The notes under the pieces: model-generated
Seen by the model: only the letters and a program-made list of their open reading frames with translations
Told to the model about the DNA's origin: nothing
The model's database searches: none
In this document: piece by piece, positions 1-8,130 of the stretch
How the letters are laid out: the number at the start of each line of letters is the position of its first letter
How positions within the stretch are numbered: position 1 is the stretch's first letter
Program-made: the position numbers and the translations under genes
Origin: a virus
Lineage: Duplodnaviria > Heunggongvirae > Uroviricota > Caudoviricetes
Strand: one strand, 5' to 3'
Virus record (IMG/VR): IMGVR_UViG_2654587509_000003
Coordinates: 1 to 8,130 of that record
Length of the DNA: 8,130 nt

Positions 1-202
1 AAGCAGAAAAAGCTTATTATGCTTCCATCAGAAACGATGATCTGGCAGCCTGAGTTCACAGATAAAACACTCTCCAGGAAAACCGGGGCGGTTCAGTGTG
101 CATCGTTTTGATTATTCCCGCACACTCGCGCAGAAGGAATTCCCCGTCGGGCTACGGTCATGGTTAATGCGGGAATACGGCGACGATACAGCGCATAATG
201 TG

Positions 203-820
203 TCAGGCTTGAATACCTTTATCGAATCCCGGTAATAAAAACTGTCCCTGTCTCTCCAGACGTTCCAGCTTTGCAAGCAATTGAGGTTTTTTCGTTCTCC
301 CCCAGCGATTGAGCAGACGGCCTGACATGCTGGCGACATCCTTCTCTTTCATGTACTCCAGCATTACGGCGTTACGTTCTGCTTCATAACTTTCGCTGTA
401 CTTACGGAGTTCTGCTGACATCCAGTTAAACGCATTGATATAGGCTTCTTTAACAGCATCGGCTTTTGCCCCGTTAAATCCCATAACCAGCATAACGAAG
501 CCACTAAAGTCCATGCGGTAGTAAATCTGTTTCTTGTCAAAAATCCCTAAGTCATTGATTTTCTCGACGGCCCAAAAATGGGTTGTCGAGAATTCCTCAG
601 AACATCTCAAACATTTAATAGCCCTAATCACATGCTGATGGCGTTTACCAAATGCCCTGGCAATCTGGAAGGTGTCAGTTACCGGTTGACCTTCTGCTGC
701 GGTAACTAACTGGCGAAAGTCGAAGTCATGATTCGCAATTAATTCATTCATGGCGTTGCCTGCTTCTTTGAAATGAACCTTTGCCGCACAGGAAACCAGC
801 CCACCGAGGCTCGCCAGCAC
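203..820 (-). CDS. rha: Rha-family phage regulatory protein (antirepressor-like)
   Basis: 205-codon ORF. Motifs TDTFQIARAFGKRHQHVIRAIK and DFSGFVMLVMGFNGAKADAVKEAYINAFNWM match the conserved core of the phage Rha family as I recall it. Start is ambiguous: GTG at 820 with GAGGA upstream, or ATG at 751 (MNELIANHDF...). Confidence 0.7.
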   Translation of the reverse strand: MLASLGGLVSCAAKVHFKEAGNAMNELIANHDFDFRQLVTAAEGQPVTDTFQIARAFGKRHQHVIRAIKCLRCSEEFSTTHFWAVEKINDLGIFDKKQIYYRMDFSGFVMLVMGFNGAKADAVKEAYINAFNWMSAELRKYSESYEAERNAVMLEYMKEKDVASMSGRLLNRWGRTKKPQLLAKLERLERQGQFLLPGFDKGIQA

Positions 821-903
821 TAACTGGTATCCTCAAAGGCCCATTCCAAAGGGTCAGGTTCGGTGTTTATTGTGCGCTGCGGTGCGCGGTGAAATACCGG
901 TAC

Positions 904-932
904 AAAAATGCCCCGCATCTGCGAGGCATTTT
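904..932 (-). terminator. Intrinsic terminator-like hairpin downstream of Rz/Rz1
   Basis: aaaaatgcc-ccgc-atct-gcg-aggcatttt: about 8 bp stem plus 3 bp inner stem with a tetraloop, flanked by an A-run on one side and a T-run on the other (bidirectional-looking). Lies 38 nt past the Rz stop. Confidence 0.4.
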
Positions 933-969
933 CCTGAAAGTCACTTGTTAAATTTCAGTGAAATTAAAA

Positions 970-1407
970 TTATTTTAAGCACTGCGTCCTGATGTATTCC
1001 TGCAGGTAGTTAACCTGCGCGGTTATCTTGTCGATTCCACCTCGGAGACGGTAATAATTGAGTTCAGCATCTGCTGTAAGCCCTGGGCTTTCTCCATCGC
1101 CCATGCTGCTGGTTCCGGTCGTTGACTTTGCACAGGTGGCGGAGACTTGCAGGCGCTTACGACCAGCAGAAACATCGGCACGGAGACTTTCGATAGTCGC
1201 GTTAGCATCAGCAAGTTCCTTTGTATATCTTGCGTCGAGTTCTGCTACATCACGTTGACGCTTCTGCATATCAGCGATGATGGATGTGGCTTTATCGCGC
1301 TGCTCTTTGTAGGCGATGGCGTTATCACGGTAATGATTAACAGCCCATGACAGGCAGAGGATGATGCAAATAACCAGAGCGGAGATAATCGCGGTTACCC
1401 TGCTCAT
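970..1407 (-). CDS. Rz: Rz i-spanin (inner-membrane spanin subunit)
   Basis: N-terminus [30 protein letters not shown] closely resembles lambda Rz as recalled (N-terminal TM, then charged coiled-coil-like region). The ATG at 1407 overlaps the endolysin stop (ATGA). The track's start at 1419 is an upstream GTG extension. Confidence 0.85.
1023..1214 (-). CDS. Rz1: Rz1 o-spanin lipoprotein, embedded out of frame within Rz
   Basis: 63-codon ORF in the +1 frame inside Rz. Signal peptide with lipobox (LLVVSAC) followed by a Pro-rich mature region ([16 protein letters not shown]), which is the classic embedded Rz1 architecture. Confidence 0.75.
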
Positions 1408-1901
1408 TGCTGCCCCCACAAACAGACTTCACGCTCAATATCACGACGGGTCATCAGCCCTTTCCATTGCTTACCGCCAGCGTATGTCCAGCGACGTAGC
1501 TGGTCACATGCGCCTTTGATATCACCCTGGTTTATTTTGCGAAGAAGCGTCGATGTTCTGAAATTACCAGCGCCCACGTTGTAAACGAACGAGTAAAGAG
1601 CGCCGCGCGTTGTTTCCGGTATATCGACTTTGATGTACGGGTTAATTTGTCTGGCGACCGTGGCAAGGTCTTTATTCAGGAGGGCTTTGCATTCTGCTTC
1701 GGTATACGTTTTACCGGGAATGATGTCTTTTCCGGTGTGTCCGTGACATACAGTCCATACGCCAACGATATCTTCGTATGGTATGTAGCTGACACCTTCC
1801 AGGCCATCGTCACCACTCGGACCAGTGATGAGCACAGACGCTATGGCAACAGCCCCACCACCAATAGCAGCAGCAACAGCCTTGCGTAATGATGGCGACA
1901 T
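1404..1901 (-). CDS. R: SAR endolysin (phage lysozyme, R21 / RrrD-like)
   Basis: 165 aa. N-terminal Gly/Ala-rich weakly hydrophobic signal-anchor-release segment ([20 protein letters not shown]), then a lysozyme core with E...D...T spacing ([24 protein letters not shown]). Near-identical to the DLP12/P21-type lysozyme as I recall it. AGGTG Shine-Dalgarno; start overlaps the holin stop (TAATG). Confidence 0.9.
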
Positions 1902-2116
1902 TATTCACCTCTCGCAGCCTTACGCTTATCTTCTTTAATCTTGAAATAAAGGTTTGTCAGATACGTCAGCAAGCCAAACACCAGGCTACCCAATACGCCT
2001 ATTGCCACCCACTGGGATGGGGAGACTTTGTCCAGCAACTGCAGTAGCCAGTATCCCGTCCCCACCGCTGACGTGGTGTATGACACACCTGTTGTGATTT
2101 TTTCCATCTGGTACAT
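1901..2116 (-). CDS. S: Class II pinholin (S21-like) with dual-start motif
   Basis: 71 aa, [71 protein letters not shown]. Two TM segments and a charged C-terminus. Met1-Tyr-Gln-Met4 gives the antiholin/holin dual start typical of S21. The track's start at 2161 is an unsupported N-terminal extension. Confidence 0.85.
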
Positions 2117-2295
2117 ACCCCGTCTCCCGTTATCCGGAAGCTGACAACAATAAAAAGCCACCAGTTAATTCCTGATGGCCCTGATGCATAAACGTCATAA
2201 TACCTGACTGTTATGATTGACAATAATGATAATGTTTATATAGAAAGGTCCCCGATGTGTGTTACATATCATTTCTCCACGGGGAATATCCCCAC

Positions 2296-2346
2296 GCCAG
2301 CGCAGACTCTTTTACCCGTTCTCTTCTGCGCTGGCTCTTTTTTATT
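2296..2346 (+). terminator. Plus-strand intrinsic terminator (11-bp GC-rich stem, then TCTTTTTTATT)
   Basis: gccagcgcaga (2296-2306) pairs perfectly with tctgcgctggc (2325-2335) around an 18-nt loop, followed by tcttttttatt. The U-tract is only on the plus strand. A GGGGA-ata-TCCCC hairpin sits just upstream (2281-2293). Confidence 0.45.
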
Positions 2347-2524
2347 ATGCTGCTGCATTTACCTCTGGCACCAGGCTTTCTATCTCAACACAATACGTGG
2401 TACTTCTTGTAACCAATATCATAACGATTAATCGACATAGAATTTCTCCCGTGTACAGGAACAGAGTTAAAAAGCCGGAACCGGAATCAAATCACAGGAT
2501 GACCATCTGCCAGTGGCAGGTCAT

Positions 2525-2551
2525 AAAAAAAAGGCCGCGCCATGCGCAGCC
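2525..2551 (-). terminator. Strong minus-strand intrinsic terminator between the cargo gene and the holin
   Basis: Minus-strand RNA 5'-GGCUGCGC-AUG-GCGCGGCC-UUUUUUUU: 8-bp GC-rich stem with one G.U pair, 3-nt loop, then 8 U (plus-strand A-run 2525-2532). Confidence 0.55.
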
Positions 2552-2981
2552 AGAACTCACAAGGAAAATGATAGAAGGAAATAACATTAGTGATGTACGC
2601 ATGGCGCCTCCCGCTAAGTTCTGCAATGATCAAACAGAACTCGCTACGTGCCCTTAAAACTCGATCATTTAGCCCCTCCAAGGAGGATTCACCATGCGGT
2701 TGGTTTTTTAATAAACAGTAAACAAAAAAGTCAAGAATTATTCATTCTGTTCTTTCATCATCGGCCACAGCAATACCACAATGCCGCAGACCAGAGCGCC
2801 ATCAGTCAGTACCAACATTATCCTGCTGGTGAAATCCATCATCACCATCACTAAAAGCAGGATCACAACAGCAAGCAGACACAGTTTATAAAACAATGTT
2901 CAGAAAACGCATTCAGCATGCCTAAGGTTCTATTCCTACGAATAGCCAACTTGCAACTTAAAATATTATTTATGCAGCCAA

Positions 2982-3740
2982 TTAAATTCTGGTCCTTACA
3001 ATATCAACCTGAAGATTCTTATCTTGTGCTGATTGATAAATGACAAACCTTTTACTACCTGCATTGAAAGAAGTAGACAAAACCAGACAATTATCATAAC
3101 GAGCAAGAACATAATACCAACCATCATTATAATTAATCATTTCATATTCTTTCTTAAACTGCGGTTTGTAATATCCTGTCAGAAATGAAAAAAGCCAGAA
3201 ATATGCCACAAAAGCAATCATCACAATCTCAAAAAAATGTTTTTTTATAAATGGCTTATCATAGAAGCATGATACCGATAAAAATCGCCCATAAGATCTT
3301 ATCGAAATTGTAACCGCCAGCGCAATCGCTGCTGACAGTAGCAAAAGAGGTACCTGAATCTTCTGTCTCAATATAGAAAACTCAATAATTGCCGGCACAA
3401 ACAATAATTCCACAGCAAAATAAAGGCGAAATACATTTAGCTCTTGCATAGAATGTTTTCTTTTCACTGCGAAAAAGAATACAACACCAATACCCCAACC
3501 GATAAGAAATATAGCAATGACGATAACTGCAAAAAATAAACTTCTGGCAACATCATCAACACCTGCACCTACAATCCACCATGGGAAGCCGTAGTAAAAA
3601 GAAGTACCCCATCCATAGAAATAAGCACTCCCCCATCCAAGGCATCCCATGTAGGCAATAAAAAGTGAAGAACTCCTGAGCAGCGCACCATCCTTCATAA
3701 CCACCCCAATACAAGATGATAACATTGGCTTACAACTCAT
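2982..3740 (-). CDS. Hypothetical polytopic membrane protein, AT-rich cargo (moron) gene
   Basis: 252-codon ORF. The likely true start is ATG at 3698 (MKDGALL..., preceded by GGGGTGG); the ATG at 3740 has no Shine-Dalgarno. About 5-6 hydrophobic helices and a hydrophilic C-terminal tail of about 50 aa. Hand-counted GC of sample stretches is about 30-35%, against about 55% in rusA. No family recognised. Confidence 0.7.
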   Translation of the reverse strand: MSCKPMLSSCIGVVMKDGALLRSSSLFIAYMGCLGWGSAYFYGWGTSFYYGFPWWIVGAGVDDVARSLFFAVIVIAIFLIGWGIGVVFFFAVKRKHSMQELNVFRLYFAVELLFVPAIIEFSILRQKIQVPLLLLSAAIALAVTISIRSYGRFLSVSCFYDKPFIKKHFFEIVMIAFVAYFWLFSFLTGYYKPQFKKEYEMINYNDGWYYVLARYDNCLVLSTSFNAGSKRFVIYQSAQDKNLQVDIVRTRI

Positions 3741-3836
3741 AACAAAAGCAATTCAATGCCGTCAAGAGGTTACAGGCTAAAAAACTCTATTACATAGCAG
3801 CCAGCATGTTTACCGTACAAGTACAACTCAGGGCAT

Positions 3837-3860
3837 AAAAAAAACCCACTCGGCAGCGGG
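3837..3860 (-). terminator. Intrinsic terminator about 50 nt downstream of the Q stop (candidate tR')
   Basis: Minus-strand RNA 5'-CCCGCU-GCCG-AGUGGG-UUUUUUUU: 6-bp stem with one G.U pair, tetraloop, then 8 U (plus-strand A-run 3837-3844). Confidence 0.55.
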
Positions 3861-3908
3861 TTTATACATTTTTTACAACATACCAAATTTGCATGAAGTA
3901 TATGGCTT

Positions 3909-4598
3909 TTAATCCAGTTTTGCAATATTTTGCTGTAAAAATGCTGCCTTTTGTTTTGAACGTGTTCTCGTCACAAGCAATAAAGCATCACTATCAAGCT
4001 GTAGAAAAATGTGCTTCATTGCAACCCAGCGTTCAGTAAATGTCTCGGACCAGTTTTTTGTTGTCACTCCCACCAATGATGCCAGTGTCTGGTATTCATA
4101 GGCCTCACGCCCTGCAAGTTCGCTCTTCACATCCTGTGCAGCCAGCCAGATTAACGTCTTCAGGCGATCCAGTGTCTTACCTGCAATTTTTCTGTTACTT
4201 AACAAATCTTTAAACTCGCTCCATGCCCATTGCGTTATGGTGACCTGATGCCCCCATCGAACGCTTTCGCTGTAACACCAAAGCAACCATGCTTTCTGAT
4301 GTTCATCGAGAGACAAAACCGCGCGGCGCCATGAAGAGGTTGAGAATTCAACCGGGCTGACCAAAGCAATGGATGAACCTTTTGCGTACGACTGCTTACC
4401 GGAAGTCGGCGTATTATCCAGCGTAATCATCTTGCCAGTTACCACATCCAGAATGTGCGGCTTCTTTCGTTTGTATGTACCAGTATCAAATTGTGCATGC
4501 TCCTGCCAGGCTTCGAGCTGGCCTTTCGTTGCTCCGTTCAAGTCAGCAGTAGCTGCCATAAGTTGCTCACGAACATACTGTAAATATTGGGTATTCAT
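3909..4598 (-). CDS. Late-gene antitermination protein Q (QuuQ-like)
   Basis: 229 aa from ATG 4598 (MNTQYLQYVREQL...) with AAGGA 8 nt upstream. Sits between the rusA/ylcG block and the lysis genes, the canonical Q position, and resembles the E. coli Qin-prophage Q as I recall it. The track's longer ORF to 4682 overlaps ylcG and is an artefactual extension. Confidence 0.65.
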   Translation of the reverse strand: MNTQYLQYVREQLMAATADLNGATKGQLEAWQEHAQFDTGTYKRKKPHILDVVTGKMITLDNTPTSGKQSYAKGSSIALVSPVEFSTSSWRRAVLSLDEHQKAWLLWCYSESVRWGHQVTITQWAWSEFKDLLSNRKIAGKTLDRLKTLIWLAAQDVKSELAGREAYEYQTLASLVGVTTKNWSETFTERWVAMKHIFLQLDSDALLLVTRTRSKQKAAFLQQNIAKLD

Positions 4599-4612
4599 GC
4601 AGTAAATCCTTT

Positions 4613-4735
4613 CTATATTTTGGCATAATTCTTCAACATTCGGTAATCGTTCAAAACCGAATCGGGGAAACGACATAAGCACAGGAGCCCCCAGCGACAG
4701 CGAAGGAGTTCTGATATATAAGACTCAAACATCAT
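4613..4735 (-). CDS. ylcG: Small YlcG-like protein (40 aa)
   Basis: Translated by hand; not in the ORF track. [43 protein letters not shown] overlaps the rusA stop (ATGA). Resembles DLP12 YlcG in position and motif as recalled. Confidence 0.5.
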
Positions 4736-5094
4736 TCATCTCCCAGTTCAGTGATGGTCAGTTCCAGCTTCCCACCTTTGGTAACAGGCATCTTCACAAC
4801 GCGGTAATCAACGACCAGCTCATCATCCAGCCAGAAACCTGCTTTAGTGAGTGCGTCAAAAGCGGCTTTTTGCAGATTATCCTGGTCACGGCGACGGCGA
4901 TCCGGCATGTGGCACTCAATGCGGATTTTCACAGGCATAGCCAGACCGATATCCAGCATTGAGCCTTTAATGATTCGGGCGACGTTATCACGGTATGCCT
5001 GCCCTTCTGCGCTGATGTGCGTGCGCCCGCGATTATGCCTGTAGTAGCGGTTATTGCTCGGCGGCCAGGGTAGTGTGATGTGGTAAGTATTCAC
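4732..5094 (-). CDS. rusA: RusA Holliday-junction resolvase
   Basis: [43 protein letters not shown]...[31 protein letters not shown] is near-identical to E. coli RusA as recalled. GTG start at 5094 overlaps the ybcO stop (GTGA). The track's start at 5157 is an extension. Confidence 0.9.
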
Positions 5095-5381
5095 GCCTTG
5101 ATTACCCCCTCTTTCAGCCAGATAACCTGCGTTCTCGCCATACCTTCCAGCGAGCATTCTTTTGCGTACTCAGCATCGACAAAATGCGTGCGGCGGTCGA
5201 TTTCGTCGTGACAGGCAGAACAGGCAATGGTGGCAATAAGGTCTGGCGGTTTAATACCGGTACCGCACAATCCAGTCAGCCGGATATGTGCCAGTACAGA
5301 CGTTTCAGGGTTGCCATTACATACGCCAGGGATTCTTACCTGGCATTCCCGACCACGCGCTGCTTTTCTCAAATCAGCCAT
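5091..5381 (-). CDS. ybcO: YbcO-like DUF1364 protein (putative Zn-binding nuclease)
   Basis: [42 protein letters not shown]... with Cys/His clusters. Start ATG 5381 is preceded by AGGAGGA embedded in the ninE 3' end. The track's start at 5420 is an extension. Confidence 0.8.
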
Positions 5382-5544
5382 GACTCCTCCTTGCTGCCAG
5401 TCGCAACCATTTTTTATCAACCAGGCTGGCGGTATATCCGAGCAGTGTTGGTATTTCGGAAGGCTTCAGCTCAGGTTTACGCTTACGACGATTTGGTACT
5501 CTGTAAATGTGCCCGTTCATGACACGAATAAGCGGTGTAGCCAT
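5374..5544 (-). CDS. ninE: NinE (56 aa)
   Basis: Translated by hand; below the ORF track's length cut-off. [59 protein letters not shown] overlaps the ybcN stop (TAATG) and the stop overlaps the ybcO start. Confidence 0.8.
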   Translation of the reverse strand: MATPLIRVMNGHIYRVPNRRKRKPELKPSEIPTLLGYTASLVDKKWLRLAARRSHG

Positions 5545-5999
5545 TACGCCTCCTGCTTGTCGCGCAGCAGCTGGAACTCGCAGCTCGGCGGAATAGTCAG
5601 GTGGCAGCCAATATTCATCGCCCAGGCTTCAACCTTACACAGGAAGACATACATCTCTCCGGTATCAAGATCGGAGGTATGGCGTAACGACTGGATAGTG
5701 GTGATATCACCGGTTACGACATCAACCAGGTCTTTGGTTTCATAACCGAGATATGTGTGTTTGAGAGCATCTTTTACCCAAGCTGGAGTGGCGAACGTTT
5801 TACCCCTGCTGATGAGGTATTCACTGATTTCGCTGTACCACATGTGGCTGAGTGCATTCTGGGAAAGACTGCGTCTCTCGCGCCACGGTTTAAGCACCAT
5901 GCGAAAGCATTTGCCTTCCTCCAGATAAGGCTGGATCTGCTGACCGATAGCAGTGAAGTTACCACGATGCAATTTGATGCCGTCTTGTGGGAGGTTCAC
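5544..5999 (-). CDS. ybcN: NinB-family recombination protein (YbcN-like)
   Basis: 151 aa. The [23 protein letters not shown] core resembles the lambda NinB / DLP12 YbcN family. GTG start at 5999 with GGAGG 7 nt upstream. Confidence 0.85.
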
Positions 6000-6030
6000 G
6001 CTTCACCTCCGCAGAGGTCAAACGCTGGAT

Positions 6031-6132
6031 GCAAAAAATCGCAGGTGCATCTCTGCATCTGTGAAGGGAGAAGAGAGTTTGGATTGTATGTGCGCATAAA
6101 CGTCCCCGTTTAGCGCAGAAGTCACCGGAGTT
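6031..6132. repeat. Direct repeat copy A (~102 bp), immediately upstream of ybcN
   Basis: Aligned by eye to 7965-8066: 96 of 102 positions identical. Weaker similarity continues about 35 bp further right. Contains the TGCA-GNRA-TGCA mini-hairpin and a GGAG...CTCC hairpin. Confidence 0.85.
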
Positions 6133-6193
6133 GTTCAAGCTCCAATGGCATGATTATGGCTGGTTGATTATTGGAAATCAAATGTGCTGAAAA

Positions 6194-6703
6194 TTAGTCT
6201 GCCAAGTCTTCCTCAGTCGCAACTGGGTAATTCCAAATATCAAAAAAAGCTATAGCCTCCTGCCATTTGCTCCATAAGTTATCAAGTACTTGTGTAGGTT
6301 CCGTACTTTTAAAAACAGAATCAGCCGCATCACCGTTATGAACTTCCTCGTACAGTTCCATTATTAGCAGATTAACAAAGTACTGTTTCAACATTAATGC
6401 CTGATTACCTTCTTTCTGCTGGCTATCCTGCTTGATGATCTCCATCGCCCGTACTAGGCACCTGATGATATCCGCTGCATCATTAACGCTCCATTCAGAT
6501 CCGCGCTTATCTTTAGCTGATGAATTGGCTCTCTCAGCGCAAGCCTTTAAAGACTCATAAAGGTAAACTCTATTTTGTAGCTGCAGCGCTTTTTTTGACG
6601 TGTACCAACTTGCAAGCGCCGATCCCGCTGCGGCTAATGTGCCAAACGCAGAAATGCCTGCTGCTATTGCACTTAAGTCGGCACTGTCAAAGTTCCACAT
6701 CAT
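6194..6703 (-). CDS. Hypothetical membrane-anchored protein (169 aa), orphan
   Basis: ATG 6703 with AAGGTG 8 nt upstream. One N-terminal hydrophobic helix (LSAIAAGISAFGTLAAAGSALASWY), then a charged, probably helical soluble domain. GC about 36-38% by hand count. A terminator lies upstream (6879-6919) with an AT-rich promoter-like stretch between. Confidence 0.7.
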   Translation of the reverse strand: MMWNFDSADLSAIAAGISAFGTLAAAGSALASWYTSKKALQLQNRVYLYESLKACAERANSSAKDKRGSEWSVNDAADIIRCLVRAMEIIKQDSQQKEGNQALMLKQYFVNLLIMELYEEVHNGDAADSVFKSTEPTQVLDNLWSKWQEAIAFFDIWNYPVATEEDLAD

Positions 6704-6878
6704 CGTTACACCTTATATAAACACCCCTCAGTAATATCCAATAAGGTATGTGAACAATCAATATAATTTATATCCGTATCGGCACATAGCGATTTTAATG
6801 CTACTGATAATGGTATCTTTTAGATTATATCGTCCAGTTCCAGTACCCGTATTTTATGAAATGGACTCGCACATTACC

Positions 6879-6919
6879 AAAAAAAATGCCAGCACTTCCG
6901 TCATCGCAGAATGCTGGCA
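6879..6919 (-). terminator. Intrinsic terminator just downstream of the Bro-N-like gene
   Basis: tgccagca (6887-6894) pairs with tgctggca (6912-6919) as an 8-bp stem around a 17-nt loop; on the minus strand it is followed by 8 U (plus-strand A-run 6879-6886). Starts 20 nt past the gene's stop. Confidence 0.5.
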
Positions 6920-6938
6920 GTATTTCTAACTAGTGACT

Positions 6939-7547
6939 TTATTGCAACAGATTCTGACGGAAATATGGTAACACACGACTCCACTTATCATCCTGCCACG
7001 GTTGGAATTTTACATGCGCCGTTTCTCTGGCAAGGGTTTCTCGCGCCCTGTTGAGTATCCGAGGATATTCTTGTTCGATTGAAGTGAATCTACCTGCTTC
7101 GCGATGCTCTGCGACCTGAAGAAGGGGCGTAACGTTCTGGCAGGCGGTTAACATCGTATCACTTGCTCGCCATAACCAGGAGAGTGTGCAAAGTTCGTTA
7201 TCAGTGAATTGTTTTGTGATTGGGGATTGTTGAACTTCTCGATCGAGAATATCCAGAACCCAGCGGCGGAATTCTTTGGCCACAGGAGTACGAGCAAACA
7301 TGGCGATCAAATGGGCTCCGCGAAGGCTAAATACTCGAGACTCCTGCATTCCACGAGGGGTGGTCACTTTGACCACCCTTGTCATCATATCTGTGAATTC
7401 ATCTGAGTGCCGAGAGTAAATGCGCTGAACTGCTTTATCGTCCGCATATTCCAGTGCTAAACCAACTTCAGTGGCAGTAAGCCAAATTCTGTTATTGTGG
7501 CAAATCGGGGTAAACGTCGTTTTGTGGAATGCTAATTGAGTAGTCAT
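6939..7547 (-). CDS. Bro-N / antirepressor-like DNA-binding domain protein (Roi/Ant-like) with uncharacterised C-terminal domain
   Basis: 202 aa. N-terminal NNRIWLTATEVGLALEYADDKAVQRIY...RVFSLRGAHLIAMFARTPVAKEFRRWVLDIL fits the Bro-N / ORF6N-type pattern as recalled. GAGGTG Shine-Dalgarno before ATG 7547. GC about 55%. Confidence 0.6.
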   Translation of the reverse strand: MTTQLAFHKTTFTPICHNNRIWLTATEVGLALEYADDKAVQRIYSRHSDEFTDMMTRVVKVTTPRGMQESRVFSLRGAHLIAMFARTPVAKEFRRWVLDILDREVQQSPITKQFTDNELCTLSWLWRASDTMLTACQNVTPLLQVAEHREAGRFTSIEQEYPRILNRARETLARETAHVKFQPWQDDKWSRVLPYFRQNLLQ

Positions 7548-7571
7548 AGTATCACCTCATCAGGTTAACCA

Positions 7572-7604
7572 TCACCACCAACGACGCCAATCGACTGGTG
7601 GTGA
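7572..7604 (-). promoter_or_regulatory. Perfect 9-bp inverted repeat (TCACCACCA-N15-TGGTGGTGA) in the upstream/5' region of the Bro-N-like gene
   Basis: Seen directly. Could be a protein operator or a 5'-UTR hairpin. No U-tract follows, so it is not a terminator. Confidence 0.3.
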
Positions 7605-7703
7605 ACTGTGTAAGGTTGGCGTAACCGGCTACTCAAACCCGGCGCTTCCGAAGAAGCCCTCACACAGCCCACCATAATTTGGGCATAGCCGTGCTTAGCG
7701 CAC

Positions 7704-7724
7704 AAAAAAACCGCTTAACGCGGT
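7704..7724 (-). terminator. Modest intrinsic terminator (tR-like) upstream of the Bro-N-like gene
   Basis: Minus-strand RNA ACCGC-GUUAA-GCGGU followed by 7 U (plus-strand A-run 7704-7710). Confidence 0.4.
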
Positions 7725-7810
7725 ATGCGTTGAGTAGTATCCCGGGACGCCAATCCCGTGTGCCGATTTTGCGGCAACGCACAGAATATAGCGCCGGATA
7801 AATCATGTCG

Positions 7811-8059
7811 TCAACCCCAGTAAATGGACACCATGATGATCACAGCCATAGCTGCTACAACAGTTACAACTACCTCAGGCCAAAACATAACGATTTCCAT
7901 ATCACCTTTAGCCGCCAGACGAATAGAGACTCCCAATTCTGGCTGTCGAAGTAAAACACCGAATGTAAAAAATCGTAGGTGCATTTCTGCATCTGTGAAT
8001 GGAGATGAGAGTTTGGATTGTGTGTGCGCATAAACGTCCCCGTTTAGCGCAGAAGTCAC
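7811..8059 (-). CDS. Hypothetical small protein (82 aa) with hydrophobic C-terminal segment; N-terminus encoded by repeat copy B
   Basis: GTG start inside the repeat. C-terminal MEIVMFWPEVVVTVVAAMAVIIMVSIYWG looks like a TM helix. No obvious Shine-Dalgarno, so coding status is uncertain. Confidence 0.3.
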   Translation of the reverse strand: MTSALNGDVYAHTQSKLSSPFTDAEMHLRFFTFGVLLRQPELGVSIRLAAKGDMEIVMFWPEVVVTVVAAMAVIIMVSIYWG

Positions 8060-8066
8060 CGGAGTT
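7965..8066. repeat. Direct repeat copy B (~102 bp)
   Basis: Partner of 6031-6132. The six differences are at repeat positions 2, 12, 21, 36, 41 and 58. Confidence 0.85.
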
Positions 8067-8130
8067 TTTTAGGCTCCGATGACAACATTATGGCTTTTTT
8101 ATTTCTAAATTCAAAACTTGAAAATATTAA

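Follow-up and report, generated by a model that had tools for sequence, protein, structure and literature searches.

EcOnc32, an Hfq-bound prophage small RNA distantly related to Esr41, with entC mRNA as its probable target

Esr41, also catalogued as EcOnc14, is an Hfq-dependent small RNA (sRNA) of EHEC that represses cirA, chuA and bfr and has reported effects on fliC and the LEE, and its target set has been likened to that of RyhB by Waters et al. (PMC5286369). Its gene lies in SpLE1 (O-island 43/48), downstream of iha and between iha and an IS3 element. A second group of described sRNAs, PasA and PasC of EPEC E2348/69 and the AsxR/AgvB 'anti-sRNAs', are also Hfq-dependent and occupy a particular slot, where they are transcribed against the late operon, at the moron site of lambdoid or Stx prophages, in the interval that runs from an upstream moron or esterase gene to the holin gene. 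Convergent sRNA pairs have been described at the moron site (PMC4104026). RyhB is an Hfq-dependent sRNA of the core genome that serves iron homeostasis and is repressed by Fur. The sRNA considered here is encoded on the plus strand of an 8,130-nucleotide stretch of viral DNA (IMGVR_UViG_2654587509_000003:1-8130; hereafter the window), in the interval between the Q and holin genes of a lambdoid prophage, and corresponds to EcOnc32. EcOnc32 is already known as a catalogued RNA and is not a discovery of this work; its function is undescribed in the literature searched, where its name does not appear in the main text of any paper.

The correspondence to EcOnc32 is seen directly from the sequence alignments. 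Over positions 2150–2749 the window shares 99.5% ungapped identity with prophage Sp3 of E. coli O157:H7 strain Sakai and 99.3% with prophage PP4 of EPEC E2348/69, and the sRNA body is identical in all of them. Three bases in this interval differ between the window and Sakai, at positions 2250, 2374 and 2703, the first of which is located just upstream of the RNA and is C in the window and T in both Sakai and E2348/69. The published EcOnc32 CRAC peak (Sakai 901574–901662, minus strand, Sp3; Tree et al. 2014, PMC4104026 Table S2) maps by exact string matching to window positions 2349–2261, and this mapping together with the near-identity of the loci identifies the window sRNA as EcOnc32. In Sakai the gene lies between ECs_0816 and the holin gene ECs_0818. 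Both the Sp3 and PP4 loci share with the window the strand, the sRNA body sequence and the 3′ end, as well as a set of neighbors that includes Q, a 247-aa protein, a DUF3927 protein, PasD/EcOnc13, the sRNA itself, a P21-type holin and an RrrD lysozyme.

A substantial amount of published data can thus be assigned to this RNA. First, in Table S2 of Tree et al. (PMC4104026) EcOnc32 passes in all five Hfq-CRAC sets and is entered with a predicted Rho-independent terminator, a Northern band of ∼112 nt and an AUC of 6.5e7, the second-largest among the rows of that table considered here; the ECs0816–ECs0818 interval is the top-ranked Hfq-bound intergenic region by CRAC (PMC4104026). Secondly, in the EPEC RIL-seq study of Pearl Mizrahi et al. 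2021 (PMC8550237) the same RNA is filed as a 'CDS', E2348C_1013, with an RNA-seq BaseMean of 2064 compared to 147 and 5.4 for its neighbors (supplementary files 4 and 7). It is strongly reduced in an hfq deletion strain (log2 −2.9, padj 1e-23), contributes ∼808,000 of the 18.2 million RIL-seq fragments in one condition, and is the second RNA, the position characteristic of sRNAs, in 100% of its own chimeras (PMC8550237). Thirdly, all of the RIL-seq chimeras end at 1060613 in EPEC and the CLASH reads end at 901579 in Sakai, and both of these positions correspond to window position 2344, within the U-tract. The transcript, its strand, its 3′ end, its dependence on Hfq and its association with entC mRNA (see below) are thereby established for the near-identical copies in Sakai and E2348/69. 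A sequence-only reading of the window had proposed an sRNA of ∼100 nt transcribed from the plus strand against the late operon, and published CRAC, Northern, RIL-seq and CLASH data from these 99.3–99.5%-identical loci bear this out. The features of the locus are listed in Table 1.

Table 1. Features of the EcOnc32 locus, in window coordinates.
Feature	Position	Strand	Basis or remark
P2, alternative promoter candidate: CTGACT (2204–2209), 18-nt spacer, GATAAT (2228–2233)	2204–2233	+	Scan, 9/12 matches
P1 −35 hexamer TTGACA	2217–2222	+	Same hexamer in Esr41 and in all full-length variants (A, B, C), inside shared block ATTGACAA
Fur-box-like 19-mer AATAATGATAATGTTTATA	2222–2240	+	15/19 against GATAATGATAATCATTATC; overlaps both promoter candidates
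P1 −10-like TATAGA	2239–2244	+	16-nt spacer; lacks final T; predicted start ∼2251–2254
sRNA body (EcOnc32; RNA annotated E2348C_1013)	2254–2344	+	Length 91 nt, assuming that the RNA starts at the homologue of the Esr41 5′-terminal GAUG
5′ hairpin GAUGUGU-GUU-ACAUAUC	2254–2270	+	Predicted fold
Seed ACAUAUCAUUUCUCCACG, anti-Shine-Dalgarno/anti-AUG	2264–2281	+	Variants, entC duplex, CLASH reads
Middle hairpin GGGGA-AUA-UCCCC	2281–2293	+	Retained in Esr41 and in variants C and D, with G.U changes
Intrinsic terminator, 11-bp stem and 18-nt loop, then UCUUUUUUAUU	2296–2346	+	Arms 100% complementary
P21-type class II holin S	1901–2116	−	Pfam PF04971, E = 1.1e-32; first lysis gene downstream, late strand
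Terminator-like hairpin and U-run, late strand	2154–2182	−	Scan: 11 pairs, tail TTATTGTTGT
PasD1/EcOnc13, convergent partner sRNA, STnc100-related	2525–2697	− (late strand)	Terminator 2533–2551

A 93-nt RNA spanning 2254–2346 is predicted to fold into three hairpins with an energy of −35.1 kcal/mol, compared to −14.8±2.2 kcal/mol for shuffled sequences (z = −9.05; none of 200 shuffles as good). The fourth base pair of the 5′ hairpin is G.U in variant A, A-U in variants B and C (see below), and G-C in Esr41. The CLASH hybrid reads hold precisely the seed segment. The terminator arms, GCCAGCGCAGA (2296–2306) and TCTGCGCTGGC (2325–2335), form a perfect 11-bp inverted repeat and are followed by the tail TCTTTTTTATT at 2336–2346; the loop exceeds 8 nt, which is why a terminator scan did not pick up the hairpin. 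The sequence-only reading had pointed to this strong plus-strand terminator and to the GGGGA-AUA-UCCCC hairpin ahead of it, and both are present. The 3′ ends of the chimeras indicate that in the near-identical copies the hairpin is a working plus-strand terminator in vivo. We considered that it might be bidirectional, or act as a terminator for the late strand, and rejected this since the minus strand has no U-run.

Two overlapping promoter candidates lie upstream, and the exact 5′ end of EcOnc32 is consequently a predicted one. The plus-strand TTGACA and AT-rich −10-like stretch (2237–2244) that the same reading had noted are both found, the latter containing a TATATA at 2237–2242 that overlaps the TATAGA of P1. 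A TTGACA-N14-18-TATA arrangement occurs once in the window against 0.09 expected, with at least one match in 16 of 200 shuffles, so that by consensus alone the promoter is only marginally significant; promoter-like matches over the whole window are at the shuffle expectation, and a generic promoter scan omitted P1 because of the missing final T in its −10 hexamer. Variant B has TATAAA at the P1 −10 position, and Esr41 has TTGACA-18-TATATA followed by GATG; P1 is the homologue of the Esr41 promoter. The P2 −10 hexamers are GATAAT, TATCAT and TATAAT in variants A, B and C respectively, with the critical A and T kept in all of them. The predicted RNA is 91–94 nt long from P1 and ∼105 nt from P2 (start at ∼2240), and the P2 length is the nearer of the two to the ∼112 nt reported by Northern analysis (PMC4104026). 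The longer RNA folds with the same three hairpins.

EcOnc32 is related to Esr41. The Rfam covariance model (RF02676) gives a weak but cleanly aligned match to 2256–2345 on the plus strand, at 32.3 bits (whole-window E = 0.0042, local E = 3.4e-4), below the gathering score of 102 bits, and local alignment of the sRNA locus with Esr41 gives z = 5.1. Because the score is far under the Rfam threshold, we do not regard EcOnc32 as a member of the family; judged from its sequence, it is a diverged and distant paralogue. The two share the −35 block, an AT-rich −10 region, a GAUG 5′ end, a 5′ hairpin, a seed of the form CAUUU(U)CUCCA, a GGGG-loop-CCC hairpin and a GCCnGC terminator. The overall architecture of Esr41, with a 5′ hairpin, a single-stranded U/C-rich seed, a small G/C hairpin and an intrinsic terminator, is thus also that of the window RNA. 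There are also differences. The Esr41 seed CACAUUUUCUCCAU and the window seed AUCAUUUCUCCAC have the core UUUCUCCA in common, but the window seed has one U fewer and other flanks, and the terminator loop is 18 nt in EcOnc32 and ∼7 nt in Esr41. The genomic locations are different as well, EcOnc32 being in the Q–holin interval of lambdoid prophages rather than in SpLE1, and the two genes are found together in one O157 genome.

Both RNAs are bound by Hfq and have targets in iron metabolism. The Esr41 targets cirA, chuA and bfr are not among the four CLASH hybrid rows for EcOnc32, nor among its RIL-seq partners listed. A 2026 preprint by Zhu, Shabalina and Storz (10.64898/2026.05.13.724894) states that Esr41 cmscan matches are frequent near PasD, and we take these to be the EcOnc32 element; the EcOnc names do not occur in the preprint.

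The relationship to the PasA and PasC sRNAs is of a different kind. They occupy the same slot as EcOnc32, but lack its seed and middle hairpin, and local similarity is limited to the terminator; whole-RNA homology was rejected, as no region other than the terminator 3′ arm and the U-tract aligns significantly. The EcOnc32 locus has this 3′ arm and the downstream esterase-end sequence CGCTGGC-T7-ATTATGC in common with PasC and with a second element of E2348/69 PP2. A resemblance of the 5′ hairpins (ATGTG..TACAT) is visual and has no statistical support in local alignment. Membership of the AgvB/AsxR family was also rejected, with no match to the Rfam models at E≤1 for the window or E≤10 locally. 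RyhB and EcOnc32 are unrelated in sequence; they resemble one another in their Hfq dependence, in having iron-acquisition targets and, possibly, in a Fur box that overlaps the promoter. Since RyhB is reported to favor the synthesis of enterobactin and not to block it, the effect predicted for EcOnc32 on entC would be the opposite.

The genes flanking the sRNA are Q (3909–4682), a 252-aa protein of unknown function, DUF3927 (2738–2896), the P21-type holin, lysozyme, Rz and Rha, and all of them are transcribed from the minus strand, in agreement with the gene orientation noted originally from the sequence. The holin gene starts at 2116, with the sRNA located more than 135 nt upstream and clear of the ribosome-binding site of the gene. 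Facing it is PasD1, whose published coordinates (1060260–1060432) map to 2697–2525; the STnc100 match at this site scores 37.5 bits, and the published PasD1 seed UGUGAG is found in the window together with its flanks. On the other side, the late-strand hairpin at 2154–2182 and the sRNA promoter stand back to back. This hairpin precedes the holin start by ∼40 nt, and E2348/69 PP2 has an analogous late-strand hairpin and U-run ahead of its own holin. Window positions 2414–3000 match phages 434 and 2B8 at ∼97–98%, and in these phages PasD is followed by a gene for a SASA-family esterase, while positions ∼2336–2400 align with the 3′ end of the esterase gene, and just beyond, in E2348/69 PP2. For these reasons a deletion of the esterase gene looks to have made PasD and EcOnc32 a convergent pair ∼180 nt apart.

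Using a 241-nt query around the sRNA, we found EcOnc32 in 585 of 5426 complete E. coli genomes (∼11%), always on the chromosome and with 558 of the 585 copies at least 99% identical. The carriers include O157:H7, O55:H7 and O111 strains, with Stx2g and Stx2i phage contexts also represented, and in carrier genomes RefSeq annotates a 'hypothetical protein' open reading frame across the sRNA. Of 185,579 species representatives, two contain a degenerate core pattern, an E. coli genome and a Shigella flexneri genome, and none outside Escherichia and Shigella does; the pattern was searched by exact matching, which would miss more diverged relatives. The same pattern occurs in 70 IMG/VR viral contigs, every one of them with an EcOnc32-type core.

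Four EcOnc32 types can be distinguished among these genomes and viral contigs and the BLAST matches. Type A is that of Sp3, PP4 and the window; type B follows either stx2g B or a DUF3927 gene; in type C the loop of the terminator is shorter; and type D, which follows stx2i B, differs in its 5′ part. Types A–C have the same −35 hexamer and −10 region and, over approximately the first 50 nt of the RNA, the same 5′ hairpin and seed ACAUAUCAUUUCUCCAC; they differ in the spacer and discriminator of the promoter and in the loop of the terminator. In type C the upper stem of the terminator carries a compensated change of C-G to U-A, although covariation overall is thin, with one fully compensatory pair among seven closely related sequences.

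The conserved seed has a candidate target. Nucleotides 11–28 of the sRNA are predicted by RNAduplex to pair with entC from −13 to +4, covering both the Shine-Dalgarno sequence and the AUG, at −21.3 kcal/mol; shuffled sequences give −9.0±2.3 kcal/mol, with one of 2000 as good. The differences in length and flanks noted above leave the Esr41 seed pairing poorly with entC (−11.5 kcal/mol). In the RNase E-CLASH data (Waters et al., PMC5286369 supplementary file 9), EcOnc32 forms a hybrid with ECs0632 at 706302–706362 with a score of 4.4, higher than the scores of 3.1–4.2 given for experimentally validated Esr41 targets (PMC5286369). ECs0632 is entC, and its coding sequence starts at 706356, so the hybrid spans the ribosome-binding site. 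In the EPEC RIL-seq data the entC 5′UTR is the most specific partner, with 263 chimeras in three libraries, an odds ratio of 14 and p = 4e-165 (PMC8550237). The top specific partner of EcOnc32 is thus entC in two independent published interactomes, and from the chimeras and the complementarity we infer that EcOnc32 would repress entC.

Other partners are less readily explained by the seed. The rpoS leader is the most numerous RIL-seq partner listed, with 537 chimeras (PMC8550237), but it and the nleB region were rejected as seed targets, since the predicted duplexes (−8.6 and −5.9 kcal/mol, respectively) are worse than those of shuffles. As neither has seed complementarity, some of the chimeras evidently reflect abundance on Hfq rather than pairing. 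The CLASH rows listed also contain hybrids with ECs1655 (PMC5286369), a KGG-repeat protein similar to YmdF and YciG and encoded in prophage Sp8. We considered an origin of the seed as a cis-antisense to an ECs1655-like toxin gene, and rejected it on the grounds that ECs1655 is not a toxin and is in another prophage.

The promoter region suggests that expression may respond to iron. The 19-mer listed in Table 1 is the best Fur-like site in the window, and a count of 15 is reached in 3 of 2000 local shuffles and in 8 of 200 whole-window shuffles. The corresponding counts are 15/19 in variant B and 14/19 in variant C, which have different spacer sequences, 12/19 in Esr41, and 15/19 in the genuine entC-fepB box. 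MEM-HEPES and DMEM are iron-poor media, and the high abundance of EcOnc32 in them would fit iron control. In the published cultures EcOnc32 was abundant in MEM-HEPES and in DMEM, with the level in LB about one third of that in DMEM (PMC8550237 for LB and DMEM), and as the RNA is abundant in LB too, the case for strict Fur control is weak.

Taken together, we favor the interpretation, at a probability of roughly three in four, that window positions 2204–2346 on the plus strand are the gene for EcOnc32, an Esr41 paralogue that acts in trans on entC and is possibly iron-responsive. A sigma-70 promoter would transcribe the RNA against the late operon in lambdoid prophages, with transcription ending at the intrinsic terminator to give the 3′ end at 2344. 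Hfq would then present the seed to the translation-initiation regions of host mRNAs. Of these targets the one with the best support is entC, which is the first gene in the synthesis of enterobactin; since the seed covers its Shine-Dalgarno sequence and AUG, a block to initiation and RNase E-mediated decay would be expected. The entC chimeras, the CLASH hybrid and the duplex energy all argue for Hfq-dependent occlusion of the entC start region in trans as the best-supported mechanism. A fuller version of this model, which we put forward tentatively and against the odds, is that a Fur-controlled prophage sRNA stops host enterobactin synthesis under iron scarcity by masking the entC ribosome-binding site, complementing Esr41, and that the same gene, lying convergently between two late-strand terminators, might in addition shield the lysis genes from the strong promoter of PasD.

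The alternative that survives best is that EcOnc32 is a cis-antisense regulator of the late transcript between PasD and the holin gene, delaying lysis or mopping up read-through. This was the function suggested by the sequence-only reading, and while its independent plus-strand sRNA is real, the proposed lysis-timing or anti-read-through function lacks direct support, since uninduced lysogens, with an almost silent holin gene, contain the RNA in abundance. The arrangement of the locus does lend the idea some substance. The sRNA is fully complementary to the late transcript throughout 2254–2344, its slot and orientation upstream of the holin are common to PasA and PasC in E2348/69 (directionality '> < >'), convergent pairs have precedent at the moron site, and the terminator-like hairpins of the late strand on either side (2533–2551 and 2154–2182) fit insulation below a highly expressed PasD. 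However, the sRNA is plentiful while late mRNA is essentially absent, E2348C_1014, which we take by its position to be the holin gene, having a BaseMean of only 5.4. The homologue Esr41 acts in trans from its site beside iha in SpLE1, with no gene antisense to it, and what is under selective constraint in EcOnc32 is an anti-Shine-Dalgarno seed matching the host gene entC, whose mRNA is captured with the sRNA. Moreover, the holin ribosome-binding site is too distant for overlap, the RNA is Hfq-dependent and always in the sRNA position of chimeras, and in Sakai the Sp3 prophage has an integrase pseudogene and appears defective, with the sRNA still intact. We therefore consider cis-antisense control unlikely as the principal function. 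The full complementarity, the flanking terminators and the slot shared with PasA and PasC nonetheless make a secondary role in cis conceivable, as an insulator or through RNase III-type action on the late mRNA.

We give very little credence to the possibility that these signals on the plus strand are part of a gene for a protein, namely the 132-aa open reading frame at 2259–2657 (ECs_0817, E2348C_1013, WP_012578864.1), which is open in the window and annotated by PGAP in many genomes. The transcripts stop at 2344, 85 nt into the reading frame, its GTG start lies within the 5′ hairpin and has no Shine-Dalgarno sequence, and the RNA behaves as an sRNA in RIL-seq, always second in the chimera. 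The reading frame has no Pfam family above threshold, and it is annotated as partial, frameshifted or pseudogenic in the diverged variants and in E2348/69 PP2; a coding interpretation was rejected on the basis of the missing Pfam family, the truncating 3′ end in vivo and the pseudogenized variants. Equally improbable is that there is no separate gene at all, with chance hexamers and hairpins serving as structural or processing elements of the minus-strand late mRNA, as the marginal promoter consensus and the shuffle-level number of promoter-like matches might allow, given that published strand-specific data place the RNA opposite the late genes and define its 3′ end within the U-tract, the late strand lacks a U-run at the hairpin, and the promoter hexamers are conserved in the variants and in Esr41.

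EcOnc32 ranks with the most abundant ligands of Hfq in EHEC as well as in EPEC, and its label as a RefSeq 'hypothetical protein' caused a major interactome study (PMC8550237) to file it as a CDS. What is new here is the paralogy with Esr41, the seed match to entC, the Fur-like box, and the joining of three published data sets that had recorded this RNA under three names. The published data and the sequence together yield a proposed, testable circuit, from Fur to EcOnc32 to entC, in about one in nine complete E. coli genomes. If this circuit proves to be correct, prophage carriage would be linked to siderophore production in pathogens, and EcOnc32 would represent a phage-encoded rewiring of the siderophore economy of its host.

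The plus-strand Hfq-dependent small RNA EcOnc32 is overlapped by a region annotated by RefSeq/PGAP as coding for a 132-aa hypothetical protein, and the coordinates of this reading frame and of the other features described here are listed in the table. The frame runs across EcOnc32 with its terminator and on over the sequence antisense to PasD, and is very likely a mis-annotation; because of this annotation (as E2348C_1013), EcOnc32 is typed as 'CDS' in the EPEC RIL-seq tables.

Features in the window
Feature	Position	Strand	Remarks
Terminator-like hairpin, 11 pairs, with U-run	2154-2182	- (late strand)	~40 nt upstream of holin start
ORF, 132-aa hypothetical protein (very likely mis-annotated)	2259-2657	+	RefSeq/PGAP: WP_033816266.1, WP_012578864.1, ECs_0817, E2348C_1013
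Second sRNA gene	2525-2697	- (late strand)	Terminator 2533-2551; convergent with EcOnc32
Strong terminator-like hairpin with T7	3842-3863, in 3833-3902	-	Directly 3' of Q gene (3909-4682)
Antirepressor-like ORF	6939-7547		Bro-N / P22_AR_C
C4 antisense RNA, isrK and c4 a1/b1 target sites	7594-7791	-	Rfam matches

The second sRNA gene has an STnc100-like Rfam match of 37.5 bits, PasD1 of EPEC and EcOnc13 of EHEC map exactly onto it, and it contains the published PasD1 seed, UGUGAG. On the other side, the EcOnc32 promoter stands back-to-back with the late-strand hairpin ahead of the holin gene, a hairpin with an analogue at the same place in prophage PP2 of E2348/69 (L007, about 3140-3170). In lysogens this hairpin might stop read-through before it reaches the lysis genes. 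A SASA-family esterase gene appears, from sequence alignment, to have been deleted in the window: positions of about 2336-2420 align with the 3' end of such a gene (NanS-p-like) in PP2, and 2414-3000 matches phages 434 and 2B8 over a stretch in which the esterase gene begins.

Diverged EcOnc32 variants are present between stx2B and the holin gene in the Stx2g and Stx2i prophages (L009 and L011), 3' of the toxin operon and antisense to it, the same kind of position as that of the anti-sRNA AsxR in the Stx2a phage Sp5. In addition to PasA, PP2 has a second promoter-like TTGACA followed by a terminator unit, GCCAGCG...CGCTGGC-T7 (the whole at L007 2760-2895, minus strand). This element lies exactly where the esterase gene stops and is oriented opposite to the late genes; PasA and it may form a tandem of sRNA genes, of which this one lacks an annotation.

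Downstream of Q, the segment containing the T7 hairpin has a weak STnc240-like match and, by analogy with lambda 6S RNA or StxS, is probably a short pR'-tR' leader RNA. Further along, strong above-threshold Rfam matches to C4 antisense RNA (74.8 bits) and isrK (58.7 bits), with strong matches to the c4 a1/b1 target sites, lie just upstream of the antirepressor-like ORF, and together these constitute a P1/P7-type C4-ant immunity module within a lambdoid prophage.

Finally, a perfect 14-nt complement of the EcOnc32 seed, GGAGAAAUGAUAUG, is found at the ribosome-binding site and start of ECs_1655 in Sakai prophage Sp8 (L006 1183-1200), which encodes a KGG-repeat protein resembling YmdF and YciG. 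The EcOnc32-ECs_1655 pair was recovered as a CLASH hybrid (score 3.2), and this pairing could represent regulation of one prophage by another.

Follow-up and report, generated by a model that had tools for sequence, protein, structure and literature searches.

Two look-alike promoter-terminator pairs between Q and the holin gene: a probable phage-82-type late-control unit and the small RNA gene pasD

The window analyzed here, meaning the whole 8,130-nucleotide stretch of Caudoviricetes DNA from IMG/VR record IMGVR_UViG_2654587509_000003, carries on its minus strand the antiterminator gene Q, a cargo gene, a gene for a small membrane protein and, as the first lysis gene, a class II holin (Table 1). 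Searched against complete E. coli genomes, the window as a whole matched no one locus over 80% or more of its length. Q shares 202 of 229 residues (88%) with phage 82 Q (X92588), and its start codon agrees with the RefSeq and phage 434 annotations; a search of the PDB found no structure of a Q82-family protein. The label "Qin-type", which the first-pass annotation used for the prophages to compare with, is imprecise, since Q is of the phage 82 type (PF06323). The cargo protein is WP_001302581.1, which is identical in O157 and EPEC prophages; it belongs to no Pfam family, and its gene has candidate ATG codons at 3740, 3725 and 3698. The holin ATG at 2116 lies 409 nt beyond a terminator at 2551..2525, and what had been read as a leader of about 400 nt contains an Esr41-like small RNA on the opposite strand. 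Specifically, this element has a TTGACA at 2217..2222, a terminator stem at 2296..2335 followed by a T run and a fold z-score of -6.0, and Hfq-dependent RIL-seq chimeras have been reported in EPEC at the equivalent of 2302..2343.

Table 1 Features of the interval from Q to the holin gene, with the basis of each assignment
Feature	Position	Strand	Basis
Q antiterminator gene, phage-82 family, 229 aa	3909..4598	-	Pfam PF06323, E 1e-90
pR' -35 hexamer TTGCAA, within the last Q codons	3920..3925	-	sequence; identical in phage 82
pR' -10 hexamer TATACT, 17-nt spacer from the -35	3897..3902	-	consensus scan
Inferred transcription start (+1), first A of AAATTT	3890	-	register from published phage 82 pR'
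Sigma70-dependent pause element, extended -10-like TGGTATGTT, +6..+14	3877..3885	-	sequence, family conservation
tR' intrinsic terminator: 9-bp stem, GCCG loop, T run	3837..3863	-	hairpin search, fold, family comparison
Candidate cargo-gene promoter TTGTTA-18-TGtTATCAT, extended -10	3716..3745	-	consensus scan
Cargo gene, membrane protein with no assigned function, 238-252 aa by start	2982..3740	-	PHROG 1521
DUF3927 / TciB-like small membrane protein	2738..2896	-	Pfam PF13064; PHROG 1470, moron category
TTGACT, probable pasD -35	2729..2734	-	sequence
pasD sRNA gene, PasD1-type, 173 nt, terminator 2551..2525 included	2524..2696	-	probe match, alignment
Esr41-like Hfq-dependent sRNA, within the "400-nt leader", ends approximate	2250..2343	+	Rfam Esr41, 32 bits, sub-threshold
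Class II holin, first lysis gene, functional target of Q-dependent readthrough	1901..2116	-	Pfam PF04971

Two promoter-terminator pairs lie in this interval, one overlapping the end of Q and one beyond the cargo gene, and both had been put forward as possible pR'-tR' modules; all four motifs of these pairs are present where the first-pass annotation had placed them. The downstream pair, weighed there as the alternative late promoter, is the already described small RNA gene pasD, the homologue of EHEC EcOnc13 and a relative of STnc100, and not a pR'-tR' module. The probe used in published Northern blots, CATGCGCAGCCAGAACTCACAAGG, corresponds without mismatch to the reverse complement of 2567..2544, and PasD1 (NC_011601 1060260..1060432) maps to 2696..2524 through a 99.3% identical alignment. 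The DNA aligned here is 99.3% identical to EPEC PP4 and 99.1% to PP2, and its identity to PasD1 and PasD2 is 99%. The Rfam model of STnc100 (RF02076) matches over its full length with 37.5 bits (E 1.8e-5), short of the gathering score of 47 bits, and this sub-threshold score agrees with Zhu et al., who describe PasD and STnc100 as related but distinct. Near-identical pasD DNA gives rise to an Hfq-associated small RNA, as documented by Northern blot, RIL-seq and high uninduced read counts, and EDL933 transcribes related STnc100 copies without induction, one of them confirmed by Northern blot. The pasD terminator consists of a stem of eight pairs, seven of them G-C, at 2551..2533, with a T run to 2525. 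The 5' end of PasD is preceded by TTGACT at a distance of about 32 nt, and a Raoultella STnc100 copy has TTGACA in a similar place; the -10 is weak (TATTAA at 2713..2708 or nearby). A small open reading frame in PasD, which starts with an ATG at 2602 behind a good Shine-Dalgarno sequence and runs through the terminator, was considered as a gene and rejected; it is probably not coding, as it is frameshifted in PasD2.

Published expression data fit such a separate unit. In uninduced EPEC, read counts from 99% identical DNA amount to 11017 and 8652 for pasD, 226 and 147 for the cargo gene, 69 and 6 for Q and 3.5 and 5.4 for the holin gene; pasD is hence abundant, the cargo gene moderately expressed and the holin gene silent. 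The earlier expectation that the cargo gene would be strictly Q-dependent is not supported by these counts. The cargo gene has a candidate promoter of its own, an extended -10 site identified by consensus scan (Table 1). That cargo reads exceed those of the adjoining Q gene lends this promoter indirect support.

The same data bear on the possibility that PasD is cut from the 3'UTR of the cargo/TciB mRNA, in which case TTGACT at 2734 would be irrelevant and 2551..2525 would be the terminator of the cargo operon, as the first-pass annotation had it. Many Hfq-associated small RNAs come from 3'UTRs, the -10 match is poor, and the 5' end of PasD derives from a coverage-based estimate and not from a start-site method. 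Yet pasD reads exceed those of the cargo gene about 50-fold and those of the directly upstream DUF3927 gene about 300-fold (before length correction), TTGACn precedes the conserved 5' end by about 30 nt in both PasD and a distant STnc100 copy, and sigma70 (RpoD) ChIP-exo signal has been reported at STnc100 promoters in Salmonella. Processing from the cargo transcript is rather unlikely, and pasD is probably transcribed from its own promoter.

The upstream pair is placed directly behind its cognate PF06323 Q gene. The final 27 nt of Q, including the -35, are identical to phage 82, and the match covers the -35 and the spacer up to the Q stop codon (TAA, 3911..3909), which falls between -35 and -10; a sigma70-type promoter is thus found at the position homologous to phage 82 pR'. 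The hexamers by themselves carry little weight: 6 promoter-like sites occur in 1800..4800 against 6.6 +/- 2.9 in shuffled sequences, so that the -35/-10 match alone is no better than chance, and the real support for this promoter is conservation and not motif score. The composite pattern of -35, -10 and, 10-13 nt on, TGnTAnnnT has a single occurrence on both strands of the whole window, at 3925, with 0.12 expected per shuffle and at least one occurrence in 31 of 300 shuffles. Beyond the window, 101 Q82-family loci from at least ten genera were compared; 100 have the Q82-type motif after Q, and in the remaining one the contig ends 3 nt past Q. Among 40 distinct Q82-family sequences the TTGCAA -35 is 95-97% conserved, and A at -11 (0.97) and T at -7 (1.00) are near-invariant. 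Because no transcript mapping was found for exactly this sequence, the assignment as the late promoter unit rests on this comparative evidence.

The predicted pause element further strengthens this assignment. Phage 82 pR' has been described as having an extended -10-like element, GCC at +15-17, U at +25 and a pause at +25/26, with the Q-binding element and the pause element contained within -31..+30. Placing +1 at 3890 puts the GCC of relatives at +15..+17 and T at +25, in agreement with this register, which is taken from the published position numbers as the phage 82 record itself ends at the Q stop. The window element TGGTATGTT has the -10-like hexamer TATGTT and is the sequence expected for pausing, which is predicted at +25/+26 (3866/3865). 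Across the 40 distinct sequences G+7, T+9, A+10 and T+14 are invariant and T+6 (0.93) and T+11 (0.97) nearly so, with sigma70-contact positions fixed or almost fixed and the neighboring +12 and +13 free (0.55 and 0.53). The G/C-rich GCC was not found at +15..+17, where the window has GTA; GTA also occurs in the phage 434 lineage, and most relatives have GCC or CGC. A GCC-to-AAA change at these positions cuts the pause half-life of phage 82 about 5-fold, and pausing in the window may accordingly be weaker owing to its GTA.

The conservation of these downstream elements also bears on how the -35 itself is read. The plus strand at 3921..3934, TTGCAATATTTTGC, fits TTGCN6TTGC, and the phage 434 record annotates a CII site and the -35 of paQ there, so the TTGCAA region might mainly serve a CII-activated antisense promoter and not pR'. 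Against this, conservation of the second TTGC half-site reaches only 65-93%, with several genera lacking it, the -10, start region and pause element are conserved together with the -35, and the Gifsy-1 motif, although displaced from Q, has kept its downstream elements, which makes a primary role as paQ improbable. The two functions are not mutually exclusive.

Shortly downstream of this promoter lies the hairpin AAACCCGCU/AGUGGGUUU (3863..3842), with a T run that extends to 3837, and the 56-nt RNA folds at -15.3 kcal/mol (z = -3.6). In the absence of Q, tR' would end an RNA of about 54 nt; counted from +1, the range is about 52-55 nt, close to the terminated transcript of about 50 nt proposed at first pass. 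Of 49 distinct regions downstream of Q82-family genes, 44 have a hairpin with T run, and the terminated RNAs would measure about 50-54 or 70-85 nt; the stems differ, with one compensatory change (GAGG/CCTT to GAAG/CTTT), and the phage 434 record annotates a terminator at the tR' site. The placement, which had been called unusual, is in fact the layout of the entire Q82 family, with the -35 in the last Q codons and the terminator 50-85 nt downstream. Published EPEC RIL-seq and RNA-seq tables contain no RNA for the Q-cargo intergenic region among the entries listed. An Rfam STnc240 match on this RNA (28 bits; E 0.6 in the window, 0.013 in a 171-nt stretch) was deemed a chance hit, as what aligns is the terminator and A-rich sequence. 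It is conceivable, if doubtful, that the short RNAs of Q82-type pR' units form a family of constitutive regulatory small RNAs instead of by-products, and that, by analogy with StxS, the one made here (3890 to about 3837) might have a trans-acting role in the lysogen in addition to gating late transcription.

Comparisons of flanking DNA indicate where the cargo cassette begins. Blastn homology with other Q82 phages stops at 3876, the end of the pause element, and identity with prophages carrying a lambda-type Q begins at 3841. This might suggest that the tR' hairpin is part of the cargo and does not belong to Q, a reading that was rejected, since those prophages have a degenerate hairpin copy and since the same short hairpin directly follows the Q82-type pR' in four other genera whose downstream DNA is unrelated. 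The junction can therefore only roughly be placed, between pause element and T run. The cassette itself also occurs behind Q genes of the lambda type (PF03589): EPEC PP4 and phage 2B8 both carry it there and have their own lambda-like pR'. PasD-like sequence is present in 35 of 101 Q82 loci, every one with this cargo gene. That the downstream pair is instead the true Q-responsive late promoter, built as in lambda, the upstream pair being a chance site or the terminator of the Q gene, is highly improbable. In its favor, TTGACT is a good -35, the strong terminator would end a 6S-type RNA of about 170 nt, and a leader of about 400 nt to the holin would follow. These linkage data already contradict it: the unit is missing from the other 66 loci and is 97-99% identical behind two unrelated Q families that need different Q-binding sites. 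It also lacks a -10-like pause element after TTGACT and makes a known Hfq-associated small RNA that is abundant without induction.

Sequence identities, family-wide conservation, linkage patterns and the published expression of near-identical DNA are thus best explained, with a high degree of confidence, by a model in which the upstream pair is a phage-82-type Q late-control unit and pasD forms a separate, Q-independent unit. This bears out the first-pass preference for the upstream pair as pR'-tR', and its reading of 2551..2525 as the terminator of a distinct unit likewise agrees with the comparative and literature evidence. For this particular sequence, we infer where transcription starts, that the polymerase pauses, and that Q loads and brings about readthrough. 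The constitutive sigma70 promoter would initiate near 3890, and sigma70 would subsequently re-bind the pause element, stalling RNA polymerase at about +25. If Q is missing, transcription would end at the tR' hairpin with release of the short RNA. Q, in turn, would bind to its DNA site, which in phage 82 falls within -31..+30, and load onto the paused complex, yielding a terminator-resistant polymerase that could pass tR', the cargo genes, the pasD terminator and weaker stops to reach the holin gene. The membrane-protein, TciB-like and pasD genes would constitute a mobile cargo cassette (about 3841..2414) expressed in the lysogen, and the pasD terminator would also shield the lysis genes from cargo and pasD transcription.

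Of the two similar promoter-terminator pairs, the one in control of lysis is thereby identified for a widespread type of prophage that includes phage 434, O157:H7 CP-933K-like and EPEC PP2-like prophages. The phage 434 record carries no late promoter feature. Linkage to a Q family provides a quick discriminator between a late promoter and an adjoining small RNA gene, and late promoters of the Q82 type can be called from sequence by TTGCAA in the last Q codons, a 17-nt spacer, TATAyT, TGrTATnnT at +6..+14 and a terminator. Cargo and pasD emerge as accessory functions of the lysogen, with the lysis genes placed behind two terminators that only Q-modified polymerase passes. Taken together, the layout is standard, an 82-type late promoter, pause and terminator next to the already known pasD, and the slot between tR' and the lysis genes is a normal moron position: in relatives it holds tRNAs, a cspA-like element, an ompC porin or an esterase, and in Stx phages it is occupied by stx.

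The lambda pR'-tR' unit (6S RNA) works in the same way: its constitutive promoter is followed by a sigma70 pause and a terminator, Q allows readthrough into S, R and Rz, and accessory genes are likewise inserted downstream of tR'; in contrast, lambda Q belongs to an unrelated protein family, the pause is at +16/17 and the RNA ends at tR' at +193. Lambda pR' is positioned downstream of the Q stop. A close counterpart is phage 82, which shares the Pfam family of Q, the 17-nt spacing, the terminal Q sequence with the -35, the extended -10-like element at +6..+14, T at +25 and the A run at the start, whereas its GCC at +15..+17, which supports pausing, is GTA in the window, whose -10-like hexamer is TATGTT; the window terminator also follows immediately, with the stem from +28, and would yield an RNA of only about 54 nt.

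Within this family, matches to IsrJ (Rfam RF01393) above the gathering score coincide with the Q82-type pR'-tR' RNA in four genomes, and the longer pR' RNAs of relatives match the model at 44-80 bits. In Salmonella Gifsy-1, isrJ has the same -35, -10 and pause-element motif upstream, and isrK-orf45-anrP precede the unit, which is 0.84 kb away from antQ; IsrJ, an RNA reported to affect Salmonella invasion, appears to be the pR'-tR' RNA of Gifsy-1. The model finds no match in 3790..3960 of the window even at E <= 10, the window RNA being a short variant.

PasD1 and PasD2 of EPEC E2348/69 differ from pasD of the window in nothing of substance, with 99% identical DNA, the exact probe match and the same neighbors, namely the WP_001302581.1 cargo gene, the DUF3927 gene and then the holin. 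A copy of STnc100 is also found 75 nt downstream of stx2. In the Stx1 phage, StxS (EcOnc15) and EcOnc42 bookend stx1AB; the cargo of the window differs, and its short RNA is shorter than StxS and unrelated in sequence, but the architecture is the same, with a constitutive pR' and a short tR'-terminated RNA 5' of the cargo, a small RNA 3' of it and the lysis genes beyond.

The relevant genes of the window all lie on the minus strand and together form a lambdoid late-control region (see table). Over 4744..2414 the window matches phage 434 at 99.2% identity, and over 4744..1291 it matches, also at 99.2%, a prophage that adjoins nleB2 in strains of O157:H7 and O55:H7. The motifs listed in a first-pass annotation are all present where it placed them. 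That annotation offered two sites for the late promoter and its terminator (pR'-tR'), candidate (a) at the end of the Q gene and candidate (b) beyond the membrane-protein ("cargo") gene, and preferred the former. The present comparisons bear out this preference: candidate (a) matches the promoter of phage 82, is conserved family-wide and is linked to phage 82-type Q (Q82) genes. As such, its assignment as a Q82-type late promoter is well supported on comparative grounds.

Features of the late-control region and IsrJ matches in related loci (window positions unless a locus is named)
Feature	Position	Strand	Remark
Antirepressor	7547..6939	-	Bro-N/P22AR
NinB, YbcO, RusA	between antirepressor and Q	-	
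Q	4598..3909	-	Pfam PF06323
Candidate (a) promoter	3925..3897	-	TTGCAA-N17-TATACT
Candidate (a) terminator	3863..3837	-	
Candidate cargo promoter	3745..3716	-	TTGTTA-18-TGtTATCAT; consensus scan
Membrane protein (cargo), 238-252 aa	3740..2982	-	without Pfam family
DUF3927/TciB-like protein	2896..2738	-	
Candidate (b) -35 TTGACT	2734..2729	-	
Candidate (b) terminator	2551..2525	-	
Esr41-like sRNA	about 2250..2343	+	Rfam; antisense to late operon, just upstream of holin
Class II holin	2116..1901	-	first lysis gene
Lysozyme, lysis protein	after holin	-	lysis genes
IsrJ match on pR'-tR' RNA	L010/L014/L023/L024 about 4706..4785		
IsrJ unit of Gifsy-1	L107 3501..3613		

A bare -35/-10 match is uninformative, since a consensus scan finds six promoter-like sites and shuffled sequences predict 6.6. 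The composite pattern, in which an extended -10-like element comes downstream of the promoter, is found only once in the window, at 3925, at a chance expectation of 0.12. Q antiterminators form three unrelated families, of which PF06323 is that of phage 82. Specifically, the window Q is 88% identical to phage 82 Q, and the final 27 nt of the gene, which include the -35 and the spacer to the stop codon, are identical in both. The published 82 pR' has a -10-like pause-inducing element, including an extended -10, with GCC at +15..+17, U at +25 and pausing at +25/+26, and both this element and the Q-binding element lie within -31..+30. A PDB search found no structure of a Q82-family protein. If +1 is placed at 3890, where AAATTT begins six bases past TATACT, then TG occupies +6/+7 of the window pR', TATGTT occupies +9..+14 and T falls on +25 (3866); relatives read in this register have GCC exactly at +15..+17. 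The hairpin that follows folds well (z = -3.6); the phage 434 record labels it a terminator and leaves pR' without annotation.

The comparison covered 101 loci encoding Q82-family proteins 60-100% identical to the window Q; 16 loci came from species-representative genomes spanning at least 10 genera, 80 were IMG/VR contigs and 5 were phages. The promoter motif follows Q in 100 of these, the exception being a contig that ends 3 nt past Q. Across 40 distinct sequences, conservation is 95-97% for the -35, 0.97 for A at -11 and 1.00 for T at -7; G+7, T+9, A+10 and T+14 never vary, T+6 (0.93) and T+11 (0.97) hardly do, and +12 and +13 are free (0.55 and 0.53). The conserved initial-transcribed positions are those that sigma70 reads in an extended -10 element, and similarity among Q82 phages ends at 3876, where this element ends. 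A hairpin with a T run is found in 44 of 49 distinct downstream regions, with stems that vary by lineage and one compensatory change; predicted RNA lengths are about 50-54 nt, as in the window, or 70-85 nt.

The window and the phage 434 lineage have GTA at +15..+17 (3875..3877), where phage 82 and most relatives have GCC. As GCC is required for the long sigma70-dependent pause at the 82 pR', pausing at the window pR' may be weaker or shifted. The terminator stem begins just 3 nt past the predicted pause site. On the plus strand, 3921..3934 (TTGCAATATTTTGC) fits the CII box TTGCN6TTGC and overlaps the pR' -35, whose TTGCAA is palindromic; the phage 434 record marks the equivalent sequence as the paQ -35 and CII site.

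Candidate (b) is, judged by sequence matches, pasD, a known sRNA gene. Reverse-complemented, the PasD Northern probe of Pearl Mizrahi et al. matches 2567..2544 exactly, and PasD1 (173 nt, NC_011601 1060260..1060432) maps to 2696..2524 through the 99.3% identical alignment with EPEC prophage PP4. PasD2 is located in EPEC prophage PP2, which is 99.1% identical to the window over 4744..2414, and EcOnc13 is the EHEC homologue according to Pearl Mizrahi et al. A full-length, sub-threshold Rfam STnc100 match spans 2727..2522. According to Zhu, Shabalina and Storz, the prophage sRNAs STnc100 and PasD are related; PasD lies near Q and LpxR genes, an esterase gene often comes after PasD2, and Esr41 is often close by. 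That the RNA is processed rather than initiated at its own promoter seems rather unlikely, even with the poor pasD -10 and a 5' end estimated from coverage. A small ORF inside PasD (2492..2602, minus strand) has a good Shine-Dalgarno sequence (GGGAGG) and reads through the terminator; the phage 434 record annotates a 63-aa protein there, and ribosome footprints are reported on an STnc100 copy, apparently that of CP-933K judging by its position. This ORF is probably not coding, because its frame is broken in PasD2.

Each Q family has DNA sites of its own, so a late promoter has to suit the Q it works with, and on sequence comparison this linkage tells the two candidates apart. Candidate (a) occurs strictly with Q82-type genes. 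The cassette of cargo gene, TciB-like gene and pasD (about 3841 to 2414), by comparison, also follows Q genes of the lambda type (PF03589), at 97-99% identity, in EPEC PP4 and phage 2B8, both of which have a recognisably lambda-like pR' between Q and cassette; this, together with the exact probe match, argues against candidate (b) as a rival pR'-tR' module. PasD-like sequence occurs in only 35 of the 101 Q82 loci, all with the cargo gene; in other loci tR' is followed at once by tRNAs, a cspA-like element, a homing endonuclease or the holin, and some E. coli genomes with similar flanks have an ompC porin in the cargo slot. The cassette boundaries lie at 2413/2414 and about 3841..3876. Past the former, phage 434 and EPEC PP2 have a SASA-family esterase gene; prophages with lambda-type Q match the window from 3841 on and retain a degraded copy of the tR' hairpin.

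The 400-nt leader proposed before the holin is not empty, as its plus strand holds an Esr41-like sRNA with TTGACA at 2217..2222, a terminator stem at 2296..2335 with a T run, and a fold z of -6.0. An identical sequence in EPEC PP4 has its reads (2064) assigned to the antisense ORF E2348C_1013. It is Hfq-dependent, and in RIL-seq chimeras the equivalent of 2302..2343 always takes the sRNA position; the entC 5'UTR is among its partners, which fits the Esr41 iron regulon. About 40 nt upstream of the holin start, 2154..2182 (minus strand) holds another hairpin that resembles a terminator but has a weak T run.

In uninduced EPEC, read counts (DESeq2 base means, not length-normalised, from near-identical DNA) are 11017 for pasD2 and 8652 for pasD1, 226 and 147 for the cargo gene, 37 for the DUF3927 gene, 69 and 6 for Q, and 3.5 and 5.4 for the holins. 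PP2 and PP4 differ little in this region and may share reads; whichever way such reads are assigned, pasD and holin counts differ by some three orders of magnitude. Related STnc100 copies are transcribed in uninduced EDL933, one confirmed by Northern blot, and sigma70 ChIP-exo signal is reported at Salmonella STnc100 promoters. Taken together, these data indicate that expression of pasD, and weaker expression of the cargo gene, does not require Q and that transcription stops short of the lysis genes, so a strict Q-dependence of the cargo is not supported. The cargo genes probably have a promoter of their own; cargo reads in PP2 (intact hairpin) are no lower than in PP4 (degraded hairpin).

Lambda, 21, phi80, 82 and P22 all produce tR'-terminated pR' RNAs. 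By family likeness, pR' would fire constitutively in the lysogen, with transcripts stopping at tR'. From pasD comes an abundant Hfq-associated RNA ending at its terminator, which would also insulate the holin. Following induction, Q would load onto polymerase paused at about +25, which would subsequently pass tR', the cassette and the pasD terminator to reach the holin, 1.77 kb from the start. For the window sequence, we infer the start site, pause, Q loading and readthrough.

Upstream of Q, 7594..7791 (minus strand) has Rfam isrK and C4 antisense RNA matches above their gathering scores, and a c4-a1b1 match (39.6 bits) under its own. Ahead of the antirepressor, this stretch is, by these matches, part of an IsrK/C4-type translational control module, which resembles that of Gifsy-1 but sits 3 kb upstream of Q. 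A 156-nt direct repeat (6014..6169 and 7948..8103, 87% identical, 1934 nt apart) flanks the isrK-antirepressor-orf169 segment and suggests its insertion or duplication via recombination.

Rfam IsrJ appears, by sequence, to correspond to the short RNA made between pR' and tR' at Q82-type late promoters, and above-threshold matches fall on this RNA in four genomes. In Gifsy-1 the -35, -10 and pause motif start directly after the anrP stop, ahead of isrJ, and this unit lies 0.84 kb downstream of the Q82-type antQ instead of overlapping the Q gene. IsrJ is reported to be highly transcribed under all conditions, as expected of a constitutive late-promoter RNA. Within the searchable literature no paper was found that states this link, which may be new. 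The window layout, initially considered unusual, is ordinary for the Q82 family, given the recurrence of promoter and terminator, and is shared by the "bookend" arrangement of Stx1 phage, in which StxS occupies the interval from pR' to tR' and another sRNA lies 3' of the toxin genes; at stx2, an STnc100 copy lies 75 nt downstream.

Follow-up and report, generated by a model that had tools for sequence, protein, structure and literature searches.

An orphan tciB-like DUF3927 gene upstream of the PasD1 small RNA gene in a lambdoid prophage

The tciB gene of bacteriophage P1 (YP_006541) belongs to the tciA-tciB-tciC operon, with the tciB ATG overlapping the tciA stop codon (TGATG) and with tciC and then a tRNA downstream of tciB. 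The properties attached to these genes, i.e. tellurite resistance, colicin resistance and cell-division inhibition, are labels given by homology, and they come from the likeness of tciA to terB. The literature yielded no functional information on DUF3927 or TciB: DUF3927 was mentioned once, incidentally, and TciB occurred as a by-homology label where P1-like plasmids were described. We found neither an experiment on a TciB protein nor direct evidence that any member of the family is translated. A second described element is PasD1 of EPEC E2348/69, a Northern-validated and Hfq-bound sRNA whose coordinates, probe and seed are given in tables S6/S7 and fig. S5 of the original report (PMC8550237). 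PasD has further been linked to STnc100, as a diverged relative, in a study that makes no mention of DUF3927 (bioRxiv 10.64898/2026.05.13.724894).

Here we analysed a locus in which homologues of both elements are neighbours. The window, i.e. the whole stretch of 8,130 nucleotides (positions 1 to 8,130 of IMG/VR virus record IMGVR_UViG_2654587509_000003), is a segment of a lambdoid prophage whose minus-strand gene order is nin region, Q, membrane protein, tciB-like gene, holin, SAR endolysin, Rz and Rha. The original prediction had pointed to a 36-codon minus-strand ORF in this region, described as an unannotated hydrophobic peptide matching no named small protein. That a genuine small hydrophobic coding gene lies in the accessory (moron) region between the antiterminator gene Q and the lysis genes was borne out. 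We assign a probability of about 80 % to the reading that this ORF represents the 3' two-thirds of a tciB-like DUF3927 gene of 52 codons, which stands here as an orphan without tciA and is probably weakly translated. The features concerned are the following.

2982 to 3740, minus strand: polytopic membrane-protein gene, 252 codons from ATG 3740 (RefSeq start 3725, 247 aa)
2897 to 2981, minus strand: spacer of 85 nt between the membrane-protein gene and the tciB-like ORF
2738 to 2896, minus strand: tciB-like DUF3927 ORF, 52 codons from TTG 2896 to TAA 2740-2738, product (M/L)FYKLCLLAVVILLLVMVMMDFTSRIMLVLTDGALVCGIVVLLWPMMKEQNE
2738 to 2848, minus strand: sub-ORF of the original prediction, 36 codons from ATG 2848, with further in-frame ATGs at 2842, 2839 and 2818
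2729 to 2734, minus strand: -35-like TTGACT, read from the sequence, starting 4 nt past the tciB stop (3 nt between)
2525 to 2697, minus strand: PasD1 sRNA gene, 173 nt, 173/173 identical to PasD1 of EPEC E2348/69 (NC_011601 1060260-1060432)
2525 to 2551, minus strand: PasD1 intrinsic terminator (stem 2551-2533, T run 2532-2525)

The 52-aa product matched Pfam DUF3927 (PF13064) with 53.0 bits (E = 3.4e-14) against a cut-off of 25 bits, and PHROG 1470 "TciB-like" with 63.4 bits. The 36-aa form gave 51 bits (E = 1.2e-13) with the same Pfam model, i.e. 51 of the 53 bits lie in the last 36 residues. These Pfam matches exclude a chance origin of the ORF, whose length by itself is uninformative since the window contains 120 ORFs of at least 25 aa. 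The gene thus proved to be a member of the DUF3927/TciB family, and it was already annotated: its RefSeq entry is WP_000499454.1 ('DUF3927 family protein', 159 nt), which also begins at this TTG, and the curated annotation of phage 434 names the gene TciB (CPT_434_69). The exact 52-aa protein, named 'DUF3927 family protein', occurs on 995 or more public contigs, and the 36-aa form has also been deposited by some annotation pipelines (82 contigs). Of 5,426 complete E. coli genomes, 706 contained a match to the 901 bases around the ORF, usually with an identity of at least 99 %; in 678 of these 706 genomes, the match extended over at least 80 % of the 901-base length. At the protein level, a HMMER pass over 1.84 billion representatives yielded 75 clusters (50 % identity) at E <= 1e-3, nearly all of 50-60 aa, and a genome-contig profile scan with a narrower alignment yielded 7 loci. 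NCBIfam gave no useful hits, and PADLOC gave none for TciB, TciA or the membrane protein.

Family members are phage-borne proteins of ~50-55 aa with a shared anatomy: the N-terminus is basic (K/R-x-R) and leads into a first hydrophobic segment, which a conserved polar stripe (D21-F-T-S24...S28...D32-G33) separates from a second one; the latter ends in W-P and is followed by K48 and a short basic/polar tail. D21 is invariant and D32 near-invariant in the family. Both are kept in the window protein, in which D21-F-T-S24, D32-G33, W44-P45 and K48 are all present. It also carries K4 and a ~16-residue hydrophobic segment before DFTS, which are missing from the 36- and 26-aa forms. Two positions depart from the family, C6 and L28 (R6C, S28L), R6 and S28 being conserved at 90 % or more in an alignment of 11 diverse sequences; S28 is kept in other orphan alleles. 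As D21, S24, S28 and D32 are spaced i+3/4, they would share one helical face. AlphaFold2 (14-sequence alignment) returned a single long helix with pLDDT 78 and pTM 0.42, a confidence at which a hairpin and a continuous helix are not discriminated. The basic termini, considered together with the positive-inside rule, would favour an N-in/C-in topology.

The normal state of the TciB family is a coupled pair with a TerB-like protein. In P1, Pollock (N4-like), LMessi, Evi and Klebsiella phage 5, the gene immediately preceding tciB is a TerB-like tciA (~141-149 aa), and the arrangement recurs in prophages of Enterobacter, Pseudescherichia and Pantoea; in some E. coli prophages, the tciA directly upstream of tciB is 5'-damaged. 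In all of the 11 distinct tciA-linked start regions, the ATG or GTG of tciB overlaps or abuts the tciA stop codon (GTGA, TGATG, TAATG, TAAATG), and the anti-SD duplex energies of these starts range from -3.1 to -6.4 kcal/mol. Orphan-type copies have a TTG start (3/3) and duplex energies of +0.2 to +0.4 kcal/mol. At TTG 2896 the value is +0.4 kcal/mol, with neither a Shine-Dalgarno nor an upstream ORF for coupling. No TciA-like sequence was detected in the window or in window-type loci (tblastn, five TciA proteins against the window), and the membrane-protein gene stands in the place of tciA in this lineage. A resemblance between 'GMLNAFSEH' and 'GVLGLRLENH' 5' of the TTG was considered as a tciA remnant and discarded as insignificant. 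The orphan reading is drawn from the absence of tciA, the TTG start without Shine-Dalgarno or coupling ORF, and the two substitutions R6C and S28L.

The N-terminus of the window-type allele begins MFYKLCLL... One locus, L109 (872-1668), is a mosaic in which a truncated tciA (residues 7-135) is followed by ~240 nt and then by an orphan-type spacer and an MFYKL-type tciB, and proteins P0023 and P0024 are in-frame chimeras of both N-terminal types; together, they indicate recombination within and beside tciB. In phage Pollock (L098 2555-2907), a group I intron (101 bits) was observed ~450 nt 3' of the tciAB pair.

In P1, Pollock and lambdoid phages, tciB would normally be translated through coupling to the upstream TerB-like tciA. 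We propose tentatively, and at somewhat less than even odds, that TciB may be an integral protein of the inner membrane to which its soluble partner, the TerB-like TciA, docks or by which it is organised there; its one-sided acidic/hydroxyl stripe could then be an interaction or ion-binding face. The orphan copy would be transcribed at a low level, either jointly with the gene before it or as part of the late transcript that depends on Q, and would be translated weakly if at all. Its close fit against the promoter region of PasD1, a highly expressed gene, may be part of the reason why it persists. A role as small membrane-protein regulator, as first suggested for the shorter peptide, is conceivable.

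Selection was assessed by comparing the window copy with coupled and orphan homologues. Purifying selection on coupled tciB homologues is clear (pN/pS 0.1-0.3). Codons 17-48 of the window copy gave ~0.3-0.4 against all relatives and codons 2-16 gave ~1.1-1.3 against the coupled type, the changes in the latter being hydrophobic-for-hydrophobic. Among orphans, the window differs from the L104 copy by one synonymous and five non-synonymous changes (Y3C, L5P, M19I, S24R, M46I), of which Y3C, L5P and S24R are non-conservative, and from an E. albertii orphan over codons 1-16 by three synonymous and no non-synonymous changes; the second half of that E. albertii orphan has been rebuilt through repeat expansion. 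Over the N-terminal codons of orphans in three lineages, four changes are synonymous and two non-synonymous (one-sided P ~0.06, our own binomial estimate). This N-terminal synonymous excess would argue that the complete 52-aa protein continues to be produced and to be of importance, i.e. that it is not vestigial; the selection signal within orphans is mixed.

Frame-preserving conservation in related prophages had been put forward as a check on the ORF: all of the 80 IMG/VR copies found in a viral-contig scan are intact, and many indels in tciB are in frame (+6, +9, +12, +21, +24 nt), but frameshifted variants do occur, if rarely. The 80 copies are near-clonal, with only two synonymous variants, so their intactness has little weight. 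Orphan copies are intact in hundreds of genomes; here again intactness says little, since an identity of 99 % or more over the 901 nt was seen for 518 of 711 E. coli records. Frameshifted or rebuilt variants include P0073, P0028 and the repeat variants of E. albertii. In the latter (L108 1100-1273; P0030, P0048, P0066, P0071), in-frame tandem expansions of LEAGGWR (x1-3) and CGIVGLWD (x1-3) put charged residues inside what is elsewhere the second hydrophobic segment.

EPEC RNA levels were also considered. The RNA-seq baseMean is 226 for the membrane gene, 36.7 for the tciB homologue E2348C_0687, 3.5 for the holin gene and 11,017 for pasD2. The tciB mRNA thus lies ~300-fold below PasD2; its per-nucleotide coverage is similar to that of the upstream membrane gene and above that of Q or the lysis genes.

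These data bear first on whether the ORF is a relic, i.e. no longer functional and carried as a passenger between the moron gene and the PasD1 promoter on prophage DNA that has recently spread. The loss of the partner gene, of the Shine-Dalgarno and of the ATG/GTG start, the substitutions R6C and S28L at conserved positions, the low abundance of the tciB mRNA relative to PasD2, the near-identity of most E. coli records and the existence of frameshifted or rebuilt variants (P0073, P0028, E. albertii repeats) all fit such a relic. Against it stand the three-to-zero ratio of synonymous to non-synonymous N-terminal changes between the E. coli and E. albertii orphans, the many in-frame indels and the retention of D21 and D32, and we regard it as rather unlikely.

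The position of the start codon was examined on the minus strand, where 2848 to 2738 reads ATG GTG ATG ATG GAT TTC ... GAA TAA and yields the 36-codon peptide MVMMDFTSRIMLVLTDGALVCGIVVLLWPMMKEQNE. The predicted ORF and its internal ATG 2818 are therefore present, but their delimitation did not stand. The tciB-like frame is open from TTG 2896 and closed upstream by an in-frame TGA at 2902-2900, and the 16 codons before ATG 2848 encode a second hydrophobic segment, which is a conserved part of the family; the protein consequently has two hydrophobic segments and not the single TM-like helix first described. The family reading is ~52 aa with an N-terminal hydrophobic segment, and P1 TciB has no Met at the place of the 36- and 26-aa starts.

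The internal ATGs are placed no better than TTG 2896. At ATG 2848 there is no Shine-Dalgarno complementarity (+0.6 kcal/mol). At ATG 2842/2839 the complementarity is weak (-3.9 kcal/mol), provided by GGTGAT just 5', and the spacing is too short. It is also weak at ATG 2818 (-4.1 kcal/mol), again with too short a spacing of 2 nt: the AGGA reported 4 nt before this ATG lies at 2824-2821, and the actual gap of 2 nt (TA) is too near for a normal Shine-Dalgarno site. Within this stretch, a GTGATG-GTGATG-ATG repeat at 2837-2851 (minus strand) encodes V-M-V-M-M, and homologues show in-frame copy-number variants of it of +6/+9 nt (MVMMMM, VVMVVMV; proteins P0011 and P0062).

An internal start would give a shorter single-segment peptide of 33-36 aa (ATG 2848/2842/2839) or 26 aa (ATG 2818) that might act as a small membrane regulator. 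Several observations point in this direction: the poor initiation context of TTG 2896, the GGTGAT element just 5' of ATG 2842/2839, the Met residues found at 17 and 20 in the orphan lineage where coupled homologues have Val (MVMM vs VVMV), the deposition of the 36-aa form by some pipelines and the concentration of the Pfam score in the last 36 residues. However, the Shine-Dalgarno-like elements are only 0-2 nt from the internal ATGs, the 16 upstream codons are open, hydrophobic and mostly synonymously variable in orphans, and Met is absent there from P1 TciB and from most of the family, which makes the long form the family protein. We therefore consider an internal start unlikely, and the 52-codon reading from TTG 2896 is the best supported.

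The upstream membrane protein was then compared with the databases. It belongs to PHROG 1521, a function-unknown family, with an alignment from residue 31 only; identical-length neighbours bear the precomputed Pfam label PF27470 'TfpB', a name for which a literature search gave nothing relevant. The start candidates of its gene are ATG 3740 (252 aa), the RefSeq start 3725 (247 aa) and that of an older EPEC annotation (717 nt), and a promoter-like TTGTTA-18-TATCAT with TG occurs at 3745-3716. Further upstream, a weak STnc240 match (E = 0.62) at 3833-3902 (minus strand) coincides with a terminator-like hairpin at 3863-3842, just 3' of Q, and may correspond to a short pR' leader/tR' transcript. 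Neither a remnant of TciA coding sequence nor a promoter-like site or Shine-Dalgarno is present in the 85-nt spacer (2897 to 2981).

A new partnership, in which orphan TciB and the 247-aa membrane protein would form a two-gene membrane module (e.g. for superinfection exclusion), is suggested by the constant position of the MFYKL-type tciB allele behind the membrane-protein gene or its 3' end, and by the similar per-nucleotide RNA-seq coverage of both genes in EPEC, above that of the Q/lysis genes. This linkage may nevertheless reflect a single inherited recombination event, the genes are separated by 85 nt without translational coupling, and neither protein fits a family or defence-system model (no PADLOC hits), so that such a module appears improbable.

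On the downstream side, the orphan tciB gene is followed at 40 nt, on the same strand, by the start of PasD1. In addition to the full identity with the EPEC sRNA, the seed UGUGAG is found at 2561-2556 and the published probe sequence is present. The Rfam STnc100 model (RF02076) matched 2522-2727 over its full length with 37.5 bits, below its gathering score of 47, a sub-threshold value that fits the published view of PasD as a diverged STnc100 relative. The terminator at 2525-2551 is present as predicted, with its hairpin and T run, but it belongs to the PasD1 sRNA and not to a protein 'cargo unit'. The TTGACT at 2729 to 2734 is a candidate PasD1 promoter element, and in the other C-terminal allele (GCTTGATTT) it overlaps the tciB stop. 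Among promoter candidates, neither TTGACT 2734-2729 with its poor -10 nor AATAAT 2742-2737, which lacks a -35, allowed a firm call.

A full-scoring STnc100 lies directly 3' of tciB in Evi and L084 and begins 66 nt 3' of it in L097, from which we conclude that the order tciA, tciB, STnc100/PasD is a conserved lambdoid module. In the PasD/STnc100 literature examined, we did not find this order pointed out for E. coli lambdoid phages. It is quite improbable that the tciB ORF and PasD1 make up one 'small protein plus sRNA' unit, with the sRNA made from or co-regulated with the tciB transcript (a -35-like hexamer abuts or overlaps the tciB stop in both alleles), or that the orphan TciB is retained because it now acts with the adjacent 247-aa membrane protein.

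Other RNA features were recorded in the window. An Esr41-like sRNA at ~2252-2345 (plus strand) scored 32 bits with Rfam Esr41, below the gathering score of 102, and contains the conserved CAUUUCUCCACGGGG core; a TTGACA hexamer is found at 2217-2222, and the terminator consists of a stem (2298-2337) and a U run that extends to 2345. In EPEC RIL-seq data, the hub site assigned to 'E2348C_1013' (e.g. 263 chimeras with the entC 5'UTR) corresponds exactly to 2303-2344 (plus strand). A RefSeq 'hypothetical protein', WP_012578864.1 (132 aa, 2259-2657, plus strand), overlaps the Esr41-like sRNA and is antisense to PasD1; it lacked support from Pfam, PHROG and NCBIfam and probably reflects a false gene prediction. 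C4 antisense RNA (74.8 bits) and isrK (58.7 bits) were matched at 7594-7791 (minus strand), along with a c4 a1/b1 target element whose 39.6 bits remained under its gathering score; the group resembles the immI-type antirepressor control regions of P1, P7 and Gifsy.

The suggestion of a type I toxin, i.e. a stand-alone toxic membrane peptide under antisense RNA control, for which the small size (<~60 aa), strong hydrophobicity and charged tail of the peptide and the sRNA-rich prophage region speak, is hardly credible. The homologues are second genes of a coupled tciAB operon and not stand-alone loci. Promoter-like sites were absent both from the plus strand over or near 2738-2896 and from the 85-nt spacer. 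The search for an antisense RNA found none over the ORF, nor did any toxin-antitoxin RNA family of Rfam (Sok, Sib, IstR, Rdl, SymR etc.) match at E <= 1 in the whole window, and the neighbouring sRNAs are clear of the ORF (PasD1 on the same strand 3', the Esr41-like RNA ending at 2345, 390 nt off).

With PasD1 published and the tciB-like gene catalogued as DUF3927/TciB, the locus is ordinary and not new; what is mildly new is that the arrangement of tciB before an sRNA gene is conserved and that the commonest allele in E. coli is an orphan. While the family normally forms a coupled pair, this common prophage allele is an orphan without partner or initiation signals, which calls for caution in moving the 'tellurite/colicin resistance' label onto it. 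Additionally, tciB is a conserved upstream neighbour of the STnc100/PasD virulence-associated prophage sRNAs, and as such helps to define the sRNA loci and their promoters.

Compared with known systems, the window copy is closest to its own E. coli counterparts. WP_000499454.1 is identical to the window protein, and WP_000499456.1, phage 434 TciB (CPT_434_69) and EPEC E2348C_0687 are identical to it or differ by one residue. These loci share the same neighbours, i.e. Q, the 247-aa membrane protein, tciB and PasD. After PasD, phages 434 and 2B8 and the EPEC prophage PP2 carry a sialate O-acetylesterase gene, whereas the window and EPEC PP4 carry the holin gene.

P1 TciB belongs to the same Pfam and PHROG families and is of similar length (54 vs 52 aa), and both genes are phage accessory genes. 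By tblastn, the two proteins aligned only over residues 21-48 (~61 % identity). P1 TciB is nevertheless collinear with the window protein from end to end (MVIKARLILALVFLVLSVLVDFTSTILSVLSDGALVAVAVTLVWPILKTASKDQ), including the 20 residues before DFTS, and the two share K4, the 20-residue N-terminal segment, D32-G33, W-P and K48. The window copy differs from the P1 gene in lacking both tciA and tciC, in its TTG start and in the sRNA gene next to it on the 3' side.

TciB resembles the type I toxins (Hok, Ldr, TisB, Ibs, ShoB, Zor, DinQ) in being shorter than 60 aa and strongly hydrophobic. It differs from them in its operonic arrangement with tciA, its two hydrophobic segments, its conserved acidic residues and the lack of a detected antisense RNA.

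Finally, AcrZ, MgrB, MgtS and KdpF are small inner-membrane modulators with one transmembrane helix, encoded in the chromosomal core genome. We found no sequence relationship between TciB and these four proteins; the likeness is one of size (~50 aa or smaller) and, by analogy, of a mode of action in which TciB, like them, would probably act by binding a larger partner.

What the first reader, a model, noticed from the sequence alone, without database searches (positions are those of the whole stretch)
2982..3740. AT-rich cargo gene for a polytopic membrane protein wedged between Q and the lysis cassette
The Q-to-holin gap is the classic cargo slot of lambdoid phages (Shiga toxin, cold-shock genes and porins sit there in relatives). 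Here it holds a 238-252 aa protein with about 5-6 TM helices (aromatic/Gly-rich GWGSAYFYGWGTSFYYGFPWWIVGAG; FFAVIVIAIFLIGWGIGVVFFFAV; VPLLLLSAAIALAVTISI; FFEIVMIAFVAYFWLFSFLTGYY) and a hydrophilic tail of about 50 aa. GC is about 30-35%, against about 55% for neighbouring phage genes. It appears to carry its own sigma70-like promoter (TTGACG-N18-TATGAG on the minus strand, 3765..3736) and its own terminator (2525-2551), i.e. a self-contained moron. I recognise no family and see no CAAX-protease motifs. It is a candidate superinfection-exclusion, abortive-infection or envelope-modifying protein.
Basis: partly seen in the sequence, partly recalled or inferred. Interest (0 to 1): 0.75.

Follow-up and report, generated by a model that had tools for sequence, protein, structure and literature searches.

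The report
TfpB/STM1630-family membrane cargo gene
The gene is real: it is an AT-rich cargo gene for a five-helix inner-membrane protein sitting between the Q antiterminator and the lysis genes of a lambdoid prophage, but it belongs to an already catalogued family of unknown function (Pfam TfpB / "STM1630 family") and is identical to a gene of the classic phage 434, so it is not a new kind of element.

Summary
A 252-codon ORF lies at 2982-3740 on the minus strand. The real start is almost certainly M15 (position 3698), giving 238 aa. It sits between a Q82-type antiterminator and an S21-type lysis cassette. GC is 36% (GC3 31%) against 45-53% for the neighbours.

The protein is 100% identical to CPT_434_68 of phage 434. 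RefSeq names it "STM1630 family protein"; it falls in Pfam PF27470 (TfpB) and PHROG 1521. It occurs in 692 of 5,426 complete E. coli genomes.

Relatives occur in very different places: on Shigella invasion plasmids, beside eltAB in ETEC, beside sseJ in Salmonella, beside cdtABC in Glaesserella, in the Moraxella pilin-inversion segment, and alone between housekeeping genes in Pasteurellaceae.

The gene is under strong purifying selection (dN/dS 0.05-0.09). It survives intact in a decayed prophage remnant that has lost the late promoter. Predicted topology is N-in, five TM helices, with a periplasmic C-terminal beta-domain. No catalytic residues are conserved, and there is no fold or defence-system match.

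Best reading: an autonomous, non-enzymatic lysogenic-conversion membrane protein that acts at the periplasmic face of the inner membrane. Its function is still untested. Interest is moderate to low.

The parts
3909..4682 (-). Q antiterminator gene (Q82 type). PGAP and the phage 434 record use a downstream start that gives about 229 aa.
   Evidence: Pfam PF06323, E = 1.6e-90. PHROG 304. 99% identical to CPT_434_67 of phage 434.
3897..3925 (-). Candidate late promoter pR' (TTGCAA-N17-TATACT), overlapping the end of Q.
   Evidence: Consensus scan. The position ahead of the terminator matches the lambdoid late-operon layout. The assignment is inferred, not shown.
3835..3863 (-). tR'-like intrinsic terminator. 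It is also the left boundary of the cargo module.
   Evidence: 9-bp stem plus T-run. Annotated as a terminator in phage 434. In loci with a lambda-type Q, homology to the window ends at 3862.
3715..3773 (-). Conserved upstream block. It holds two overlapping sigma70-like candidates: TTGACG-N18-TATGAG (3765..3736) and TTGTTA-N18-TGtTATCAT (3745..3716).
   Evidence: 3/59 and 5/59 differences against synonymous divergence of 0.205 and 0.253 (P about 0.001 each). TTGACG is retained in the 59% and 68% paralogues. Function as a promoter is not shown.
2982..3698 (-). TfpB/STM1630-family gene, 238 aa: five TM helices, N-in, with a periplasmic C-terminal beta-domain. The listed ORF extends to 3740.
2738..2896 (-). 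DUF3927 ('TciB-like') small two-TM protein, 52 aa. It travels with the TfpB gene only in Escherichia prophages.
   Evidence: Pfam PF13064, E = 3.4e-14. PHROG 1470. Always adjacent in the viral loci. Absent next to non-Escherichia family members.
2492..2626 (-). Small ORF with a lipoprotein-like signal (MRTSLMLFPSIIFLVSSGC...). It overlaps the terminator; whether it codes is uncertain.
   Evidence: ORF list. The phage 434 record annotates 'putative membrane protein' CPT_434_70 here. It co-travels with the module.
2523..2551 (-). Intrinsic terminator-like hairpin that would end a TfpB-DUF3927 transcript made from the gene's own promoter.
   Evidence: 8-bp stem with 7 GC pairs plus a T-run. Annotated as a terminator in phage 434.
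2329..2438 (-). Remnant ends of a NanS-type (SASA) esterase gene, deleted here relative to phage 434. The start codon remnant is at 2438.
   Evidence: Window 2414 aligns to L001 4001, and window 2413-2329 aligns to L001 2160-2246, flanking the 434 esterase CDS at 2175-4025. Sequence shown.
1901..2116 (-). S21-type class II holin: the right-hand boundary of the cargo slot and the start of the lysis cassette (endolysin 1404-1901, Rz 970-1419).
   Evidence: Pfam PF04971, PF00959 and PF03245.

Best explanation
The gene encodes a 238-aa member of the TfpB/STM1630 family (Pfam PF27470). This is an autonomous, single-gene, horizontally mobile accessory ('moron') protein of the inner membrane. Here it is the first gene behind the late promoter and terminator of a lambdoid prophage.

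Shown here:
- Family membership.
- Position in the Q-to-holin slot behind at least three different Q types.
- Atypical composition.
- Strong purifying selection.
- Retention in a decayed prophage remnant that lacks pR'.
- Family members in non-phage contexts.

Predicted from sequence:
- N-in, five-TM, C-out topology.
- A family-invariant aromatic/Gly motif (W..AY.YGW...G..W) and an invariant 'ARSL' at the periplasmic ends of TM1 and TM2, next to a small periplasmic beta-domain.
- No conserved His, Asp, Glu or Cys.

Inferred mechanism: the protein is not an enzyme and is not needed for lysis. It is made in the lysogen from its own promoter, probably a silenced one that is induced by conditions. 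On induction it is also made from the Q-dependent late transcript. It acts at the outer face of the inner membrane by binding a conserved envelope component, either a lipid head-group or lipid-linked intermediate or a periplasmic or membrane partner. This changes an envelope property that benefits the host bacterium in animals, which is lysogenic conversion. The identity of the target is unknown.
For: Identity:
- 100% identical to CPT_434_68 of phage 434.
- PGAP name 'STM1630 family protein'.
- Precomputed PF27470 'TfpB' on all homologues.
- PHROG 1521, E = 2e-154.
- The Moraxella protein inside the pilin inversion segment is a family member.

Autonomy:
- The gene stands alone between housekeeping genes in Avibacterium, Aggregatibacter and Pasteurella.
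- The DUF3927 partner is absent outside Escherichia.

Selection for the host:
- dN/dS is 0.054 and 0.087.
- The ORF is intact next to bioA/bioB in a remnant that has lost the Q 3' end, pR' and tR'.

Host-interaction company:
- Beside eltAB, sseJ, cdtABC and an RTX exporter, and a YadA-like adhesin.
- On Shigella pINV between virA and spa40.
- With LpxR and PmrD in a prophage late-region cargo slot.

Expression of a family member independent of phage: Salmonella STM1630 clusters with SPI-2-co-regulated genes (PMC2639726). It has its own transcription start and -10 box (bioRxiv 10.1101/689075).

Own promoter here: a conserved upstream block.

Topology and non-enzyme status.
Against: - There is no functional experiment on any family member that shows a clear phenotype. 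Deleting STM1630 did not change replication in macrophages. Its hypermotility in one screen was not among the phenotypes pursued in the follow-up study.
- The promoter assignment rests on weak consensus matches, no more frequent than in shuffled sequence, plus modest conservation (P about 0.001).
- Adjacency to virulence genes may only reflect co-location of AT-rich, horizontally acquired DNA.
- The constant position directly behind Q in three phage lineages could point to a late-phase phage function instead.
- The AF2 model has only moderate confidence (pLDDT 77), and no structural analogue was found to support a binding role.
Confidence: 0.5

Rival explanations
1. It is a superinfection-exclusion or abortive-infection protein. 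A prophage-encoded inner-membrane protein blocks DNA entry of incoming phages, or kills the infected cell.
For: - It is a prophage cargo gene for a small polytopic inner-membrane protein with a periplasm-facing conserved surface.
- It may have its own promoter, which would allow expression in lysogens.
- A distant Klebsiella relative sits at icd beside an AAA_23/SMC-like gene pair, a neighbourhood that looks like a defence island.
Against: - No match to any PADLOC defence model for the protein or for 47 family members.
- Single copies sit between housekeeping genes in several Pasteurellaceae, on virulence plasmids, and in the Moraxella pilin inversion segment.
- The periplasmic motif is invariant across four bacterial families with different phages. 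That fits a conserved host ligand better than a variable phage target.
- The Salmonella member is co-regulated with SPI-2.
Confidence: 0.2
2. It is a late-phase phage function, such as a regulator of lysis timing or another membrane-preparing factor, transcribed only as the first gene of the Q-dependent late operon.
For: - It lies immediately downstream of pR'/tR'.
- The same position follows Q82-type, lambda-type and PF06530-type Q genes.
- It is followed by the holin-endolysin-spanin cassette.
Against: - It is absent from all but 3 of 50,697 phage records.
- It has no similarity to holin or antiholin families.
- It persists under purifying selection in a remnant without a late promoter or lysis genes, and in chromosomal and plasmid sites with no phage genes.
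Confidence: 0.1
3. It is an accessory factor for neighbouring secreted virulence proteins or pili, helping toxin, effector or pilin release or assembly. That would explain its repeated adjacency to such loci.
For: Family members lie next to eltAB with STb, sseJ, cdtABC, an RTX exporter, a YadA-like adhesin, the Shigella T3SS region, and inside the Moraxella pilin inversion segment.
Against: - From general knowledge, these neighbours are exported by several unrelated routes, so no single secretion partner is obvious.
- In this window and in phage 434 there is no toxin gene next to it.
- Many copies have only housekeeping neighbours.
- In M. lacunata the gene is truncated.
- Adjacency can be explained by shared residence in AT-rich mobile DNA.
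Confidence: 0.07
4. It is a non-functional or purely selfish ORF carried along by recombination in a mosaic region.
For: No phenotype has been established for any member. Fragments and truncated copies are common in databases.
Against: - dN/dS is 0.05-0.09.
- Architecture and motifs are conserved down to about 20% identity across four bacterial families.
- The ORF is kept intact in 682 complete E. coli genomes.
Confidence: 0.03

Closest known systems
Phage 434 gene CPT_434_68 ('putative membrane protein', UMO75332.1) and E. coli WP_001299184.1 ('STM1630 family protein')
   Same: The protein is 100% identical. The same Q82-type Q, terminator, gene and DUF3927 order is present, with 99% DNA identity over window 2414-4749.
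   Different: Phage 434 and many EHEC prophages carry a 1.85-kb NanS-type esterase gene between this module and the holin; the window has it deleted. The 434 record starts the CDS at M6 (247 aa), PGAP at M15 (238 aa).
Salmonella Typhimurium STM1630 (SL1344_1560)
   Same: Same family (PF27470), 46% identity, same length and architecture. It is AT-rich, horizontally acquired and of unknown function.
   Different: - It is chromosomal, not in a prophage late region, and lies next to sseJ.
- Its upstream region is not alignable with the one here.
- It has expression data that the E. coli gene lacks: SPI-2 co-regulation, down-regulation in the ST313 strain D23580 during macrophage infection, and its own -10 box.
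Moraxella bovis/lacunata TfpB (ORF inside the type IV pilin inversion segment), the namesake of Pfam PF27470
   Same: Same family by profile (E = 1.6e-61 with alignment A3; tblastn 1e-19). Same N-terminal motif, five hydrophobic helices and C-terminal beta-region.
   Different: - About 23-29% identity.
- It lies between inverted pilin gene segments next to the piv recombinase, so its expression should depend on segment orientation.
- It is truncated in M. lacunata.
- As far as I know from the original 1990-91 descriptions, which were not retrievable here, no function was established either.
Classic cargo of the lambdoid Q-to-S slot (stx, LpxR, PmrD, NanS-p esterases; Bor/Iss-type lipoproteins elsewhere in the late region)
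   Same: Same slot and same logic: accessory genes placed behind the late promoter, often with their own promoter. A 68% paralogue sits with LpxR and PmrD in a Stx-phage-like late region, in the slot that I recall stx occupying in Stx2 phages.
   Different: The protein is unrelated to these, and no activity is known for it. Unlike stx it is an integral membrane protein that would stay in the producing cell.

Membership tests
Pfam PF27470 (TfpB) / PGAP 'STM1630 family protein' | Significant match to the family model or name rule | tested here: met
   The cluster representative P0001 (100% identical) and all 103 homologues carry precomputed PF27470. The family name appears. PGAP names the identical 238-aa protein 'STM1630 family protein'. 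The local Pfam and NCBIfam copies lack the model, so there is no direct hmmscan hit.
Pfam PF27470 (TfpB) / PGAP 'STM1630 family protein' | Homology to the namesake proteins (Moraxella TfpB, Salmonella STM1630) | tested here: met
   P0075, the Salmonella protein next to sseJ, is 46% identical at E = 1e-70. Moraxella P0219, named 'protein tfpB' by JGI, scores E = 1.6e-61 with the family profile. M. bovis L028 gives tblastn 1e-19 and lies between inverted pilin segments.
Pfam PF27470 (TfpB) / PGAP 'STM1630 family protein' | Shared architecture and invariant motif (about 240 aa; five TM helices; W..AY.YGW...G..W, ARSL; C-terminal beta-region with YY.L) | tested here: met
   Invariant residues A25 Y26 W30 G37 W40 A51 R52 S53 L54 G71 G175 Y196 F218 across 47 sequences. 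AF2 secondary structure. Family-wide charge distribution.
PHROG 1521 (phage protein family, unknown function) | Profile match over the full length | tested here: met
   E = 2.1e-154, profile positions 1-222 of 222.
Moron (accessory transcription unit inserted between conserved phage genes) | Present or absent between genes that are adjacent in related phages | tested here: met
   The gene is in 3 of 50,697 phage records, while a query that also included the holin start matched 241 records. The module boundary lies at tR' behind different Q types.
Moron (accessory transcription unit inserted between conserved phage genes) | Nucleotide composition different from the flanking phage genes | tested here: met
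   GC 36.4% and GC3 31% against 45-53%.
Moron (accessory transcription unit inserted between conserved phage genes) | Own promoter and terminator | tested here: inconclusive
   Terminator-like hairpin at 2551..2533, but it lies after a second gene. The promoter candidates are weak and no more frequent than in shuffles. However, the block is conserved (P about 0.001) and TTGACG is kept in two paralogue lineages.
Moron (accessory transcription unit inserted between conserved phage genes) | Expressed from the repressed prophage | not testable with these tools
   This needs RNA or protein data from a lysogen. The only indirect support is the intact, selected copy in a remnant without pR'.
Known anti-phage defence or exclusion families (PADLOC-DB) | Sequence match to a defence-system component | tested here: not met
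   No hit for the protein. Among 47 family members there were only chance-level hits (best E = 0.014).
Holin / antiholin families | Match to a holin family, or a small 1-4 TM protein with a charged C-terminus encoded in the lysis cassette | tested here: not met
   No Pfam or PHROG holin hit, whereas the true holin at 1901-2116 hits PF04971. The protein has 238 aa, five TM helices and a folded beta-domain.
CAAX protease / Abi (PF02517) membrane proteases | Pfam match and conserved EE...H catalytic motifs | tested here: not met
   No Pfam hit at E <= 0.1. No conserved Glu or His anywhere in the family alignment.

The most novel reading that the evidence does not exclude
The TfpB/STM1630 family could be a so far unrecognised class of host-induced envelope factor. 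It would spread as a single-gene cassette through prophage cargo slots, virulence plasmids and islands of animal-associated Gram-negative bacteria (Enterobacterales, Pasteurellaceae, Neisseriaceae, Moraxella). In those places it repeatedly lies beside toxin, effector, adhesin and pilin genes. It would act through a new five-TM plus periplasmic beta-domain fold that has no solved relative. Alternatively, the same fold could define a new broad-range superinfection-exclusion family.
Probability: 0.25. Interest if true: 0.6.

Novelty: already known. Interest (0 to 1): 0.35.

Why it matters
The gene is common in pathogenic E. coli: 13% of complete genomes, often two copies, including O157, O145, O111 and O121 strains. 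Relatives sit on Shigella invasion plasmids, next to LT in ETEC and next to sseJ in Salmonella. Even so, no member has a known function. If the protein changes an envelope property or blocks phages, it would be a widespread lysogenic-conversion factor of enteric pathogens. It would also finally give a function to the Moraxella tfpB ORF. As it stands, the finding adds no new kind of element. Its value is that it links scattered 'hypothetical' annotations, sets the likely start codon and topology, and narrows the testable hypotheses.

Tried and rejected
Searches that gave nothing useful:
- Local Pfam-A, NCBIfam r20 and PADLOC gave no family for the protein. The local copies do not hold PF27470.
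- Pfam on the most distant architecture-sharing relatives gave nothing.
- The first AF2 run, on a shallow 34-sequence alignment, was unusable (pLDDT 57.8). The second, with 47 diverse sequences, gave pLDDT 77.
- Literature: nothing retrievable on Moraxella tfpB, PF27470 or the phage 434 genome annotation. 'Tci' turned out to be a similarity-based name from the phage P1 annotation, not an experimental result.

Ideas tested and dropped:
- Transferring the experimentally mapped STM1630 promoter to this gene failed, because the upstream regions are not alignable.
- An obligatory TfpB-DUF3927 two-gene system was rejected, because DUF3927 is absent next to all non-Escherichia members.
- An enzyme role was rejected for lack of any conserved His, Asp, Glu or Cys.
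- There are no tRNA genes in the slot.

Full report
**What is in the window.** All genes read on the minus strand and form the late-region junction of a lambdoid prophage:

| Feature | Coordinates |
|---|---|
| Antirepressor-like gene | 6939-7547 |
| PHROG 1779, unknown function | 6194-6703 |
| NinB | 5544-5999 |
| YbcO | 5091-5420 |
| RusA | 4732-5157 |
| Q antiterminator, PF06323 | 3909-4682 |
| Target ORF | 2982-3740 |
| DUF3927 small membrane protein | 2738-2896 |
| S21-type holin | 1901-2116 |
| SAR-type endolysin | 1404-1901 |
| Rz | 970-1419 |
| Rha | 203-820 |

Between Q and the target lie a promoter-like TTGCAA-N17-TATACT (3925..3897) and a strong hairpin with a T-run (3863..3842). 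The phage 434 record annotates that hairpin as a terminator. The target is therefore the first gene behind a pR'/tR'-type late control region.

**Checking the observation.**
- The ORF, its hydrophobic segments and the promoter-like and terminator-like motifs are at the stated coordinates.
- GC is 36.4% (GC3 31%) against 45-53% for neighbouring genes.
- The true start is very probably M15 (position 3698), giving 238 aa. It is the invariant first residue of a family whose members are 236-238 aa. PGAP uses it. In a diverged copy (L014) a 1-nt deletion puts the two upstream ATGs out of frame, while the Shine-Dalgarno-like sequence and this ATG are kept.
- The terminator at 2551..2533 lies after the DUF3927 gene, so a self-contained unit would have at least two cistrons.
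An overlapping TTGTTA-N18-TGtTATCAT was listed. Promoter-like sites in the region are no more frequent than in shuffled sequence.

**Identity.**
- Window 2414-4749 is 99% identical to phage 434 (OL657226). There the gene is CPT_434_68, 'putative membrane protein', followed by 'TciB' (DUF3927).
- The protein hits PHROG 1521 at E = 2e-154.
- All homologues carry the precomputed Pfam family PF27470, named TfpB.
- A recent PGAP annotation calls the identical 238-aa protein 'STM1630 family protein'.
- The gene is present in 692 of 5,426 complete E. coli genomes, with a median of two copies, nearly all at 99% identity or more.
- It is present in only 3 of 50,697 phage records: 434 and 2B8, the latter held as two records.
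- The 'Tci' label of the neighbour is a similarity-based name from the phage P1 annotation.

**Extent of the family.** A profile search of 1.84 billion representative proteins found only 72 hits at E <= 0.001. Members come from Enterobacterales, Pasteurellaceae, Neisseriaceae and Moraxella. In M. bovis the member lies between two inverted pilin gene segments. In M. lacunata it lies next to the piv-like recombinase and is truncated. This is the tfpB ORF of the pilin inversion region, which explains the Pfam name.

**Genomic contexts.**

*Escherichia prophages.* The gene always travels with DUF3927 and a small ORF. A NanS-type esterase may or may not follow, and then the lysis cassette.
- In loci with a lambda-type Q, nucleotide homology to the window stops at 3862, inside tR'.
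- In Yersinia the gene follows a PF06530-type Q.
- A 68% paralogue sits in a Stx-phage-like late region in the order Q, methylase, TfpB, LpxR (with or without PmrD), NanS, DUF1378, DUF826, S, R.

*Outside phages.*

| Host or replicon | Neighbours |
|---|---|
| Salmonella | sseJ |
| ETEC plasmids | eltAB and STb, divergent orientation |
| Shigella pINV | between virA and spa40 |
| Glaesserella parasuis | cdtABC |
| Mesocricetibacter | HlyB/HlyD-type exporter |
| Mannheimia haemolytica | YadA-like adhesin |
| Avibacterium, Aggregatibacter, Pasteurella | housekeeping genes only |

DUF3927 is absent next to all non-Escherichia members. TfpB is therefore a functionally autonomous single-gene unit.

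**Selection.** Against diverged Escherichia copies, dN/dS is 0.054 (L013) and 0.087 (L014). L014 is a decayed remnant next to bioA/bioB in which the 3' end of Q, pR' and tR' are deleted, yet the ORF is intact. This argues that the gene is maintained for the host rather than for lytic growth.

The 59 nt from -75 to -17 upstream of the start differ at 3 and 5 positions. Synonymous divergence in the coding sequence is 0.205 and 0.253, so P is about 0.001 in each case. TTGACG is retained in the 59% paralogue on LT plasmids, with the same N18 spacing, and in the 68% paralogue. This is modest support for an own promoter. The Salmonella and Shigella upstream regions are not alignable, so the mapped STM1630 promoter cannot be transferred.

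**Protein features.** With a 47-sequence alignment, AF2 gave pLDDT 77 and pTM 0.62.
- Five long helices: 3-36, 47-79, 89-111, 116-136 and 155-181.
- A five-stranded beta-domain: 187-232.
- Across the family, Lys and Arg concentrate in the N-terminus and in loops 2 and 4 (means 1.3, 3.2 and 3.2). Loops 1 and 3 have almost none (0.09 and 0.5). This gives N-in, C-out, with a periplasmic beta-domain.
- The invariant residues are A25 Y26 W30 G37 W40 A51 R52 S53 L54 G71 G175 Y196 F218. They cluster at the periplasmic ends of TM1 and TM2 and in the beta-domain.
- No His, Asp, Glu or Cys is conserved. An enzyme is therefore unlikely, and a binding or blocking role at the outer face of the inner membrane is the most economical reading.
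- No structural analogue or solved relative was found.
- No defence-system model matches.

**Literature on the Salmonella member.**
- In the ST313 strain D23580 it is down-regulated during macrophage infection (bioRxiv 10.1101/450098), and a follow-up describes two SNPs that disrupt its -10 box.
- Deleting it did not change replication in macrophages (bioRxiv 10.1101/689075).
- A deletion was hypermotile in one screen (PMC4219756). The clean-deletion follow-up did not list it among the phenotypes it pursued (PMC4534456).
- No member has an established function.

**Interpretation.** The gene is a bona fide accessory gene of the Q-to-holin slot and belongs to a known but uncharacterised family.

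I commit to the following reading, with about 0.5 confidence. It is an autonomous, non-enzymatic lysogenic-conversion protein. It is expressed from its own promoter in the lysogen and from the late transcript on induction. It acts on a conserved envelope component at the periplasmic face of the inner membrane.

Rivals:
- Superinfection exclusion or defence (0.2).
- A late-phase phage function (0.1).
- An accessory role for neighbouring secreted virulence factors (0.07).
- A non-functional ORF (0.03, largely refuted by the selection analysis).

**Verdict.** The feature is already known as a sequence and as a family, and its function is open. Interest is moderate to low (0.35).

Noticed in passing
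window 7594-7679 (-) and 7704-7776 (-): Rfam gathering-level hits to C4 antisense RNA (RF01695, 74.8 bits) and the isrK Hfq-binding sRNA (RF01394, 58.7 bits). Both lie directly upstream of the antirepressor-like ORF at 6939-7547. The arrangement looks like a P1/P7-type c4-ant or Gifsy-1 isrK-type antirepressor control module.
   Followed up: no
window 2329-2438 (-): Relative to phage 434, the window has a deletion of about 1.75 kb that removes nearly all of the NanS-type (SASA) sialate esterase gene. Its first 25 nt (ATG at 2438) and last roughly 70 nt remain. In the viral loci the esterase is variably present in this slot, and L045 has the DUF3927 / small ORF / esterase unit twice.
   Followed up: partly
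window 2492-2626 (-): A small ORF with a lipoprotein-like signal and lipobox (MRTSLMLFPSIIFLVSSG|C) overlaps the terminator hairpin at 2551..2533. The phage 434 record annotates a 62-aa 'putative membrane protein' in the same frame. Whether it codes is unclear.
   Followed up: no
L008-L011, L127 (ETEC); L004, L015, L016 (Salmonella); L019 (Glaesserella); L017 (Mesocricetibacter); L120 (Mannheimia); L126 (Shigella pWR501): Family members repeatedly lie next to toxin, effector or adhesin genes: eltAB with STb, sseJ, cdtABC, an RTX-type HlyB/HlyD exporter, a YadA-like adhesin, and virA/spa40. This could be functional, or it could reflect shared residence in AT-rich mobile DNA. No statistical test was done.
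   Followed up: partly
L123-L125 (E. coli prophages carrying the 68% paralogue): The late-region cargo slot of these Stx-phage-like late regions holds TfpB together with the lipid A deacylase LpxR and, in one genome, PmrD. These are two LPS-related cargo genes in a single slot.
   Followed up: no
L014 3888-9904 (Escherichia sp. MOD1-EC7003): A heavily decayed prophage remnant lies between an EmrE-like gene and bioA/bioB. It keeps an intact TfpB gene although part of Q, pR' and tR' are deleted. This may be an example of domestication.
   Followed up: partly
L012 (contig JAIITD010000172.1): A 3-kb contig binned as a Veillonella MAG carries TfpB (100% identical) and DUF3927 (98% identical). This is almost certainly a mis-binned E. 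coli prophage fragment.
   Followed up: no
window 6194-6703 (-): A 169-aa ORF matches PHROG 1779 (unknown function, E = 1e-102). It has no Pfam, NCBIfam or PADLOC hit and a GC of 44%. It sits between NinB and the antirepressor region and is a second uncharacterised accessory gene.
   Followed up: no

Follow-up and report, generated by a model that had tools for sequence, protein, structure and literature searches.

Organization of the Locus

The window, that is, the whole stretch of 8,130 nt that was analysed (IMGVR_UViG_2654587509_000003:1-8130), is a lambdoid E. coli prophage with its genes on the minus strand. It contains two direct repeats, copy A (6031-6132) and copy B (7965-8066), on either side of an accessory cassette (table 1). 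A direct count gave the 96/102 identities that a first-pass annotation had claimed, with mismatches at 6032, 6042, 6051, 6066, 6072, and 6088. The weaker similarity which it had noticed beyond the 102 bp is equally real: at a constant offset of 1934, positions 6014-6169 and 7948-8103 share 135/156 nucleotides. In the repeat scan of the window this 156-nt pair (87%) is the longest by far, the next longest family being of 30 nt, and it cannot have arisen by chance. The similarity fades at both ends and, on the minus (sense) strand, runs from approximately the -10 hexamer to about 15 nt past the T tract.

Copy A was rightly described as abutting the ribosome-binding site of ybcN, whose GTG start is at 5997-5999. 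YbcN is matched by Pfam NinB (E 4e-4, below the curated cutoff) and by phrog_72 NinB/Orf (E 2e-51), and is named "DNA base-flipping protein YbcN" by PGAP.

Table 1. Features of the two leader copies and of the cassette between them (positions of the window).
Feature	Position	Strand	Source
Palindrome TTGATT-N6-AATCAA, operator-like; left half is the -35 TTGATT (6176-6181)	6164..6181	-	Promoter scan
-10-like hexamer CATAAT, 17 bp from the -35	6153..6158	-	Promoter scan, conservation
Copy A hairpin 1, 8-bp stem, loop CUUGAACAA (family consensus CCUGAACAA)	6123..6147	-	Folding, covariation
Copy A hairpin 2, GGGA loop (Shine-Dalgarno-like GGGGA), ylcH start codon in 3' arm	6092..6116	-	Folding, covariation
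Copy A hairpin 3 region, within ylcH; two alternative, mutually exclusive folds	6028..6061	-	Terminator scan, folding
Copy A upstream ORF ylcH, 33 aa, TGA overlaps the ybcN GTG start	5996..6097	-	PGAP in a near-identical genome; orf33 in phage 82
Hairpin 4 (copy A only), predicted to bury the ybcN Shine-Dalgarno GGAGG and first GTG bases	5998..6025	-	Folding prediction
ybcN, distant NinB/Orf-family gene, usual downstream partner of the unit	5544..5999	-	Pfam, PHROG
Copy B promoter-like TTGAAT-16-CATAAT, no palindrome	8087..8114	-	Promoter scan, alignment
Copy B hairpin 1, 10-bp stem, loop altered to CCUAAAAAA	8055..8083	-	Folding
Copy B hairpin 2, same sequence as copy A	8026..8050	-	Alignment
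Copy B hairpin 3 core, weakened, -4.4 kcal/mol	7976..7995	-	Alignment, folding
Copy B ylcH-like ORF, extends to 53 aa, no coupled ninB start	7870..8031	-	ORF list
57-aa ORF, starts at ATG in the hairpin-3 loop, hydrophobic C-terminal segment (…MEIVMFWPEVVVTVVAAMAVIIMVSIYWG)	7811..7984	-	ORF list, PHROG
isrK promoter-like TTGACG-18-TATATT, where the isrK module proper has its left edge	7785..7814	-	Promoter scan
isrK-type RNA with terminator (7710-7724)	7704..7776	-	Rfam RF01394, 58.7 bits (gathering 50)
C4-type antisense RNA match, inside the 46-codon ORF	7594..7679	-	Rfam RF01695, 74.8 bits (gathering 45)
46-codon ORF, in orf45 position	7565-7705	-	ORF list
Antirepressor-like gene, Bro-N + P22AR_C, in AnrP position	6939..7547	-	PF02498, PF10548; PHROG anti-repressor families E 1e-55
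Terminator-like hairpin GCCAGCA…TGCTGGC + eight T, just past the antirepressor gene	6879..6918	-	Read from sequence
169-aa gene, variable second cargo gene	6194..6703	-	phrog_1779, E 1e-102 (function-unknown family)

The Bro-N gene, the 169-aa gene, and the two terminator-like hairpins of the first-pass annotation are all present in the cassette, but the 169-aa gene is not an orphan as stated, since it belongs to a PHROG family. The protein has no Pfam and no PADLOC match, and the place of its gene is taken by other genes in three of the compared loci (L035, L113, and L127). A PADLOC search with the cassette proteins, the two hypothetical proteins encoded upstream, and the cargo of locus L102 detected no defence family. 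The isrK match, the C4 RNA match, and the small hydrophobic ORF (7811-7984) had been missed within these 1.8 kb. The hairpin at 6879-6918 escaped the simple terminator scan because its loop is long.

As far as its sequence can tell, the cassette is a recognisable module of the isrK-orf45-anrP / C4-ant type, of the Gifsy-1 IsrK/AnrP kind: an isrK-type and a C4-type RNA, a small ORF, and then a Bro-N antirepressor gene. A c4-a1b1 match at 7739-7791 (RF03163, 39.6 bits, below the gathering score) overlaps the isrK-type RNA. The isrK-orf45-anrP architecture was described for Gifsy-1, in which alone the short RNA has been demonstrated to activate antirepressor translation in trans (PMC4825925). The cassette resembles isrK-orf45-anrP-isrJ of Gifsy-1 (PMC4825925) and the immI C4 RNA-icd-ant of P1/P7 in its isrK RNA with a predicted promoter of its own, leaky terminator, small ORF, and Bro-N/P22AR_C protein. 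The flanks differ: Gifsy-1 has the antiterminator gene antQ on the upstream side and isrJ on the downstream side, whereas in the window a copy of the ninB leader and the 57-aa ORF are upstream and the 169-aa gene is downstream. No isrJ match was found in the cassette.

A Conserved Leader Upstream of ninB/ybcN

The repeats are probably two copies of a conserved regulatory leader, which is usually placed directly upstream of ninB/ybcN in the lambdoid early-right operon. The whole unit (e.g., copy A) is about 185 nt long. Of the 5426 complete E. coli genomes, 2885 have it immediately 5' of ninB/ybcN, including K-12 in its DLP12 remnant (ylcH), with a median of one copy. Phages 82, phi80, HK225, HK639, CobraSix, and KO-TP1 carry it directly before ninB/ybcN in a single copy, free of the cassette and preceded by unrelated genes, and it is also present in Enterobacter and Klebsiella phages. 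The first-pass annotation had proposed a search for a recurring junction and for single-copy, cassette-less relatives; the repeat does recur, as this leader, and the single copy is the usual state in genomes and phages alike. The genes 3' of the unit fall in three deeply diverged NinB subfamilies and thus the protein is less well conserved than the leader in front of it.

A covariance model of the unit gave 202 matches in 192 of the fetched loci. Most loci were retrieved with patterns from the unit itself, so that the invariance of the anchor segments is partly due to ascertainment. In the 16-mer scan of contigs, only 4/120 matches were real (Lelliottia, Enterobacter, a decayed Shigella copy, and L214), a 16-mer being too short for this purpose; the respective matches in Photorhabdus and Pantoea were rejected as chance. 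A copy-B type 5' end in DLP12, suggested by a megablast extension, was also rejected, as the alignment showed the canonical palindrome-bearing unit.

No Rfam 15 family covers 6014-6169 or 7948-8103 (cmscan, whole window, E<=1), and in the literature on ylcH, ybcN, ninB, and small RNAs no description of a leader element was found. The sole earlier annotation found is that of the phage 82 record X92588 (1996), i.e., "putative promoter / possible regulator-binding site / orf33". The unit itself appears to be uncharacterised.

Promoter-Like Site and Palindrome

As promoters, the 127 distinct upstream regions all reach a score of 8-10 of 12. In detail, CATAAT is kept in 95 of them, the 17-bp spacer in 116, and the TTGAT-N8-ATCAA palindrome in 89. 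Information content peaks on both hexamers and rises sharply at the -35, where the conserved unit has its left edge. With a spacing within the 16-18 bp of sigma-70 promoters and with hexamers conserved relative to their flanks, TTGATT-17-CATAAT presumably has promoter activity. The half-sites of the palindrome are conserved in sequence without covariation, which suggests a DNA site, most probably an operator. The FNR consensus, which has the same half-sites at N4 spacing, does not fit, and neither do the IHF, Fis, and LexA consensus sites.

The same -10 is annotated as putative in X92588. An RNA of ylcH has been reported in K-12 (PMC8910356). In the DLP12 remnant of this strain, ybcL-ybcM and not phage early genes are directly upstream of the unit.

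Covarying Hairpins of the Leader RNA

Hairpin 1 folds alike in 50/51 distinct variants, and nine of its ten stem pairs show changes on both sides (94% of cells paired). Its frequent G.U pairs fall on the minus strand and would be A.C mismatches on the plus strand, which points to an RNA of the sense strand. No promoter-like site was found on the plus strand inside either unit, as the gene of an antisense RNA would need. Hairpin 2 folds in all 19 distinct variants, with at least four stem versions (TAAACG/CGTTTA, ATTTAAG/CTTAAAT, TTTGAG/CTCAAA, and TCTGATT/ATTAGA) and double changes in 7/10 pairs; these pair counts are lowered by the alignment register (84% paired). MAFFT with RNAalifold alone under-called this hairpin, the sequence types being out of register, and per-sequence folding with covariance-model alignment was used instead.

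In the leader alignment, 91.8% of cells are paired versus 83.7% in shuffles, and sliding of the 3' partner cuts pairing to 26-39%. Double changes occur at 16 pairs, a number equalled in 0/500 shuffles, although many of the sequences are close kin and the shuffle statistics overstate their independence. In three sequence types, the complete leader is predicted to fold into the same four hairpins (z -2.8 to -5.2).

Both hairpins named by the first-pass annotation exist, GGAG-N9-CTCC being the core of hairpin 1 and TGCA-GAGA/GAAA-TGCA that of hairpin 3. A further hairpin between these two (6092-6116 / 8026-8050), which includes the start codon of the small ORF, was absent from it. The covariance analysis that it called for revealed compensatory changes in hairpins 1, 2, and 4. 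Such changes conserve the hairpins, an indication of a functional RNA or regulatory element and not of a passive scar, as had been suggested.

Hairpin 1 starts 3-5 nt after the -10, and therefore a transcript from the promoter-like site would lack its outer pairs. These pairs covary nevertheless, which suggests that hairpin 1 matters also in read-through transcripts from pR.

The hairpin 3 region has two competing folds. The short one, CAGAUGCA-GAGA-UGCACCUG (6042-6061) followed by UUUUUU (6033-6038), has the look of a weak terminator (-7.3 kcal/mol, with an A.C mismatch), and a terminator pattern is matched at 6040-6057. The long one, GAUGCAGAGA...UUUUUUGCAUC (6028-6059), takes up the U run and is favoured by RNAfold. 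The T tract varies between units. A simple terminator reading was downgraded on account of the longer hairpin and this variable tract. Even when units are picked on hairpin 2 alone (the second anchor), the hairpin 3 core hardly varies, and the leader alignment shows one-sided changes only in this hairpin, without covariation.

The Upstream ORF and Hairpin 4

The upstream ORF (uORF) has 29-34 codons across the leader units. Five N-terminal versions and a difference of 3 nt in length leave the ylcH frame intact, and in 195/207 units its stop codon and the start of the following ORF overlap (RTGA); in copy A the overlap is GCGTGA at 5996-5999. The main ribosome-binding site is predicted to be sequestered within the leader ORF by hairpin 4, which pairs the Shine-Dalgarno at -10 kcal/mol or better in 64/65 distinct variants (range -10.8 to -21.9, median -15.5). 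This hairpin occurs in three sequence versions that differ by compensatory changes.

Copy B and Its ORFs

Copy B is a partly degenerate unit, without the operator and hairpin 4 and with an altered hairpin-1 loop. In detail, the sequence 5' of its -10 has no relationship to either copy A or DLP12, and the otherwise conserved loop has two substitutions. In hairpin 3, CCTGCG is changed to CCTACG and TTGCAT to TTACAT. The ylcH-like ORF is annotated as a hypothetical protein in phage PhiR26_1.

The 57-aa ORF probably encodes a small membrane protein, judging from its hydrophobic segment. Its last 29 aa match positions 29-57 of the 57 of phrog_4612 (E 1.7e-16). In the diverged loci L035 and L127 the indels preserve this reading frame; in L113 a stop codon interrupts it.

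Tandem Units and Recombination

Two units also bracket diverged versions of the cassette in L035/L119, L036, L113/L293, L127, L046, and PhiR26_1, and a colicin-like toxin in L102, where the Rfam scan found nothing. This makes the unit a portable homology boundary. PD-lambda-1, located directly upstream of a leader unit, is a further neighbouring cargo.

The first-pass annotation had proposed that the cassette was inserted by recombination within a leader that was duplicated. Recombination within the unit is visible, as the breakpoints inside it differ between phages. Simple duplication on insertion does not hold, because the two flanking units of L036 are different sequence types (71% identical, with different hairpin-2 versions), L053 has the isrK-antirepressor module without an upstream unit, its homology to the cassette starting exactly at the isrK promoter-like site, and copy B has a downstream ORF of its own (57 aa). 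Two modules in tandem, each headed by the same kind of leader, would fit these sequences better. Most likely, the arrangement arose by homologous recombination between phages within the shared leader; the duplication in the window is ordinary phage mosaicism. The predicted clean deletion product was not encountered: a synthetic precise-deletion junction (the window's own upstream flank, a hybrid unit, and ybcN) was covered at >=80% by no record in a BLAST search of the 5426 complete E. coli genomes.

The copies are 100-156 nt long and 87-94% identical, with no transposase or integrase domain between them, and the repeat also exists on its own in single copy, unlike a target-site duplication or an att repeat. 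That the repeats are a functionless by-product of insertion or illegitimate recombination, to which the bracketing of an accessory cassette might point, is hardly tenable given a unit single-copy in thousands of genomes and distant phages, three helices with compensatory changes, a length far beyond target-site duplications, and a cassette without a transposase or integrase gene.

Function of the Leader

Control of NinB translation through coupling to the uORF is the likeliest mechanism that we infer from these features. The sigma-70-like promoter TTGATT-17-CATAAT, the -35 of which is half of the putative operator, would drive the leader. Hairpin 2, offering the GGGGA Shine-Dalgarno in its loop and holding the ylcH start codon in its stem, would gate initiation of the uORF, perhaps together with a factor recognising the hairpin-1 loop CCUGAACAA. 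Hairpin 4 would lock the Shine-Dalgarno and start codon of ninB until a ribosome on the uORF melts it and reinitiates at the overlapping start, so that NinB would be made only then. The hairpin 3 region inside the uORF may act either as a weak terminator or as the longer hairpin.

In lambda, the strong intrinsic terminator tR2 is at exactly the same place, the ren-ninB gap at the start of the nin region, and hairpin 3 with its T run matches the terminator pattern. The unit could then be mainly a counterpart of tR2, a terminator before ninB making expression of Q dependent on antitermination, with the other features incidental. This is rather unlikely: hairpin 3 is weak and part of an ORF that looks translated, its T tract is not constant between units, and the promoter-like site and the covariation of hairpins 1, 2, and 4 would be left unexplained. 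tR2 itself is simple, strong, and GC-rich, has no ORF, promoter, or further hairpins, and no sequence similarity to the unit. Termination of this kind is compatible with uORF coupling, as one extra function.

It is quite unlikely that the unit is the gene of a trans-acting sRNA of about 110 nt, running from the CATAAT promoter to the hairpin-3/U-tract, with the hairpin-1 loop as seed and the two copies as two sRNA genes. The promoter-like site, 5' hairpin, conserved loop, and terminator-like hairpin with T run are in the right order, and the changed RNAs listed for K-12 (PMC8910356) include that of ylcH but not that of ybcN. However, the variable T tract pairs into the longer hairpin in the minimum-energy fold, and a pure sRNA would have no use for the conserved uORF frame, the overlap of stop and start, or hairpin 4. 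Rfam has no family for it and no complementary target was found within the window.

Very improbable is the case of two paralogous small protein genes, YlcH and the YlcH-like 53-aa protein, with the peptide driving conservation; paralogy of two protein-coding genes of known function was what the first-pass annotation had named as a refutation of its own reading. The ATG and first 24 codons are kept in both copies, and the motif SQMQKCTCDFLH is conserved across the family. Protein paralogy is not the explanation, because all five differences in these codons change the amino acid (Y4H, L9H, P11H, R16K, and C19Y) and about 70 nt of the repeat precede the ATG. Moreover, the N- and C-terminal thirds of the peptide vary freely, synonymous sites of the conserved core almost never vary, and no Pfam or PHROG family matches.

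Returning to translational coupling, control by leader peptides is known from plasmid replication, i.e., repY-repZ of IncI-alpha/IncB and tap-repA of R1, where antisense RNAs exert control and, in IncI-alpha, a pseudoknot is also formed between a loop and the ribosome-binding site. The unit resembles them in a short leader ORF (~24-33 codons) ending at or over the main start, in a main ribosome-binding site apparently locked in a hairpin that leader translation could open, and in an upstream stem-loop with a conserved loop. It differs from them in that neither an antisense promoter nor a loop complement was found here, and in its place in a phage early operon, before the gene of a recombination mediator.

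Conserved boundary ("linker") sequences between the modules of mosaic lambdoid genomes are known from the modular theory of Susskind and Botstein and from later comparisons of HK97, HK022, and HK620. The unit is like these in being a short conserved sequence at a module edge, with unrelated flanking genes, internal breakpoints, and an abrupt onset of conservation at the -35. Unlike them, it has evidence of its own function (covarying RNA helices and the overlapping uORF), and thus its conservation need not rest on recombination alone. Marking the left edge of the conserved nin module, the leader would serve as a portable boundary for the gain and exchange of accessory cargo.

Tentatively, the "ylcH leader" may be an undescribed, self-contained lambdoid module in which an operator-controlled promoter and a four-hairpin RNA with a uORF gate NinB, and possibly nin/Q, independently of N antitermination, with a putative factor reading the CCUGAACAA loop or TTGAT-N8-ATCAA, and which also provides the homology for capturing and swapping cargo (antirepressor switches, toxins, and defence genes). 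The unit is found in more than half of the complete E. coli genomes, K-12 included, yet has no Rfam family. If true, it would be a new example of uORF-coupled translational regulation and an added checkpoint between the replication genes and the nin/Q region, relevant to Shiga-toxin phages of the same layout. With an IsrK-type antirepressor switch or a colicin-like toxin between units and PD-lambda-1 directly upstream of one, the leader is a concrete, testable case of a functional sequence that doubles as a recombination boundary.

The Repeat Unit and Its Setting

The window is part of a DLP12/phage-82-like lambdoid prophage of Escherichia coli, with its genes on the minus strand. In sense order, it contains copy B of the repeat unit, a 57-aa ORF, the isrK and C4 RNA matches, the antirepressor-like Bro-N/P22AR_C gene, a 169-aa gene and copy A. 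These are followed by ylcH, ybcN (NinB family), ninE, ybcO, rusA and Q, then by an ORF for a 252-aa membrane protein and the genes for holin, lysozyme, Rz and a Rha-family protein. The direct repeat reported in the first-pass annotation was confirmed (96/102 identical positions, 6031–6132 vs. 7965–8066), and the similarity extends to 135/156 positions between 6014–6169 (copy A) and 7948–8103 (copy B), at a constant offset of 1934. This pair is by a wide margin the longest repeat of the window. Region 5500–8130 shares 99.6% identity with chromosomes of E. coli (e.g., NZ_CP150019), and its whole arrangement is found in 112 out of 5426 complete E. coli genomes.

Distribution of the Unit

The 156-nt unit was located by BLAST in 29 phage records. 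In all seven phages examined (phage 82, phi80, HK225, HK639, Enterobacter phage CobraSix, Klebsiella phage KO-TP1, and PhiR26_1), it lies directly upstream of ninB/ybcN, and the genes on its other side are quite different. It is also present in 2885 of the 5426 E. coli genomes, and K-12 MG1655 has it at 571,520–571,675; the copy number has a median of one and reaches four. This distribution indicates that a single copy without the cassette, that is, the DNA between the two copies, is the rule. The cassette-less relatives on which the first-pass annotation had made its insertion proposal depend are thus the usual arrangement.

In the phage 82 record (1996), the annotation of these bases gives putative −35 and −10 elements, followed by a “possible regulator-binding site,” an RBS and orf33; the NCBI pipeline designates the 33-codon ORF of the unit as a hypothetical protein.

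Promoter-Like Site and Palindrome

Conservation of the unit starts abruptly at its left edge, at a TTGATT hexamer. A pair of TTGATT-like and CATAAT-like hexamers exists in 127/127 distinct upstream regions (score 8–10 of 12), and in 116 of them the spacer measures 17 bp. From these sequences we infer promoter activity, through which the module may be transcribed on its own. In the DLP12 remnant of K-12, ybcL–ybcM and not phage early genes are directly upstream of the unit, and ylcH RNA has been reported in this strain (PMC8910356).

TTGATT is also one half of a TTGAT-N8-ATCAA palindrome found in 89 of the 127 regions. What is conserved in its half-sites is the sequence itself, which would be expected for DNA bound by a protein. 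The palindrome and hairpin 1, with its conserved loop, are candidate sites for regulators. The FNR consensus has half-sites like TTGAT/ATCAA with N4 spacing; the palindrome (window 6164–6181; 89/127 units) carries FNR-type half-sites but with N8 spacing. The ylcH RNA was reported to increase approximately 2-fold in K-12 under microaerobic growth (PMC8910356), and its co-occurrence with FNR-like half-sites may be a coincidence.

RNA Hairpins and the Small ORF

For comparison, approximately 330 loci from viral contigs were collected with two different anchors; most were gathered by patterns drawn from the unit itself, and many of the collected unit sequences are close relatives. The unit contains four hairpins and a small upstream ORF (uORF), ylcH.

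Features of the repeat unit (copy A) and of the cassette
Feature	Position	Strand	Characteristics
Hairpin 1	6123–6147	minus	Stem highly variable, yet paired in 50/51 variants
Hairpin 2	6092–6116	minus	GGGA loop; at least four compensating versions
ylcH small ORF	5996–6097	minus	Frame conserved among five different N-terminal sequences and despite a length difference of 3 nt
Hairpin 4	5998–6025	minus	Covers the ninB GGAGG and the first start-codon bases
isrK, C4, and c4-a1b1 matches	7594–7791	minus	Within or beside a 46-codon ORF (7565–7705)
57-aa ORF	7811–7984	minus	Its ATG is located in the loop of hairpin 3 (copy B)

The loop of hairpin 1 is conserved (CCUGAACAA). Hairpin 2 has an SD-like GGGGA in its loop, and its 3′ arm includes the start codon (ATG or GTG) of the small ORF. 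In 195 out of 207 units, the ylcH stop and the start codon of the following gene overlap as RTGA. Hairpin 4 pairs the SD in 64/65 distinct variants, with predicted folds of −10.8 to −21.9 kcal/mol (median −15.5), and exists in three compensating sequence versions.

The hairpin-3 region, located inside the small ORF, consists of CAGAUGCA-GARA-UGCACCUG with a T-rich run behind it and fits a terminator pattern. The short hairpin is weak (−7.3 kcal/mol), the T tract varies among units, and the minimum-energy fold is a longer hairpin incorporating the T run. Its core is nearly invariant, also in units chosen by hairpin 2 alone. A partial terminator role is possible. Phage lambda, which shows no similarity to the unit, differs in having the strong terminator tR2 at the equivalent position.

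A covariance model built on the first three hairpins gave 202 matches in 192 of the fetched loci. When the first 100 matches are aligned to the model, 91.8% of the cells are paired, against 83.7% in shuffles, and pairing falls to 26–39% when the 3′ partner is slid. Covariation of the hairpins, suggested as a check in the first-pass annotation, is supported by 16 pairs with two-sided changes among these 100 matches, a number reached in 0/500 shuffles. Many pairs are G·U on the sense strand and would be A·C on the other, which assigns the structure to sense-strand RNA and not to an antisense RNA or a DNA cruciform. The whole leader adopts the same predicted four-hairpin fold in three sequence types (z −2.8 to −5.2).

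Downstream Genes and Proposed Coupling

The genes following the unit belong to three deeply diverged NinB subfamilies, so that the leader shows stronger conservation than the protein encoded behind it. Pfam NinB is matched at 8e-51 and 3e-35 by two of the subfamilies, but hardly by the YbcN type (E 4e-4). In one contig, the gene downstream of the unit is the Q antiterminator.

Conservation, covariation, frame conservation and the stop–start overlap are observed directly in the leader. The best-supported reading of the unit is a cis-acting leader with a putative coupling of NinB translation to uORF translation. In detail, hairpin 2 would set uORF initiation, a ribosome translating ylcH would open hairpin 4, and the same ribosome would terminate on the ninB start codon.

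Copy B and the Cassette

Copy B retains the −10, hairpin 1, hairpin 2 and the uORF start. Hairpin 1 has two changes in its conserved loop, hairpin 3 is weakened, and the palindrome and hairpin 4 are absent. Past the end of the repeat, the sequence runs on into the 57-aa ORF, which the matching RefSeq genome leaves unannotated. The last 29 residues of this ORF are hydrophobic and match phrog_4612 (E 1.7e-16), and the frame remains open across in-frame indels in the diverged copies L035 and L127; a stop codon breaks it in L113. The product could be a small membrane protein or a toxin-like peptide.

The ORF is followed by a promoter-like TTGACG-18-TATATT, and its end falls inside the −35 of this isrK site. 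Upstream of the Bro-N gene, Rfam matches were obtained for isrK (58.7 bits, gathering 50), C4 antisense RNA (74.8 bits, gathering 45; placed in the 46-codon ORF) and, below threshold, c4-a1b1. The Bro-N/P22AR_C protein, a terminator-like hairpin and the 169-aa gene come next; the last was considered an orphan in the first-pass annotation, incorrectly, as it is assigned to phrog_1779. In Gifsy-1 isrK–orf45–anrP, translation of AnrP, an antirepressor-like protein, is activated by the short RNA, and the cassette has the architecture described for that locus (PMC4825925). The cassette belongs to the known isrK/C4–antirepressor kind and, by analogy, the isrK and C4 matches around the 46-codon ORF point to an IsrK/AnrP-type RNA-controlled antirepressor switch.

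Probable Exchange at the Unit

Two units surround diverged versions of the cassette in PhiR26_1 (L004) and in the fetched loci L035/L119, L036, L046, L113/L293 and L127. These versions are 78–99% identical, with differing second genes. The earlier proposal of a single duplication upon insertion is disfavored by several loci. In L102, two units bracket other cargo, namely a tail-fibre-like protein and an S-type pyocin/colicin-E3-like toxin. L053 has the isrK–antirepressor module without an upstream unit, the homology beginning at the isrK promoter. The two units of L036 are of different hairpin-2 types (71% identical), and copy B of PhiR26_1 changes lineage between hairpins 1 and 2. Together with L127, whose units are 93% identical and share their upstream sequence, these cases indicate repeated homologous exchange within the unit.

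The L102 cargo (6843–11084) consists of a tail-fibre-like/S74-chaperone protein and a 620-aa “Cytotoxic” toxin between the two leader copies, the second of which runs straight into the Q antiterminator gene and not ninB.

Repeat-mediated deletion of the cassette, also predicted in the first-pass annotation, is plausible, but the precise-deletion junction with the window's own upstream flank (synthetic query) was found in 0/5426 E. coli genomes.

Copies that lie upstream and lead cargo tend towards degeneracy in hairpin 3 or the uORF (L035, L102, L113). A decayed unit of Shigella flexneri (L198, ~80–280), with the uORF ATG lost, hairpin 3 mutated and the −10 altered, offers a view of the unit sequence without constraint. 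Both are consistent with a constraint that depends on the ninB context.

In PhiR26_1 (L004 1308–2810), a gene for the defence system PD-lambda-1 immediately precedes the copy-B unit; taken with the other loci, it identifies the interval from the replication genes to the leader as a hotspot for cargo. In L001 (6313–7952), upstream of the window end, two hypothetical genes (221 and 319 aa) are located between replication gene P and copy B. Their proteins, the larger with a hydrophobic C-terminus, have no Pfam or PADLOC match, and the genes always co-occur with the cassette in the ~20 genomes having them.

The Q–holin gap is a second variable cargo site, since the otherwise near-identical NZ_CP150019 carries an ompC-type porin gene, on the opposite strand, in place of the 252-aa multi-pass hydrophobic ORF (2982–3740, minus; without Pfam match). 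Sub-threshold Rfam matches to STnc100 (2522–2727, minus; 37.5 bits, gathering 47) and Esr41 (2256–2345, plus; 32.3 bits, gathering 102) lie upstream of holin, near where the late promoter and leader are expected.

Comparison with Known Leaders

Plasmid replication control uses leader-peptide coupling (repY–repZ, tap–repA). The unit resembles these systems in principle but is without their antisense RNA. No Rfam family covers it in a scan of the window, and a literature search brought up no description of it. The unit is best regarded as a cis-regulatory leader of a known general type, itself new. It also acts as a mosaic boundary, and its duplication in the window represents ordinary phage mosaicism.

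Follow-up and report, generated by a model that had tools for sequence, protein, structure and literature searches.

The open reading frame (ORF) for a 169-residue protein at positions 6194–6703 (minus strand) of the prophage segment analysed here is a real gene and not a chance ORF, and within lambdoid early regions it behaves like an accessory gene that stands on its own. The best-supported description is that of an uncharacterised accessory gene of an already known kind of element, the moron. Our explanation as a whole, in which a self-contained moron-type gene of lambdoid prophages encodes a membrane-anchored protein directed against superinfecting phage, is put forward tentatively, with more doubt than confidence. 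The window (the whole stretch of DNA analysed, 8,130 nucleotides) comes from a DLP12-like lambdoid prophage of E. coli, of which it covers the early-right, nin and lysis part; the reading direction is that of the minus strand.

Organization of the Locus

Read in this direction, the window starts with a small hydrophobic ORF, isrK and a C4-like RNA, followed by an antirepressor-like gene with Bro-N and P22AR_C domains (ant; 6939–7547, minus strand; Pfam and PHROG matches, context tables) and by the 169-residue ORF; it continues with ylcH-ybcN (NinB-type), ybcO, rusA, Q and an AT-rich membrane ORF, and ends with holin, lysozyme, Rz and then a Rha-like gene. An earlier reading, made from the sequence alone (the sequence-only reading), had placed the ORF between the Bro-N-like gene and ybcN (5544–5999, minus strand; NCBIfam PRK09741 match, 5.4e-83, and context tables), which was borne out, and inside a conserved nin block, which has to be corrected. 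The nin module begins with ybcN, the usual downstream neighbour of members of this family, and the ORF sits at the left boundary of that module, in a variable slot with the replication genes on one side and ninB on the other.

The assignment of a coding sequence is supported by the ORF list, a match to PHROG 1779, the substitution pattern, an AlphaFold2 model and the family alignments. Against relatives at 70–75% identity we obtained pN values of 0.14–0.18 and pS values of 0.67–0.71, that is, a dN/dS of ~0.09, and this ratio, together with conservation over the full length in the family, indicates that the ORF is real and under purifying selection; the relative L052/P0002 has a frameshifted copy of the gene. 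The Shine-Dalgarno sequence AAGGTG, read directly from the DNA at 6709–6714 (minus strand), is present as had been reported, 5 nt before the ATG at 6703, and relatives have a purine-rich GAGG/AAGG block in the same place.

The gene had also been described as AT-rich, with 36–38% GC, a value that we did not recover: its GC content is 43.9% (GC3 42%), compared with 47.3% for ant, 50.9% for ninB and 45.9% for the whole window. The gene is thus modestly below its neighbours, and the deviation is small. The only clearly AT-rich part is the upstream spacer (6704–6938, 235 nt), with 36.6% GC.

A 156-nt direct repeat (6014–6169 and 7948–8103, 87% identical) brackets a segment of ~1.8 kb that comprises ant plus the 169-residue ORF. 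Copy 1 (6014–6182, minus strand), at the left end of the nin module, was delimited by repeat search, DLP12 homology, covarying stems and promoter scan; it contains a promoter-like TTGATT-17-CATAAT sequence (6181–6153), two covarying hairpins, a ylcH-like start and a weak terminator-like hairpin (~6059–6029), and the right junction of the cassette lies here. Copy 2 (7948–8116, minus strand), found by repeat search and ~87% identical to copy 1, lies upstream of the isrK/ant module and is the left flank of the ~1.8-kb cassette. No match was obtained in an Rfam search of the element downstream of the ORF. In a prophage that lacks the cassette, K-12 DLP12, ybcL-ybcM occupy the same slot, and homology to the window starts at 6182, 11 nt past the ORF stop.

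Family Distribution and Genomic Slot

The gene had been called an orphan, a label that does not hold. Residues 1–169 match positions 1–169 of the 169 positions of the PHROG 1779 profile (E 1.2e-102, 342 bits); this PHROG has no assigned function, and membership is therefore uninformative about the role of the protein. The exact sequence is found on at least 1000 contigs, and its cluster at 90% identity has 460 members, all of them named "hypothetical". Among 5426 complete E. coli genomes, 180 (~3%) carry the gene, the O104:H4 outbreak strain (2011C-3493) being one of them, against 2938 that carry the flanking sequence; two isolated phages with the gene are PhiR26_1 and PhiR5_1. When 1.84 billion representatives were searched exhaustively with a profile, only 35 clusters (50% identity) were retrieved at E ≤0.001, and the full-length clusters are nearly all single-domain proteins of 150–180 residues. 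The family is thus small and narrow, yet real. A literature search found no paper that mentions the protein.

The family was seen only in early regions of lambdoid prophages, with no chromosomal locus outside a prophage. Diverged homologues (44–79% identity) have no ant nearby; upstream of them, at a gap of 35–110 nt, are DUF551-like or unknown genes, and downstream there is almost always a gene of NinB, YbcN or DUF1367 type. The distant relatives (18–29% identity) are again in lambdoid prophages, either between replication and nin genes (L068 and L071), within the leftward N...xis-int operon (L065 and L067) or in a degraded prophage remnant (L062). In every locus the gene points the same way as the early operon; it tracks no particular replication or NinB type.

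The gene upstream of the ORF belongs to a module of the type of Gifsy-1 isrK-orf45-anrP-isrJ and P1 immI (c4-icd-ant). In the window this module includes, on the minus strand, isrK (7704–7776; Rfam 58.7 bits) and a C4 antisense RNA-like element (7594–7679; 74.8 bits), both above the gathering score, as well as a c4 a1/b1 target (7739–7791) that, with 39.6 bits, is below its gathering score of 46.7. Small RNAs of the Gifsy-1-type isrK/C4-ant unit are expressed in Salmonella lysogens (PMC7067206). The 169-residue protein could be thought of as a functional component of this module, for instance a modulator of the antirepressor, since at least the 3' (P22AR_C) half of ant is directly upstream, with ylcH-ybcN downstream, in every E. 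coli locus at ≥96% identity. We consider such a role very improbable, and the context data largely refute a functional coupling to the antirepressor. A strong terminator stands between the two genes, the ORF is intact where ant has become a pseudogene remnant (O104:H4) or is reduced to its C-terminal part (strain A34), no homologue at ≤79% identity has ant nearby, and the Gifsy-1 unit stops at isrJ (PMC4825925). The 169-residue ORF lies beyond the terminator of the module and is found elsewhere without the module, and is thus not part of it.

Transcription Signals

The sequence-only reading had proposed a terminator between the Bro-N gene and the 169-residue ORF, and we could confirm an intrinsic terminator at 6879–6919 (minus strand), formed by a stem of 13 bp with a bulge (6919–6887) and a U8 tract (6886–6879). 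RNA folding gives −18.6 kcal/mol (z −3.5), and none of 200 shuffled sequences was as stable; a simple scan had overlooked it on account of its bulged, extended stem. The terminator ends the isrK-orf-ant unit and insulates the 169-residue ORF from it.

Between this terminator and the start codon we identified a sigma-70-type promoter-like motif (6733–6761, minus strand), composed of a −35 element TTGATT (6761–6756), a 17-nt spacer and a −10 element GATATT (6738–6733), with an A/T-rich stretch directly upstream. Each hexamer has four of six consensus matches and the site does not appear in a generic promoter scan; the pattern TTG-N20-GATATT has this single match in the window, with 0.12 expected. 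The generic scan returned a different site (6880–6851), which overlaps the U-tract of the terminator and to which we gave no weight.

Most related loci have the motif at an equal offset from the start codon, and this offset is kept in lineages at 50–79% protein identity with unrelated upstream genes. The exceptions among diverged lineages, down to 50% protein identity, are L057, L013 and L014, which do not have the motif; in L013 and L014 its position is taken by a TATAAT element with a hairpin behind it. When eight lineages (50–96% protein identity) are aligned, the columns of TTG (−35) and GATATTA (−10) do not vary, in contrast to their diverging surroundings (mean column identity 68%), and homology with the relative at 79% identity begins ~25 nt upstream of the −35 element. 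The invariant hexamers and the start of homology near the −35 element indicate that the promoter-like block travels with the gene.

An imperfect inverted repeat (6721–6749, minus strand) surrounds the −10 hexamer. It is degenerate in the window and perfect in relatives (ATACCCTGA...TCAGGGTAT), and it occurs in one copy per locus, at the −10 site only. Pairing is observed in 82.6% of the alignment cells, against 32–47% when the partners are slid; covariation is weak, with 72 of 500 shuffles reaching the observed score. A DNA operator and an RNA hairpin at the 5' end are both possible readings of the repeat.

On the downstream side, three relatives (L055, L058 and L065) have canonical terminators directly past the stop codon (z −2.4 to −3.8). 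In the window no terminator was found within 64 nt past the ORF stop (z −0.19), and the nearest downstream candidate is the weak hairpin inside the repeat element mentioned above.

These signals suggest that the gene is probably an independent transcription unit. The sequence-only reading had already taken it for an independently expressed insertion, and the cassette-free DLP12, the positionally conserved promoter-like motif and the terminators of relatives support that proposal, with better evidence than it had at the time. A sigma-70 promoter of weak or moderate strength would drive transcription without need of the early operon and, for this reason, probably also in the lysogen; regulation might come from the inverted repeat that overlies the −10 element.

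The main rival to an anti-phage role bears on this point. The gene could be an ordinary delayed-early lytic gene, transcribed mainly by read-through from pR (or, in some relatives, pL) under N-type antitermination and helping phage development, for instance through host takeover or counter-defence, and not the lysogen, which we regard as possible without being probable. Its constant orientation with the early operon, the location of relatives in the N...xis-int operon or between replication and nin genes, and the short distance (35–110 nt) that separates most diverged relatives from the upstream gene would all be expected of such a gene. Antiterminated polymerase ignores terminators of this type and would pass the one at 6919–6879, and an acidic, non-enzymatic binding protein also suits the profile of phage inhibitor proteins. 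However, a pure read-through gene would not need a promoter-like motif conserved across lineages, several relatives have canonical terminators right past the stop codon, and the gene is dispensable, being missing from most related prophages.

Protein Sequence, Structural Model and Probable Membrane Anchor

The protein has a pI of 4.6 and is organised as a short acidic N-terminal tail, a hydrophobic helix (residues ~10–33), a helical bundle (~40–155) and an acidic C-terminal tail; it ends in ATEEDLAD, and most members of the family end in an acidic D-E-D-L-x-D sequence. Conserved polar positions are few (Ser32, Gln43, Asn60 in an AxRAN motif, Trp71 and Trp147), and in the family alignment no conserved position looks catalytic and no histidine is conserved. 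Given this lack of conserved catalytic residues, we infer that the protein binds rather than catalyses. Structure prediction had been put forward as a check in the sequence-only reading; the AlphaFold2 model, obtained with 25 family sequences, has a mean pLDDT of 85.2 and consists of one continuous helix (residues 7–63) leading into a compact helical bundle (73–154), and then a short C-terminal helix. Structure searches, viral structure libraries included, gave no informative fold match.

The same reading had assigned one transmembrane helix (TMH) to the protein. For the 169-residue protein itself this segment is marginal, and it is the evidence at family level that supports the assignment. 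The helix at ~10–33 (AIAAGISAFGTLAAAGSAL), with its many Ala, Gly and Ser residues, has only weak hydrophobic character: in the best stretch of 19 residues the Kyte-Doolittle value is 1.59 and the Hessa delta-G +2.7 kcal/mol, and only four family members have a weaker helix. In the family, delta-G ranges from −1.2 to +4.0 kcal/mol, being negative in five of the 24 members of normal length. In the same 24 members the flanking charges are strongly asymmetric, with 3 Lys+Arg and 28 Asp+Glu on the N-terminal flank, and 77 Lys+Arg and 32 Asp+Glu in the 15 residues past the helix. The hydrophobic moment of the helix is low (0.12–0.37), with a mean Eisenberg hydrophobicity of 0.56–0.82, and in the homologue P0042 this helix is the last of four hydrophobic segments, behind three clear TMHs. 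The small residues Ala15, Ser18, Ala29 and Ser32 recur on one face of the helix, which suggests helix–helix packing.

We lean towards a membrane anchor for this N-terminal helix. An alternative, which we hold to be possible and the less likely of the two, is a soluble protein in which the Ala/Ser-rich helix serves packing or oligomerisation, as in an Alacoil-type arrangement. The unfavourable delta-G, positive here and in 19 of the 24 normal-length members, is compatible with a soluble protein, and so are the conserved small residues along one face and the AlphaFold model, in which one long helix is continuous with the bundle. Nevertheless, two helices of the window, those of the holin (+0.6 kcal/mol) and of the lysozyme signal-anchor (+1.1 kcal/mol), score similarly. 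The family-wide excess of positive charges on one side (3 versus 77 Lys+Arg), the low hydrophobic moment with its accompanying mean hydrophobicity, and the presence of the domain behind three TMHs in P0042 also argue against the soluble protein. The charge asymmetry, the low moment and the P0042 fusion favour an N-out/C-in anchor. The protein would accordingly enter the inner membrane via its Ala/Ser-rich helix, with the short acidic N-tail in the periplasm and the helical bundle and acidic C-tail in the cytoplasm.

Comparison with Known Families and Systems

Searches of Pfam and NCBIfam with the 169-residue protein gave no match, PADLOC (PADLOC-DB v2) has no family for it at E up to 1, and the PDB was negative as well, whether searched with the protein sequence alone or with the profile of the family. 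When 25 family members were scanned against Pfam and PADLOC, only scattered chance matches of single members were found, the PADLOC ones with E 0.0018 or weaker. A HEPN toxin was considered and rejected, as the best Foldseek matches to HepT have E ≥0.27 and TM ≤0.33 and the Rx4-6H motif is absent.

Morons are defined as extra DNA of deviant GC content that has a promoter and terminator of its own and is expressed from a prophage in the repressed state, the type example being HK97 gene 15 (gp15) (PMC3594210). The 169-residue gene resembles them in being extra DNA relative to sister prophages, in having a promoter-like signal, in encoding a small, probably inner-membrane protein and in being flanked by terminators, the upstream one present in the window and the downstream one in relatives. 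The extra DNA and the promoter expected of a moron are thus recognisable, as far as sequence signals can tell. The likeness does not extend to identity with HK97 gp15, the defining features of which do not match: the protein is unrelated to gp15/YebO (no Pfam match), and the gene is located in the early region and not in the tail operon, with only a small GC deviation.

Two superinfection exclusion proteins of lambdoid phages were compared as well. [quoted passage not shown] The 169-residue protein is similar to it in size (162–164 residues for SieA), in being prophage-borne and in its predicted association with the membrane, but it has one marginal helix, lacks the FxRYPxEAxxFNK motif, as does the family alignment, and is encoded beside ninB, and SieA was therefore rejected. 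SieB of lambda and P22, an exclusion protein of the abortive-infection type, is likewise small and accessory; it has N-terminal hydrophobic helices and its gene belongs to the early region of lambdoid phages, and some members of the present family are directly downstream of N, as is lambda sieB. However, lambda sieB is antisense to the pL operon, whereas the 169-residue family is always co-oriented; this candidate was likewise rejected, as hhalign against lambda SieB gave a probability of 0.1% and neither the protein nor any of 25 family members matched Pfam SieB (PF14163).

Possible Role of the Protein

In sister phages, the cargo found between the replication genes and ninB concerns defence or competition: PD-lambda-1 in PhiR26_1, and genes for a pyocin-S-like protein and an AAA_15 ATPase in L068 and L071. 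This makes an exclusion or abortive-infection role, which the sequence-only reading had suggested, a reasonable leading hypothesis by context and analogy, even if we judge such an anti-phage role itself to be doubtful. We hypothesize that, from the membrane, the protein could interfere with a superinfecting phage, a speculative step that might proceed by a block of entry or early steps, or by abortive infection through oligomerisation of the helix. In its most extended form, the proposal is that PHROG 1779 and its distant relatives constitute an unrecognised single-gene, prophage-expressed, membrane-tethered anti-phage factor, having a helical fold without detectable relative, binding a component of the phage or of the host through the cytoplasmic bundle and the conserved acidic D-E-D-L-x-D tail, and being controlled by the inverted repeat; taken with all these parts, it is rather unlikely.

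In other strains the same slot holds cargo that is not related to defence (emrE, ybcL and ybcM), and morons serve diverse host-directed roles (PMC3594210). The probable membrane anchor and the lack of a catalytic motif would also fit a lysogenic-conversion factor unrelated to phages, associated with the envelope and altering stress tolerance, envelope homeostasis or division. This is improbable in our view, given that the family was seen only in early regions of lambdoid prophages and shows no resemblance to host protein families.

If the gene is expressed from the prophage and protective, it would represent a new single-protein family of exclusion or abortive-infection factors with a new fold, and the replication-to-ninB slot of lambdoid prophages would be a cargo site worth mining. 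If it is instead a read-through early gene, it would be one more ordinary hypothetical phage gene. The 169-residue gene is a sensible candidate for phage challenge, one that would not surprise a specialist, and its presence in ~3% of complete E. coli genomes and in the phages PhiR26_1 and PhiR5_1 makes the genetics straightforward.

Antirepressor switch RNAs and a small hydrophobic ORF

Directly upstream of the Bro-N/P22AR_C antirepressor-like gene, a cluster of Rfam matches was identified at 7594-7791 on the minus strand, composed of C4 antisense RNA (7594-7679, 74.8 bits), isrK (7704-7776, 58.7 bits) and, scoring below its gathering score, the c4 a1/b1 target (7739-7791). A 46-aa ORF (7705..7565, minus strand) lies among these RNA matches. 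This region of the DLP12-like E. coli prophage is a homologue of P1 immI and of the Gifsy-1 isrK-orf45-anrP antirepressor switch. Between isrK and the second copy of the repeat that flanks the cassette, we noticed a very hydrophobic 29-aa ORF, MEIVMFWPEVVVTVVAAMAVIIMVSIYWG (7811-7900, minus strand; Hessa delta-G -1.5), which has no annotation in the matching RefSeq genome and for which a longer, GTG-started version exists (7811-8059, minus strand). Possible identities are a small membrane peptide or a toxin-like gene.

A duplicated structured element at the nin edge

A ~160-nt element marks the left boundary of the nin module. The window contains two copies of it that are 87% identical (6014-6182 and 7948-8116, minus strand), and it is also present in L075 (8283-8437), L004, L005, L013 and L014. 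The element contains a conserved promoter-like sequence (TTGATT-17-CATAAT) and two hairpins with stems that covary from phage to phage: one presents the conserved loop GCCUGAACAAC, while in the other, with a GGGA (GNRA) loop, the ylcH start codon is sequestered. These are followed by a terminator-like hairpin. No Rfam family matches the element, which, located before ninB, may be an undescribed structured leader, a small RNA or an antitermination-type element.

Neighbours and relatives of ORF169 in other phages

In two lambdoid prophages with distant relatives of ORF169 (the 169-aa PHROG 1779 gene), the slot between the replication genes and the nin module also carries other genes, namely a pyocin-S-like gene and a small adjoining ORF in L068 (6673-9389) and an AAA_15/AAA_21 ATPase in L071 (6900-8804). 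The pyocin-S-like and ATPase genes both run antisense to the early operon, as would fit a region for competition or defence cargo.

The isolated phage PhiR26_1 combines ORF169 with a gene that carries the annotation of the defence protein PD-lambda-1 (L002 2842-4344). This gene is antisense, with ren on one side and the ant-plus-ORF169 cassette on the other.

In L052, the relative with 79% identity to ORF169 (P0002, 5001-5510) has a frameshifted N-terminal part and two in-frame stops, and is apparently a pseudogene copy.

The Q-to-lysis region

A clearer AT-rich moron than ORF169 is the 252-aa multi-helix membrane ORF at 2982-3740 (minus strand; 36.5% GC, GC3 31%), positioned between Q and holin, in a slot where other prophages carry nmpC/ompC or stx. 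Its PHROG match is to family 1521, of unknown function, and there is no match in Pfam, NCBIfam or PADLOC. Between this ORF and holin, a sub-threshold Rfam match to the STnc100 sRNA was observed (2522-2727, minus strand; E 1.8e-5, 37.5 bits, where the gathering score is 47). The Q antiterminator ORF (3909-4682, minus strand) is listed with 257 aa; translation probably begins at an ATG inside it, since the Pfam domain begins at residue 32 and relatives are annotated at 229 aa. The RrrD-like lysozyme (1404-1901, minus strand, 165 aa) has a basic N-terminus followed by an Ala/Gly-rich, weakly hydrophobic segment, as is typical of the start of signal-anchor-release endolysins.
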